From assembly GCF_963921235.1 (NCBI RefSeq), contig NC_086108.1, positions 93,436,001-93,500,000 on the forward strand: a stretch of 64,000 nt of DNA. The letters run 5' to 3'. The DNA comes from Mobula hypostoma. Taxonomy: Eukaryota. Made by a program: the position numbers and the translations under genes. How positions within the stretch are numbered: the first letter of the stretch is position 1; every line of letters begins with the position of its first letter. Below are positions 1-64,000 of this stretch, in pieces. The notes beneath the pieces were generated by a model. The model searched no databases. It had not been told where the DNA came from and saw only the letters and a program-made list of their open reading frames with translations.

Positions 1-1535
1 GAACTGTAAACTGTAAACAAACTGTGCAAATACAGATACGAATAAATAGCAATAAATAACAAGCATGAAATAACAATATAACAGAGTCCTTAAATAAGAG
101 TAGCTATCCCTTTCTATTCAAGAGCCTGGTGGTTGAGAGGTAGTAACTGTTCTTGGACCTGGTGGTGTGAGTCCTGTGGCAACTGTACCTTCTACCTCAC
201 GGCAGCAGCCAGAAAAGAGTATGGGCTGGGTCATGACGATCTTTGATGATGGGCGCTGCTTTTCTACGGCAATGTTTCATGTAGATGTACTCAAAGGTTG
301 GGAGGGCTTTACCCATGATATACTGAGCCGAATCCACTACTTTTTGTAGGATTTTCCACTCAAAGGCATTGGTGGTCCCATACCAGGCCGTAATACAGCC
401 AGCCAGCACACTTTCCACCACACATCTATAGAAGTTTGCCACAGTTTTTGATGACATGCCGAACCTCTGCAGACTCCTGAGGAAGTAGAGGCACTGCCGT
501 GCTTTCTTCGCAATAATATACATATAATGGATTCAGGACAGGTCCTCTGAGATGGTGACACTCTGGAATTTAAAGTTACTGACCTTCTCCATCTCTGATC
601 CTCCAATGACTGCTGGCCTATGGACCTCTAGTTTACCTCTCCTGAAGACTACAATCAGTTCTGACTGCATTCAGAGAGGCTGTTGTTATTACACCACTCA
701 GTCAAGTTTTCAATCTCCCTCCTGTATGCTGGTTCATCACCCTTTTTGATACAGCCCACAACAGTGGTGTCATCAGCAAGCTTGTATATGGTATTGGAGC
801 TGTACTTTGTCACACAGTCATAGGTGTAAAGCGAGTAGAGCAGGGGGCTAAGAACACATCCCTGCAGTGCTCCTGTGCTGACGGAGATTGTGGAGGAGAT
901 GTTTTTGCCAATCAGAACTTACTAGCATCTACAAGTGAGGAAATCTAGATCCAATTGCACAAGGGGGTATTGTAGCCCAGGTCATGGAGTTTACTGATTA
1001 GTTTTGAGGGGATGATGGTGCTAAATGCTGACCTGTAATTGATGAAGAGCATCCTGATGTATGCGTCTTTGCTGTTCTGATTTTCCAGGATTGTGAGAAG
1101 AGCCAATAAGATAGCATCTGCTTAGATCTGTTGCTTCAGTAGGCAAATTGGAGAACATCCAAGTCGCCATTCAGACAGGAGCCTATATGCTTCAACATGA
1201 GCCTCTCAAAACACTTCATCACTGTGGACGTAAATGTCACTGGGCAACAGTAATTCAGACAGGTTACCACGCTCTTCTTGGGCACCGGTACAATTGAAGT
1301 CTGCTTGAAGCAGGTGGGTAGCACATACTGCTGGAGCGAGAGGATGAAGATGCCTGTAAAGCTACTTGCCAATTAGTCATCATAGGTCTTCAGTACTCGG
1401 CCAGGAACTCTGTCCGGACCAGATGGTTATCTTGGATTCACTCTCTTGAAGACAGCCCACAAGTCATCTTCAGATGCTGAGACCAAAGTATCATCAGGAG
1501 ACATGGGAGTGCATGATAGTTCCTCCCTGTTTGAG
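1..1535 (-). mobile_element. Rex/Babar-like LINE, degenerate 3' portion (RT)
   Basis: ORF remnants CFKQTSIVPVPKK...VMKCFERL...LQFAY and KKARQCLYFLRSL...FYRCVVESVL...CITAWYG. Confidence 0.85.
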
Positions 1536-1559
1536 TTTTGATCGAGTTTTTTTTGAGCT

Positions 1560-2534
1560 AAATATATTTACTGATGAAGGCAGTGCAATTGATCTGGTTT
1601 GCATGAACTTAAATAAGGTCTTAGACAAGGTCCCACATGTTTAACTGGTCCCAAAGTTTAGAACCCTTGGCATCAAGACAAGTTGGCAAATTGGATTCAA
1701 CGTTGGCTTGGTACAGAGGGTGACGGTGAGTTTCTTTGTGCAACTGGAACTGATGTTGCTTGTTGTATACATTAGGAGGATCAGTTAGCAAGTTTTCAGA
1801 TGGGATAAAAATTGGTGGTGCTGTTGTTAGCAAAGATATTTTTAGATTACAGACAATATTGATCAGTTGGTAAACAGAGCAGAACAATTATCAGGATTAA
1901 ATTCCATCTGATAATGTATAGTGATGCATTTGAGGGGGAGGGGAGATTTGAAATAAGGGGAGAGCATGTATCATGAACAGTAGAGTGTTAGGGAATAATG
2001 AAAACAAAGGGAACTTTGCTGTACAAGTCCAAAGAACTCTGAAGGTGCAGCACAAGTAGACGTGATCGTGAAGAATTCATGCAGGTGCTTTTCTTCAGAA
2101 AATTAATTAAAATACAAGTGTAGGGAAATCTTGATATAACTTTATAAAACAATGATGAGGCCACAGTTGGAATATTATATGTAGTTCTGGTTACCACATT
2201 GAAGGAAGATTACAATTACTCTAGAGAGGGTGCCTGTGATGGAATGCTCTGGATGAAAGACTTGATTCTCTTTTTTTAAATCCTTAGATCAGAGGATGCT
2301 GAGAGGTGGCTCGATAAAGGCATAAGAAATTATAAGAGGCATAAAAGAAGTAGATAGGAAGAAACCTTTTCCCTGGTGAAAAAAAAAATAAGAGGAGGGG
2401 ATCGAAGGAAGATTTTTTTTTCCACCCAGAAGGGTTTACATTATGGATTGCACTTCTTGAGGTGGTGATAGAAGCAGGCATGTTCCCAATATTTAAGAAG
2501 CATCTTGATAAGCACTAAATCAGAAAACTGTAGT
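1560..2534 (+). mobile_element. Old CR1-like LINE fragment
   Basis: Degenerate similarity to other CR1 copies in the window (gacaaggtcccaca, aggccacagttggaatat, agaggatgctgagagg). Confidence 0.65.
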
Positions 2535-2546
2535 AGGCTACAGACC

Positions 2547-2850
2547 GTTAGTCTTGCGAGACCATGGATCTGCACCTGGAAAGTCTTCACTCTCCAGGGT
2601 GCAGGCCTGGGCAAGGTTGTATGGAAGGAAGACTGGCAGTTGCCCCATGCTGCAAGTCTCCCCTCTCCATGACACTGATGTTGTCCAAGGGAAGGGCAAG
2701 GGCCAATACAGCTTGGCACCAGTGTCGTCGCAGAGCACTGTGTGGTTAAATGCCTTGCTCAAGGACACAACACTCTGCCTCAGCTGGGGCTCGAACTCAC
2801 GACCTTCAGGTCGCTAGTTGAATGCCTTAACCACTTGGCCACATGCCCAC
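2547..2850 (-). mobile_element. tRNA-derived SINE with RTE-LINE-type 3' tail; 12-bp TSD
   Basis: Minus-strand A box TGGCCAAGTGG and B box GTTCGAGCC. TSD aggctacagacc at 2535-2546 and 2851-2862. Confidence 0.85.
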
Positions 2851-3013
2851 AGGCTACAGACCATTCTTTAAACATAAAGAATTTACCAGAATTTTAATAA
2901 GAGAATAAATAAATTGAAGGAAGGTCATAGACCCAAAACTATAACACTGCTTCTTTCATTTCCAGCACCTTTAATTTCAGATTCCACCATTTTGCATTTA
3001 AATTAAATAAGTA

Positions 3014-4351
3014 CACTGGACACTTCAGTTAACATCTTTATGTACAATGGATACTGGCCTAACTAAGCAGCTGTCCCAATTAGCTGAAGTTTTATGGAAA
3101 CAAGTTTAAAAGGTATATAAGAAAAAAAAAGACGAACTACCATATAACTGGGTAACAATTTATGTGTTTAAACAGAGAACAAATTAGAACACCACCAATA
3201 CCCCTACAGTAATATAAAACCGTACATTAGCTAATAGTTAACGATGCAAGAATTTATTGAGTGTGCGCTGCCGTGTTCTTTTTATTGAACAAAATCAACG
3301 CACATAGAGCAGATAATGGACTGCCTTCATGCAATGTTTTTGACAACAGAATCCTCCAAATCTTCATTTTCATTGTAGCATTCAAGATGATTGTCAATAC
3401 TTTCAAATACTTCGTATAGGTGTCCCCCACTTTCCAAATATTCTCTTCACGACATTTCACTTTGACGAAAGGTCTACATTAGTACCTGCTTTCGTTAACC
3501 GAAAGAGGATTTTCACTTTTACGAAAAAAGACGCTCGCTTTAAACTTGTGTTTACCCTGAGAAAGACTACCATGACCATGAAGCCTTGTGCGGGCAGGTG
3601 TGTGCGCATGCGTGACATGCGAATGCGTGTACATGAGCATGAATGACGTGCACATGCGTGTACGTGCCGAGTTTTTTCGATAAATCGATTTTGGCTCAAA
3701 CTTCCCAATTCTGATAAGTGAAACTACACTGTACATGCATTATTTCTACTTTATATAAGCTGTGTATTTATCATATCATTCCTGCTTTTACTATATGTTA
3801 GTGTTATTTTCGGTTTTACGTGCTATTTGGTATGATTTGGTAGGTTATTTTTTTGGGTTCGGGAACGCTCAAAAAATTTTCCCATATAAATTAATGGTAA
3901 TTGCTTCTTCGCTTTACGCCATTTCGGCTTACGAATGGTTTCATAGGAACACTCTATATTCGGATAGCGGGGGAAACCTGTATTACCCAACTTGTTGGAA
4001 GTAGTGAAATCATTTCATTTTCACTCCCAGCCATTTCTGGTATCCCCAACCTAGAATGCTTGAAACTGCAGTGAGCAAAACAGTTCTGAATTGTCTTACT
4101 GCTCATTTCTTGTCAACTATCAGTGATGAAAATCACTGCTTTTTGAACACAAACACATCCACAACCACACAAGTGTATGCAACTGATGCTAGTTAGAAAT
4201 TGTTCGGCAACAGTCTCCCGTCCCAGCATAGTGTCACAAATAAGTTAAGAGAATCCCGGCTATTTTCTCAGTTAGTTTTTGTTCTTTAAGAATTGTCCCA
4301 AATAGGCAGCTTCCCCTATTAACCAATGGCCCGATTAACCAGAATCCATTG
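3014..4351. mobile_element. Non-autonomous Tc1/mariner-pogo-type DNA element hosting a nested Tigger-like element
   Basis: Imperfect TIRs cactggacacttcagttaa / ttaaccagaatccattg, both flanked by TA. Confidence 0.6.
3417..3980. mobile_element. Tigger/pogo-like MITE
   Basis: TIRs (t/c)aggtgtcccc / ggggaaacctg with TA flanks. Ends and subterminal regions are homologous to the 55075-56406 element. Confidence 0.8.
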
Positions 4352-5089
4352 TACTAAAGCTTGATAAACAGTCTCGGCAAATATTAATATTCTCACATTT
4401 AATCTCAAATTAAGCTTCCTTGGCATCTTGATATTTTTTTAAAAAATTTAGCTTTTCAGGGAATAAATTCCAGGTCTGTAGATACATATCAAGTTTCAGG
4501 ATGGGTCATGAAACATTTGAGACAATGAATAACAGTCTTTTGATTGCTCACACATAGTTTCTGTGACTCACTCTTAAGGCAGCCTCACCAGGCTGAGGCA
4601 GCATTCCATTTGATTCTTGTTAAGAAGTGGGTGATGAATGAGGCATCAGTAGGTTCTAATACTTACGGGACTGCAGGGATTTACCAAGGTAAGTTGGGTG
4701 GGTAGCACAGGAGGCACTGCACTGTTTCCAACCCTCTCCACATAGCTCCAATGAAGGTAAATGAGGCTCTTTCGCAGTGACACGCTTTTTTTGCATCTTA
4801 CTTAGACTCCCCTATCCTAGGTAAAAGATTGATAATTCATCTTATCTATGCTACTCATGATTTCATAAACCTCTATAAGGGTAGTTATCAGCTTCCTTCA
4901 CTATAGGCCATGGATCAATACCATTAAGCAAGTGGTCCGTGGATCCTACACTGGAAACCCCAGCTAAGTGTCAGTTTATCCACTCTCTTCTTACAACTCA
5001 AGCCCTCAAGTCTCATGCAGTGTTCCTATCTTAATCGCATCCTCTGCAACAAGCTATAACATGATTCACCCTCCTTGTTAAATATTTCC

Positions 5090-5420
5090 TTACAACACAG
5101 AAGGAATCCATTTGGTCCATCAAGTCCCTGCTGGCTCCCAGAGCAACACCATCAATCTCATTGCCCCGCTCATTCCCCTGTACCCTTTCATACCCTTCCA
5201 CCTGGTAGTTTAATTGAGGGAGGGGGACAGGGACGGGGTGGAGTGAGTGGGGGAGAATTAACCTAAACAACCAGCATGCCTCTGGGTTGTGGGAGAAAAG
5301 CAGAACATGGTCATGGAAAGGAAAGACAGAGCCTGCACAAACAGCATCAAGGACAAAGATAGAAACAAGGTCTCTGCAGCTGCACAGTGGCAGCACTAGC
5401 TGCTATGATAGTGTGTTGCT
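5090..5420 (-). mobile_element. Degenerate SINE
   Basis: Shares motifs with other copies (aacctaaacaaccagcatgcctctgggttgtgggagaaa) and has a CR1-like tail. Confidence 0.5.
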
Positions 5421-5994
5421 CCATTCCTTCTCTTACACTTAATCTTTTCCGTTATTCCTCATTTTCAATCACTAACATCCTGCTAACACTTTGCTTCTGA
5501 TACCCGTAGGAGCCACGTATCTATTTTCTGTCTGTATTGTATTTTGTGTTGCGTGTTTATTGTGGGTAATTTGTCATGTGGGTTTGGGCGTGGTAAAAGC
5601 CAATGAGTACAGTTACTCATATATTTGTCTCACTAAGCTAGTTCAGCTTAGTTGAGAGAGAATGAGCCTGTGATGATTTTTTTTGTTGACTACTAATTTG
5701 AATGCTTAATTTTGCTTACTATACTTAATTACACTAATTTTAGCTTTGTTAGTTTTTTTTTAAATCACTGTAAGATCATCTTTGCTGATTTTGTAATAAA
5801 GGATCGAACATACTTTTTTCAATTTGGAACTCAGTTTTATGGAAGCGTGTCATTCAGCATCAACTCCCTCAGCAGTTTTGGTTTGTTTTCAAGTAACTGT
5901 TACAATACCCTTCCCATTATTTTTAAATATATTTATTAATTGGCAATGGCCTGTCCTTAGCCCACCCACCAACTTTAGATTTTCTTTTCAGATT

Positions 5995-6240
5995 TAGAAT
6001 TACAACACTGTAACATGCCCTTCCGACCCAATGAGGCCACGCTGTCAAATTATACCCATACGACCAATCAATCTACAAACATGTAGGTCTTTGGAATGTG
6101 GGAGGAAACCGGAGCAGCTCGAAGATGCCCGTGCAGTAACAGGGGGAGGGGGAAGGTACAGACTGCTTACAGACAGCAGTGGAACTGAACCCGGGTCACG
6201 GGCGCCGTAAGAGCATTACACTCTGCTACCATGCTGCTCC
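5995..6240 (-). mobile_element. tRNA-derived SINE
   Basis: gtctttggaatgtgggaggaaaccggagc core; minus-strand head gcagcatggtagcagagtg...gggttcagttcc. Confidence 0.65.
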
Positions 6241-7119
6241 CAACTGTGCTGTTCCAACAAAATAAGGACTCAACTCTTCAAGCCTTTCTTGCTTCACTTT
6301 CTCAATGTATGCTGGTAAACCTGTATTACATTCTTTATAGGAGCTCAAAATCTTTCCTTTGGTGTAGAGTTCAATGCTCCACATTTTTTTAATTCCAGCC
6401 CAAGTAAGAATTAAACACAGGTCTAACCTTCTACTAATTCTATATTCCATTGCTCTGGAGAAACAAACTAAAATCTAATTTTAATAAAAGCTTCACCATT
6501 CTATTAATATTTAGCATAATATTTTGCATATTCATAATTCTGTTCTTTTGCTCCTGCAAAAGACTGCAGATTTTCATCCTTTTTTTCACGAAAGTCATTA
6601 ATTAATGCTTAAAATGAATTCCATCTGCCATTTTCCATGTCTCTCATGGGCTTTAAAAACAGCAATAGCTCCAATTTTGAAATATCCTCACTTCTCATTT
6701 TAACCCATTTCTCTAAACCTTTCTAATACACGCATCTAAAGTGTAAAAACAGCTCCAGAACTACACAGAGAGAGACTGTGATCCAGTGAAATGATTTTAA
6801 AATGGGATAATTGTAAAATAATCGAGCCACACATTCAAACTAGTAAAGGACCAATTTAACACTGATATAATGAGATAATTCTTCAATGAAGACACTCAAA
6901 TTGAACTGATGAATAAAACAGAACAATCACAAATTCTGATATCACCTAGGAAGTGCTTGGACAATGCAATAGACAGATTTTAGGATCATTTTGAATGGAT
7001 GAACCATGTATCTTTTTAATTCTTAATTATCTTGTGATCTTGCACAGGAGGCAGCTTGTATCATTACAAAACTTGCAGCTTTTGATAAAGGATGTGATGC
7101 TCAGAATACATTGTGCATT

Positions 7120-7550
7120 TTGATTTCTTTAACTTCCAGTAATTTATCACCCTCCCAATCGCTTTTATCTCCCCGTTCCCCACTCTAGCTCTCCTTTTTT
7201 CTCTTCTCTTCTCCTCACCTGCCTATCACCACTCCCTGCTGCCTCGGTCTTCCTTTTCTCTGATATTCCGCTCTCCTCTGTGGCCCTTTACGTTGTCCAT
7301 CTATTACCTCCCAGTTTCTCACTTCATCCCTCCCCCTTCCCCCACCTATCTGGCTTCATGTATTGCTTTCCAGCTTGTACTCCTTTCCCTCCCCCCCTCC
7401 ATCTTACTCTGGCTTCCATCCCCTTCCTTTCCAGTCCTGATGGAAGGGTCTCAGCTTGAAACGTTGATTGTTTATTCCTTTCCATAGATGCTGCCAAGTT
7501 CCTCCCGTATTTTGTATGTGTTACTTTGGATCTGAGCAATCTCGTGTTCA
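7120..7550 (+). mobile_element. Old Penelope-like 3' remnant with degenerate hammerhead motif
   Basis: C/T-rich UTR, cctgatggaagggtctcagcttgaaacgttga at about 7436-7467, then ccatagatgctgcc. Confidence 0.7.
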
Positions 7551-7792
7551 TGCATTTCTTGCTGCTTTAATTATTATAAACTGAAAGGATTAAATACAAA
7601 GGATAAAAAGGGATAAAAGGAAAGACTCAACATTACAATATTATTTTTCATCAAGGACAAATTAGTAAATTGGACAGTGGAAATCCTCCGTAAGACAATT
7701 TAGCTAAATCTAATCGTCACTTCACTCAATACATCCATGTTCATTTTATTACAGAATTCCAAACAGAAAGTGGAATGGTGACAAATTTCTTC

Positions 7793-8145
7793 CAAGGTAT
7801 ACAAAATCATGAAGGGTATAGATGGGGTAAATCCAAGCAGCCTTTTCCACAGAGGCTGGGTGAGACTAGAACTAGAGGACATGGGGTAAGGGTGAAATGT
7901 GAAGCGTTTAAGAGGAACACGAGGGAGAACTTCTTCACTTGGAGTGATGAGACCGTGGAACAACTGCCAGCGGAAGAGGTTAATTCAGGTTCAATTTCAT
8001 CATTTCAGAGAAATGTACAAATGAACATGGATGGGAAGTGTATGGAGAGTTATAGTCTGGCTGCAGGTCAATGGGACTAGGCAGAATAATAGTCCAGCAT
8101 GGACGAGATGGCTGAAGGGCCTGTTTGTGTGCTGAAACTCTATGT
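7793..8145 (+). mobile_element. CR1-like LINE 3' fragment
   Basis: gtatacaaaatcatg...actagaactagaggacat...gggagaacttcttcact...gaagggcctgttt. Confidence 0.75.
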
Positions 8146-8334
8146 ATATCCTGGGTTTATCAAACTTTATATGAAGGTTAGGCAGATAGTATTCATTTAG
8201 ACTAGAATCTAATAATAAACCTACTAATTTAACAATAATATGATTACAGTCAACTGGAAGTATTTAATATCCCTGCAGTCCACTAACTTCAATGGGCCAG
8301 CATTTGTGGCTTCATCTTCACCAGTTTCTACATA

Positions 8335-8808
8335 CAAGGGGTGATTGATAAGTTCATGGCCTATGATAGAAGACGTCATTTTTAGAAAGTCAAGCCATTT
8401 ATTTTTCAACGTAGTCCCCTCCTACATTTACACACTTAGTCCACTGGTCCTGGAGCATACGGATCTTGGACCTCCAGAAAGTGTCCACAGCAGGGGTGAT
8501 TGATGAGTTAGTGGCCTAAGGTAGAAGGTGATGAGTTATACAGCTCTCATTACATGCACATGCAAGTCAACTCTGAGTGATTATACAGAAAGTTTGAAGT
8601 TAATAACTCATCTCCTTCTACCTTAGGCCACGAACTTATCAATCACCCCTGCAGTGCACACTTTCTGGAGGTCCAAGATCCGTATGCTCCACAACCGCTG
8701 GACTAAGTGTGTAAATGTAGGAGGGGACTATGTTGAAAAATAAATGTGCTACGTTTTCTAAAATTGACTCCTTCTACCTTAGGCCATAAACTTATCAATC
8801 ACCCCTCA
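8335..8808. mobile_element. Palindromic mariner-derived MITE
   Basis: TA-flanked. Inverted arms of about 205 bp begin caaggggtgattgataagtt and end aacttatcaatcacccctca. Encodes the mariner C-terminal peptide RWTKCVNVGGDYVEK*. Confidence 0.85.
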
Positions 8809-9653
8809 TACTATAACCAACATACGAACTACAAAATTGATTAGTCAAAATAGTTTTCGAAAACTAGATTTCAGAAAGTTATGTCTTTGAGCAGTCTTGA
8901 TAGGAGGTCGTGGAAGAATCTAGGGTAAGAGGTCATTATTTAAAATAAATAATCTCACTTATGACAGTAATGAAACTTTTTTATTCTCTCAGGGGTTGTG
9001 CGTCTTTGAAACTTCCTTCCATAAAAGGGTGTTGGAGGCAGAGTCTTTCAATATTTTAAAAACAGGGATAGATAAATACTTGGCATGCAAGGAGTTCAAA
9101 CTTTATAGCAGATAGACATGAACATGGGAGTTGAAGTTAGAATCAGATCAGCTTGCTCTTTAATGGTGAGCAGCCCCCAAGAAAAAAGGGAAGAAATTCA
9201 AAACTGAATCTAACTCCCAATCTAATTCACAACTACTAAGTACTTCAATTAACATATGATATATTTGAACAGTGGTCATTAAAATGCAAATGGCCAGCAA
9301 CTATTCCAGAAACTGCTAGTTGATCCAAATATTAATTTGGTAGTTAAGCCAATTCCTCTGCTCTAAGAGAAATAATCAAAATAAATCCTGATGAAGGTAA
9401 AACTGAGGAGGAATTTTCCCTCTTATCATTCGCTTTTGCATCTTCCTTAGCCATCAGTCTGCATCAGCTAATAGGAAAGGAAACCAGCAACAAATTGATT
9501 TAAGCCTCTGAATAATTGAAATACATGCCAAGAATTAATTGTTTGGCCAATTTATGAAGCAAGTCTGTCATACCTGCCTACTTCATTTTAACATGCTCAA
9601 TTTATGAAACTACAACATCACATTGTTCAAGTAAATAAATGCAAAATACTTAC

Positions 9654-9752
9654 CTCTTGTGAAAACATTCCAGGTACTATTATCTTCAAAATTCGCCAAA
9701 TCCTTTCAAAGAACACTTTATCTACAACTGCTTTCTCTTTTTTCCCTTCTTT
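9654..9752 (-). CDS. ABCD3: ABCD3 coding exon 3, 99 nt (KEGKKEKAVVDKVFFERIWRILKIIVPGMFSQE)
   Basis: Pyrimidine-rich acceptor ending tttatccag| and donor GAG|gtaagt. Strong match to recalled human KEGKKERAVVDKVFFSRLIQILKIMVPRTFCKE. Confidence 0.95.
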
Positions 9753-9858
9753 CTGGATAAAAAGAAAGAGGGCAGGTTTTTCCAAGCAACTACATTGAGC
9801 AATTACAGCAGTTAAAATGCATACCTAAAATTACGATATATTTTCACAGTTGACTCAC

Positions 9859-9892
9859 CTCACTATGAAGAGGAACTTTTCCATCAAGCTTA
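9859..9892 (-). CDS. ABCD3: ABCD3 coding exon 2, 34 nt micro-exon (S-KLDGKVPLHSE)
   Basis: Acceptor ttttcattacag| and donor GAG|gtgagt. Its length joins exon 1 (ending phase 2) in frame to exon 3 (phase 0). Resembles human KKSGKPPLQNNE. Confidence 0.85.
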
Positions 9893-9999
9893 CTGTAATG
9901 AAAAGATTAACAACTTAAAGTGTTAACTGGAAACTTTCATATTTAGGAATAAGTAATTTTAGAATAACTTCCATATTTTCAGTGGGTACACTAACAAAA

Positions 10000-10485
10000 A
10001 CATCTTCGAGACAAGTAAACACAATATGCCAACATAAGGTCACCCTCATGGTGAAGAAGCAACATCTTATATTCCATCTGGTAGCCTCCAACCTGATGGG
10101 ACAAATATCAATTTCTCCTCCTGGTAAACCAATTCCACATCCCCCGACCTTCCTCTATTCACCACTCGGAACTTCCCCCTGGGTCCCGTCCTTCCCTTTC
10201 TCCTCTGGTCCACTCTCCTCTCCCATCAGATTCCTTCTTCTCCAGCCCTTGACCTTTCTCACACACCTGGCTTCACCTTTCATCTTCCAGCTAGCCTCCT
10301 TCCCTTCCCCCCACCTTTTTCTTCTGGCATCTTCCCCCTTCCTTCTTAGTCCTAAAGAAGGATCTCAGCCTGAAACATCGACTATCTATTCATTTCCATA
10401 GGTACTGCATGATCTGCTGAGTTTCTCCAGCATTTTGTGTGTGTGTTGCTTTGGACTTACCGCATCTGCAGACCTTCTCATGTTT
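10000..10485 (+). mobile_element. Old Penelope-like 3' remnant
   Basis: KKQHLIFHL, equivalent to EEQHLIFRL of the young family. Degenerate hammerhead cctaaagaaggatctcagcctgaaacatcgac at about 10351-10382. Confidence 0.75.
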
Positions 10486-10826
10486 ATGATTTAACACAGA
10501 ATAATTGCCTCTTTTTGCTTTATTGTTTCTTTCCTTTTTTCTGCCTTGTTGGGAAACACATTGCCAAATCACTGGAATGCGGTGGCAAAGGCTTTGCAAT
10601 TCAAACTGTTTGTCCACTTTCTCCACTCCCAACTCCAAAGTGCACCTCATCACCTACCTTTCCCTGTTCCTTGAACTTTGATCACATCTCCCTTTCCTTT
10701 TAGACACGAAAGGACTCCAAGTACCTAGTCAAGCCCACCATCTCTATCCATTTGCCTTGAGGTTGGTCATGAAGCACATCAACTCCTGCCAAAGGAGTGA
10801 CCTGGTGCTGTGCCAATTTGCCTATT

Positions 10827-12725
10827 GTTAAGGAGTTGCAGCTGCAAATGGATGAACTCCAAATCATTCAGAAGGCTGAGGGGGTGATAATAAGATATAT
10901 AGAGTGATAGTTACACTCAAAGTGCAGGACACAGGAAACTGGATGACAGTCAGGAAGGGGAAAGGGGTTAAACAACCCTTCAACCACAGATATACCAACT
11001 TCAGTTACTGTTGGGGGATGACCTGGCAGAAGAAAGTCACAGTGGTCAGATCTCTGGCACTGAGTCTAACTCTTCGATTTAGAAGAGAAGGAAGGGAGAA
11101 GAGAAGAGCTGTGGCGATAGGGGATTCATTAGTTAAGGGAACAGACAAGAGATTCTGTGGAGGAGAATGAGATTCCCAGATGATATGGTGCTTCCCAGGT
11201 GCCAAGGGTAGGGACATCTTGGATCGAGTCCTCAGCATTCTTAAGTGGGGGGGGGGTGAACAAACACAGGTTGTGGTCCATGTGGGTACCAATGACATAG
11301 GTAAGAACAGTGATGAGGTTCTGCAAAAGGAATTCAGGGAGTTAGATGCTAAGTCAAAGGGCAGGACTTCCAGGAATTAGCGTAGGGAGGGAGGGAGGGA
11401 GGGCATATGATCATTGGGCTTTCTTCCAGGGAAGATGAAACCTGTACAGAAGAGGTGGCTTGCAGCTGAACAGGAAGGGGACAGATATCCTAGTGGGGAG
11501 GTTTGCTAGTGCTGCAAGGTGGGGTTTAAACTAGAGTGCCAGTACAGTCAGTGGACAGATATTGGTGAGACCTCAGACATTGTTAGGAATCGAAAGGTTC
11601 AGCATAGTGCGACTAGTCTCCTGAGCTGCCTACATTTCAACGCAAGAAGTATTGTAGGAAAGGCAGGACATGGATCAACACATTGAGACTTGTGGGCAGG
11701 ACGGGCAGCTCAATATTCCGATGATCCTTTATTATAGACATGACAGAGCCAGAGCAGGAGGGACATCCTAGTCAGGGAAAATCTCACGGTAATGCTCAGT
11801 CCGGACAGACCACATAACTCATCTGGTGAGGCATTATTGGTGGAACTGAGGAAAAAGGAAGGTATGACCATATTAATGGAGCTATAATTACAGACCACCC
11901 AATAGACCGAGGGATTTAGAGGGACAAAATTTGCAGAGAGATCGCAGACTGTTGCAAGAAACGTAAGGTTGTTACAGTGGGTGATTTTAACTTTCCACAT
12001 ATTGACTAGGACTCCCATACTGTAAAAGGACTAGATGGGATGCAGTTTGTCAAATGTGTTCAGGAAAGTTTTCTTAATCACTGCGTACAAGTCCCAATGA
12101 CAGAGTGTGCAATATTTGATCTGCTATTAGGGAATGAGACAGAGCAGGTGACAGAAGTGTATGTAAGGGAACTCTTTGCATCTAGTGGTCATAATCACAT
12201 TTGTTTCTAAGTAAATATGCAAATAGATAGGTCTGGGTTGCAGACTGAGATTCTAAATTGGATCAGAAAGGATCTGCCAAGTGTGGATTGGAACAGGCTG
12301 TTTTTGGCAAAGGTGTACTTGGTAAGTGGGAGGCCTCAAAATGTGGAATTTTTAGTGTACTAAGCTCGTATGTGCCTGTCAGAATATAAGGTAAAGGTAA
12401 CAGATTTAGGAAACTTCGGTTTTCAAGAGATATTGAGGCCATAGTTAAGAAAGAAACAGGAAGTGCATAGCAGGTATTGGGAGGTAGGACAAATGAGGTA
12501 TTTAAGGAGTCAAAGAAATGCAAGGGAACACTTAAGAAAGAAATCAAGAGAGCATGAGGTTGCCCTAGCAGACAAGGTGAAGGAGAATCCTAAGGGATTT
12601 TACAGATATACTAAGAGCAAAAGGAATGCAAGGGACAAAATAGGTCCTTTGAAAAATCAGATTGGTAACCTATACGTGGAGCCAAAAGATATGGGGGAGA
12701 TTATAAATAGATTTTTTTTTGCATC
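10827..12725 (+). mobile_element. CR1 LINE 5' portion: ORF1 esterase (SGNH) and start of ORF2 APE endonuclease, degenerate
   Basis: AVAIGDSLVKG, FPGAKGRDI and VVVHVGTNDIG, then gggtgattttaactttcca (GDFNFP) and KENPKGFYRY. Confidence 0.85.
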
Positions 12726-12769
12726 TGAACATGCTCAACCTTTTGATTTCTATCTTTGTCTGAGGTCTT

Positions 12770-13095
12770 AACAACATGTGTTCATAGTGTCCGACATCTT
12801 CAAAGAGTAGTGCCTCAAAAAGGCAGTGTCCATCATTAAGGACCTTCACCACCCAGGACATGCTCTCTTCACATTGATACCATCAGGAAGGAGGTACAGA
12901 AGCCTGAAGGCACACACTCAAAAGATTCAGGAACAGCTTCTTCCTCTCCATCATCCAATTTCTGAATGAACATTGTACCCATGAACACTGCCTCACTACC
13001 TTTTTCAAATTTGTTTTTGCACTATTTACTTAATTTAACTATTTAATATACATATATGCGCAACAAACGCAGGTGATATTAAATTTGATTCTGAT
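12770..13095 (+). mobile_element. Rex/Babar-like LINE 3' fragment
   Basis: ccatcattaaggacc...ccatcaggaaggaggtacagaagcctgaag...gaacagcttctt, shared with many copies here. Confidence 0.75.
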
Positions 13096-13250
13096 GTCTC
13101 CACAACCTCCCCACTATCTGTTCCGACACCCTGGTTCACATCCCCTTGTCCCTCGAGCTTAAACCTCGCCCTCATGGTCAACCAATCTGACATAACCTTC
13201 AGTGAATTCCCAACCATTGGCACCCTCAGGTAGGGAGGGGAGGGGAGGGA

Positions 13251-13472
13251 ACGTCGATTCAGACCATGAGAGGCCTGCCTCGGGCATTTTCATGCCTTAC
13301 AAGGTGCAGATTGGAAGTCTGTGTGGGGCGCCACTCCTTGCACAGACACTAGAGCAATGTGTGATTAAGTGCCTTGCTCAAGGACACAAACACGCTGTCA
13401 CAGCTGAGGCTCGAACTAGCGACCTTCAGATCACTAGACGAATGCCTTAACAACTTGGCCACGTGCCCAACA
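13251..13472 (-). mobile_element. tRNA-derived SINE with the same head as 2547-2850 but a different tail
   Basis: Shared head and core gtgccttgctcaaggacaca...gctcgaact...gaccttcag...gaatgccttaac...ttggccac. Imperfect flanking repeat cctcaggta. Confidence 0.8.
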
Positions 13473-13699
13473 CAAATCCTCAGGTAAGAGGGGTCACAAT
13501 GGGCAGAATATCAACTGGACCAGCTACAGTAAATTAATAATATGGCTGCATAACATCAGAGGCAGATTTAAAAAAAGACAAAGTACTGGAAATATTCAGC
13601 GGGTGAAGAAGCATCTATGGAGGAAGAAACTGAATTAATATTTCAGGTCTCACCTCCTGACACACAAGTCAGAATTGTGATGAAATGTTTTGAATTTGC

Positions 13700-14342
13700 C
13701 TGTTGTTGGTAAGATCTCAGATGGTGATCAGAGGGTGTACAGCAGAGAGACTGGCTGGTTGATTAGTGTTGCAACAGCAACCTGATACTTACATTGGCAA
13801 GACTAAGTGATTGACTGTGGACTTCAGGTAGAGGAAATCGGGAGAACACACACCATTCTCACTGAAAGATCAGCAGTGGAAAGGGTGTGCTTCGCGATCC
13901 TGGCTGTCAACATCTCATAGAGAATCTATTCTGGGCTTGGTATAGAGGCTCCAACGCACAGGATCAAAATAGACTGTAGAGGGCTGTAGACTCAGTCAGC
14001 ACCTTCTCAAGTGCAACCCCCTCTACCATCGAGGATATTTTCAAAAAGGAGGTGCCTCAGAAAGGCAGCATCCATCATTAATGACCCAAACCATCCGGGA
14101 CATGCCATTTTCTTATTATTACTATCGAGGGGGAGTCTGAAGACTCACTCTCAACTACTCAGAAACAGCTTCTTCACCTCCACCATCAGATTTCTGAACT
14201 TTCCATGAACACAGCATCATTATTCCTTTCTTTGTGTGTTGATTTATTTTGTAATTCGTAGTAATTTTATCTCTGTGCTGAACTGCTGCTGCAAAACAGC
14301 GAAGTTCATCCCATACAAGAGGGTGATAATAAACCTGATTCT
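13700..14342 (+). mobile_element. Rex/Babar-like LINE 3' fragment
   Basis: RCLRKAASIINDPNHPGHAIF...LRNSFF; ends aataaacctgattct. Confidence 0.75.
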
Positions 14343-14407
14343 GGAGAAGTGAATCTCACACCACCGGGAACAAAATAACCCATACATCATCCTCCCCCTT
14401 CATCCTT

Positions 14408-15325
14408 AGAAACATAGAAAACCTACAGCACAATACAGGCCCTTCGACCCACAAGGCTGTGCCGAACATGTCCCTACCTTAGATCTACCTAGGCTTTACC
14501 CAGAGCCCTCTATTTTTCTAAGCTCCATGTAGCCATCCAGGAGCCTTTTAAAAGACCGTCTTTTCCGCCTCCACCACCAGCAGCAGCCCATTCCACGCAC
14601 TCTGTGCAAAAAAACTTACCCCTGACATCTCCTCTGTACCTGCTTCCAAACACTTTAAAACTATGTCCTCTTGTGCTGGCCATTTCAGCCCTGAGGAAAA
14701 GCCTCTATCCACATAATCAATGCCTCTCATCATCTTGTACACCTCTATCAAGTCTTATCCTCCGTCGCTCCAAGGAGACAAGGCCGAGTTCCCCAATCCA
14801 GGCAACGTCCTTGTCAATCTCCTCTGCACCCTTTCTATGGTTTCCATATCCTTCCTGTAGTGAGCCGACCAGAATTGAGCACAGTACTCCAAGTGGGGTT
14901 TGACCAGGGTCCTATATAGCTGCAACATTACCTCTCGGCTCTTAAACTCAATCCCACACTTGATGAAGGCCAATGCACCGTATACCTTCTTAACCACAGA
15001 GTCAACCTGCATAGCAGCTTCGACGTCGACTGCGCCTCTTCCTATAGATGCTGCTTGGCCTGCTGCGTTCACCAGCAACTTTGATGTATGTTAGCAGCTT
15101 TAACTGTCCTACGGACTTGGTCTCCAAGATCCCGCTGATTCTCCACACTGCCAAGGCTCTTACCTTTAATACCATATTCTGCCATCTATCTGACCTACCA
15201 AAATGAACCACCTCACACTCATCTGGGTTCAGCTCCATCTGCCACTTCTCAGCTCAGTTTTGCATCTTGTCAATGTCCCGTTGTAAGCTCTGACAGCCCT
15301 CCACGCTAACCACAACACCCCCAAC
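14408..15325 (-). mobile_element. CR1 LINE 3' fragment, interrupted by a Penelope mini-insert
   Basis: VMLQLYRTLVKPHLEYCAQFWSAHYRKD and MIEVYKMMRG remnants. Confidence 0.85.
15021..15091 (+). mobile_element. 71-bp Penelope-like terminal fragment with 9-bp TSD
   Basis: Near-identical to 63806-63875. TSD tagcagctt at 15012-15020 and 15092-15100. Confidence 0.85.
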
Positions 15326-15879
15326 AAGATTCCATTCTCTCCACCAAGAGCCCACTGTGACTGCTCTGTGTACCATTTACCATGTCCAAACAGCACCTGT
15401 AAAACACCACAACTTGTAAGTTCCGTTCCAAGTCATGCACTATAATCACTTGGAAATGTACATTATTCCTTCTTTGTTTCTAAATCCTGAAGCTTCCTCC
15501 AACACACTGAGAAGAAAACTTCTCCAAAGGGGCTGCACCAGTTCAAGATGGCTCATCACCGCTTTCTCAGCTGACAATTAAAGAAATAAATATTAGCACT
15601 GCCAAAAATACCCATGAGCCTTAATATATGTTTTTTTTTAAATCAGCATTTGATACCAGGACGCTGTGAATGCCAGAACAGTAAATGGTTTACGCAAACA
15701 GGGCAGAATCAACTCTAGAAGATCAACGGATAACCAGATACGGAGTGCAAGCAGCAGCGGTTTTCCGGCATCTTAAAAATTGCAAACCTAAAGTTCACAG
15801 ACAAATCTGTAATTTCCGAAAGAAATGTTAAATAATATCTTAAAAACTAACAAATATATAACAATTGACTGCCGTACAC

Positions 15880-16830
15880 GGGAAAGGAAATCAAAGCAAT
15901 GCTTAAAGACGGATTGCTGATCGCCGAGTAAAGCGTTAAATAAAATCAGCAAATCCACAGGACACTTATTTGCTCACGGGGAAGACGAGGATTTCGGAGT
16001 GGGTCCCGATGCCCATTCAGTCTTGGCAACCGGTGCAATCACATTCTTCTCAGCCGGAGGCGACTAGGCCGGCTTAAACCCACGGCCTTGAGTACTGGAG
16101 AGCAACCCAGCCCCGGCCTGTTGTTACTCGACCCAGATCCACGCATCCCGTACCTGTGCAGCGTGCCGCTTCTCCGGCGCCGGGCAAGTGCAAGCAGCAG
16201 CAGCACGGCGGTGGCCCCGAGAGCCGAGTTCCTCACCGTCAGGAGTTTGCTGAGAGCCGCCATGGCCGTGACCGGAGAGCGTCGCGAGCGTTGCCGGGAC
16301 CAACGTCACTCCGGCTGTCAATCAAAGCCGGCCGCCGCGCCGTCTGTCACCGCCGAGACATTGTTCCACCGGTGTGCAAATCAACGGGCCAAAAACACTC
16401 GCGAATAACGAGTTGCCCTCTTCCCCGAGTACTGGCTGTCCATGGTGCCGGGTTCCTGAGCAACACCAGCTGCAAATCCCGATTGCGTGCGTACATTATA
16501 AAGCAGCGTTGTGCAGTCCTGAGTTACATATTAAACATACTGCATGTGTGTATTTATTTTGCATTTCTTGTTTTGGTCGGCTCTGTATATGATGTGTAGA
16601 CCTGGAGAGCGGCCGTGGGGTGTGTGTGTCGGGGGGGGAGGGCGCTCAGCACAGCTTGAGGCCTTCAAACGTCGACGGAGAGTAGGGAATTCGAACGTCG
16701 CGATAATTTGATTTATATTTACTTTTCTATTAAAATCACTTGATATAAAGTTCATGGGACGAGGAAAGGTAAGAGAATTGGGGGCGTTTTGTGGCTGCTC
16801 TGCTCTTCGTCGGGGTCAGCTCGGTTTTCC
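15880..16830. promoter_or_regulatory. CpG island / promoter of ABCD3
   Basis: Dense CpG and high GC around ABCD3 exon 1 against a CpG-depleted background. Boundaries approximate. Confidence 0.8.
16154..16263 (-). CDS. ABCD3: ABCD3 (peroxisomal ABC transporter PMP70) coding exon 1, 110 nt
   Basis: Translates MAALSKLLTVRNSALGATAVLLLLALARRRRSGTLH, matching the recalled vertebrate ABCD3 N-terminus (MAAFSKYLTARNSSLAGAAFLLLCLLHKRRR). Kozak context GCC-ATG-G, donor CAG|GTACGG, inside a CpG island. Confidence 0.95.
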
Positions 16831-17212
16831 TACACCGTTGCTTGATTCCCTCACTATCTGGAAATAACGGTTTTGAGTGAACTCAGTATCCGAGCCTCCA
16901 CGGTCCTTTGATCACTCACTGAGTGAAGAAATTTCTCCCGATTTCAGTTCCAAATGGTCTAAGCCTCAATCAGTTTCATGTCTGTTTCCCCCATTGATTC
17001 TCTTGTGTCTCGACAGGTATCTTTTGTCATCTTCCAGAAGACACACACTGAGATTTTTGGTCATTTCCTGATTCCACATTATAAATCATCGTGCCTCTTA
17101 TCTGTAAATATCCTCACTAATCTTTTTCTCTTTACATAGTTATGGACATTCTTCCAGTCCATTTTCATGCTTCTGGACAATCGATTATCATACTCTAACT
17201 TGCCATAATCAG

Positions 17213-18086
17213 TTTCAGAATCAATTAATATCACTGGCATATGTCATGAAATTTGTTATTTTGAGGATGCTGCACGGTGCAATACATAAACCTATAAATT
17301 ACAATAAGGAATATATGTATATATAAAAAATAAAGTAAATAAGTAGAGCAAAAATAGTAGGGTGGTGTTCATGGGTTGGTTCATTATGCACTCAGAAATC
17401 TGATGACAGAACAGAAGAAGCTGTTTCCCAAAGTGTGGAGTGTGTGGCTTCAAGCTCCTGTACTTCACCTCTCATTGTAGCGATGGGAAGAGGGCATGTT
17501 CAGTGTGACGGGGTCCTTAATAATTGATGCCGCCTTTTTGAGGCATCACCTTTTGAAAATATACTTGATGAATGAATGAAATGACAACAGTTGTCATGCA
17601 CCAATACAGCGAAAATGAGTTTGCAACTCTCGTACTCAATGCTATAAAACAGCAAATAAAATAAATAAACAATAAATAAAATCAAGTAACCAGCCAGTAC
17701 AAGCAACGTCCAGCAGTACAAAAGCACAACTCAGATGCCTGACAGCCATAAAACCAGTATTAAAGTAGCAATATAACAATTTATGGATGATGCTTGATCG
17801 ATTGGTTCAGAGCAATTATAGCTCTGGGGAAAAAGCTATTTTTCAGTCTGGAAGTGCGGGCGTAGGAAATCTTATAACGTCTGCCAGATGGAAGAAGTTC
17901 AAACAGATGATTGCATGGGTGTGTATGTTGGGGAAGCAATTGCCCGTGATGGATCTGGCTGAGTTTGCAACCCTCTGCAGCTTTTTCCAGTCCTGTTGCA
18001 GTGGCCCCTCCATGCCAGAAGGTGATGCAACCAGTTAGAATGCTCTCCACAGTACACCTTCAGAAATTTGCTCAAGTCTTTGATGA
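17213..18086 (-). mobile_element. Rex/Babar-like 3' fragment with a second Rex/Babar-like fragment nested at about 17571-17927
   Basis: ESILTGCITFWHG (host) is fused to HLFELLPSGRRY...RLKNSFFP (nested). The nested copy has a (TTCA)n tail. Confidence 0.7.
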
Positions 18087-18744
18087 CAGAGTTTCAGATT
18101 TCTGGATCAGTGGGATCTCTTCCGAGGGAGGTATGAACTGTACAAAAAGGAGAGACTACAGTTGAACCCGAAAGGGACCAATATCCTTGCGAGCAGGTTT
18201 ACTAGAGCTGTTCAGGAGAGTTTTAAACTAATTTGGCAGGCTGATAGGAACCAGCTGGATAGGGCTGAAGATTTGCAGCTTAACATCCAAGGATACACCT
18301 TGTAACAAAAGAACAGGCAGGTAGGCAGAAGGGGGTGGAGCGGCTCCGTTGGTAAAAAATTACATCAATCCTTTAGAAAGAGGTGACTTAAGATTCGAAG
18401 ATGTAGGATCCTACAAGGCAAAAAATACCTTGATGGGAGTTTAAATACAGGCCTTCAAATAGTAGCCAGGATGTAGGAAATAAATTACACAGGCAATCGA
18501 AGAAGCATGTAAAAAGAGCAATGTTACAAGTCATGGAATAGTTACAATGTTTCAATATGCAAGTAGCTTGGGAAAATCAGGTTGGTGCTGGATCCCAAGA
18601 GAGGTAATGTCTAAAATATCCACGAGATAGTATTTTAGAGCAGCTTGTGGTTGAGCCCACTAGGGGAATGGCAATTCTGGATTGGGAATTGTGTAATTAC
18701 CCAGCTTTGATTGAAGAGCTTAAGGTAAAGGAACCCTTAGGAGA

Positions 18745-19170
18745 CACCAACAGAATCAACAAACTCATTCGTAAGGCCAGTGATGTTGTGGGGATGGAAC
18801 TGGACTCTCTGACGGTGGTGTCTGAAAAGAGGATGCTGTCTAAGTTGCATGCCATGTTGGACAATGTCTCACATCCACTACATAATGTACTGGGTGGGCA
18901 CAGGAGTACATTCAGCCAGAGACTCATTCCACCGAGATGCAACACAGAGCGTCATAGGAAGTCATTCCTGCCTGTGGCCATCAAACTTTACAACTCCTCC
19001 CTTGGAGGGTCAGACACCCTGAGCCAATAGGCTGGTCCTGGACTTATTTCGTGGCACATTTTACATATTACTGTTTAACTATTTATGGTTTTATTACTAT
19101 TTATTATTTATAGTGCAACTGTAACGAAAACCAATTTCCCCCGGGATCAATAAAGTATGACTATGACTAT
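18745..19170 (+). mobile_element. Rex/Babar-like 3' fragment nested in CR1
   Basis: RINKLIRKAS...SHPLH...RCNTERHRKSFLPVAIKLYN. Ends aataaagtatgactatgactat; CR1 sequence resumes on both sides. Confidence 0.75.
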
Positions 19171-20065
19171 TATGGTAGACTTCACCCTGCAGTTTGTGAG
19201 GGAGAACATAAAGTCAGATGTGTCAGTCTTACAGTGGAGTAATGGGAATTACAGAGGCACAAGAGAGGAGCTGGCCAAAGTTGATTGGAAGGGAACACTA
19301 GCAGGGACGATGGCAGAACAGCAGTGGCTGGAGATTCTGGGGCAGTTCACAAGACACAGGATAGATACGTCCCAAAGATGAAGAAGTATTTTAAAGGGAG
19401 GAGGAGGAGGCAACCATAGCTGACAAGGGAAGGTAAAGAAAGCATTAAAGGAAAAGAAAGGGCATAAAATATAGCAAAAATTGGTGAAAGTTATGGATTG
19501 GGAAGCTTTTAAAAACCAACAGAACGCAACTAAAAAGCCATAAGGGGGGAAAAGATGAAATATGAAGGTAAGCTACCCAACAATATCAAAGGGGATACCA
19601 AAAGTTTTTCAGGTATATAAAGAGTAAAAGAGAAGCGAAAGTAGATATTGGACCACTGGAAAATTACACTGGTGTGATAGTAATGGGGACAAGGAACTGG
19701 ATGAACTGAGTAAGTATTTTGCACAGTGTAACACACTAACAGTATGCTAGGTGTTTGAGAGTGTCAGGGGCAGAAGTGAGTGCAGTTGCTATTACTAGGG
19801 TGAAGGTGCTTGGGAAACTGAAAGGTCTGAAGGTAGATAGTCACCTGGACCAAATGTTCTGAAAGAGGCCGCTGAAGAAACTGTGGAGGAATTAGTAATG
19901 ATTTTTCAAGAATCGCTAGATTCTGGAATAGTTCCAGGGGACTGGAAAATTGTGAATGTTATTCCACTCTTTAAGAAGGGAGGGAGGCAGAAGAATGGAA
20001 ATTATAGGTCAGTTAGCCTGACCTCAGTGTTCGGGAAGATGTTGGAAATAAGTGTTAAGGATGAG

Positions 20066-21437
20066 TGTCAAGTCAAGTCAAGTCAAGTCACTTTTTATTG
20101 TTATTTCATCCATAACTGCTGGTACAGAACATAGTAAAAATGAGACAACGTTTTCCAGGACCCTGGTGCTACATGAAACAATAAAAAAACTACACTGAAC
20201 TACATAAGAAAAAGCACAAAAACCACACTAGACTACAGACCTATCCAGGACTGCATAAAGTACACAAAACAGTGCAGGCAATATAATAAATAATAAACAA
20301 GACAATAGGCACAGTAGAGAGGGCAGTAGGTTGGTGTCAGTCCAGGCTCTGGGTATTGAGGAGTCTGATGACTTCGGGGAAGAAACTGTTACATAGTCTG
20401 GTCGTGACAGCCCGAATGCTTCGGTGCCTTTTTCCAGATGGCAGGAGGGAGAAGAGTTTATATGAGGGGTGTGTGGGGTCCTTCATAATGCTGTTTGCTT
20501 TGCGGATGCAGCGTGTGGTGTAAATGACTATGATAGCGGAAAGAGAGACCCCGATGATCTTCTCAGCTGACCTCACTATCCGCTGCAGGGTCTTGCGATC
20601 CAAGGTGGTACAATTTCCGAACCAGGCCGTGATGCAGCTGTTCAGGATGCTCTCAATACAACCTCTGTAGAATATGGTGAGGATGGGGGGTGGAAGATGG
20701 ACTTTTCTCAGCCTTCGCAGAAAGTAGAGACACTGCTGGGCCTTCTTTGCTATGGAGCTGGTGTTGAGGGACCACGTGAGATTCTCCGTCAGATGAACAC
20801 CAAGAAATTTGGTGCTCTTAACGATCTCTACGGAGGAGTCGTCGATGTTCAGCGGAGAGTGGTCGCTCCGTGTCCTCCTGAAGTCAACAACCATCTCCTT
20901 TGTTTTGTTCACATTCAGAGACAGATTGTTGGCTCTACACCAGTCCATTAGCCGCTGTACTTCCTCTCTGTATGCTGACTCATCATTCTTGCTGATGAGA
21001 CCCACCACGGTCGTGTCATTGGCGAACTTGTTGATGTGGTTCGAGCTGTGTGTTGCAGCACAGTCGTGGGTCAGCAGAGTGAACAGCAGTGGACTGAGCA
21101 CACAGCCCTGGGGGGCCCCCGTGCTCAGTGTGATGGTGTTGGAGATGCTGCTTCCAGTCCGGACTGACTGAGGATCCAGTTACAGAGGGAGGTGTTCAGG
21201 CCCAGCAGGCTCATCTTTCCAATCAGTTTCTGAGGAATGATTGTGTTGAATATTGAACTGAAGTCTATGAACAGCATTCGAACGTACGTGTCTTTTTTGT
21301 CCAGGTGGGTTAAGGCCAGGTGGAGGGTGGTGGCGATGGCGTCGTCTGTTGAACGGTAGGGACGGTACACGAACTGCAGGCGGTCCAGTGAGGGGGGCAG
21401 CAGGGACTTGATGTGCCTCATTACAAGCCTCTCCAAG
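20066..21437 (-). mobile_element. Young 5'-truncated Rex/Babar-like LINE (RT C-half) with (GACTT)n tail
   Basis: ORFs 21125-21436 and 20337-21101 ([45 protein letters not shown]). Confidence 0.92.
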
Positions 21438-22015
21438 TGTTAGAGGCACATAATAAAGTAGGCCAAAATCAGCATGGTTTCCTTAAGGAAAAACTTTGCC
21501 TGACAAACCTTTTGGAATTATTTGAGGAAATAACAAGCAGGATAGACAAAGGAGAATCAGAGAATTCTCTGCTTAATAAGATAAAAGCTCATAGTATTAC
21601 AAGAAAGATACTTGCATGGATAGAAGATTGGATGACTGGCAGGAAGGAAACAATGGGAATAAAGGGGGCCTTTTCTGGTTGGCTGCTGGTGATTAGTGGT
21701 GTGCCACAGGGCTTGTTTTTGGGATCGCTTCTTTTCATGTTATATGTCAATGATTTGGGTGAAGAATTGATGGCTTTGTGGTTAGGTCTGCGGATAATAT
21801 GAAAATAGGTGGAGGGGAAGACATGTTGAGGAAGAAGGGAGTCTGCAGAAGAACTTAGATAGATTGGAAGAATAGGCAAAGAAGTGGCAGATGGAATATA
21901 GTGTAGGAAAGTGTATGGTCATGCACTTTGGTAGAAGGAATTAAGGTGAAGACTGCTTTCCAAACGCAGTGAACATTCAAGATCTCAGTGGTGCAAATGG
22001 ACTTGAGAGTCCTTG

Positions 22016-22244
22016 CAACACACATCAAAGTTGCTGGTGAACACAGCAGGCCAGGCAGCATCTCTAGGAAGAGGTACAGTTGACGTTTCGGGCCAAGGCC
22101 CTTCGTCAGGAGTTAGTCCTGACAAGGGTCTCAGCCCGAAATGTCGACTGTACCTCTTCCTAGAAATGCTGCCTGGCCTGCTGCGTTCACCAGCTACTTT
22201 GATGTGTGTTGCTTGAAATTCCAGCATCTGCAGATTTCCTCGTG
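22016..22244. mobile_element. Palindromic mini Penelope-like insertion (two inverted terminal fragments) with 14-bp TSD
   Basis: Arms 22016-22111 (-) and 22112-22244 (+). TSD cttgagagtccttg at 22002-22015 and cttgggagtccttg at 22245-22258. Confidence 0.88.
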
Positions 22245-23278
22245 CTTGGGAGTCCTTGTGCAGGATTCCCTGAAGGTTAACTTGCAGGTTGAGTCAGTGG
22301 TGAGGAAGGCAAATGCAATTTTAGCATTCATTTCAAGAGGACTAGAATATAAGAGCAAGGATGTAATGCTGAGGATTACTAAGGAATTGTTCAGATTGCA
22401 CTTGGAGTATTTCGAACAGTTTTGGGCACCTTATCTAAGAAGAGATGTGCTGGCATACGAGACGGTCTAGAGGAGGTTCACGAGAATTATTCTGGGAATG
22501 AAAGGGTTAACATATGAGTAGTGCCTAATGGCTCTCAGCCTGTACTTGCTGGAGTTTAGAAAAATGATTGGGGATATCACTGAATCCTGAATATTGAAAG
22601 GCCTAGATAGAGTGGATGCGGAAAAGATGTATCCTATATTGGGCGAGTCTAGGACCATTGGACACAGCTTCAGAAGAGAGAGGTTCCCATTTAGAACAAA
22701 GATAAGGAGAAATTTCTTTAGCCAGAGGGTGGGGAATCTGGAGAAGTCATTAATTCATTGCCACAGTTGGCCGTGGATACTAAGTTATCAAGTATATTTA
22801 AAGCGGAGATGAACAAGTTCTTGATTAGTCAGGGTGTTAAAAGTTACAGGGAGAAGACACAAGAATGGAGTTGAGCGGGATAATAAACCAGCCATGATGG
22901 AATGGTGGAGCAGACTCGATGGGCTGAATGGCCTAATTCTGCACCTATGTCTTGTGTTCTTATGGTCATATCAAATATTCTCAAACTCCAAATGAAATGC
23001 AGCTGGTGTCATGGCTTCTTTGTAAGTGCCATAAATGCTGGACCCAGGATAGATCGTTAGAGATGTTGACACCCAGGAACTTGAAACTGCTCACCCTTCC
23101 CACTGCTGATCACCCGATGAGGACACACCAATCCTCATTTACTGTAAAATGTTCCCAATCCTTCGGCCAACTGTGATTCATAGCAACTTCATAAGCCTCT
23201 CCCTTTAATTTAATGCAATTCTCAGTCAACCACAAAGCACGCTTCCTGTCCGGGTTCTGATTCTGAAAGAAATAGATT

Positions 23279-23475
23279 TTTCTTGCTATTATACATAACC
23301 CTTTAAATACTAACCATTGTAATATACCTGTTACTTGCAACATATATTTATATACTTATGTATGCATGGTCATACTATTTCTTGCTATTATACATAACCC
23401 TTTAAATACTAACCATTGTAATATACCTGTTACTTGCAACGTATATTTATATACTTATGTATGCATGGTCATACT
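23279..23475. repeat. Tandem duplication, 2 x 99 bp
   Basis: tttcttgctattatacataaccc...gcatggtcatact repeated with period 99 and one visible substitution. Confidence 0.95.
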
Positions 23476-23600
23476 CTTTATAGTTTCTCAGCAATCACAG
23501 TCAACTCACCATTCTACCTTCATACTTTCCTTTAGATTTAGTACCTTTATTTCAGAATGAACTACATCAGTTTAAACCTCAATATAAAATTCAATCTTAT

Positions 23601-26400
23601 CACAAGATCACAAGACAAAGGAGCAGAAGTAGGCCATTCGGCCCATCAAGTCTGCTCCGCAGCTCCCCCGTGAACTAAACTATTCACCCATCTAGTTCCA
23701 ATTTCCAGCTTTTTCCCCATATCCCTTGATACCCTGACTAATTAGATACCTGTCAATCTCCTCCTTAAATACCCTCAATGATTGGGCCTCTACAGCTGTA
23801 TGTGGCAACGAATTCCACAAATCCACGACCCTCTGGCTAAAAAAATTTCTCCTCATCTCTGTTTTAACTGGGTACCCTCCAATTCTAAGACTATGGCCTC
23901 TTGACCTGGACTCACCCACCAAGGGAAACAACCTTTCCACATCTACTCTGTCCAACCCTTTCAACATTCAAAATGTTTCTACGAGATCCCCTCTCATTCT
24001 TCTATACTCTAATGAATACAATCCAAGAGCCGACAAACGCTCCTCATATGTTAGCCCCTGCATTCCAGGAGTCATCCTCGTAAATCTTCTCTGAACTCTC
24101 TCCAACATCAGTACATCCTTTCTAAGATAGGGGGCCCAAAACTGCACACAGTATTCCAAATGAGGTCTCACTAATGCCCCATAGAGCCTCATCAACACCT
24201 CCTTACTCTTATACACTATTCCTCTTGAAATGAATGCCAACATAGCATTCGCTTTCCTTACCGCCGATCCAACTTGGTGGTTAACCTTTAGGGTATCCTG
24301 CACGAGGACCCCCAAGTCCCTTTGCACTTCCTATTTTTGAATTTTCTCCCCATCTAAGTAATAATCTGCCCGATTATTTCTTCTTCCGAAATGTACAACC
24401 GTACATTTGTCAATGTTGTATCTCATCTGCCATTTCTTTCCCACTCTCCTAAACTGGCTAAGTCTCTCTGCAACCTTTCCGTTTCTTCAACATTTCTTGC
24501 TTCTCCACCTATCTTGGTGTCATCCGCAAACTTAGCCACAAAACCATTTAATCCATAATCCAAATCATCGATATACATCGTAAAAAAAAGCGGCCCCAAC
24601 ATCGACCCCTGCAGAACACCACTAGTAACCGGCAACCAATCAGAATAGGATCCCTTTATTCCCACCCTTTGCTTTCTGCCTATCAGCCAATGCTCCACCC
24701 ATTTCAATATCTTTCCTATAATTCCATGGGCTCTCATCTTATTAAGCAGCCTCATATGTGGCACCTTATCGAAGGCCTTTTGAAAATCCAAATACAGAAC
24801 ATCCACAGCCTCTCCCTTGTCAATCTTATTCAAGATTACCTCAAAAAATTCTAATCGGTTGGTGAGACACGATCTTCCCTTCATGAAACCATGCTGGTTT
24901 CAGCCTATCTTGTCATGCACCTCGAGGTATTTCATAACCTCGTCCTTGAGGATTGACTCCAAAATCTTTCCAACTACCGATGTCAGACTAATAAGTCTAT
25001 AATTTTCTTTTTGCTGCCTCCTTCCTTTCTTAAATAACGGAACTACATTTGCAACCTTCCAGTCCTCCGGAACCATGCCAGAGTCTATTGATTCCTAGAA
25101 GATCATTTCCAATGCTTCCACAATCTCCAAAGCTACCTCCTTCAGAACCCTTGGGTGCACCTCATCCGGACCGGGAGACTTATCTATTCTTAGTCCACTT
25201 AGCTTCCCAAGCACTTTCTCTCTAGTAATCTTGACTGTACCTAATTCTATTCCCTGATACCTCTGGCTATCAGGTATATTGCTCATGTCTTCCACTGTGA
25301 AGACTGATGCAAAATACTCATTCAGTTCCTCCGCCATCTCTTTGTTATCCATTATAATTTCTCCAGTATCATTTTCAATCAGTCCCGTATCTACCCCTGT
25401 CACTCTTTAAAATTCATATATTTAAAAAAACTCTTAGTATCCTTTTTTATGTTAATCGCCAACTTCCTTTCATAATTCATCTTTTCTTTCCTAATGACTT
25501 TCTTAGTTTCCTTCTGTAAGTTTTTAAAAGTCTTCCAGTCCTCATTTTTCCCACTAATTTTTGCTTCCTTGTACGCCGTTTCTTTTGCATTTATTTTTGC
25601 CTTAACCTCTCTCGTTAGCTACATTTGTGCCATTTTTCCATTCATGATTTTCTTTTTTCTTGGAATATATTTTTCCTGCATTTTCCTTATTTCTTGTAGG
25701 AATTTCATCCAATTCTGCTCGGCCATCCCTCCATTTAGCTTACTTTTCCAATCGACTTGGGCCAGTTCCTCTCTCATACCACTGTAATTTCCCCTGTTCC
25801 ACTGAAATATCGATACACCTGATACCAGCTTCTCCTTTTCAAATTTGAAACTGAACTCAATCATATTATGATCACTACTTCCACGGGGTTCCTTTACCTC
25901 CAGCTCCCTAATCGCCTCAGGTTCGTTACACAGCACCCAGTCCAAAACAGCCGGTCCCCTGGTGGGCTTCTGGACAGCTGCTCCAAAAAGCCATCCTGTA
26001 GGCATTCTACAAACTCCCTCTCCTGAGATCCATTACCTTCCTGACTTTCCCAATCCACTTTCATATTAAAATCTCCCATAATTATCTTGACATTTTCCTT
26101 CTGACACGCTTTTTCTATTTCCAGCTGCAACTTGTAGTCCACATCCCAGCTGCTGTTTGGAGGCCTGTATATAACTGCTAGTTGTGTCTTTTTACCCTTG
26201 CCATTTCTTAATTCTACCCATAAGGATTCTACCTCTTCTGATCCTATGTCCCTTCTTTCTATTGATTTGATATTGTTACTTACCATCAGGGCCACGCCAC
26301 CCCCTTTACCTACCTTCCTATCTTTCCTATACACTGTGTATCCTTGGATATTCAGTTCCCAATCACATCCATCATTTAGCCATGACTCGGTGATCATGGT
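23601..26400 (-). mobile_element. CR1 LINE ORF2 (APE endonuclease + RT), relatively young, frameshifted
   Basis: ITESWL, VIYRPPNS, IMGDFN, KSPGPDEVHPRVLKE, YLDFQKAFDKVPH, KFADDTKIGG and RPHLEYCVQFWAP in colinear minus-strand ORFs. Confidence 0.95.
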
Positions 26401-26683
26401 CACGCCTCCCCGAAGACCCCATCCAGTCTACTTACATTAATGTACGAACCCTCTTGCATGTATCTCTTATTTCCTAATTTATGAGATGTCCAATATTACA
26501 ACTATTTGGTATCCTATAAATAACTTGCACTATGTTCAATATCCTTCACAATTTCTTAACTTCACATAAATTGATCCTAATTTTACGTTCTGATCTGCCA
26601 GACCAAGATTGTTTTTCATTGTATACACAAGAGATTATGCGGATGCTGGAAATTTAGGGTGACACCCACAAAATGCTGAAACA

Positions 26684-27852
26684 GATTCAGAATCGGGTTT
26701 AGTATCACTAGCATTTGTTATGAAATTGGTTGTTATGCGGCAGCTATACATTGTCATACATAATAATAAAAACTATAAATTACAGTATATAGTATTAAGG
26801 AAGTTAAATTAAATAAGAGGTACAAAAAGAGGGAAAAAAGGTAGTGAGATAGTGTTAACACAAGGAATTCTGCAGATGCTGGAAATTCAAGCAACACACA
26901 TCAAAGTTGCTGGTGAACGCAGCAGGCCAGGCAGCATCTCTAGGAAGAGGTACAGTCGACATTTCAGGCTGAGACCCTTCGTCAGGACTAACTGAAGGAA
27001 GAGCTAGTAAGAGATTTGAAAGTGGGAGGGGAAGAGGGAGATCCAAAATGATAGGAGAAGACAGGAGGGGGAGGGATGGAGCCAAGAGCTGGACAGGTGA
27101 TTGGCAAAAGGGGTATGAGAGGATCATGGGACAGGAGGCCCGGGGAGAAGGAAAAGGGGGAGGGGGGGAAAAAGCCTAGAGGATGGGCAAGGGGTATAGT
27201 CAGAGGGCCAGAGGGAGAAAAAGGAGAGTGAGAGAAAGAATGTGTGTATATAAATAACGGATGGGGTACGAGGGGGAGGTGGGGCATTAGCGGAAGTTAG
27301 AGAGGTCAATGTTCATGCCATCAGGTTGGAGGCTACCCAGACGGAATATAAGGTGTTGTTCCTCCAACCTGAGTGTGGCTTCATCTTTACAGTAGAGGAG
27401 GCCGTGTCAGAATGGGAATGGGATGTGGAATTAAAATGTGTGGCCACTGGGAGATAATGAGGTAGTGTTCATGGGTTCACTGTCCATTCAGAAATCTGAT
27501 GGCAGAGGGGAAGAAGCTGTTCCTGAATCACTGAGTGTGTGCCTTCAGGCTCTATACCTCCTTCCTGATGGTAACAGTGAGAAGACAGCGTGTCCTGGGT
27601 GATGGGGGTCCTTAATGATGGATGCCTCCCTTTTAAGGCATCGCTCCTTGAAGATGTCCTGGATGCTGGGGAGGCTGGTGCCTGTGATGGAGCTGACAGA
27701 GTTTACAACTATCTGCAGATTATTTTAATCCTGTGCAGTGGCCCACCCTTATCAGATGGTGTTGCGGCCAGTTCGAATGCTCTCTACGGTACACCTGTAA
27801 AAGTTTGTGAGTGTCTTCAGATCTTCTCAAACTCCTAATGAACTATAGCCAC
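26684..27852 (-). mobile_element. Rex/Babar-like 3' fragment interrupted by a Penelope-like fragment
   Basis: Host motifs cattcagaaatctgatggcagaggggaagaagctgttcctgaatc. Confidence 0.75.
26857..27454 (-). mobile_element. Young Penelope-like 3' fragment with hammerhead motif at 26954-26989
   Basis: Highly similar to 61641-62245. Imperfect TSD tagtgagatagtgtt / taatgaggtagtgtt. Confidence 0.88.
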
Positions 27853-28158
27853 TAACTCAGCAAATCACTAAGGCAGCATCTATGGAGAGGAATAAACAGT
27901 TGGCAGTTTGGGCTGAGAGCCTTCATCAGGACCTGAGGCTGCCTAACCTGCTGAGTTCCTCCAGCATTTTGTGTGTGTTACTCCTATTATCACATCTCTG
28001 CCTCACTTCCTTTACTTTTATGCCTATCCTTCCAAAATATTATACGTATCTTTGAACATTCACTTCTCTCTTTTGGTCACCCTGCAGCCCCATTTCCATA
28101 TTGTTAAGCAGATTTTAATCACTTATTTCTGTTCAAGCTTGTTATGAGATTGCTGTTT

Positions 28159-28992
28159 AACCATATAACCATATATCAATTACAGCACGGAAACAGGCCA
28201 TCTTGACCCTTCTAGTCCGTGCCGAACTCTTACTCTCACCTAGTCCCACCGACCTGCACTCAGCCCATAACCCTCCATTCCTCTCCTGTCCATATATCTA
28301 TCCAATTTAACTTTAAATGACAACATCGAATCTGCCTCAACCACTTCTGCTGGAAGCTCGTTCCACACAGCTACCACTCTCTGAGTAAAGAAGTTCCCCC
28401 TCATGTTACCCCTAAACTTTGCCCCCTAACTCTCAACTCATGTCCTCTTGTTTGAATCTCCCCCACTCTCAATGGAAAAAGCCTATCCACGTCAATTCTA
28501 TCTATTCCCCTCATAATTTTAAATACCTCTATCAAGTCCCCCCTCAACCTTCTACACTCCAAAGAATAAATACCCAACTTGTTCAAGCTTTCTCTGTAAC
28601 TTGGGTGATGAAAGCCAGGCAACATTCTAGTAAATCTTCTCTGTACTCTCTCTATTTTGTAGACATCTTTCCTATAATTTGGTGAGCAAAACTGCACACA
28701 ATACCCCAAATTTGGCCTCACCAATGCCTTGTACAATTTCAACATTACATCCCAACTCCTATACTCAATGTTCTGATTTATAAAGGCCAGCATACCAAAA
28801 GCTTTCTTCACCACCCTATCCACATGAGATTCCACCTTCAGGGAACTATGCACCATTACTCCCAGATCCCTCTGTTCTACTGCATTCTTCAATGCCCTAC
28901 CATTTACCATGTATGTCCTATTTTGATTATTCCTACCAAAATGTAGCACCTCACATTTATCAGCATTAAACTCCATCTGCCATCTTTCAGCC
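28159..28992 (-). mobile_element. Young CR1 LINE 3' fragment
   Basis: ORF 28401-29018: WQMEFNADKCEVLHFG...RPNLGYCVQF...RLRGDLIEVFKIM. Confidence 0.92.
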
Positions 28993-29129
28993 TTTGCATT
29001 TAGATAAACTCCTTTCATCTTTCTCTTTGAAATTTTTTACGCATTTTAACTCTGCTGCATTTCTTTGATTCCTCTGCCTTTTTATTTCACTCAATACTAG
29101 TTCAGCTTCAATTTCCTGCTTTGTTCCTC

Positions 29130-30165
29130 TTTTTCATGATGCTCCCCAAAGGTTCCATTCCTTTCGAGGCCTGGCCAATGTTTTATCAAGTTGGAGCATA
29201 ATCACCCTGCTCTTGTATTTAATGTCCTGGCTAACAGATGCCAGCAAGACAAGTGCCTTCTTAAACATGGTATCGCCTGTGTAACTCCATTCAAAGATCT
29301 TGTACCTCAGAGTCACGCTGTTCCTAGTACTCTCTGTGACTTTGCCGATCATGCTGTATGTCATCAAATCAAATGAAGTTTAATTATCATTCAAACCATA
29401 CATGGATACAATTGAATGAGACAGCGTTCCTCTGAGGCCAAGGTGCATAATATACATTGAAAATAGCGAGGGAGAAACGCAAGTAAACATATGTATGGTC
29501 CAAGTCCCTGATGGCACAGCTCCTGGCAATCCAGCCTGTCATTCCATTGGTCGAACACTGGAGGGCAGCACACACAGGAGAGCCCAGCTCTCAATGGAGC
29601 ACGGATGCCACACTACACCACCTCCAGTGTCTTCGCACCTGGACTACAGCAGCTGACAAGCTTGTGGCCTGAGGTCTAGTCCTCACTACAGCTGAAGCTA
29701 TGCTGCTGCCTCGTCGCCTGTCTCACTACCGAACAAGGGAAACAGGTCTGCGGAACCTTACACCCTCAATGTCCAACAGGGACTTGCGATTGCAAGAGAA
29801 ACTTCCAAGACTGTCACTCATGGCTACACAGCACGCCGCTTTCACGCACCAACTCCAATGCCTCTCAGTAGTAGGCAGCAGCAAGGTTTGCACCCAGCAT
29901 GTGCCTCATTAGTCCCTCAAAGATACATCTTCTCATACTTATCTGAATTAAGCTCCATCTGCCATTTCATTTTTGATATTACCCAATAGTCTGAGACTAC
30001 CCTCCATATTACCAACAACTCCACCAGCCTAGGTGTCATCGGCAAATTTACTGATAATGCCTCCAATATAGTCATCAAAACCATTCACATACTTTGCAAA
30101 CAGGAAGGGTTCACCAATCCTTGAGAAATACCACTAGTCGGTGTCATCCAATCACAAAAAGAGCT
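29130..30165 (-). mobile_element. Old CR1 fragment, interrupted at about 29365-29910 by another repeat
   Basis: ccatctgccatt and gtgtcatcggcaaattt (KFADDT antisense). The insert begins with a caaatcaaat tail-like repeat. Confidence 0.55.
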
Positions 30166-31696
30166 CCTGTTCCATAGCCTGGAGTTCAACCTGCTACTGC
30201 TGGAAACACTCATCTGATTATCTCATATGGCAAACCTGGGACATTCCACTCAGCTGAAGTACCTTCCATCCAGGATATTGGGATTCCTTCCTCACTCTCC
30301 AGATGAGTATACTTGGCTCTGTGCAAAGGTCGCATCAGGGAAAAATATGGTACTACTTGGCAGTACCAAGAAAACATGCTCATGCTCTCAAAATGCTGGA
30401 GGAACTCAGCAGTCTCTTCGTTACTACTATCGGAAAGGAGGTACAGGAGCCTGAAGATTCTTACTCAATAGTTAAGGAACAGTTTCTTCCCACCCGTCAT
30501 CCCATTTCTGAATAGTCCATGAACCCGTGAACACAACCTTGTTAATCCTTTTCTCTGCACTTTTTATTCTTACAATTTATAGTAATTTTGTCTTAAACAT
30601 TGATACAACACTCTCAAACCACTGCCAATTTTGAGTCCAGCTTTTGCTGCAAATCTGCTATCTCTGCTTTCAGCTACCTCTTGTATTTTGTACTCATTCA
30701 CTCTCATTGTGGCTGGCCAGGTCTGCTCTGTAGCACCATCTCAGAAAGGGAACAATCATTTTAAAAAGCTTGATGATGAATATGGCAATGAGTTTATCTG
30801 CAAACACTTGAAACACATAGACCTGTAATTTACTGTGAAAGTGAGGCAAATAGTCTTCTCACATGTATGCAAAGTCCAGGAACTTTTTCACCTCATGCAA
30901 TCTTTGCACAGAGGGTTAAGGCTTGTCTAAGTTATATATGGGCATATTGCTCTCGCCTGATTTGTTCATAAGGCAGGGGACACATGCTCCTCTCCGCTGA
31001 ATTGCCCTGCCTGTCCTTACAGTTTACAATTTATGAAAGACAAATTAGACAACAGAAAATATTCACCGTGAAGCTTGTAAAATTTTTATATTTTGTCGTA
31101 TTAAATTAGTTATGAGGTCTTTTTTAGATACTTAGCCAATGTTTTAAATTTATTCCCCTCAGCTTTAATTGTCATTGAATGTATTACAAATTTAATAAGT
31201 CATTTTATTTTATCTTTCTTCTTTTTCTCTTTTTCTGCTAAGCTAATCTTTCATGCTATTTAGTTCTCTTTCCGCAATTGATATGACATTTACTGTTGTT
31301 TGTTCATTATGTGCCATGTTGTATGGCGTGGACAATCATGGTCTTTCCATGACCATGGCTGCTCTTGGCAAATTTGTCTACAGATATGATTTGCCATTGC
31401 CTTTTCCTGGGCTGCATCTTTACATGACAGGTGACCCCAGTCATTATCAATACTCTTCAGAGATTGTCTGGTGTAAGTGGTTGGATTTACCAGGATTTGT
31501 GATATGCACCAGTTGCTCATATGACCTGTGCCCAAACCTGATCGAGGGGGGTGGGGGGCTAAGCAGGCGCTACACCTTGCCCAAGGGAGTCCTGCAGGTT
31601 AGCAGAGTAAAGGAGCACCTTACACCTCCTTTGGTAGAGCTGTATATCCAAACCATCATCCATTAAATATGCATTAAATATACTCAATCTAATTAC

Positions 31697-34440
31697 CATA
31701 AGACCAGTAGATATAGGATCAAAATTAGGCCATTTGGCTTATTATGTCTGCTCTGCCATTCAATCATGGCTGATCCTTTTTTCTCCTCCTCAGCCCCACT
31801 CCCCATAACCTTTGATGACATGTCCAATCAAGAACCTATCAAACTTTGCCTTAAATATACCCAACGACCTGGCCTCCACAGCTCCCTCTGGTAATAAATT
31901 CCACAAGTTCACCATTCTCTGGCTGAAGAAATTTCTTTGCATCTCTGTTTTAAATGGATGCCCCCCTATCCTGTGTCTGTGCCCTCTTGTCCTAGACTCC
32001 CCCACCATGGGAAACATCCTTTCCACATTTACTCTGTCTGGGCCTTTCAACATTTGAAAGGTTTCAATGAGATCCCCCCTCATCCTTCTAAATTCCAGCG
32101 ATTACAGACCCAGAGCTATCAAACGTTCCTCATATAATAACCCTTTCATTCCCAGTGGCAGGTCTCATCAGCAAGAACGATGAGTCAGCATACAGAGAGG
32201 AGGTGCAGCGGCTAATGGACTGGTGCAGAGCCAACAACCTGTCTCTGAATGTGAACAAAACAAAAGAGATGGTTGTTGACTTCAGGAGGACACGGAACGA
32301 CCACTCTCCACTGAACATCGACGACTCCTCCGTAGAGATCGTTAAGAGCACCAAATTTCTTGGTGTTCATCTGGCAGAGAATCTCACCTGGTCCCTCAAC
32401 ACCAGCTCCATAGCAAAGAAAGCCCAGCAGCGTCTCTACTTTCTGCGAAGGCAGAGAGAAGTCCATCTCCCACCCCCCATCCTCAACACATTCTACAGAG
32501 GTTGTATTGAGAGCATCCTGAGCAGCTGCATCACTGCCTGGTTCAGAAATCGCACCATCTCGGATTGCAAGATCCTGCAGTGGATAGTGAGGTCAGCTGA
32601 GAAGATCGTTGGGGTCTCTCTTCCCACTATTAGAGACATTTACACCACACGCTGCATCCGTAAAGCAAACAGCATTATGAAGGATCCCACGCACCCCTCA
32701 TACAAACTCTTCTCCCTCCTGCCATCTGGAAAAAGGCACCGAAGCATTCGGGCTTTCACGACCAGACTATGTAACAGTTTCTTCCCCCAAGTCATCAGAC
32801 TCCTCAATACCCAGAGCCTGGACTGACACCAACCTACTGCCCTCTACTGTGCATATTGTGTTGTTTATTATTTATTGTAATGCCTGCACTGTTCTGTGCA
32901 CTTTATGCAGTCCTGGGTAGGTCTATAATCTTGTGTAGTTTTCTGTTGTTTTTTACGTAGTTCAGTGTAGTTTTTGTATTGTTCATGTAGCACCATGGTC
33001 CTGAAAAACATTGTCTCATTTTTACTGTGTACTGTACCAGCAGTTATGGTCGAAATGACAATAAAAAGTGACTTGACTTGACTTGACTTGATCATTCGTG
33101 AACCTCCGCTGAACCCTCTTACATGAGAAGCCCAAAACTGTTCACAATACCCAAGGTGAGGTCTCACCAGTGCGTTATAAATTCTCAGCATCACATCTCT
33201 GCTCTTATATTCTAGACCTCTTGAAATGAATACTAACATTGCATTTGCCTTCCTCACCACTGACTCTACCTACAAGTTAACCTTTAGGGTGTTCTGCACA
33301 AGGACTCCCAAGTTGTTTTGCATTTCGGAATTTTGGATTTTCTCCCCATTTAGAAAATAGTCTACATATTTATTTCTACTACCAAGGTGCATGACCATGC
33401 ATTTTCCAACATTATATTTCATTTTCCACTTTTTTGCTCATTCTCCTAATCTGTCTAAGTCCTTCTGCAGTCTGCCTGTTTCCTCAATACTACCTGCCGC
33501 TCCACCAATCTTTGTATCATCTGTAAACTTGGCAACAAAGCCATCTGTTCCATCACTAAATCATTGATGTACACCATAAAAAGAAGTGGTCTCAACACCG
33601 ACCCCTGCAGAACATCACTAGTCACTGGCAGCCAATCAGAAAAGGATCCATTTGTTCCCACTCACTGCCTGCTACCAATCAGCCAATGCTCTAACCATAC
33701 TAGTAACTTCCCTGTAATACCGTGGGCTCTTAACTTGGTAAGCTGCCTCACTTGTGGCACCTTGTCATAAGCCTTCTGAAAGTCCAAATATACAACATCC
33801 ACTGCATCCCCTTTATCTATCCTACGTGTAATCTCCTCAAAGAATTCCAACTGGTTCATCAGGTAAGATTTTCCCTTCGGAAATCATGTTGGCTTTGTCC
33901 TATCTTGTCTTGGGACATCAAGTACTCCATAACCTCATCCTTAACAATTGACTCTAACATCTTTCCAACCACTGAGGTCAGGCTAACAGATCTATAATTT
34001 TCTTTCTGCTGCCTTCTTCCTTTACTTAAAGAGTGGAGTGATATTTACAATTTTCCAGTCCTCTGGAACCATGCCAGAGTCCAATGATTTTTAAAAGATC
34101 GCTACTAATCCCTCCACAATCTCTACTGCTACTTCTTTCAGAACGCTAGGGTGCAGTTCATCTGGTCTGGGTGACTTATGCACCCTAAGGTTTTTCAACT
34201 TTTTAAGCACTTTCTCCCTTGTAATAGTAACTGCACTCACTCCTCTTCCCTCAAACCCTTCAACATCTGGCACACTGCTAGTGTCTTCCACAGTAAATAT
34301 ACTCATTTATTTCATCTGCCATCACCTTTCACTATCCACTTCGATGTTGTTTGCTAGCTTGTTTTCATGTTTCATCTTTTCCCTCCTAATAATACTTTTA
34401 GTTGCTCTCTGTAGGTTTTTAAAAGCTTCCCAATCCTAAT
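31697..34440 (-). mobile_element. CR1 LINE (RT) interrupted by a Rex/Babar copy
   Basis: KSPRPDELHPSVLKE, YLDFQKAYDKVP, RPHLGYCEQFW and RGDLIETFQML segments. Confidence 0.9.
32154..33090 (+). mobile_element. Young Rex/Babar-like LINE 3' fragment with (GACTT)n tail
   Basis: ORF 32155-32826 is nearly identical to 20337-21101. Confidence 0.92.
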
Positions 34441-34578
34441 AACATGGTAAACTGAATAATCTCAGTTCTTTCACTTGATTGATTAAGGAGAACCTTAATG
34501 CTGTGCTTTGTGCTCACGTATCCCACTTTTAGTCTTCTTGCAGATGCTTAAACAAATATCTTGGCTAATACTCAAGAG

Positions 34579-34661
34579 TAGCGGTTCCTAACGCTTTTTT
34601 TTTTGCCAGTGAGCCCTACCATTTAGCAAGGGGTCAGTGGACCCCAGATTGGGAACCCCTG
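34579..34661. mobile_element. Short hAT-like MITE
   Basis: Degenerate TIR tagcggttcctaa / ttgggaacccctg; related to 46161-46240. Confidence 0.55.
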
Positions 34662-34807
34662 CTCTCGTACAAAACTAAGGGATGTTGCACTGTTTTATGA
34701 GCCATTAAATTAAGGATGTTTCTCGTCTGTTGTTGTTTTGAAAGACTCCATGACACCACTTCAATGAAGAACAGTGCAAACTACTGATTAGATATATTTT
34801 TAAGGGT

Positions 34808-35090
34808 AAGATTAGCTTTATTTGTCTCATGTACAATGAAACATCACAACATACAGTGAAATGTGTTGTTTTACGTCAACAGCCAGTGCAGATCAAGGAT
34901 TGTGCTGGGGACAGCCCAGCAACTGTTGCTACACTTCCAGCGCCAACATAGCATGCTTCCAAATCACCAGCCCCAACAGCAACAATACACCCTTGGAATA
35001 TGGGAGAAAACCAGAGCACATGGAGGAAAGCCGCACAGTGGGAAGAACATACAAACTCCTTACGGACATTGGCGGAATTGATCCCTGATA
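34808..35090 (-). mobile_element. SINE fragment
   Basis: ttggaatatgggagaaaaccagagcac...acaaactccttac core. Confidence 0.55.
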
Positions 35091-35309
35091 GGTGGTCACT
35101 AGCCCAAATGTTCAAATGCCAGCTCGTTTGAACATCTGAAATGTTGTCACTATTTTCTCCTCCACGGATGTTGCCTGATGCATTTAAAATTTCTGCATTT
35201 TCTGTGAACAATATACAACATCTGCAGCACTTTGGTTCTGTATAATGAAAGTAATTCTTTACATTGGAATATTTACTAAAAATTGGTTCATGTGCATAAG
35301 AAATGCAAA

Positions 35310-36705
35310 TGCTTTTACATCAATGATTACCATCCCGTTGCCCTGACCCCCATAGTGATGAAATGTTTTGAATGGCTTGTCAAGCCTCATATCACAGCCA
35401 GCCTCCCCTCATCACTGGATCCTCTGCAGTTTGCTTATCGTCCAAATCGCTCTACGGAGGACGCAATATCCACCACACTGCACACAGTTCTCTCTCACTT
35501 GGACAACAAAGACACTTATGCCAGAATCCTGTACATTGATTTCAGTTCAGCGTTCAATACCATCATCCCGCAGAGACCAGTGGAGAAACTGCCGCTGCTT
35601 GGCCTTAGCACTGCCACGTGTCGCTGGATTCTGGATTTCTTGACGGAGAGACCACAGTCAGTCCATGTTGGCAAGAACATCTCTGACTCCATCACACTGA
35701 GCACTGGATCCCCACAAGGCTGTGTGCTTAGCCCATTGCTGTTTACACTGCTAACACATGACTGTGCAGCCAGATTCAAGGAGAACCTGATCATTAAATT
35801 TGCAGATGATACCACAGTGGTGGGGTCATCAGCAAAAATGATGAAACTATGTACAGGGAGGAGGTCAAACACCTAGAGAGCTGGTGCAGGGATAACAACT
35901 TAATGCTTAATGTCACCAAAACCAAGGAGATGATCGTCGATTTCAGACGGTCTCAGCCTGAGTACACACCCCTCAGCATCAGCGGCTCCACAGTGGAGAG
36001 AGTGGAAAACATCAAGTTCCTTGGGGTGCAGATCTCGGACAATCTCACCTGATCCAGGAACACCACTGGGATTGTGAAATGGGCCCAGCAGAGATTGCAC
36101 TTTCTGAGGAAGCTTAAACAAGCATCACTCCCCACTAACATCTTAACTACATTCTACAGAGGCGTGGTTGAGAGTGTGCTGACCTTTTGCATCACAACCT
36201 GGTACTCCAGCTGCAGTGCTGTCAACAAAAAAGCCTTGCAGAGGGTGATTAGGGGAGCAGAGAAGGTTATTGGTGTCTCCCTACCTTCTGTCCAAGACCT
36301 CTTTCAGAGTCGATGCCTCCAGAAGACACGGTACATCATTAAAGACCCCTCACATCCTCTCCATGAACTGTTTGTTCTTCTGCCATCAGGCAAACGTTAC
36401 AGGAGCATCAAATCTAAAACCACAAGGCTACTAAACAGCTTCCTCCCACAGGCAGTCAGACTGCTAAATAGCTGCTCTACCTGACTCTGCTTTGGACACT
36501 TTTAACTTGCACTGGACACTTATAACTGATTTTAACTGACATGTGGCTGTTGTGTTTTACTATTTATTGTTATGTTTATTATTTAGTGTTGCGTTTGTTA
36601 TGTTATGATTGCACTGCCCATGAGAAACGTTGTCTCATTCTGCCCTGCAGAGCTGATGTATGGTTAGAATGACAATAAAGTTCTTTGAATCTTGAATCTT
36701 TGAAT
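35310..36705 (+). mobile_element. Rex/Babar-like LINE (RT), different subfamily, (CTTGAAT)n tail
   Basis: [53 protein letters not shown]. Confidence 0.92.
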
Positions 36706-37099
36706 CAATCTAAATGGATTAAGTCAACATTTTATATTGTGATTCTAGTAATATTTGCTGATTAGTTAAAGGTAGCCTTGTCAATATCAGGTATTTGTCA
36801 CTCAAAAACACAAAGTGACTTGATTTACTATAGTTATAATTACTTCATCAACAAAATCCTTGGGCTTTTGTAGATATACATTTTGTAGATATGCAAAACA
36901 ATATTGTAGATATACATTTTATATCTAGGATTTTGTGGATAAACAGATGACTACACTGATGATATGACTTTCCTTTTTGAACACGTGCATAGTTCATAGT
37001 TTTGCAGTGATTTTTTTTTAAATCAAGAATAAACTTGGAGGTTGGGATGAATGCTTGCTATTGCTTCACATGGGATAATCTTCCTTTGATAATTATGTG

Positions 37100-38610
37100 C
37101 TGGTGGCATCCGTTAGTCTCTCGAGACCATGGATCTACGCCTGGAAAGTCTAGCTTCAGTCTGTGTTAGAGCAGAGTCTGTTGTGGCTGTAGAGGCCCAC
37201 ACGGGAGTGACGGTCTCGGCTACAGCGACTGCACTTGGAGGCGCTGTCCTCCAGTGTTGTCTTGGTGCTGTTTTTCCGACGAGTGTGCTTTTCTTCAGCA
37301 GCAAGCCTCAGCTTCTCTTCTCCTCTTTTCAGACGTCTGCGTAGTTCCAGCCTCCAGTGAGAGCCATCGCTTGCGATGTCCTCCCACTTCTCAATGTTCA
37401 TGTTCAGTGACTTCATGTCTCTCTTGCAGACATCTTTGAAATGAAGATGGGGCTGCCCTTGTGCTCTCTTGCCGGAGGCCAGTTCCCCGTACAGCAGGTC
37501 TTTCGGGATCCTCCCGTCTGACATGCGGTGTACGTGGCCCAGCCAGCGGAGACGGCGTTGTTGGAGCAGGGTGAAGAGGCTGGGTATCTGGGTGCAGGCC
37601 AGGACCGCATAGTTGGTGACTCGGTCAGTCCACATGATGTCCAGGATGCCTCTCAGGCTGCGAAGGTGGAAGGCGTTGAGACGCCGCTCTTGTCTGTAGT
37701 AGAGGCTCCAGGTCTCGCTGCCGTAAAGCAGTGTGCTGAGGACGCAGGCCCTGTAGACTGCAACTTTGGTGTGTGTCGTCAGCTTTCTGTTCTCCCAGAC
37801 TCTGTTTGTCAGCCTGGCAAATGTTGAGGCTGCTCGTCCGATCCGTCTGTTGATCTCGGGGTCTAGGGAGAGACTGTCCGTGATGGTGAAGCCAAGGTAT
37901 GTAAACTCGTGAACTACCTCCAGCTCGTAGTTGTTAATGGTAATGGCAGGGGGGTGCTCAACACCTTGGCCCAACACATTGGTCTTCTTCAGGCTCTTGA
38001 GAAGCTGTCCATGAGGCGTTGCAGTTGCTCTTCAGAGTGTGTTGCCAGTGCCGCATCGTCTGCAAACAACATGTCCCTGATGAGTAGTTCGCGAACCTTG
38101 GTTTTCGCCCTCAGCCGGGACAGACTGAACAGCCTCCCATCCGATCTGGTGTGGAGGTAGACACCATCAGTTGATGTTCCAAATGCGTGCTTCAGCATGA
38201 CTGTGAAGAAGATGCCGAACAGGGCGGGGGCAAGCACACAGCCCTGCTTCACACTGCTGCTGATGTTGAAGGCCTCTGAAGAAGAGCCGTCAAACTGAAC
38301 GACTCCCTTCATGCCTGTGTGGAATGGCTGAACTATCCTGAGGAGCCTCGGGGGACAACCAATCCTGGCAAGGATTTTGAACAGACTGTCTCTGCTCACA
38401 AGGTCGAAGGCAATGAAAGCGGCATAGAGTGGTTGTCTTTGCATTGTTGGGAAGGTCTTCGCCCACGTGGTCCTGAACAGACTGCAGAAAATAGCCGAAA
38501 GGGTATATCCCGAGTCTCAGTGCGGCTTCAGGTCAGAACGCTCCACAGTCGACATGATCTTCTCCCTTCGACAGCGACAAGAGAAATGCAGAGAGCACAG
38601 ACAACCACTC
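37100..38610 (-). mobile_element. RTE-clade LINE 3' portion with inverted 5' segment (38442-38610)
   Basis: VKQGCVLAPALF, MLFADDAAL, FTYLG, LLYGSETW, RLRWLGHVHRM, PKDLLYGEL. Confidence 0.92.
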
Positions 38611-41010
38611 AACGTTGCTTATGTATGTACAGGACTGCATTTGTGATTTTCACATATGAGATGTGGAAAAGTGTTAAAGTGCCTGTTAAAAGCGGCACCT
38701 TTGTAAGATTTATCTTGCTAATGTCAACTTGCAATGCTGCTTTTTGTAAAATGACACTATATTTACAGTATATAGTTTGTGAAATTAATTTTTTTAGATA
38801 TCCCTTTGAAAGATGAGTCATTGGAATGTTGGGTGAGTTGTGTGAAATTCCTGTTTATTCCACAGGATCAACTAATACAATGGAAAGAGAAAAAAAATGT
38901 CAGTTCAAGTTCATCGACTACGACCCCAGCTTGGAGTCTTCCCAGACTCAAGCACTGCAGCTGTGCATTCCCATTCCCCGCTGTAGCCTGAGCCCATATT
39001 TCTGTAGCTGGTAGGTGTTGCAAAGATACAATCAACTACCATTTGTCATATACTTAACTGTATACAATCTAAAGGACAGTAAATTATGGTTAAACTACAG
39101 TAAATAAGCAAAACTAAAAATTATATTTTGTAATTATATTAATGTATAATCTGCCAAATTCAGTTTTCTTCTGAATACCGTAAGATAGCCCTAATTATTC
39201 AAGACACAATGCTATATCTGCTTAATATACCTATTTATTTATTGAGACCTGTACCTCTATATGATCAATATACCTTGGACTTGTTTAGCACTGACTGCCT
39301 TTCATCTGTAGTTTCTACAAAGATTTATAAACCACTGAGAACCTTACAGTAATCGATCTTCCATGAAACTATATATTTTTTTATTTATCGAGATACAATG
39401 CAAAATAGGCCCTACAGCCCTTCAAACCTTGCCAACCAGTAATCCCCCGATTTAATTCTAACCTAATCATGGGACACTTTACAACTAACCTACCAACTGG
39501 TACGTCTTTGGCCCAGAGGATACCCATACAGCCACAGAGAGAACGTATGAACTCCTTACAGGCATCGGTGAGAATTGAACACAGTCTGCAATGTACAATG
39601 TACAATGTAAAGCATTGTACTAACACTACACTACCACGTATACGCTATGTGTAAGAGTTGAGTCCAAATGTCTATTTGGAGGGCAGGGGATAGATGGACT
39701 ATGGCGTATACATGCAATTAATCCTAATAAAATTATTTTCTCACATTGCTCTGTTTACTATCAAACATTTTAATAAAATTGAGAAACATTCCAAATGAGA
39801 AACAAGGAAAGATGCTTTTCATTCAGCAAATTGTTATGATCTGGAATGCTTAAACAGTAAGAGCTGCCAAAGCAGATTCAATAATACTATACAGAATTGG
39901 ATTGAAAAGGAAATATTTGTAGAGCAATGCATTGAAATGGAGAATAGAAAGGCATCCTTAAGTGATGTAAAATCCTATAATTCAATTTTTATAATTCAGT
40001 CTATAATTCATATTCTTACAGAAATTACTCGTTAAGTATTTGATGAAATCGCATTCATTAGTAGTACATCACTGCTTCCAAAGGTGGAGAGAGAAGTGAG
40101 AAGAAGTAGGGTTGCTGGTGGTGGTGATGTAGTCACAGGATTTCAAAGCAGAAAAACGTTTTAAATTGTTCTGGAATTCATTTAAAGCTGAGTCTTACAG
40201 TAGATGTCTCTATGAAAACTATTTGTTGCTGTTCATTTCTCTAATTTAGAACTTATGGATTGGAATCGCTATATAAATGGTTAGTTGACTACCAGCATGG
40301 TGATCTTTCACAAATTGGTGCTAAGTTATTTGACCTTATTTAAGAAAACTGTCCATGATCCAATGATTGGGGAAATACAGATTGAATATTCGGTAAAGGA
40401 AGTACTTTGAGGTAACCTGAATCAAATAATTATCCGAAGGACAATGAATTAGAGCCAAGCGATAAGTAGGTACTGTATACCTCATTAGTTAGTGCTTTCA
40501 TGGAGAATAGGAGAATAAAGAGAGAGATTTTTAAGATAAATATATCATTGAGTGTTGATGTTAGTTTAATTGGATTATTAATTACAGCATCAAAATGAAT
40601 GCTCGGTGAGCCTAGACCTGAATCCAGACGGAAACATCATGCCCATCTGCCTGGCCTTCTATATTTTAACCAAGCACAAGAGTTTAAGCTATTTGGACAA
40701 AATAAATCCAGCTGAGTGAATAACACATGAAAGTCCAACGCTAAATGATAAATATATCTGTTTTTTAACTTTAAAAAAGTCTGATGATTCATCAAATCCA
40801 TTGAATGCAAAGATTCCAAAGTGAAACACAGTATCTGAAACATTAAATTACATGAATAGATATCAAATGCCTAATCCTGATTAATTTATCTCTTAAATCC
40901 CAGTAGCACCACTGCAATTTTTACATACCATTATCGAGTACTCCTATGTTTTATGTAAAACATCTTTGGAAACACAACTTTATTACAGTTCATAGAATGC
41001 TTGTAATCGC

Positions 41011-41012
<2 letters not shown>

Positions 41013-41056
<44 letters not shown>
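41013..41056. repeat. (CA)22 microsatellite
   Basis: Perfect CA run. Confidence 0.97.
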
Positions 41057-41057
<1 letters not shown>

Positions 41058-41299
41058 TCAATGTTACAATGAAAACTCCCAATGAATAGCTCACATTTTT
41101 ATGAGGTGAATTGATAAGAATGTGAAACAATGTTGTAATTATGAGTAATACTTTTGAAAGCACAAGGACAAAATAATGTTTCAGAATGTTAACTTCATTA
41201 ACTTAAAAACAAGCAATAAAGCATATAAGGCAGATGAGCTGAAGGCACAAATGTACATATATGGAAGTATTTCATTTTAACTTTAAAGAGCAACAAAAA

Positions 41300-42710
41300 T
41301 GACAGTTTAACGTTCCTGGTTACAAGGCTATCAGGTAAAATAGATACGGAGATAATATTGAAAGTGGCAATACTGGTTTAAGAAACAATCAGAGTTATGG
41401 GAAGGGAAATGTTAGAAGGATCATTGAAACAGACTGTAAGGGGTTGGATTAAAGAACAAAATTACTGCAAAGTAAAATCAATGAAAATGCAAAGGTGTTT
41501 TATAAGTATGTAAAGAGCATGAGGATAACAAAGATAAGCAAGATAAGCTTGTGAGTAGGTAGGGAAATGGATGGGAAAGATTCTGAGGGGCAGGATTAAT
41601 CTGCACTTTGAGAGCCAAGCATTTATCAAGGATAGGGGAATACCTATCTGAGTATTTTGACTGAAACCTTTGAAGAGGTAACTAATTGTTCCATTGAAGC
41701 TACTGCACTTATATAAAGCTTTTGACAAAGTCTCACACAGAAAAATAGTCCACAGGGGATCTAGGTATTGGATCCAAAATTGTCTTGGTGGTAGCCCAAA
41801 GGCAACGGTAGAGTTTTTGTGAGTGGAAGCTTTGACCAGTGGTGTACCACATGAAATAGTGCTGCATCCTTACTGTTTGCAATATACCTTACCAATTTGG
41901 AAGTGAATATAGGAAGTATGATAGTAAGTTTGCATCAGACACTAAAATTTGTGATCCTTTTGAGAGTGAGAGAGTAGACTTTAGCTACACGATGATATTG
42001 ATGAGTTAACGAATTTGCAGAGCAATAGCAGATGGAATTTAACCCTAAAACAAAATGTGACAGAGGACAAATTAGGCTCAGATAGACACACTAAATATTA
42101 GAACTCTAGGAAGTACTGTAGATGAAAGGGACATCTGTGTGCATGTTCAAGATTTCCTGAAGATGGCAATGCAGATATATAGAAAGGCATGCAGAGTAGT
42201 TAGCTTAATTAGCTGGGGCATAGAATACAAGAGCAGGGAGATTATGGTACAACTATGTAAAACATTAATTAAGTCACATCTAGAGAACTGTGTGTAGTTC
42301 TGGTTGTCACATTACATGGAGGATGTGATTGCATTATAGAGTGTGCTGAGGAGATGTACTGGGACATCGCCTGGGATGAAAAGAGACTGGATAGGCTGGG
42401 TTTACTTTCCTTGGAGCGAAGAACACTGAGGGGAGATCTGATTGAGGTATGCGCAACTATGAGGAGCATGGATGGACCTGATAGCAAGGAACTTTTCCCT
42501 TTTGCTGAAGTGAGCATAACCAGAGGGCATAGATTTAAGGTCAACAACAGAAGATTTCGAAAGGATTTGAGGGAAACAATGTGGAAAGTAGTTGAAATCT
42601 GAATGCATTCTGACACATTTAAACTATGGGCTGCGTGCTGAAAAATGGGATGTCTAGATTTGACATCCATCACGGACACAGTTACCTGAAGAGCTGTATG
42701 ACTCTATGTC
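41300..42710 (+). mobile_element. Old CR1 LINE fragment
   Basis: aaagcttttgacaaagtctcacac, agtggtgtaccaca and LGLLSLERRTLRGDLIEV. Confidence 0.75.
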
Positions 42711-43559
42711 ATGCTACAGTCCTTAACTTCAAAATGAAATTCAGCAATTTCTTTAACCAGCCTTTTTGATTATCTCACAACTGGCTAGTTGTGAAAATCA
42801 AGGAACTGCAGAAATCAGAAATAAAAACAGAAATGGCTGATACACTCGGCCAGTCAGGAAAGAAAAACAGCCAACATTTTCAGGTCCAGGTGCCTTTGTC
42901 AGAACTGGAAAAGAGCTAGAAACTGATTTTAGAATAAAGAAGCTGGTCACTTCTGTTACGATGTCATTCATCTGCAATGTTTCCTGTCCACAGATGCTGT
43001 TTGCTCTAGGGTGGTTTTTCAGCATTTTCTTTAATTTCGGATTTCCAGCAATTCTTGTTCCAGCATTTTGATTTACTTCTTCTCTCTTAATCTCCCTCAA
43101 TGTATACTCTCTTCAAATAGATCAGCTGCCATTATTCAGACCACCACTCTTTTCCAGCTGGCATTGTCCATTTTTCCTTCCACCCAACACAGAGACACCA
43201 TTTTCTCTCTGCAATCCTGCACTCTATCTGCAACTTAAAAAAGGTTATTGATCTGAAACATCCAATCTTTTTCTTTCCCCGGGTGCTGTGTGGTATGCTG
43301 GGCATTTGCACTGTTTTCTCGTTTTATTTTGGGCATTGATTGATTTTGGCATGAGGATTGAAGTCATAGTTGCAAGCTATATGTACTTTGTGTACATGAA
43401 ATATGGAACCAAAGTTCAAAGATCAATGTAAATTGAAATGTGATTCCATGTAACAAAGAGAGCAAGGCATACACAAATTTTGCAATCACAAATTGTCATA
43501 TAAATTATTACTTTTTTTGTAGAACCATGCAGTATTCTTCCCAATTTATTGCCCACTTA

Positions 43560-46135
43560 AGATAAGATATGACAAGACCATACGATGTAGGAGAAGAATT
43601 AGGCCATTTGGACCATTGAGTCTGCTCCACCAATTCATCGTGACTGATCCAATTTTCCTTTCAGCCCCAATCACCTGCCTTCACCCCATATCCTTCCATG
43701 CCCTGACCAATCAAGAATCTATCAACCTCTACCTTAAATATACATAAAGACTTGGCCTCCACAACTGCCTGTGGCAAAGAATTTCACAGATTTATGACTC
43801 TCTGGCTAAAGAAATACCCCTTCATCTCTTTTCTAAAATGACGCCTCTCTATTCTGAGGCTGTGTCCTCTGGTCTTAAACTCTCCCACCATAGGAAACAT
43901 CTTCTCCATATGCACTCTATCAAGTCATTTCACCGTTCAATAGGTTTCAATGAGGTCACCCCACATTCCTCTGAATTCTAGTGACTATAAGCTCAGAGCC
44001 ATCAAATGCTCTTCCTATGACAAGCCACTCAATCCTGGAATAATATTCATGAATCTCCTTTGAACCCTCTCCAATTTCAGTACATCCTAAGAAAATGGGC
44101 TCAAAACTGCTCACAATACTCCTAGAAAGCAAATTTTATAATGCCAACATTGTATTTGCCTTCCTCACCACAGACTCAACCTGCAAATTAATCTTTAGGG
44201 AATCCTACACAAGGACTCCCAAGTCCAATTGCACCTCAGTTTGTTGTATTTTCTCTCCATTTAGAAGATAGTCAAAAAGTGCAGGAGGATACACCTCTTG
44301 AGACTCTATTCCCATCAGCCATTTCTTTGCCTATTCTCCTAATCTGTCTGGTCCTTCTGTAGCCTCTCTACTTCCTCAAAACTACCTGCCTCTCTACCTA
44401 TCTTCATATCGTCTGCAAACTTTTCAACAAAGCCATCAATTGTATCATCCAAATCATTGACATATAACGTAAAAAGAACTGGTCCCAACACAGACCCCCG
44501 TGGAACACCACTAGTCACCTGCAGCCAGTCAAAAAAGTCTCCCTTTATTCCCACGCTTTGCCTCCAGCCAATCATCCACTGCTTTATCCATGCTAGGATC
44601 GTTCCTGTAATGCCATGGGCCTGTAGCTTGCTAAGCAGCCTCATGTTTGGCACCTTGTCAAATATCAACCAACTCTCCTTTGTCTATCCTGCTTGTTATT
44701 TCTTCAAAGAATTCCAACCGATTTGTCAGGCAGGATTTTCCCTTGAGGAGACCATGCTGACTACAGCCTATTTTATCATGTGCGTCCAAGACCTCATCCT
44801 TAATAATCAGCTCCAACATCTTCCCAACCACTGAGATAAGACTAACTGGTCTATAGTTTCCTTTCTTCTGCCTTTCTCCCTTCTTGAAGAGTGGAGTGAC
44901 ATTTGCAATTTTCCAGTCGTCCGGAACCATTACAGAATCTGGTGATTCCTGAAAGATCATTACTAATGCCTCCACGATATCTTCAGCCACCTCTTTCAGA
45001 ACTCTGGGGTGTACTCCATCTGGTCCATGTGACTTATCTACCTTTAGCGCTTTAAGTTTCCCAAGAACCTGTTCTCTAGTTATGATAACTTCACACACTT
45101 CATGCCCCCGGACATCTGGAACTTCCATTATACTGCTTGTACTTTCCACAGTGAAGACTGATACTTTATATTTTATTGTCACCAAACAATTGGTACTAGA
45201 ACATACAATCATCACAGCAATATTTGATTCTGCGCTTTCCACTCCCTGGATTACAAATATTAAATAATAAAAATAGTAAAAATTAGTAAATATTAAAAAT
45301 TTAAATTACAAATCATAAATAAAAAATAGAAAAATGGAAAGTAAGGTAGTGCAAAAAAACCGAGAGGCAGGTCCGGATATTTGGAGGGTACGGCCCAGAT
45401 CCAGGTCAGGATCCGTTCAGCAGTCTTATCACAGTTGGAAAGAAGCTTTTCCCAAATCTGGCCGTACGAGTCTTCAGGCTCCTGAGCCTTCTCCCGGAGG
45501 GAAGAGGGACGAAAACTGTGTTGGCTGGGTGGGTCGTGTCCTTGATTATCCTGGCAGCACTGCTCCTACGGTGTGCAGTGTAAAGTGAGTCCACGGACGG
45601 AAGATTGGTTTGTGTGATGCGCTGTGCCGTGTTCACGATCTTCTGCAGCTTCTTTCAGTCTTGGACAGGACAACTTCCATACCAGGTTGTGATGCACCCT
45701 AGAAGAATGCTTTCTCCGGTGCATCTATAAAAATTAGTGAGGGTTTTAGGGGACAGGCCAAATTTCTTTCGTTTTCTCAGGAAGTAAAGGCGCTGGTGGG
45801 TCTTCTTGGCAGTGAACTCTGCGTGGTTGGACCAAGTCACGTCATTTGTCAGATACAAAATACTTATTCAATTTGTCCGCCATTTTGCTGTTCCCCCCCC
45901 CACCCCCAATACTATGGCTCTAGCACCGTTTTCCAGTGATCTGATATCCACTATCTTTTTTTTAGTTGACTTCTGCTGTTATTTGAAAGCTTCCCAATCC
46001 TTTAACTTCCCACCAATTTTTGCTCTATTATATGCCCTGTCTTCGGCTTTTATGTTGGCTTTGACTTCTGTTGTTAGCCACGGCTGTGTCATCTTTCCTT
46101 TAGGATACTTCTTCCTCTTTGGGATATATATATCC
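43560..46135 (-). mobile_element. CR1 LINE (RT) interrupted by a Rex/Babar fragment
   Basis: WKIANVTPLFKKG, NYRPVSLISV, SGVPRGSVLGPVLF, KFADDMKIG. Confidence 0.9.
45165..45850 (-). mobile_element. Rex/Babar-like 3' fragment nested in CR1
   Basis: KKTHQRLYFLRK...FYRCTGESIL...LPSGRRLRS...SFFPTVIRLLN. Confidence 0.85.
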
Positions 46136-46160
46136 TAAGCTACACGACTGCCAACACTTG

Positions 46161-46240
46161 TAGGGGTTCCCATATTGGGGTCCACGGACTTCTTGCTGAA
46201 TGGTATTGGTCCGTGGCATAAAAAACATTGGGAACCCCTG
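46161..46240. mobile_element. Short hAT-like MITE
   Basis: TIR taggggttccca / tgggaacccctg. Confidence 0.6.
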
Positions 46241-49200
46241 GGTCACAGAGGATAGCTGTTCATTCTACCTGGTACTGAACAATGTAAATTTGCTTATTTG
46301 GTTTATGGACAACACACACAAAAATGTTGTTTGAACTCAGCAGGTCCGGCAGCATGTATGGAGGAAAATGAAATGGTATCTGAAGTCTCTCATATGTCTC
46401 CTAATTATTTCATGCTTTGGTTTGAGGGAAAAAGGAGCATGATATATAAGATATTAGTCTATGAATACAAGCAGCCATTTACTGACTTAGTTGGACATTT
46501 AACATTTTATATTCCACTGGCAAGTATGAAATATTATAAAGTTATTCACCCAAGTCACAGGTATATAGATATTTACTGTAAATTCAGAACATGTAATTTG
46601 GATCTTCGGAGGAAACTATTTTCAGATGATTTAAAAGTTTAGACAGAATAACAGTGCAAATTAGGGGAGGTTTATAGGAAAATAGATTTTTATATTTCCT
46701 GAATAATATTTTAATATGCCTTTTAAATATATTAGAAGTGGCATAGGACATATAATCTACCATTCTCTGTGTAAAAAATGTCCCGTCCCTCCCACACTGC
46801 TAAACTTGAAATATATCCTTCAGGTATTTAACATTTCTACCCCTGGGAAAATAGAATATTAAACATGTAGATATATTGCTCCTTTAATAAAGCCAATACT
46901 TAAGAGAGAAAAAATATAGAGTTGTCTTTTCTTCATCTAGAAACACTGTTTGCTACATGGGAAACACCTTTTCTCCAAAATCGGGCAGCTATACTTTGGC
47001 CAACAGATATGGTCCAATAAAAATCTGTTATACTAATTATGGTATTGGGTTGATTTGTCCTTGAATAAATTATACAATAGCATATATATAATGAAACACA
47101 TCAAAAATATGATGGAATGAATTCATGACAAATGCTTATGTTTGTAGTGAATATTGTAGAACAGTTATACAGTTTGCAGACTTACAGTGCATTTGCACAT
47201 AATTTTCACAATTTTTGTCCATGTGCATTGGTATCCTTCTTGCACATGGATACGTGACCTCACATTAATTACAGTCCTGAAATTTGACTTACTAAATTAT
47301 AGATTAATATTTTCATCTTCTTAGGTAGTTAGTTCTTTGTGATCAGTGTTGACTGGTTTTTAGTCCAGTTCTGTGGGCTCTAATGAAGGCTGTTGGAACC
47401 TGCAGACTTTGCCATTGATGGGACAAAGAGGAACTTGATGGGAAGGGCTGGAAGGTGATTTTGGAGGTGAGATGCACTCCTGCCATTTGCACTGGGCTTG
47501 CAATTGTCAAGGGTGCCCTGAATTTTCCTGCTTCATTTTGAATGGTGATAGGCTCGGGATTCTTGATTGGCATCAAAGGTTACAGAGAGAAGTCACAAGA
47601 ATTGAGGGGGATAATAAATCATTCATAATACAATGGCAGAGCAAGCTCGATGGGCTGACTAGCCTGATTTTGCTCCTGTGTCTTACATTCTCAACAGTCA
47701 GTGAAGATGTCACAACTTTTTAAGGAACTTATGGTTCATCCTTGAACATTTTCCTCTGTCTACCTGGTAATGTTTTGTCATGGCAGAGCTTGGAATAATG
47801 TGTGTCCTCTTTGGGAATCTGGTGTTTGACATGTGAATGGTGCAATCTGCGCATCTGAGCTGATTGACTTTTATTAGGGCCTCAAGATTGAATATTTTGG
47901 TCTGGGAGATAATGTTAATATTGGTTCATTTATTCTACCAGTGAATCTAGATGATTTTGCAGAGGCAGTAGATTATAATCAGTAGTAAATACTATCCTAC
48001 TTTTGGATTTGTATATGCAGAATTTAGTTTGTTTACTATCACAGAAGCAGTGAATATTCTATGGTAATGGACTTAAGGTTAAGTACAATCTTATGGCAGA
48101 GTAATGGTCTATTTTCAATCAATTTGAAGTTCATATTATGTTTTATTTTTACATTTTCTTTCTATTCCTCTAGGATTATGGCCACGTGTATGAAAACAAT
48201 TACACCTTCTGACGAGGGATGGCGCTGCAGCACATCAACACCACGGAGAGGTTTCTATTACAAGTACAGGCATGGGGGCTTAAAATGGAAAAAAAATGTC
48301 ACCTACAATGTTTCATAGACTATAGTTACGTAGAAAACCTTAGTGGCATCTTAGGAAGCACAGCAGTTTTCAACATGCAGATTTTGATACATTTTGAAAT
48401 TACAAGTGGGAAATAGTGTACTTAGCTGAAAGAATCAGATGTTTATGCACAGCAGGAATAGTACTTACAATCCATTATCATTTGTTTCCTATTACGATAA
48501 TCTTATATCTTCCTATCTATACGTCCCATTCTAAAAAATTCTTATAGACGCGTGCATCATTCATCATTCATTAACTATGCCTCAGTTCTCTTCACAACAG
48601 TGATTCTCCTGCTCTCTGTCCTAAATACCTTGTAATTAATCATGTCCCAGTTTTCCTAACCCATTATTCATTTTTGCTCTTCTTTGCACCATCCTAGCAA
48701 TTCTAGGCAATGTTCTCTATCGTCTTAAAACCTTCCATATTCTGTACCATTATCTGTCAGCTTTCTTGTATTCGTGGCCTTGCCTCAAAGGCATGTGTCA
48801 AGGGCTTTTGATGTATTGCTTTAAATTCTTATAACTATGAGTTAAATATTTTCTTATATATAGATTATCCAACTTTTCCCCATTCAAGTCTTATGCCTTA
48901 AAATCTACTATGTCTATTTACCATCACTGACTCTTTTTACCAGGTTTGGAAGACTGGATATTCATATGATTTTTCATTATAAAAAGATAAAATATTTAGA
49001 ACAAAACATATAAATCAAATATTTTAATAAGTGATCACATATCAAGTTAAAGTGCTGTTTCCTGAACCATTATAAGATAAGGTGAACTTATTTGACTGAG
49101 TTTTTTCATCACTTTGTCCAGTTACGTCCATAGCACAGACTAACAGAATACAAGATTTCAATGTAAAATATAAAATGAGTAATAATGGTAACTTTATATA

Positions 49201-49289
49201 AAAATATAAATAAGCTTCTGTAGTTTTGAGTTCCATGTCCTATGAAGGCAATAGGGAGTTTAGCACAGAATTAATTGGATGCTAAATTT

Positions 49290-49520
49290 CAGTAGCCAGA
49301 GGGTGGTGAATGTGGAATTCGTTGCCACAGATGGTTGTGGAGGTCAAGTCGTTGGGTATATCTAAAGTGGAGTTTGATAGGTTTTTCATTAGTAAGGACA
49401 TCAAAGGTTACCTGGAGAAGGCAGGAGGATAGGATTGAGAGGGATAATAGATTAGCCATGATTGAACAGTGGAGCAGAAAGTCCAAGTGGACTAATTCTG
49501 CTCCTATGTCTTATGTTCTG
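49290..49520 (+). mobile_element. CR1 3' end fragment
   Basis: agccagagggtggtgaat...aattctgctcctatgtcttatg. Confidence 0.75.
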
Positions 49521-51559
49521 TCTGACAGGGAAAAGAGCAAACACACCGACAATTTGGGACATGTCTAAAAAATGCTCTAAACTCAGTAAAGTATATTATG
49601 TACATTGTACATTCAGTTATTTTTGCTCATCAGGGTGAGCAAGGTTTCTGCATGCAGTGGAAGTTTTCTAATTGAGCGTGTCAAATTCAGCATCATTCAC
49701 TCTCAATTCTGTGTAATAGTGTTCACTGAAAGCCATGTCTCAGCCTCCAGGCACCACAGAGTGAGCAAGTATGTTGACAGTTTCCATTTTCTACACCTAC
49801 AGTGTATGGCTGTTATTGCAAAGTTGGTGGCATGAATGATTTCCCCTGCGGGGACCTGACAGGGGCAGGACTGAGACACGAGAAACTTCAGATGCTGGAA
49901 CTGAGACGGGATTGAAATGTAGTTTCCATAGTTTCCCTTCATCCCATCATTCTAGGTTGATTCCAACCCAGTTCAAATGTCTTGAACACCAGCTTTTAAT
50001 TATCTATCCAGTTCTCCAGAATTGTTTCCTCTTTCTTGCTGAACAATATTCACACTTCAAGGCATATTGTCTGGTTCTGTGAATCTGCAGAGGATTATAG
50101 GGAAAAGAAATATTTTAATGTAGTTAGAAGACAACAACATCTGGTCAATGGGAAAAAATGAAGATTTCAATATTTGTTTAAAGAACAAAAACATATTCAT
50201 AACGTTAATCATTTTTAAAAATTTGCTCCCACAATTTATAACCTGCTCTTTGGATCTATTACAGATTACACCATATTCTCAATTATTGCAAACTTTTATC
50301 ATGACCTTGACTGAGCCAAATTGTAATTTTTGCTTTTTTGTCTAAATCGAATATTCACACAAATTTGTTGTTTGAATATGGGAATATTGCCTCCAGAGTA
50401 ATTCCCCAATTACTTTATGTCGATGAGTATTTTTTAAAGTAACATGTAAATAAGCTGTTAATAAATGCTATTAAAAGACTGAAAAAATCTTTAAGGACAT
50501 CGACTTTTTCTTACCTCTGGAACCAGAAACGTATCAAAAGACCTTTAGTTTCATGTCGTCTTGCAGAACAGTATATTAGTGTTCCATAAACTCGGATACT
50601 TACCTCAGGTATGTGAATTGCAAACATGTTTATCTTAATTTGCGTTTCAGGATATTTGGAATACTCGACTAGACCAATAAAAAAACTTAAGTTAATCTTT
50701 CATCTCAGAGACCTGAAGGCTTGACGTCGGTAAAAGGAAAAACTACTGTTGGTGATCTTGTTACAAGAAAAATTTTGGAATATTTTAATCACCAAGTATC
50801 AAAGAAAAAATCCTTAATAATCCTTCCACACACAAAAAAAATCTTCATTTTATACTAAGATGTTCCACCTATTATAATTATTTTTCTTTTTCTCACCTCT
50901 AGGGGCAAATACTTTCCTCAATGTCAGTATTAGATGTAATAAGAAATGTCTAGTGATTACTTCCAGCTTGGTTTTTACTTTTGTCCTCCCCTCCCCAACA
51001 GCGTGAGCTTGTGAGGCACAAGTCCACGCGTAAAAAAATATTTCTCAGGGCTTTTCTCAGGGACGTGCAAATGTACAAATCAGTACATTTGAAGAGAAAC
51101 TATGGAAACTACATTCGGGTCATTTCAATCCCGTCTCAGTTCCAACATCTGAAGTTTCTTGTGCCTAAATTACTCTCACTACCAAGCCTTGTGAGTAAAT
51201 GTGACAGGGGCTTATTTATCATTCGTGTTGCTGTAAACCCTGGATCACCGCCGCACTTCCGTGGAGCAACATGCTAGAGGAACTCAGGCAGCTTCTACGG
51301 AGAGAAATGAACAGCCGAATGTTTGCCCAGAGCTTTCATCAGGTTCCTCCAGTATTTTTGTGTGTGTTGCTCCAAATTTCCAGCATCTGCAGTCTCTCGT
51401 GTCTCCAATACTTCCGTGAATGTTAGGATGTGTAAGTGTTAAATATCCATGCATGCAAGCAAGAAGGGCTGGCAGAAGATAAAACAGCTCATTTATTTCC
51501 ACTGAACTGCTTGGCCAGTGCAGTTTTCCTCTAAAGCTCGCATTTTGATTGGATTTCAT

Positions 51560-52330
51560 CACTCGGACGTTGACGTACTCAAAAATTTTCCACTGGATTA
51601 GAAAAAAATCTCAGCAGCCCACCCCTCAAATGCCAATGCAACCCGATCCCTCTCCCTTCACCTGTTACGGCTGCACCAGATTTCTGCCCCGGGCGGGGGG
51701 AGGAGGGAGCGGCGCTCGGCCAATCGGCTGCCCGAGCTGAGGTCACGCGGGGGCGAGGCGGGCGCTGGGCAAGTGGTGAAGGTAAACGGCGGCGGATGAG
51801 AGTTTTTCCTCCCCCTCCCCCGAGCAGCGACCAAGTGGCGAGACGTCAAGCGCTGCCTTTTGCAGCCTTGAAAGGATTCCGTAAAACAAAAGGGCGATGA
51901 CAACCAAAACATTAGCGGGATCTAACCCCAGCTCGGTGAAGCGGGTGAGTGTTGATTTCTGCTGGCGGCGGGGGTACAGCTCGGCTCGGTTGTCCCGACC
52001 CCCAGGAGGGGATTTTCCCTTCCGCGCCGCGAACCGGGAGACTGGGATCCCTCCTGGAAGTGGTGGCGACGCGATTTGGAGCGGTGTGCTCGCCCTGCTG
52101 GTGTGAAGCAGAGAAAGTGACCGTTACTCGAGGCTCGTGGTGCGCGGCGCGGAGCGGAGCGGAGCCCAGCCCGGCGGGCGGCGTGCTCTCCTTCCGGTGG
52201 GCTTGCGGCGGCGGTGCGGGTTCCTACAGCGCTGGACCCTCTAACTCAACACCGGACCAACGCCTCCTCCTCCCCCCCCCCAACTTCCCTTCCACAACTC
52301 TCTACATCGGCGTCTACAACATTTCCGCCC
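51560..52330. promoter_or_regulatory. CpG island / promoter of ARHGAP29
   Basis: CpG-rich, with CCAAT at 51720-51724, GC-box-like ggggcgaggcgggcg near 51749-51764 and a strong splice donor at 51945. Boundaries approximate. Confidence 0.8.
51760..51944 (+). other. ARHGAP29: Probable non-coding first exon (5' UTR) of ARHGAP29; start approximate
   Basis: Consensus donor CGG|GTGAGT at 51944/51945 downstream of CCAAT/GC boxes. The next acceptor is ttctcttcatag| at 54195/54196. Confidence 0.55.
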
Positions 52331-52940
52331 CCTCACCACCACCACCTCCTTCCTTCCACAACTCTACACCAGCGCTTCAGCAGCCCTCCTCCCTAACTCT
52401 GTGCACCGGAGCGGCTGTAACACCCCCATCTCCCTTGCAAACCCTACACCGGCGCTTCCAAAAGTTCCAACAACTACCCCCACCCCCCCCCACCTTCCAC
52501 AACTCTACACCGGCGCCTTCAACAGTCCTCTTCCCCAACACCCCCATCTCTCTTGCAAACTATACACTGGCGGCCCCCCCCCCCACTTTCCTTCCACAAC
52601 TACCGGTGCCTTCGACAACCCTGTTCCCCAACACTGTGCATCTCCCTTGCAAAGTCTGTACATCGTGCCTCCAGCAGTCCTCTTCCCCTATTCTGTGCAC
52701 CAGTGCCTCCAATACCCCCCTCCTGTCTTCCTCAGCTCTGTGACTGTCGCCTCCAACACCAGCACCCTCCCCAACTCTGCACCTGCGCCTCCAACACCGC
52801 ACCCACACCTCCCTTCCCCAACTCGGTGCATATACAACTCCAACACCAAATTGCCACTTCCCTAAATCGGTGCTGGTGCTCCTCCCATTGCAGCAACTTT
52901 TCTTGACGTCCCCCCCCCCCCAGCCAATTCTCTGCACCAT
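52240..52940. repeat. C-rich degenerate minisatellite in ARHGAP29 intron 1
   Basis: Recurrent ccacaactct(c)tacaccggcg and tcccttgcaaa units with strong C skew. Confidence 0.7.
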
Positions 52941-54282
52941 GATACTGAACTCTTAGAGTGAGGTAGATCCCTTGCACACTTTATCTTTTAGGACCATTGT
53001 CCACTTCATCACTGTCAGCCCCTTATTTCTCTTGTCTTCCATGTTTGATCTGAGAATGCAATGGAGCTTTTGCTGCTTGGGCCACTCGTAATGTTTTATC
53101 GTCAAATTGTCCAGAAGGTGTGTCAGCAACAATAGTCAGATGAACTGGGCGTAGGTTATCTAATTAAGGAATGCAAGTATTCACTGCACAGATTACATGT
53201 ATCATGAGTAGAGTTTTTCACTAGGTGCTTTTAAAAAAAACCTGGTCTACGCTTGTTCCTGCCATTTTGACCCAGTTTATCTTTTGTTGCATACTAGCAA
53301 AGAAAATTGTTCGTATGGTTGTCACAAACATTTGATTTCTAAAGCAGCTTTCTTTTCAGAAATTTGACTGTAATGTAATTTATCAACCTGTTTTTATGAA
53401 TAATACAAGTTTTGTCTATTAAACTTGTGAGGCAATACTGGTAAAACGTGCTCTGTAAAAGCTGAAGTTTACTAATCTATGTTCTCAGCACAAAACAGGA
53501 AAGTCTCTTGCAACAGATTATTATGTTGATGTGGGTTACCACTTCAGAAAGAAAGAGTTGAAGGTTATGCTATTTCTATGAGGTATTTTTCTGCATCAAT
53601 TTAAATGAGTTTCACATGTTCTCTTTACATTGTTTTTATAATCTGCTTTGGTTTTCCTCCATTCCATGTTACAGAAATGTAGATAAATCCATTGACTCTC
53701 ACACTTGTATGTAAATTATTTCTCAGATAATGGTTTAATCTTAATTCTGGTGACTGTAGCAGTACTGTATTTTGCCTTTGGGGACAAAATGGGTAATAGG
53801 TGGGAATTTGGGTCTATTGGGACTTTCAGCTTTGCTCCCTTTTGCGAAATGATCGAAAAGATTGTGCTGTTGAATATCTTTTAGAGCATCCAGAGAATGG
53901 CAGGTAGTGTAGCTGACAGGTGACTTGAATCATTAATTTAAGCAACAAGACTGTTGTGCTGAAACTCACTCAAAGATTTATGAATAACATTTTAATGAAG
54001 CAATTATGTGTGAGAGAAAATAATTTCAACTCCTATTTGATAATTTTTATTTGTGTTTTTGCCATGTTTTGCAACTATATGACTACAAGGTATGGTTTGG
54101 ATCATGTTGGGATTCAATGAAACTAACTTCCCAATAAAATGTTTTGAGGTTATCTTCAGTACATTACTAAATGTTTTTTTCTATTCTCTTCATAGGGTCT
54201 GTCGTCCTAAACTTTTGCAAATGGTCTTTTAGCCCGGACTTCAGATCATACTGAGAAATTTGCAAGCATCGCAACAGCTGGG

Positions 54283-54541
54283 ATGTTGCGACAGACTGGA
54301 AGTAATAAACGTGGTTTAGGTTTCTCCCGTTTATCCAGTTCAAATTTCTTTGTGTTGCCCAGCTCAGGAAACTGGAGTATGGGCCGAAGTGTCAAGAGTG
54401 GTTCTGTCAGCAGCATCAGCTCTAACTCAGACTGTTATGACAATCCAGTTGTGGATCCAGAATACATAATGCAGTTGGTGAATGATGTCAGGAAGTTTGC
54501 AGATGTACTGGAGCATTTGAAAGAAGCCTTTCTTTCAGGAG
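54283..54541 (+). CDS. ARHGAP29: ARHGAP29 (Rho GTPase-activating protein 29) first coding exon; full exon 54196-54541
   Basis: ...SISSNSDCYDNPVVDPEYIMQLVNDVRKFADVLEHLKEAFLS resembles recalled human SLSSNSIFDPDYIKELVNDIRKFSHMLLYLKEAIFS. In-frame TAA upstream (54208-54210), phase-1 donor G|gtaggt. Head-to-head with ABCD3, as recalled for human 1p22. Confidence 0.88.
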
Positions 54542-55074
54542 GTAGGTTATTTATTTAATGTTCATCCGTGAATTTCCTGTGAATAAGCTTGCTTTAATGA
54601 TTTGAAGCAAGCAGTATAGAAATAGTGACAACTTTGGAAGTAGCAACTCAACCAAAGCCAAAATACTGCTTAAGTTGTTACTTGTGTTCTTGTACAGAGA
54701 AACCTTTCCCTAAAGCAAAATGTTCCTTTAGCCTTGTAGATGCTTTGATCATTCAACTTGTCACCATTCATAAAATTAACTCGTTATTTGTTCAATCCCT
54801 GGATATGGGCTTTACTGAAAGAGTCACATTCCTAGATGCCTTGAGAAGGAGGGGTTTTGAACCACAGAAGTTTCTTAAGTGGTGAAGGTGGCTCCCACTG
54901 TGTTGTTGCCAAGAAATTTTGAGGTATTTTGTTCAGCAGTGATTGAAGAATGCTGATTAAATGTTCAGATCTGAATGGTATGGGTTTTGGGAGCCAGAGC
55001 ACCATTTGTGTATGTTTTAAAATGTAATGGATGTTGTGAACTTTGACTGCGTTACCCGAATAATGTGCAGTATA

Positions 55075-56406
55075 CAGGTGTCCCCCGCTTTTCGAACATT
55101 CGCTTAACGGAACCTCACTGTTACAAAAGACCTACATTAGTTCCCTGTTTTCGCTAACAGAAGGTGTTTTCACCGTTACGAAAGAAGGCAGCACGCGCCC
55201 CGAGCAGCCGCTCACCCCCGGATTCGGAACGGCATTCTCGCCGGCATTGCTTAAACACGTTCCTGTGAGCAGCCGTTTGTAAGATGAGTTCTAAGGTATC
55301 GGAAAAGCCTAAAAGAGCTCGTAAGGGTGTTACACTTAGTGTAAAACTAGACATAATAAAGCGTTTTGATCGTGGTGAACGAAGTAAGGACAAATTGAGT
55401 TTGGCTTGTGGAAGTTGACGAAGATGATGTTGAAGAGGTTTTGACATCCCATGACCAAGAACTGATAGATGAAGAGCTGATGCAATTGGAAGAGGAAAGG
55501 ATAACAATCGAAACCGAATGCAGTAACGAACGGGCCGCGGACAGATACCGATTTGCGGAGAATGCAGCGGTGACTGGAACGCACTCAGCACATCTTTAAG
55601 AAAAAAACCGAAATAAACATGCTAATTAATTAGGTGCCGCCCGGCACATAATTGTCAGCCCAAATCAGAGGCGACGCAATCGCCTCTGATCTGGGCCAAC
55701 ATTTACGTGCCGGGTGGCACCTAATTAATTAGCTTGTTTATTTCGGCTTTTTTCTTAAAGATGTGCTGGATGCGTCCCGGCCACCGCTGCACCCCTGCAT
55801 GCTTTGCGAATCGGTATCGGTCGGCAGCCCGGAGGGTGGGGGCCACTGCACCACCCAAACTCTGACGACTCAGTCTAAGACACCATCATCAGTGTGCTTG
55901 GCAAGCTGTCTTCCCAATTCCCGTAAATGATACTACACTGTACATACATTATTTCTACTTTATATCGGCTGTATATTTTTACATGTTATTTGGTATGATT
56001 TGGCAGCTTCATAGCTTAAAGGTTACTGGAGAGCGCTTGAGTGAGATTTTCTGCCGAGAGCACTTGCACCGTGTTTGTGCCGATGGCACTTGCGCCGTGA
56101 TTTTGCCAACAGCACTTGCGTGAGATTTTCGCTACGGTGGACAGTGCGGCCATGATTGTGGAAAAGTATTTCTACTTTATATAGACCGTGTATTTATCAT
56201 ATCATATTCCTCCTTTTACTACATGTTACTGTTATTTTAGGTTTTATGTGTTATTTGGCATGATTTGGTAGGTTATTTTTGGGTCTGCGAATGCTCACAA
56301 ATTTTTCCCATATAAATAAATGGTAATTGCTTCTTCGCTTTACGACATTCCGGCTTACGAACCGTTTCATAGGAACGCTGTACCTTCGGATGGTACGGGA
56401 AACCTG
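55075..56406 (+). mobile_element. Internally deleted Tigger/pogo DNA transposon
   Basis: TA-flanked TIRs caggtgtcccccg / cgggaaacctg. Transposase N-terminal remnant from 55284 (MSSKVSEKPKRARKGVTLSVKLDIIKRFDRGERSKD) and C-terminal EVDEDDVEEVLTSHDQELIDEELMQLEEE. Confidence 0.85.
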
Positions 56407-56539
56407 TATTTCAATTCAGTAATATGAGTGAAAAGAGCAGAAAAGAATACAGGTGAATGAATAGCTTTTGTTTTTGGTGATTTTAAAGTTGAGATCCCAT
56501 TCATTTGGGTAATGGAAATCGTCGTTGCATACTTGTGTG

Positions 56540-57450
56540 CAGAGATTGTGCAATACTTGAAATAGATCATCTTTCCCATTTTGGGCAACCGCTGTCAATT
56601 CCTTCCTGTCCCTTAACTCACTTCTTAACACACCAAACTGTGTTTCCACCATGTTTGTCGTATAAAATTGATATAGACTTCCTCTCTTACCTAGTTCCAG
56701 GCCTCTGATCCTTGACAGAGGACACTCTCCTGCCCAATTCTCCTGTGGTCCCATATCCCACTGCATCCCTGTCACCACTCCTGACTTTTCTCTTTCCCCT
56801 CTCTCCTTTTCCCCACTTCTGATTCCAAGCTTCAGTCCAGCTCCAACCCTTGCTATCTCTTTACTATCCCTGCCTGCCTGTGATGCTGAACAGTCAATCC
56901 TCAGCAAAGACTTCCCTTTTAGATCTTTGTGACCGTACCTCCTGCAAATTGGTGAAACCAAGAGTGAACTAGGCAGCTGTTTTGGAGAGCACCTGTACCC
57001 TATCCATAACGGCCATCTTGACATTCCAGTTGTTGGTTTGTTGGAAGTTGTTTTAACATTTTCTCACACCTGTACCAACCTGTTTGTCTTCTGCCACAGA
57101 GTTCGAGGATAGATGGGAAGAACAACATCTTGTATTTGTCTCAGGTAGCTTGCAGTTACCTGAAATCAGAAAATTTGCATCCCTGTAGTCCCCTTCCCCA
57201 CACACTCAATTATCCACCAGATTTTCTTCTCCCTTTGTTCACTTTTCCCATCCTTTCTGCTCATCTTGTTCTATCGGCCCATCTTCCCTTCTCCATCTCA
57301 TTCCATCGATCACCTACTATTCTGTACTCCACCCCACCTATGTACTGGCCATCTTTCCTGGTGCAGAGCCTTGACCTGAAAAGTCAGATTACACCCTTTG
57401 CTTCCATAGATGTTGCTTGACCTGTTGAGTTCCTCCAACATCCTGTTTTG
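56540..57450 (+). mobile_element. Old Penelope-like remnant
   Basis: attggtgaaaccaag...tttggagagcacct (IGET...EHL), gaacaacatcttgtatt and ccatagatgttgcttgacctg. Confidence 0.65.
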
Positions 57451-58727
57451 TTCCAAGTATAAAGGTTTGTTTGGTGTCGTGATTTTTTAAATTAAAATTC
57501 CTATACCCATTAAAATAAGCAGGTAATAGTAATGCCAAACATCATAATTTTGCAATAAGGAATTGCAAAACATCAACTTTAAAGAAATAATAAAAATAAT
57601 TTAGCACTCCCATCTTCCCCCCTCCCCACCCCCTACTTTTACTGCTATTGCTTTCCTCTTTCTTATTTCTGGTGATCATTAACATGTTTAACAGTTTCTT
57701 TCCATAACTGCTGCTTGCAAGATTGTTTCCAACATATTCTGTTTTTATTTCTAATTGCCAGCATCTGCAGTTTTTTGATTTCCAGAAATCCCCTAGTTTC
57801 CCAGTAAATATAACATAATAACTGAGATTGGATAGCCCTGGGGAGAGTTGATCATGGTGTTCATTTATCGTGTCTACAAGAAAAGAATCTTTCTTTTTTG
57901 CTATTATATCACTCTTTCCAGCAAGCTTTCCAACCATGAACTAAACTACCTCTTCTGAATCGTACAGAATGCCTTATGCGTTTGTAGGTTCTTCCACTCT
58001 TCCCCAATGCTGTTTCTTGACTTCGAATTTAAATATCTATATTTTTGCTTCTGCTCTGACGCTGGTTTAGTGTACACAAGCAGGTATTATATATGTAATC
58101 TCAGCAGTGGGTGTTTAACTTATCTATATTTCAGCAGAATAGGAATGCAAAATTTGCCCTTGGTTGTGTATTTAATGAGTTTGCTCACCTAGTTCTCTTG
58201 GGAAATTAATGATACTATAAAATATCCAAAAGCCTGTGTGGCGTAACATAGAATTGTTCTGCCACAATGGTACCATTTAGCCCATCAAATGTATGTCACT
58301 TGTTTCAAAGCAATCTGTTCAGATCCATTCCTTGCTATTTTCCTATAACCCTTCAAGCTGATTTCCCCCACTGCCTGCCAAACCAGTTCCCATTTGAAAG
58401 TATTGAAATTTGAAAGATTGGCAATATTGGCGCCACACTTAATCAGTAAGTTTTAGATCAATATTGCTTTGCATTCTTAAAATGGTTTTTGCTTGCGTTC
58501 TCCCTGCAGTTTTTCACTACTTTCCAAATCCTTGGATTACTGGCTAAACTTCACATGATCTTGTATAGCACCATCAAATAACCTTCCAGTTTATTTGCTA
58601 AAATTGAAGCAATTCTGGTTTCTTCAGCTTCAGTTTTTATCTAGAATATCTCAAATCTGGTACTAAATCTCATAAATCCATTTTTATTACCCTCTAAGGC
58701 ATTCATGTAATTCTGAAAGTCAAAGCA

Positions 58728-58950
58728 AGACACACAAAATACTGATGGAACTCAGCAAATCGGGCAGCATCCATGGAAATGAATAAACAGTCAACATTTC
58801 AGGCCAAAACCTTCCATCAGGACTGGAAAGGAAGTTGGGGAAGAAGCCAGAATAAGAAGGTGGGGGGGGGGAAGAGGACAAATTAGAAGATGATAGGTGA
58901 AACCGGGGTGGGGTGAAGTAAGAAACTGGAAGGCAATATGTTAAAAAGGT
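58728..58950 (-). mobile_element. Old Penelope-like 3' remnant
   Basis: cagtcaacatttcaggccaaaaccttccatcaggactgg is an antisense degenerate hammerhead. Confidence 0.7.
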
Positions 58951-60534
58951 TGAGGAAATAATTCTGGAACCTTATGAACACTGAGAAAGAAAGGAAGAGT
59001 GTAGATTTTTGACAGATTATAAGAAATCTTGACAGGTTAGAAATGAATAGATTGTAGATAAAATTAAGGATTATGAATTTTATTTTAATATTTGCTGAAC
59101 TAATTTAAAGCAAAGTATAAATCATAAACCTCTCCCTAGGTAATTGTTACATTCATTCAAAACATAACCTGTTTTTTCCTCTTGATCTCTGATGCTGTGC
59201 ATTTCCTGGTTAAAAATATGTTCTGCTTTCTTAAATTACTGGCACAGAACACAAAGATGATTACACTTCTTCCCATGTAGTAGGATTCATAACAAATGTT
59301 ACAAATGTCACAATGCCACAGTAGTACAGTTAAGAGCTATTGTCTTGCAGCTGCAGTGCTGAAGTCTGGTGTGTGTGTGTAGTTTGCATGTTCTTCCTGT
59401 GACTGCTTGAGCTTCTTGTAGGTGTTCTGGTTAACTTCTACATTCCAAAAATATGCCTGTGTAAATAGTCCCTACCGTGTAGCATGTGGTAGAATATATT
59501 GGGATTAATATAGTATTGGTGTATATGTTTGCTTGATGTGAACTTGGATAGGCTAGAGTTGTGTAATTCTTATGAACACTCTTTTGGGAATGCTTCATTA
59601 TGGTCTGTGTCATTTCAGAATTGTTTCAACAATCGTGTTATTATCTGTAAAATTGCATCCCTCTGTAGAGCACATCAGCTAAGTCTTTGCATTCCTGTTT
59701 ACTCCCCATGGTACACAATTGGAATTCCAAAGAAGTGTTTTAATTGCTTTGTTCCTGATTCAATTCCTGACTGCTGTGTTGTTGCTTCACTGTCATCTGG
59801 GTGTTTTTAGCATATCTTAGGTAATGTTAATTACTTTTTAATATTACTTCAAAGTTGAAATGTTTTAAAGCTTTACCTCTGCATATTTAATTGCCTTAGT
59901 TCTCTGGTGTTCTCATTTGTAAACTCCTTTCAGAGAATTAACCACATTGACAGGTTCTTCACAGCAACACAGAAGTTCAGATAATACAATATGTAATAGA
60001 ATTTATATTGTTGTATTCCATTCTGCCCATTGAATCTTTGCTGCATCCCAGGGCAATCACATTTAGCCATTTTCCCCTTGTTTCCCTGTGACCTTCCTGA
60101 TTCTGACTATCTGTATACACCAGGGTTAACTTAACAGTGGTTAATTAATCTACCATTGCATCTTTGGAATGTGGCGGGGGGGAAGCTATAGCTTCCTGGG
60201 AAAACCTATGTGGTCACAGTGAGAATGTGCAAATTTTAAACCTTTTGCCAAATGATTATTATGAGCCTATTACAGCTCGGGGTGTTCAAGTGTTCAATTT
60301 TGGTGCTGTCTACAAGGAGTTTGCACATTCTCTGAACCATGTGGGTTTCCTCCAGGTGCTCTGGTCTCTTCCCACAATCCAAAGATAGGTTGATTGATCA
60401 TTGTAAATTGTTCTGTGATTAAGCTAGAGTTAAATAGGTGGGCAACAAGGTGGTGCTGTATCTCAAAATAAATTAGCATTTTGACTTTTTGTATCACTTT
60501 GTAAGATCTTACTGTGCTACTAGCTTTACCTGTG

Positions 60535-61030
60535 CTGATGTAATTGTACAGTGGAGAGCATTCTAACTGGCTGCATCACCGTCTGGTATGGGGGAGGAGG
60601 GGGGAGACACTGCACAGGATCGAAATAAGGTGCCTAAAGTTGTAAACTCAGTCAGCTTCATCATGGGCACTAGTCTCCCCAGCATCCAGGATATCTTCAA
60701 GGAACAATACCGCCTAAAGGCTGTATCCACCATTAAGGAATCCAGTCACCCAGGACATGCCCTTTTCTCATTGATGCCATCAGGGAGGAGGTGCAGGAGC
60801 CTGAAGGCACACATTCAATGATTCAGGAATAGCTTCTTCTCTGCCATCAGATTTTTGAATAGATATTGAACCTATGAATACCACCCTTCTGCTTTTTTTT
60901 CCTCTTTTTGAACTACATGTTTAATTTAACACACATATACATATTCTGTAATATATCATTATTTATGCAGTGTACTGCTGTAATATAACAACAAATTTCA
61001 TGGCATATGCCAGGGGTAATAATTCTGATT
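60535..61030 (+). mobile_element. Rex/Babar-like 3' fragment
   Basis: gagagcattctaactggctgcatcacc...SHPGHALFSLMPSGRR. Confidence 0.8.
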
Positions 61031-61640
61031 CACAGTATTTGGTTTTGTGGTGTTTTGGAATGCCTAGATCTGTCACTTGTATAGTTTCTATGTTGAAGCT
61101 TATGCTTTTGAAAAATATATTCTTGGGATTTGGAAGAACTTCATTTAATAAGCATTTGTTATTAACTTGTAGAATGTAGTTGGGGACTTTTGACGATATA
61201 TTATTGCAGTGTTCTTCCACTATGCCTTTCCACGATTTTGACATGGAGAAAATGAAGTATCTACATCGCAATACTAATCCCACAATATCAGACAGACCTC
61301 CACAGCAGTTTTGTGGGTTGTCCAAAGAGTCTGGGTCTTGATGCTTTGTTTCCCTCTTGGCTATTCCCACATCTCAGATCAATTGTTTGAGGAAGGGCCC
61401 TAGCCATGATCTGTACTAATTTACATAATGCACAAAAGTACTTCTGTGTAACAGAGTTTAAGGTTAATTTTGCTTTATGTGGCAAAACTTTGAAATTTAT
61501 AGTATTTAATTTGTCACATTTTTCATGTTCATCACCAGTAATGTTGCACTTGGTAGTGCCAAAATGTTAAAAATCAGTTAATATTTTAGATAATTTTACT
61601 AAATTAAATATTATAGGAACATAAACATAGTTTGGCCAAA

Positions 61641-63877
61641 CAACAGGAATTCTGCAGATGCTGGAAATTCAAGCAACACACATCAAAGTTGCTGCTGAAC
61701 GCAGCAGGCCAGGCAGCATCTGTAGGAAGAGATGCAGTCGATGTTTCAGGCCGAGACCCTTCGTCAGGACTAACTGAAGGAAGAGTGAGTAAGGGATTTG
61801 AAAGTTGGAGGGGGACGGGGAGATCCAAAATGATAGGAGGAGACAGGAGGGGGAGGGATAGAGCCAAGAGCTGGACAGGTGATAGGCAAAAGGGGATACG
61901 AGAGGATCATGGGACAGGAGGTCTGGGAAGAAAGACCCGGGGGGGGGGGTACCCAGAGGATGGGCAAGAGGTATATTCAGAGGGACAGAGGGAGAAAAAG
62001 GAGAGTGAGAGAAAGAATGTGTGTGTAAAAATAAGTAACAGATGGGGTACGAGGGGGAGGTGGGGCCTTAGCGGAAGTCAGAGAAGTCGATGTTCATGCC
62101 ATCAGGTTGGAGGCTACCCAGACGGAATATAAGGTGTTGTTCCTCCAACCTGAGTGTGGCTTCATCTTTACAGTAGAGGAGGCCGTGGATAGACATGTCA
62201 GAATGGGAATGGGATGTGGAATTAAAATGTGTGGCCACTGGGAGATCCTGCTTTCTCTGGCGGACAGAGCGTAGATGTTCAGCAAAGCGGTCTCCCAGTC
62301 TGCGTCGGGTCTCGCCAATATATAAAAGGCCACATCGGGAGCACCGGACGCAGTATATCACCCCAGTCGACTCACAGGTGAAGTGTTGCCTCACCTGGAA
62401 GGACTGTTTGGGGCCCTGAATGGTGGTAAGGGAGGAAGTGTAAGGGCATGTGTAGCACTTGTTCCGCTTACACGGATAAGTGCCAGGAGGGAGATCAGTG
62501 GGGAGGGATGGGGGGGATGAATGGACAAGGGAGTTGCGTAGGGAGCGATCCATGCAGAATGCAGAGAGAGGGGGGGAGGGAAAGATGTGCTTAGTGGTGG
62601 GATCCCGTTGGAGGTGGCGGAAATTACGGAGAATAATATGTTGGACCCGGAGGCTGGTGGGGTAGTAGGTGAGGACCAGGGGAACCCTATTCCTAGTGGA
62701 AATTCCTCCGTCTCTGCCGCATCTGCTCTCAGGATGAGGCTTTTCATTCTAGGACGAGGGAGATGTCTTCCTTTTTTAAAGAAAGGGGCTTCCCTTCCTC
62801 CACTATCAACTCTGCTCTTAAACACATCTCCCCCATTTCACGTACATCTGCTCTCACTCCATCCTCCCGCCACCCCACTAGGAATAGGGTTCCCCTGGTC
62901 CTCACCTACCACCCCACCAGCCTCCGGGTCCAACATATTATTCTCCGTAACTTCCGTCACCTCCAACGGGATCCCACCACTAAGCACATCTTTCCCTCCC
63001 CCTCTCTCTGCATTCCGCAGGGATCGCTCCCTACGCAACTCCCTTGTCCGTTTGTCCCCCCCATCTCTCCCCACTGATCTCCCTCCTGGCACTTATCCGT
63101 GTAAGCGGAACAAGTGCTACACATGCCCTTACACTTCCTCCCTTACTACCATTCGGGGCCCCAAACAGTCCTTCCAGGTGAGGCAACACTTCACCTGTGA
63201 GGTGGCTGGGGTGATATGCTGTGTCCGGTGCTCCCGATGTGGCCTTTTATATATTGGCGAGACCCGACGCAGACTGGGAGACCGCTTTGCTGAACATCTA
63301 TGCTCTGTCCGCCAGAGAAAGCAGGATCTCCCAGTGGCCACACATTTTAATTCCATATCCCATTCCCATTCTGACATGTCTATCCACGGCCTCCTCTACT
63401 GTAAGGATGAAGCCACACTCAGGTTGGAGGAACAACACCTTATATTCCGTCTGGGTAGCCTCCAACCTGATGGCATGAACATCGACTTCTCTAACTTCCG
63501 CTAAGGCCCCACCTCCCCCTCGTACCCCATCCGCTTTTTATTTATATACACACATTCTTTCTCTCTTTCTCCTTTTTCTCCCTCTGTCCCTCTCACTTGG
63601 TTCCCCCCCCCCTTTTCTTTCTCCCCAGGCCTCCTGTCCCATGATCCTCTCGTATCCCCTTTTGCCTATCACCTGTCCAGCTCTTGGCTCTATCCCTCCC
63701 CCTCCTGTCTTCTCCTATCATTTCGGATCTCCCCCCCCCCTCCAACTTTCAAATCCCTTACTCACTCTTCCTTCAGTTAGTCCTGACGAAGGGTCTCGAC
63801 CTGAAACGTCGACTGCGCCTCTTCCTACAGATGCTGCCTGGCCTGCTGCGTTCACCAGCAACTTTGATGTGTGTTGC
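61641..63877. mobile_element. Penelope-like (Neptune-type GIY-YIG) inverted-dimer insertion with 15-bp TSD
   Basis: Arms 61641-62699 (-) and 62700-63877 (+) both encode CKRNKCYTC...CVRCSRCGLLYIGETRRRLGDRFAEH. TSD catagtttggccaaa at 61626-61640 and 63878-63892. Confidence 0.93.
63779..63814 (+). ncRNA. Minimal type-I hammerhead ribozyme motif (Penelope-associated)
   Basis: aguc-CUGACGA-aggGUCUCGAccu-GAAA-C-GUC^gacu: both core boxes, stem I (aguc/gacu), stem II (agg/ccu) and palindromic ACGU as minimal stem III. Confidence 0.75.
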
Positions 63878-64000
63878 CATAGTTTGGCCAAATTGTTTTT
63901 GAACTATTTAACTCTGAATGAGTAATTAGACGACATTGCTCACATAATTTGGTTTGAACTGTCACTTTTTGGCTAAATGAAAGGTATACCTGCGAAAGGG

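What the first reader, a model, noticed from the sequence alone, without database searches (positions are those of the whole stretch)
61626..63892. 2.2-kb palindromic Penelope-like insertion: two diverging GIY-YIG arms inside a single 15-bp TSD
Seen: a minus arm (61641-62699) and a plus arm (62700-63877) face outward from a junction at about 62700. About 1 kb is mutually complementary around a unique spacer of about 175 nt, and the whole is bounded by one perfect TSD (catagtttggccaaa), indicating one integration event. The arms differ by scattered substitutions and indels. Established: Penelope-like elements can form inverted pseudo-LTR structures. Inference: in ARHGAP29 pre-mRNA this would fold into a ~1-kb dsRNA hairpin (ADAR or Dicer substrate) that would also sequester the hammerhead.
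Basis: partly seen in the sequence, partly recalled or inferred. Interest (0 to 1): 0.7.

Follow-up and report, generated by a model that had tools for sequence, protein, structure and literature searches.

The report
Ordinary head-to-head Penelope retroelement insertion
Two shortened copies of a very common jumping gene sit back to back in an intron of a ray gene; this is the published, usual way such elements insert, and here the two copies were probably made from two different RNA molecules.

Summary
Two 5'-truncated copies of a Neptune-type Penelope-like element (PLE), at 61641-62699 (-) and 62701-63877 (+), lie head to head inside one exact 15-bp target-site duplication (TSD), in the intron after the first coding exon of ARHGAP29. 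An inverted truncated copy with a one-sided 30-40-nt tail is the published PLE layout (PMC8557442, PMC3846280). A second, 229-bp example lies at 22 kb in this window, and this scan noted several elsewhere in the genome. Best mechanism: both nicked target strands primed reverse transcription, at the element's two start sites (PMC11167929), and the two cDNAs were joined. Simple fold-back does not fit, because the longer arm lacks the tail and the junction has no complementarity. The arms differ at 48 of 1003 positions, mostly neutral decay. At a few sites each arm carries a different common family allele, which favours two RNA templates but does not prove it. The RNA hairpin folds in silico but has no support as a function. 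The central junction and the empty site were not confirmed by reads. Ordinary.

The parts
61626..61640 (+). left copy of the 15-bp target-site duplication; its last 4 nt also fit the element's own 3' end
   Evidence: family contigs keep aligning to 61637 (table 7)
61641..62699 (-). left arm: 5'-truncated PLE copy of 1059 nt (linker, Zn-finger, GIY-YIG, 3' region, hammerhead motif, tail)
61641..61672 (-). 32-nt tail, present on this arm only
   Evidence: 562 contigs of X1 and 541 of X5 have loose ends at 61637
61736..61771 (-). minimal hammerhead motif of the left arm, antisense to the host gene; the palindrome of stem III is lost by one substitution
   Evidence: own pattern match; no Rfam match
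62068..62699 (-). open remnant of the PLE ORF with C-X4-C-X2-C and GIY-YIG
62700..62700 (.). single base at the head-to-head junction that fits neither arm's continuation
   Evidence: (loose ends before 62701)
62701..63877 (+). right arm: 5'-truncated PLE copy of 1177 nt, without tail; frameshift by a 2-nt gap near 62998; 21-nt gap in the 3' region
62701..62874 (+). extra 5' part of the right arm (region after the RT core); the loop of the palindrome
63779..63814 (+). minimal hammerhead motif of the right arm, core intact, in the host's sense
63878..63892 (+). right copy of the target-site duplication
54283..54543 (+). host context: first coding exon of ARHGAP29
22002..22258 (.). comparison: second, miniature head-to-head insertion of the same family (22016-22244) with a 14-bp TSD (1 mismatch) and a one-sided tail

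Best explanation
One insertion event of a Neptune-type PLE. The endonuclease nicked the two target strands 15 bp apart. Each 3' end primed reverse transcription. The top strand started at the outer start site, helped by 4 nt of match, and gave the tailed left arm. The bottom strand started at the inner start site, without a match, and gave the tail-less right arm. Both cDNAs stopped early (1059 and 1177 nt) and were joined end to end with one extra base; fill-in produced the TSD. The two primers probably copied two RNA molecules from closely related source copies. The result is a dead, decaying intronic repeat with no role of its own. Shown here: anatomy, TSD, tail asymmetry, junction, family. 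From the literature: cutting and extension of both strands, two start sites and a predicted dimer, all for a Poseidon-clade element. Inferred: the order of steps, the joining, and two templates.
For: One exact TSD outside and none inside. The tail-less end falls at the same place, within 1-2 nt, in the right arm, the 22-kb pair and the 15-kb solo copy; the tailed end is shared by the left arm, the 22-kb pair and the 27-kb solo copy and by hundreds of contigs. PMC11167929 reports both strands cleaved and extended, and two start sites that define the tail. Two templates: among displayed sites where the second family allele has 25-75% of X1 depth, the arms agree at 13 of 19 and differ at 6. Three of the six are neither CpG-type nor at a low-depth homopolymer edge (61976, 62035, 62367); P(3 or more of 16) = 0.013-0.039 under decay alone. 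At two transversion sites (61976, 62028) the left arm agrees with an independent copy, P0001 (read at protein level), and the right arm with the 27-kb copy.
Against: Differences in the ORF look neutral (7 synonymous, 13 non-synonymous; p = 0.19-0.44), so most arose after insertion and say nothing on templates. The excess in the 3' region (p = 0.003) is not significant after dropping 10 substitutions beside gaps (p = 0.11). Only 40 of 128 variant rows were displayed and depth shares are rough. Site 61976 borders the right arm's 21-nt gap. Three of the four informative sites fall within 60 nt, which a later gene-conversion tract would also explain. No listed contig bridges the central junction; the left junction is crossed by only 20 nt, below the tool's 31-nt rule. 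The biochemistry cited is from another PLE clade.
Confidence: 0.62

Rival explanations
1. One event with double priming, but a single RNA (or identical RNAs) was copied twice; the discordant sites come from hypermutable positions or from later gene conversion by another family copy.
For: The arms share 13 of 19 family-polymorphic sites, including minority alleles at 61860, 61924 and 62473. ORF differences are neutral. The discordant sites cluster in a low-complexity 3' region.
Against: Discordant alleles are each shared with independent copies. One discordant site (62367) lies about 330 nt from the cluster. RNA already paired with the first cDNA would have to be freed for the second primer (inference).
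Confidence: 0.22
2. Self-priming or fold-back: one cDNA, or an antisense template as proposed in PMC3846280, looped back and copied itself to make the second arm.
For: The published model for head-to-head PLE structures (PMC3846280, passages). The layout looks like a stem with a 175-nt loop.
Against: The arm that holds the loop is tail-less, so copying it cannot supply the other arm's 32-nt tail. The end of the long arm has no complementarity to the place where the short arm begins. The arms differ at family-polymorphic sites.
Confidence: 0.07
3. Two successive insertions: the right arm came first, and the left arm later landed exactly at its 5' junction with a very short duplication of its own.
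For: The three bases 62700-62702 equal the last three bases of the TSD, and 62700-62704 equal the target across the right TSD edge. Different templates would be expected.
Against: The other TSDs of this family here are 9-15 bp. Two of the three bases are ordinary element sequence. The same layout recurs at 22 kb; 2 of 4 young insertions in the window are head to head.
Confidence: 0.07
4. Assembly or library fold-back artefact.
For: No listed contig spans the central junction. PMC8557442 notes that such structures trouble assemblies.
Against: The arms differ by 4.8% and three gaps, only one has the tail, and a perfect TSD frames the unit; a chimeric read would give near-identical arms. A contig of X1 matches 60940-61660 without a difference, though X1 may be the assembly's own sample.
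Confidence: 0.02

Closest known systems
Inverted insertion units of endonuclease-positive Penelope-like elements (PMC8557442 Fig. 2 text and legend; Pen2a_Av in PMC3846280; D. virilis Penelope in PMC2377424; passages read)
   Same: An inverted 5'-truncated copy directly at the 5' end, one TSD around the whole unit, a 30-40-nt tail at one end only, and a hammerhead motif near the 3' end.
   Different: Here both copies are truncated to the endonuclease region, with no tandem or full ORF. No palindrome or overlap at the junction, unlike the rotifer cases described.
Poseidon element of Anolis carolinensis in vitro (PMC11167929, main text read)
   Same: Two reverse-transcription start sites whose spacing defines the tail; both target strands cut and extended.
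   Different: Another clade (no linker Zn-finger). The paper does not show formation of head-to-head products.
L1 twin priming (10.1101/2024.08.27.596794, passages read)
   Same: Both target nicks prime cDNA and the cDNAs join, which leaves an inversion inside one TSD.
   Different: In L1 the second primer lands internally on the same RNA, so the arms do not repeat each other. Here both primers start at the 3' end region and the arms are duplicates.

Membership tests
Endonuclease-positive PLE | GIY-YIG endonuclease C-terminal to an RT | tested here: met
   GIY-YIG in both arms. The RT is lost here by truncation, but relatives at 51-68% identity carry RVT_1 (below Pfam's cut-off) N-terminal to GIY-YIG (3 of 7 relatives scanned).
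Endonuclease-positive PLE | CCHH motif with cysteines between the GIY and YIG parts | tested here: met
   Cysteines between the two half-motifs and conserved downstream histidines in the alignment; definition from PMC8557442.
Endonuclease-positive PLE | TSD, 5' truncation, optional 30-40-nt tail, inverted adjacent copy | tested here: met
Endonuclease-positive PLE | minimal type I hammerhead motif near the 3' end | tested here: met
   Stem I, core, stem II and cleavage triplet found by my own pattern in 3 of 5 copies tested, in line with PMC4209133. Rfam gives no match. Activity not tested.
Endonuclease-positive PLE | RT groups with PLE and telomerase RTs in a tree | not tested
   No RT in this insertion; no tree built.
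Neptune/Nematis clades | CX2-5CxxC Zn-finger in the linker before GIY-YIG | tested here: met
   C-X4-C-X2-C in both arms; absent in Penelope/Poseidon according to PMC8557442.
Neptune versus Nematis | RT phylogeny and linker length | not tested
   Neptune is preferred only because Neptune elements are reported from fishes (PMC4209133).
L1-type twin-priming inversion | non-overlapping arms from one RNA, second primer internal | tested here: not met
   The arms repeat each other over 1003 positions and both reach the 3' end region.

The most novel reading that the evidence does not exclude
Head-to-head PLE insertions are made by a dimer or by two ribonucleoproteins acting on both target nicks, each with its own RNA and start site. 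This would explain the inversion and the one-sided tail together and replace the antisense self-priming model. This ray genome, with its very large family, would allow a direct genome-wide test from subfamily-discordant arms.
Probability: 0.5. Interest if true: 0.45.

Novelty: new member of a known kind. Interest (0 to 1): 0.2.

Why it matters
As a single locus it matters little: a dead repeat in a long intron. Its value is as one data point on an open question, how PLE inverted insertions form. Its tail position, blunt junction and discordant alleles argue against fold-back and lean towards two primers on two RNAs. I found no paper that states a two-template model for PLEs in two searches (Penelope, twin priming, head-to-head; Penelope, inverted repeat, two templates, retrotransposon, second-strand). 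The library lacks most subscription papers, among them Arkhipova 2006, which defines the tail and which I did not see.

Tried and rejected
No whole genome is held for this window, so no genome-wide count of palindromic copies was possible. Rfam: 0 matches at gathering score in the window and 2 chance-level matches in 61500-64000. No RNA holder listed; runs X9 and others are only guessed to be RNA, and all are contigs. Editing: places with A>G or T>C were 16 and 18 in X9 against 16 and 20 in DNA run X1; this mixes all family copies and says nothing either way. Empty site: organism B (X5) shows one listed flank contig (60940-61152, 1 difference) and thin cover, so presence or absence of the insertion there is open. 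The laid stretch was 60940-62900, so most of the right arm and the right flank were not examined with reads. Synonymous-excess test for two templates: negative. Clustering of substitutions (17 close neighbours against 6.4 expected, 0 of 20000 shuffles) was set aside because gaps inflate it. Folding of the 3' ends alone was not better than shuffles (z 0.80 and -1.61). Pfam scan of 104 further frames found no second ARHGAP29 exon. Look-ups of earlier findings by sequence and by nearby place gave nothing. Supplements of the papers were not opened; Fig. S1-S2 of PMC11167929 may bear on start-site use.

Full report
Observation. The repeat search finds the 15-nt direct repeat at 61626-61640 and 63878-63892 and inverted blocks that cover both arms around a 175-nt centre. 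The word occurs twice in 64 kb; a chance match within 20 nt of both ends has a probability of about 1.5e-6. The arms align over 1003 pairs with 48 substitutions and three gaps. The left arm runs 32 nt further at its 3' end. The centre is the right arm's own 5' extension: its frame continues into the arm and matches relatives.

Identity. The left arm has an open frame with GIY-YIG (E=1.1e-4). A search among longer proteins gave 9 hits among 451 candidates; the 8 that carry names are from sharks and rays, the best at 94% identity (P0001, Mobula hypostoma). Three of 7 relatives scanned carry a weak RVT_1 match N-terminal to GIY-YIG. Both arms have C-X4-C-X2-C before the nuclease and cysteines inside it, the Neptune/Nematis signature of PMC8557442 (passages). 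A minimal hammerhead pattern lies about 60 nt before the tail-less end; its core is intact in the right arm. Summed contig depth in run X1 is 15-38 over the unique flank and 1.4-9.6 million over the element. That is no copy number, but it shows a very large family.

Host. The frame at 54283-54540 matches residues 1-87 of a 1319-aa ray ARHGAP29 at 97%, and nothing else of that protein is in the window. The insertion therefore lies about 7 kb into the following intron, on the assumption that the gene continues beyond the window; the right arm is in the host's sense.

It is not unique. The window holds four young insertions of the family: this one, a 229-bp head-to-head pair at 22016-22244 with a 14-bp TSD (1 mismatch), a tailed solo copy at about 26857-27455 (15-bp TSD, 2 mismatches) and a tail-less 70-bp copy at 15023-15092 (9-bp TSD). 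Both pairs have the tail on one arm only, and the tail-less ends coincide within 1-2 nt. PMC8557442 describes exactly this: an inverted 5'-truncated copy at the 5' end and a 30-40-bp tail often at one end only (passages). PMC3846280 describes it with a 9-bp TSD and a 31-bp tail (first fifth and passages). Earlier AI notes of this scan report like pairs elsewhere in this genome; they are unchecked and are not counted as support.

Mechanism. PMC11167929 (main text) shows a Poseidon protein cutting and extending both target strands, with two start sites that bound the tail, and predicts a dimer. The anatomy here fits one primer at each site. At the tailed end, family contigs align 4 nt into the TSD (to 61637), so the primer could pair with the RNA; the tail-less end has no such overlap. 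At the centre, 359 contigs of X1 have loose ends before 62701, which marks the right arm's truncation; base 62700 fits neither arm. Fold-back needs the loop-bearing arm to be made first and copied. That arm has no tail to copy, and its end is not complementary to the point where the second arm starts. In the 22-kb pair the tail is on the longer arm, so fold-back is not excluded there.

One or two templates. Against two distant templates: ORF differences are neutral (7 synonymous of 20), and the arms share 13 of 19 sites at which the second family allele has 25-75% of X1 depth, where 10.2 would be shared by random draws (36 displayed rows in the left arm, 2 polymorphic ones dropped because they fall in the right arm's gap, 88 of 128 rows not displayed). 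For two close templates: they differ at 6 of those 19. After setting aside one CpG-type site and two at a low-depth homopolymer edge, 3 of 16 remain, against P = 0.013-0.039 under decay at 3.2-4.8%; X5 gives similar shares at these three (51%, 41%, 66%). At 61976 and 62028 the left arm agrees with P0001 and the right arm with the 27-kb copy. Gene conversion and hypermutable sites remain possible, so I put two templates at about 2 in 3, and a single event at about 0.9.

Hairpin. The + strand of 61641-63877 folds with 978 inter-arm pairs, the longest helix 289 bp, and the hammerhead fully paired. This is a consequence of the geometry. No read evidence on editing or small RNAs was available. Single metazoan minimal hammerheads showed no detectable cleavage in vitro (PMC4209133, passages), and hammerhead mutants did not affect insertion in vitro (PMC11167929). 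That inverted repeat pairs in introns are common editing substrates is recalled knowledge and makes the case generic.

Verdict. Real, a new instance of a published insertion pattern. Interest 0.2, for its modest bearing on how such insertions form.

Noticed in passing
window 22002-22258: Miniature head-to-head insertion of the same family inside another repeat; the turn lies at the 5' edge of the hammerhead motif, and the tail is on the longer arm.
   Followed up: partly
window 62700-62704 and 63890-63894: The first five bases after the left arm equal the target sequence across the right TSD edge. This may be chance, or a trace of the right arm's cDNA end annealing to the target before the second priming.
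   Followed up: partly
window 15012-15100: 70-bp tail-less solo copy with a 9-bp TSD; its 5' junction reads as a 10-bp palindrome, perhaps a minute inverted arm.
   Followed up: partly
window 26842-27469: Tailed solo copy of about 600 bp on the minus strand with a 15-bp TSD (2 mismatches), inserted in an older repeat.
   Followed up: partly
window 10041-10485, 7302-7528, 58715-58940: Older, more distant relatives of the family (70-80% identity); no TSD found by the script.
   Followed up: partly
window about 16100-16260, minus strand: A GC-rich frame starting with Met that I recall as resembling the first exon of ABCD3, which would lie head to head with ARHGAP29; the name is recalled and comes from no call.
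   Followed up: no
window 20068-21008 and 32155-33091: Inverted pair of another repeat, 941 bp at 92% identity, 11 kb apart.
   Followed up: no
window 37159-38516, minus strand: Long frames that look like the RT and C-terminal region of an RTE-type LINE (by eye).
   Followed up: no
window 55269-55600: Frame with a CENP-B N-terminal DNA-binding match (E=3e-4), probably a Tigger/pogo-type transposon remnant.
   Followed up: no
P0002, P0007: Annotated host proteins of rays whose predicted isoforms include sequence of this element, probably annotation chimeras or exonised copies.
   Followed up: no

What the first reader, a model, noticed from the sequence alone, without database searches (positions are those of the whole stretch)
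63779..63814. Intact minimal hammerhead ribozyme motif on the sense strand downstream of the ARHGAP29 first coding exon
Seen: AGUC CUGACGA AGG-GUCUCGA-CCU GAAA CGUC^GACU, with both conserved core boxes, stem I, stem II and the palindrome ACGU in place of a full stem III. Predicted cleavage is after 63810. Established: Penelope-like elements carry such minimal hammerheads, which cleave poorly as monomers and better as dimers. Inference: this copy probably lies in an ARHGAP29 intron in sense orientation, so the host pre-mRNA could carry a latent self-cleaving RNA.
Basis: partly seen in the sequence, partly recalled or inferred. Interest (0 to 1): 0.75.

Follow-up and report, generated by a model that had tools for sequence, protein, structure and literature searches.

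The report
Masked hammerhead in a Penelope stump
The self-cutting RNA motif is really there, but it is the end of one of more than 70,000 copies of a Penelope-type jumping gene, pasted back-to-back into an intron of an ARHGAP29-like gene, where its mirror-image twin would likely pair with it and keep it from cutting, so it is ordinary.

Summary
The minimal type I hammerhead motif at 63779-63814 is real (3 descriptor hits in the window; 1 of 200 shuffles gave any). It lies in the 3' pseudo-LTR of a 5'-truncated, Neptune-type Penelope-like element (PLE). The insertion is the textbook inverted form: two head-to-head arms (61673-62699 minus, 62701-63877 plus), a 32-nt tail on one arm, and a 15-bp target-site duplication. 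The genome holds 73,541 exact core-intact copies, so a sense copy in this 29.6-kb intron has about a 27% chance by density alone. In the pre-mRNA the earlier-transcribed left arm is predicted to pair with 35 of 36 ribozyme bases, and the nearest core-intact sense partner is 31.5 kb away. Contigs of two relatives suggest the site is empty there. Correction: stem II most likely starts one base later, with an extra A and G10.1-U11.1 instead of the usual G-C. Of 99 family copies truncated near the core, 26 begin at the scissile bond, but microhomology explains most. No cleavage or RNA data were available. This scan has reported the same kind of insertion on other DNA, including this genome. Verdict: ordinary new member of a known kind.

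The parts
63779..63814 (+). Minimal type I hammerhead motif in the 3' pseudo-LTR of the right arm; core intact; extra A after A9; stem II closes with G10.1-U11.1; predicted cut between 63810 and 63811
62701..63877 (+). Right arm: 5'-truncated PLE 3' end (end of the RT-EN linker, GIY-YIG frame ending at 63504 and frameshifted near 63000, then 3' pseudo-LTR); no tail
61673..62699 (-). Left arm: inverted 5'-truncated copy of the same 3' end; 44 substitutions in 1003 aligned columns against the right arm; GIY-YIG frame to 62068 (Pfam PF01541, 22.9 bits, cut-off 22.6)
61736..61771 (-). Hammerhead motif of the left arm (G16.2 is A, so its helix III palindrome is broken); on the gene's strand it is the antisense partner of the 63779 motif
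61641..61672 (-). 32-nt PLE 'tail', present on the left arm only
61626..61640 (+). Target-site duplication, left copy (15 bp)
63878..63892 (+). Target-site duplication, right copy (15 bp, identical)
54283..54541 (+). Host coding exon from the first Met, ARHGAP29/45 N-terminal family; GT donor at 54542
54542..64000 (+). Host intron holding the insertion; continues past the window to window-equivalent 84176 (29,635 nt)

Best explanation
This hammerhead motif is the standard pseudo-LTR ribozyme of an abundant Neptune-type Penelope-like retrotransposon, carried passively into the intron in a single inverted insertion, and it is likely inert in the host pre-mRNA because the mirror-image arm transcribed just before it is predicted to pair with it. 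Shown: the motif, the two arms, the one-sided tail, the 15-bp duplication, the intron position, family copies with one RT + GIY-YIG frame, and the copy number. Inferred: a single target-primed insertion event; masking of the motif by a duplex of about 1 kb; lack of a dimer partner; absence from relatives. Taken from the literature: the ribozyme serves the element's own RNA and cuts weakly, as a dimer or with the element's protein.
For: Identical 15-bp duplications flank the whole 2.2-kb inverted unit, with a 32-nt tail on one arm only, the layout described for PLEs in PMC8557442 and PMC3846280 (passages). Family copies have open frames of 831-1010 aa; two were scanned and match RVT_1 and GIY-YIG, both below Pfam's cut-offs. 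They carry the C-x4-C-x2-C linker and CCHH motifs. Exact genome counts: 55,014 + 18,527 core-intact motifs, reversed-pattern controls 0, one per 47 kb, giving P about 0.27 for a sense copy in this intron. The minimum-energy fold of 61601-63950 pairs 35 of 36 motif bases with 61736-61771, with 1001 long-range pairs; the duplex is -67.3 kcal/mol against -9.7 for the motif's best own fold, which is itself not the active fold. The nearest core-intact sense copy is 31.5 kb downstream, in the next intron. A 2423-nt contig of run X22 aligns up to 61639 and does not enter the tail; a 501-nt contig of X19 starts aligning at the right duplication with 76 letters left over, and a contig of the same depth covers the left flank. 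Published minimal PLE hammerheads show no monomer cleavage (PMC4209133) or need the element's protein (PMC11167929).
Against: No cleavage assay or raw RNA reads were available, so inertness is predicted only. Nearest-neighbour folding ignores proteins, co-transcriptional kinetics and RNA editing that could open the duplex. The empty-site evidence comes from contig ends and a depth match in 2 of 4 DNA-like runs; the other 2 were uninformative and I did not see the unaligned letters. The clade name rests on motifs, not on an RT tree. 26 of 99 family copies truncated near the core start at the scissile bond, a hint that the family ribozyme does cut in vivo.
Confidence: 0.88

Rival explanations
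1. The copy is a latent, conditionally active ribozyme in the ARHGAP29 pre-mRNA: when the duplex is opened or the element's protein is expressed, it cuts the intron and affects splicing or transcript level.
For: Core boxes and stem I are intact and in sense; its loop change strengthens stem II (U-A instead of U-G); protein-assisted cleavage is shown for an anole PLE hammerhead (PMC11167929); domesticated intronic hammerheads exist in amniotes (PMC6155905 passages).
Against: Predicted masking by the left arm; the active-like monomer fold has probability 8e-4 alone and about 1e-6 in local context (secondary-structure model only); no tandem partner; the arm is about 3% diverged from its family, as a decaying copy would be; the site appears empty in relatives; intactness is expected, since 73,541 copies are intact.
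Confidence: 0.07
2. The motif is catalytically dead in this whole young subfamily: the G10.1-U11.1 change fixed in the master element weakened it, and it is kept only as part of the protein-binding or promoter region of the pseudo-LTR.
For: U at 11.1 is in 55,014 exact copies against C in 18,527, far above the decay seen at the motif's other CpG sites in the listings, so it is a master-lineage feature; G10.1-C11.1 is called highly conserved in minimal PLE hammerheads (PMC4209133); hammerhead mutants did not affect insertion in vitro (PMC11167929).
Against: All invariant core bases and the helix III palindrome are kept in the subfamily; a G-U wobble still closes stem II; in relatives' contigs the similarity between subfamilies often starts and stops at the motif's edges (loose ends at 63779 and 63815), which points to selection on this unit. 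This rival does not change the verdict for this locus.
Confidence: 0.2
3. The match is a chance resemblance to a hammerhead.
For: No Rfam hammerhead model matches; the 36-mer folds no better than its shuffles (z -0.53).
Against: 1 of 200 shuffled windows has any descriptor hit against 3 real ones; it sits in the pseudo-LTR, where the literature places it, and has the extra base after A9 and the palindrome that the published descriptor did not ask for. That Rfam's models need a full helix III is recalled, not tested.
Confidence: 0.02

Closest known systems
Minimal type I hammerheads in pseudo-LTRs of metazoan PLEs (Cervera and de la Pena 2014, PMC4209133; parts 1-2 of 4 read)
   Same: Both core boxes, 4-5 bp helix I, unpaired base between A9 and 10.1, palindromic 15.2/16.2 without loop 3, position in the pseudo-LTR, mostly single dispersed copies, and pairs on opposite strands close together.
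   Different: Position 11.1 is U, not the conserved C; helix II is 4 bp (7-8 bp in the Schistosoma families described). The exact count here (73,541) is far above the 4,000 (coelacanth) and 9,000 (Xenopus) given there, though the search methods differ.
EN+ PLE insertions with an inverted 5'-truncated copy, one-sided 30-40 bp tail and TSD; Neptune clade (Craig et al. 2021, PMC8557442; Arkhipova et al. 2013, PMC3846280; passages read)
   Same: Head-to-head inverted arms, 32-nt tail at one end, TSD around the whole unit, C-terminal GIY-YIG with CCHH and a CX2-5CxxC linker.
   Different: The TSD is 15 bp (8-10 bp in the rotifer passages read); both arms are cut inside the ORF, so no RT is left at this locus.
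Poseidon_Ac hammerhead of the green anole (Frangieh et al. 2024, PMC11167929; parts 1-2 of 4 read)
   Same: Vertebrate PLE pseudo-LTR hammerhead followed by a tail whose two ends mark reverse-transcription starts; here 16 of 29 close copies carry the tail and 13 do not.
   Different: Poseidon lacks the linker zinc finger seen here; that ribozyme was assayed (cuts only with element protein), this one was not.
Domesticated intronic hammerheads of amniotes (RECK and others; PMC6155905 passages)
   Same: Type I hammerhead in sense in a vertebrate intron.
   Different: Those are conserved across birds and mammals, with tertiary contacts; this one is one of tens of thousands, minimal, part of a recent TSD-flanked insertion, and apparently absent from relatives.

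Membership tests
Minimal type I hammerhead of PLEs | C3-U4-G5-A6-N7-G8-A9 and G12-A13-A14-A15.1 ... U16.1-H17 core | tested here: met
Minimal type I hammerhead of PLEs | Helix I of 4-5 bp closing the motif, and a helix II | tested here: met
   5 bp including U-G, and 4 bp
Minimal type I hammerhead of PLEs | Unpaired base between A9 and 10.1; palindromic 15.2-16.2 | tested here: met
   favoured register; sequence
Minimal type I hammerhead of PLEs | G10.1-C11.1 pair (highly conserved in the family per PMC4209133, but not part of the invariant core) | tested here: not met
   G-U here and in 55,014 copies; G-C in 18,527 copies of the same family. Filed as a sequence-level member with a variant pair; activity unproven.
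Minimal type I hammerhead of PLEs | Site-specific self-cleavage as a dimer or with element protein | not testable with these tools
   no assay; no raw RNA reads were offered
Rfam hammerhead families | Covariance-model match | tested here: not met
   0 hammerhead hits at gathering score or E<=10
EN+ Penelope-like element | Single ORF with RT followed by C-terminal GIY-YIG | tested here: met
   2 of 2 long family ORFs scanned match RVT_1 (E 1e-5, 5e-5) and GIY-YIG (E 6e-4), below curated cut-offs; they are 93-94% identical to the right arm in DNA
EN+ Penelope-like element | Pseudo-LTR, inverted 5'-truncated copy, one-sided tail, TSD | tested here: met
Neptune clade | CX2-5CxxC linker between RT and EN, plus CCHH in the EN | tested here: met
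   read from the translations; criteria from PMC8557442. Nematis also has a linker motif.
Neptune clade | RT phylogeny | not tested
   no reference RT set at hand
Non-LTR retrozyme | Tandem non-coding units each carrying a hammerhead | tested here: not met
   arms are inverted and carry ORF remnants; no same-strand unit nearby
Domesticated intronic hammerhead (RECK type) | Conserved at the orthologous site across species | tested here: not met
   site inferred empty in 2 of 4 DNA-like runs of relatives, the other 2 uninformative

The most novel reading that the evidence does not exclude
The family's ribozyme really cuts in living cells and leaves a genomic fossil record: 26 of 99 copies truncated near the core begin exactly at the scissile bond. 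With about 73,500 core-intact copies, one per 47 kb, this genome would then carry thousands of sense-strand intronic hammerheads that the element's protein could switch on in host pre-mRNAs, while inverted insertions like this one are self-silenced, predicting that unpaired sense copies are depleted from introns and paired ones are not.
Probability: 0.15. Interest if true: 0.5.

Novelty: new member of a known kind. Interest (0 to 1): 0.12.

Why it matters
For this locus it matters little: it is one of tens of thousands of equivalent stumps and is probably silent. At family level the genome is a useful test bed. Whether minimal PLE hammerheads cut in vivo, and what for, is open (PMC4209133, PMC11167929), and about 10^5 young copies allow counting of truncation points and of strand bias in introns with a power that small families do not give.

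Tried and rejected
Rfam scans of the window and of two narrow stretches: no hammerhead hit, one chance PrrB/RsmZ match at E 4.5. Expression: no RNA holder listed; two runs guessed to be RNA (X1, X5) hold family pseudo-LTR contigs but cannot show strand, ends or this locus, so nothing is concluded on transcription or cleavage ends. In vivo cleavage from truncation points: among the first 100 of 1,512 copies that lack the GAAA box (one of two matches from the same tandem duplication dropped, n=99), 26 start at G1.1 against 18 at the next four positions together (binomial p 1.5e-8). But 15 of the 26 have 2-5 nt of microhomology with the partner arm or with the motif itself, as snap-back priming on the ribozyme's own stems would give. 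The script left 11 without such microhomology against 12 (p 0.0025), but by eye about 5 of those 11 are mutated microhomology, CpG-decay or small-deletion cases, leaving about 6 against 3 per position: inconclusive. The sample is the first 100 on one contig, and the negative filter hides some junction classes. The fuzzy list missed copies seen and was not used for counts. The ESM Atlas gave no usable hit for the exon, so it did not settle ARHGAP29 against ARHGAP45. The Lunse et al. dimer paper was not held; its result is taken from review passages (PMC6765202). Searches for hammerheads or PLE counts in cartilaginous fishes found nothing relevant, except a 2026 preprint that includes one chondrichthyan among retrozyme-bearing genomes (10.64898/2026.07.22.740005; part 1 of 5 and passages; its supplements were not seen and may hold copy numbers). 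A search for the effect of the 10.1-11.1 pair listed two papers that I did not read. A retrozyme or tandem reading was rejected.

Full report
Observation. They hold the C3-A9 box, the G12-A15.1 box, a GUC cleavage triplet ending at 63810, a 4-5 bp helix I and a four-base palindrome in place of helix III. A relaxed descriptor finds 3 such motifs in the window, against a mean of 0.005 in 200 dinucleotide shuffles. The unpaired base matches the published consensus for PLE minimal hammerheads, but the first pair is G10.1-U11.1, not the conserved G-C (PMC4209133). Rfam has no hammerhead match.

Host gene. A coding exon at 54283-54541 matches positions 1-24 of Pfam RHG29_45_N. The next match (positions 28-77, E 4e-13) lies on the same strand 20 kb past the window. 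A GT at 54542 and an AG ending at window-equivalent 84176 join them in phase. The motif is therefore in sense in a 29.6-kb intron. The name ARHGAP29 rather than ARHGAP45 is from recalled likeness; a second locus of the family lies on another contig. Earlier notes call this genome a ray; I did not test that.

What it belongs to. The motif lies 275 nt after the stop codon of a GIY-YIG frame. An inverted copy of the same 1-kb 3' end lies upstream on the minus strand. Identical 15-bp sequences flank the whole unit at 61626-61640 and 63878-63892, and a 32-nt extension is present on the left arm only. The arms meet at 62699/62701 with one extra base between them. They differ at 44 of 1003 aligned columns (K2P 4.5%) and lie 3.2% and 1.9% from the majority of 30 other copies, which were picked as best hits and so are not a random sample. 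Six long family loci carry frames of 831-1010 aa; the two scanned match RVT_1 and GIY-YIG below Pfam's cut-offs, and the translations show a C-x4-C-x2-C linker and CCHH. By the criteria in PMC8557442 this is a Neptune-type EN+ PLE; no tree was built. Inverted truncated copies, a one-sided 30-40 bp tail and a TSD are described features of PLE insertions. The layout is common here: 8 of 29 and 9 of 30 sampled loci have an opposite-strand copy within 1.5 kb upstream, while 5 of 29 and 4 of 30 have a same-strand motif, older decayed ones included. In the first 100 listed matches I count by eye 10 head-to-head pairs, 2 same-strand pairs and 2 convergent pairs within 3.5 kb.

How common. Exact pattern counts in the 3.48-Gb genome: 331 copies of this very 28-mer, 55,014 core-intact motifs with U11.1, 18,527 with C11.1, and 99,866 matches to the GAAA box plus downstream anchor; reversed controls were 0 each time. 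At one per 47 kb, a core-intact sense copy in an intron of this length has P about 0.27. About 47 pseudo-LTR-related hits of all ages lie in the 263 kb examined.

How it most likely works. In the element's own RNA the ribozyme is thought to process multimeric transcripts. Published minimal forms do not cut as monomers and cut weakly as dimers (review passages), and an anole example cuts only with the element's protein, was not needed for insertion in vitro, and showed no cleavage-site reads in RNA-seq. At this locus the host transcript reads the antisense arm first. The minimum-energy fold of 61601-63950 pairs 35 of the 36 motif bases with 61736-61771 inside a duplex of 1001 pairs; the local duplex is -67.3 kcal/mol against -9.7 for the motif alone, and even alone the motif prefers an inactive fold (active-like fold 8e-4). 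A decayed sense copy lies 20 kb on in the same intron, and the nearest core-intact one is 31.5 kb away in the next intron. Masking and the lack of a partner are predictions from secondary-structure models, not measurements.

Conservation. In run X22 a 2423-nt contig aligns to 61137-61639 and goes on without entering the tail. In X19 a 501-nt contig aligns from the right duplication outward with 76 letters over, and a contig of the same depth covers the left flank. Both fit an empty site; X20 and X21 were uninformative. This is inferred from contig ends. It argues against a domesticated intronic ribozyme of the amniote RECK type.

Against my reading. Of 99 copies lacking the GAAA box, 26 start at G1.1 against 18 at the next four positions together. 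Most of these junctions carry 2-5 nt of microhomology from the ribozyme's own stems, which snap-back priming explains without cleavage; after removing them the excess is small. The result is a hint, not a finding. In relatives' contigs, similarity between subfamilies often starts and ends at the motif's edges, which suggests the element lineage keeps the motif under selection. No RNA data bear on this locus.

Novelty. PLE minimal hammerheads, inverted insertions and opposite-strand pairs are all published. The copy number and the dominant U11.1 variant were not found in my searches but are quantitative details. This scan has already noted the same kind of insertion many times (332 notes hold the search words, two of those shown from this genome); these are unchecked AI notes, not independent support. 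Verdict: a real motif and a new member of a known kind, likely silent in the host transcript; interest 0.12.

Noticed in passing
genome-wide: Three quarters of core-intact copies have U instead of C at hammerhead position 11.1, so the most successful subfamily departs from the conserved G10.1-C11.1 pair; the effect on cleavage is unknown.
   Followed up: partly
L099-L198: Very short fold-back stumps often join at the ribozyme's own stems, and 26 of 99 start at the predicted cut site; two are clean deletions of the whole core between the two strands of stem I.
   Followed up: partly
window 22015-22212: A 200-bp fold-back stump with back-to-back decayed hammerheads of the same family.
   Followed up: no
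window 26891-27455 (-), 15023-15092 (+): Further truncated 3' ends of the same PLE family.
   Followed up: no
window 7433-7495, 10338-10449, 57356-57385, 58788-58824: Older, decayed pseudo-LTR copies of related subfamilies with broken hammerhead cores; the one at 10338 follows a decayed GIY-YIG-like frame.
   Followed up: no
window-equivalent 237599-239094 (G000:C50, about 174 kb past the window end): A second inverted two-arm insertion with intact hammerheads on both strands and a 14-bp TSD.
   Followed up: partly
window 61673-62699 and 62701-63877: The right arm is more diverged from the family majority (3.2%) than the left (1.9%), with only 3 shared derived changes, although both seem to come from one insertion; chance or two template RNAs.
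   Followed up: partly
window about 55070-56400: A stretch with internal inverted repeats near 55620-55740 and a short frame that recalls a pogo/Tigger-type transposase N-terminus (recalled likeness, untested).
   Followed up: no
window about 51550-52300: GC- and CpG-rich stretch 2 kb upstream of the first coding exon, a likely promoter or untranslated first exon.
   Followed up: no
G000:C73:42296052-42307776 (-): A second RHG29_45_N locus, probably the paralogous gene.
   Followed up: no
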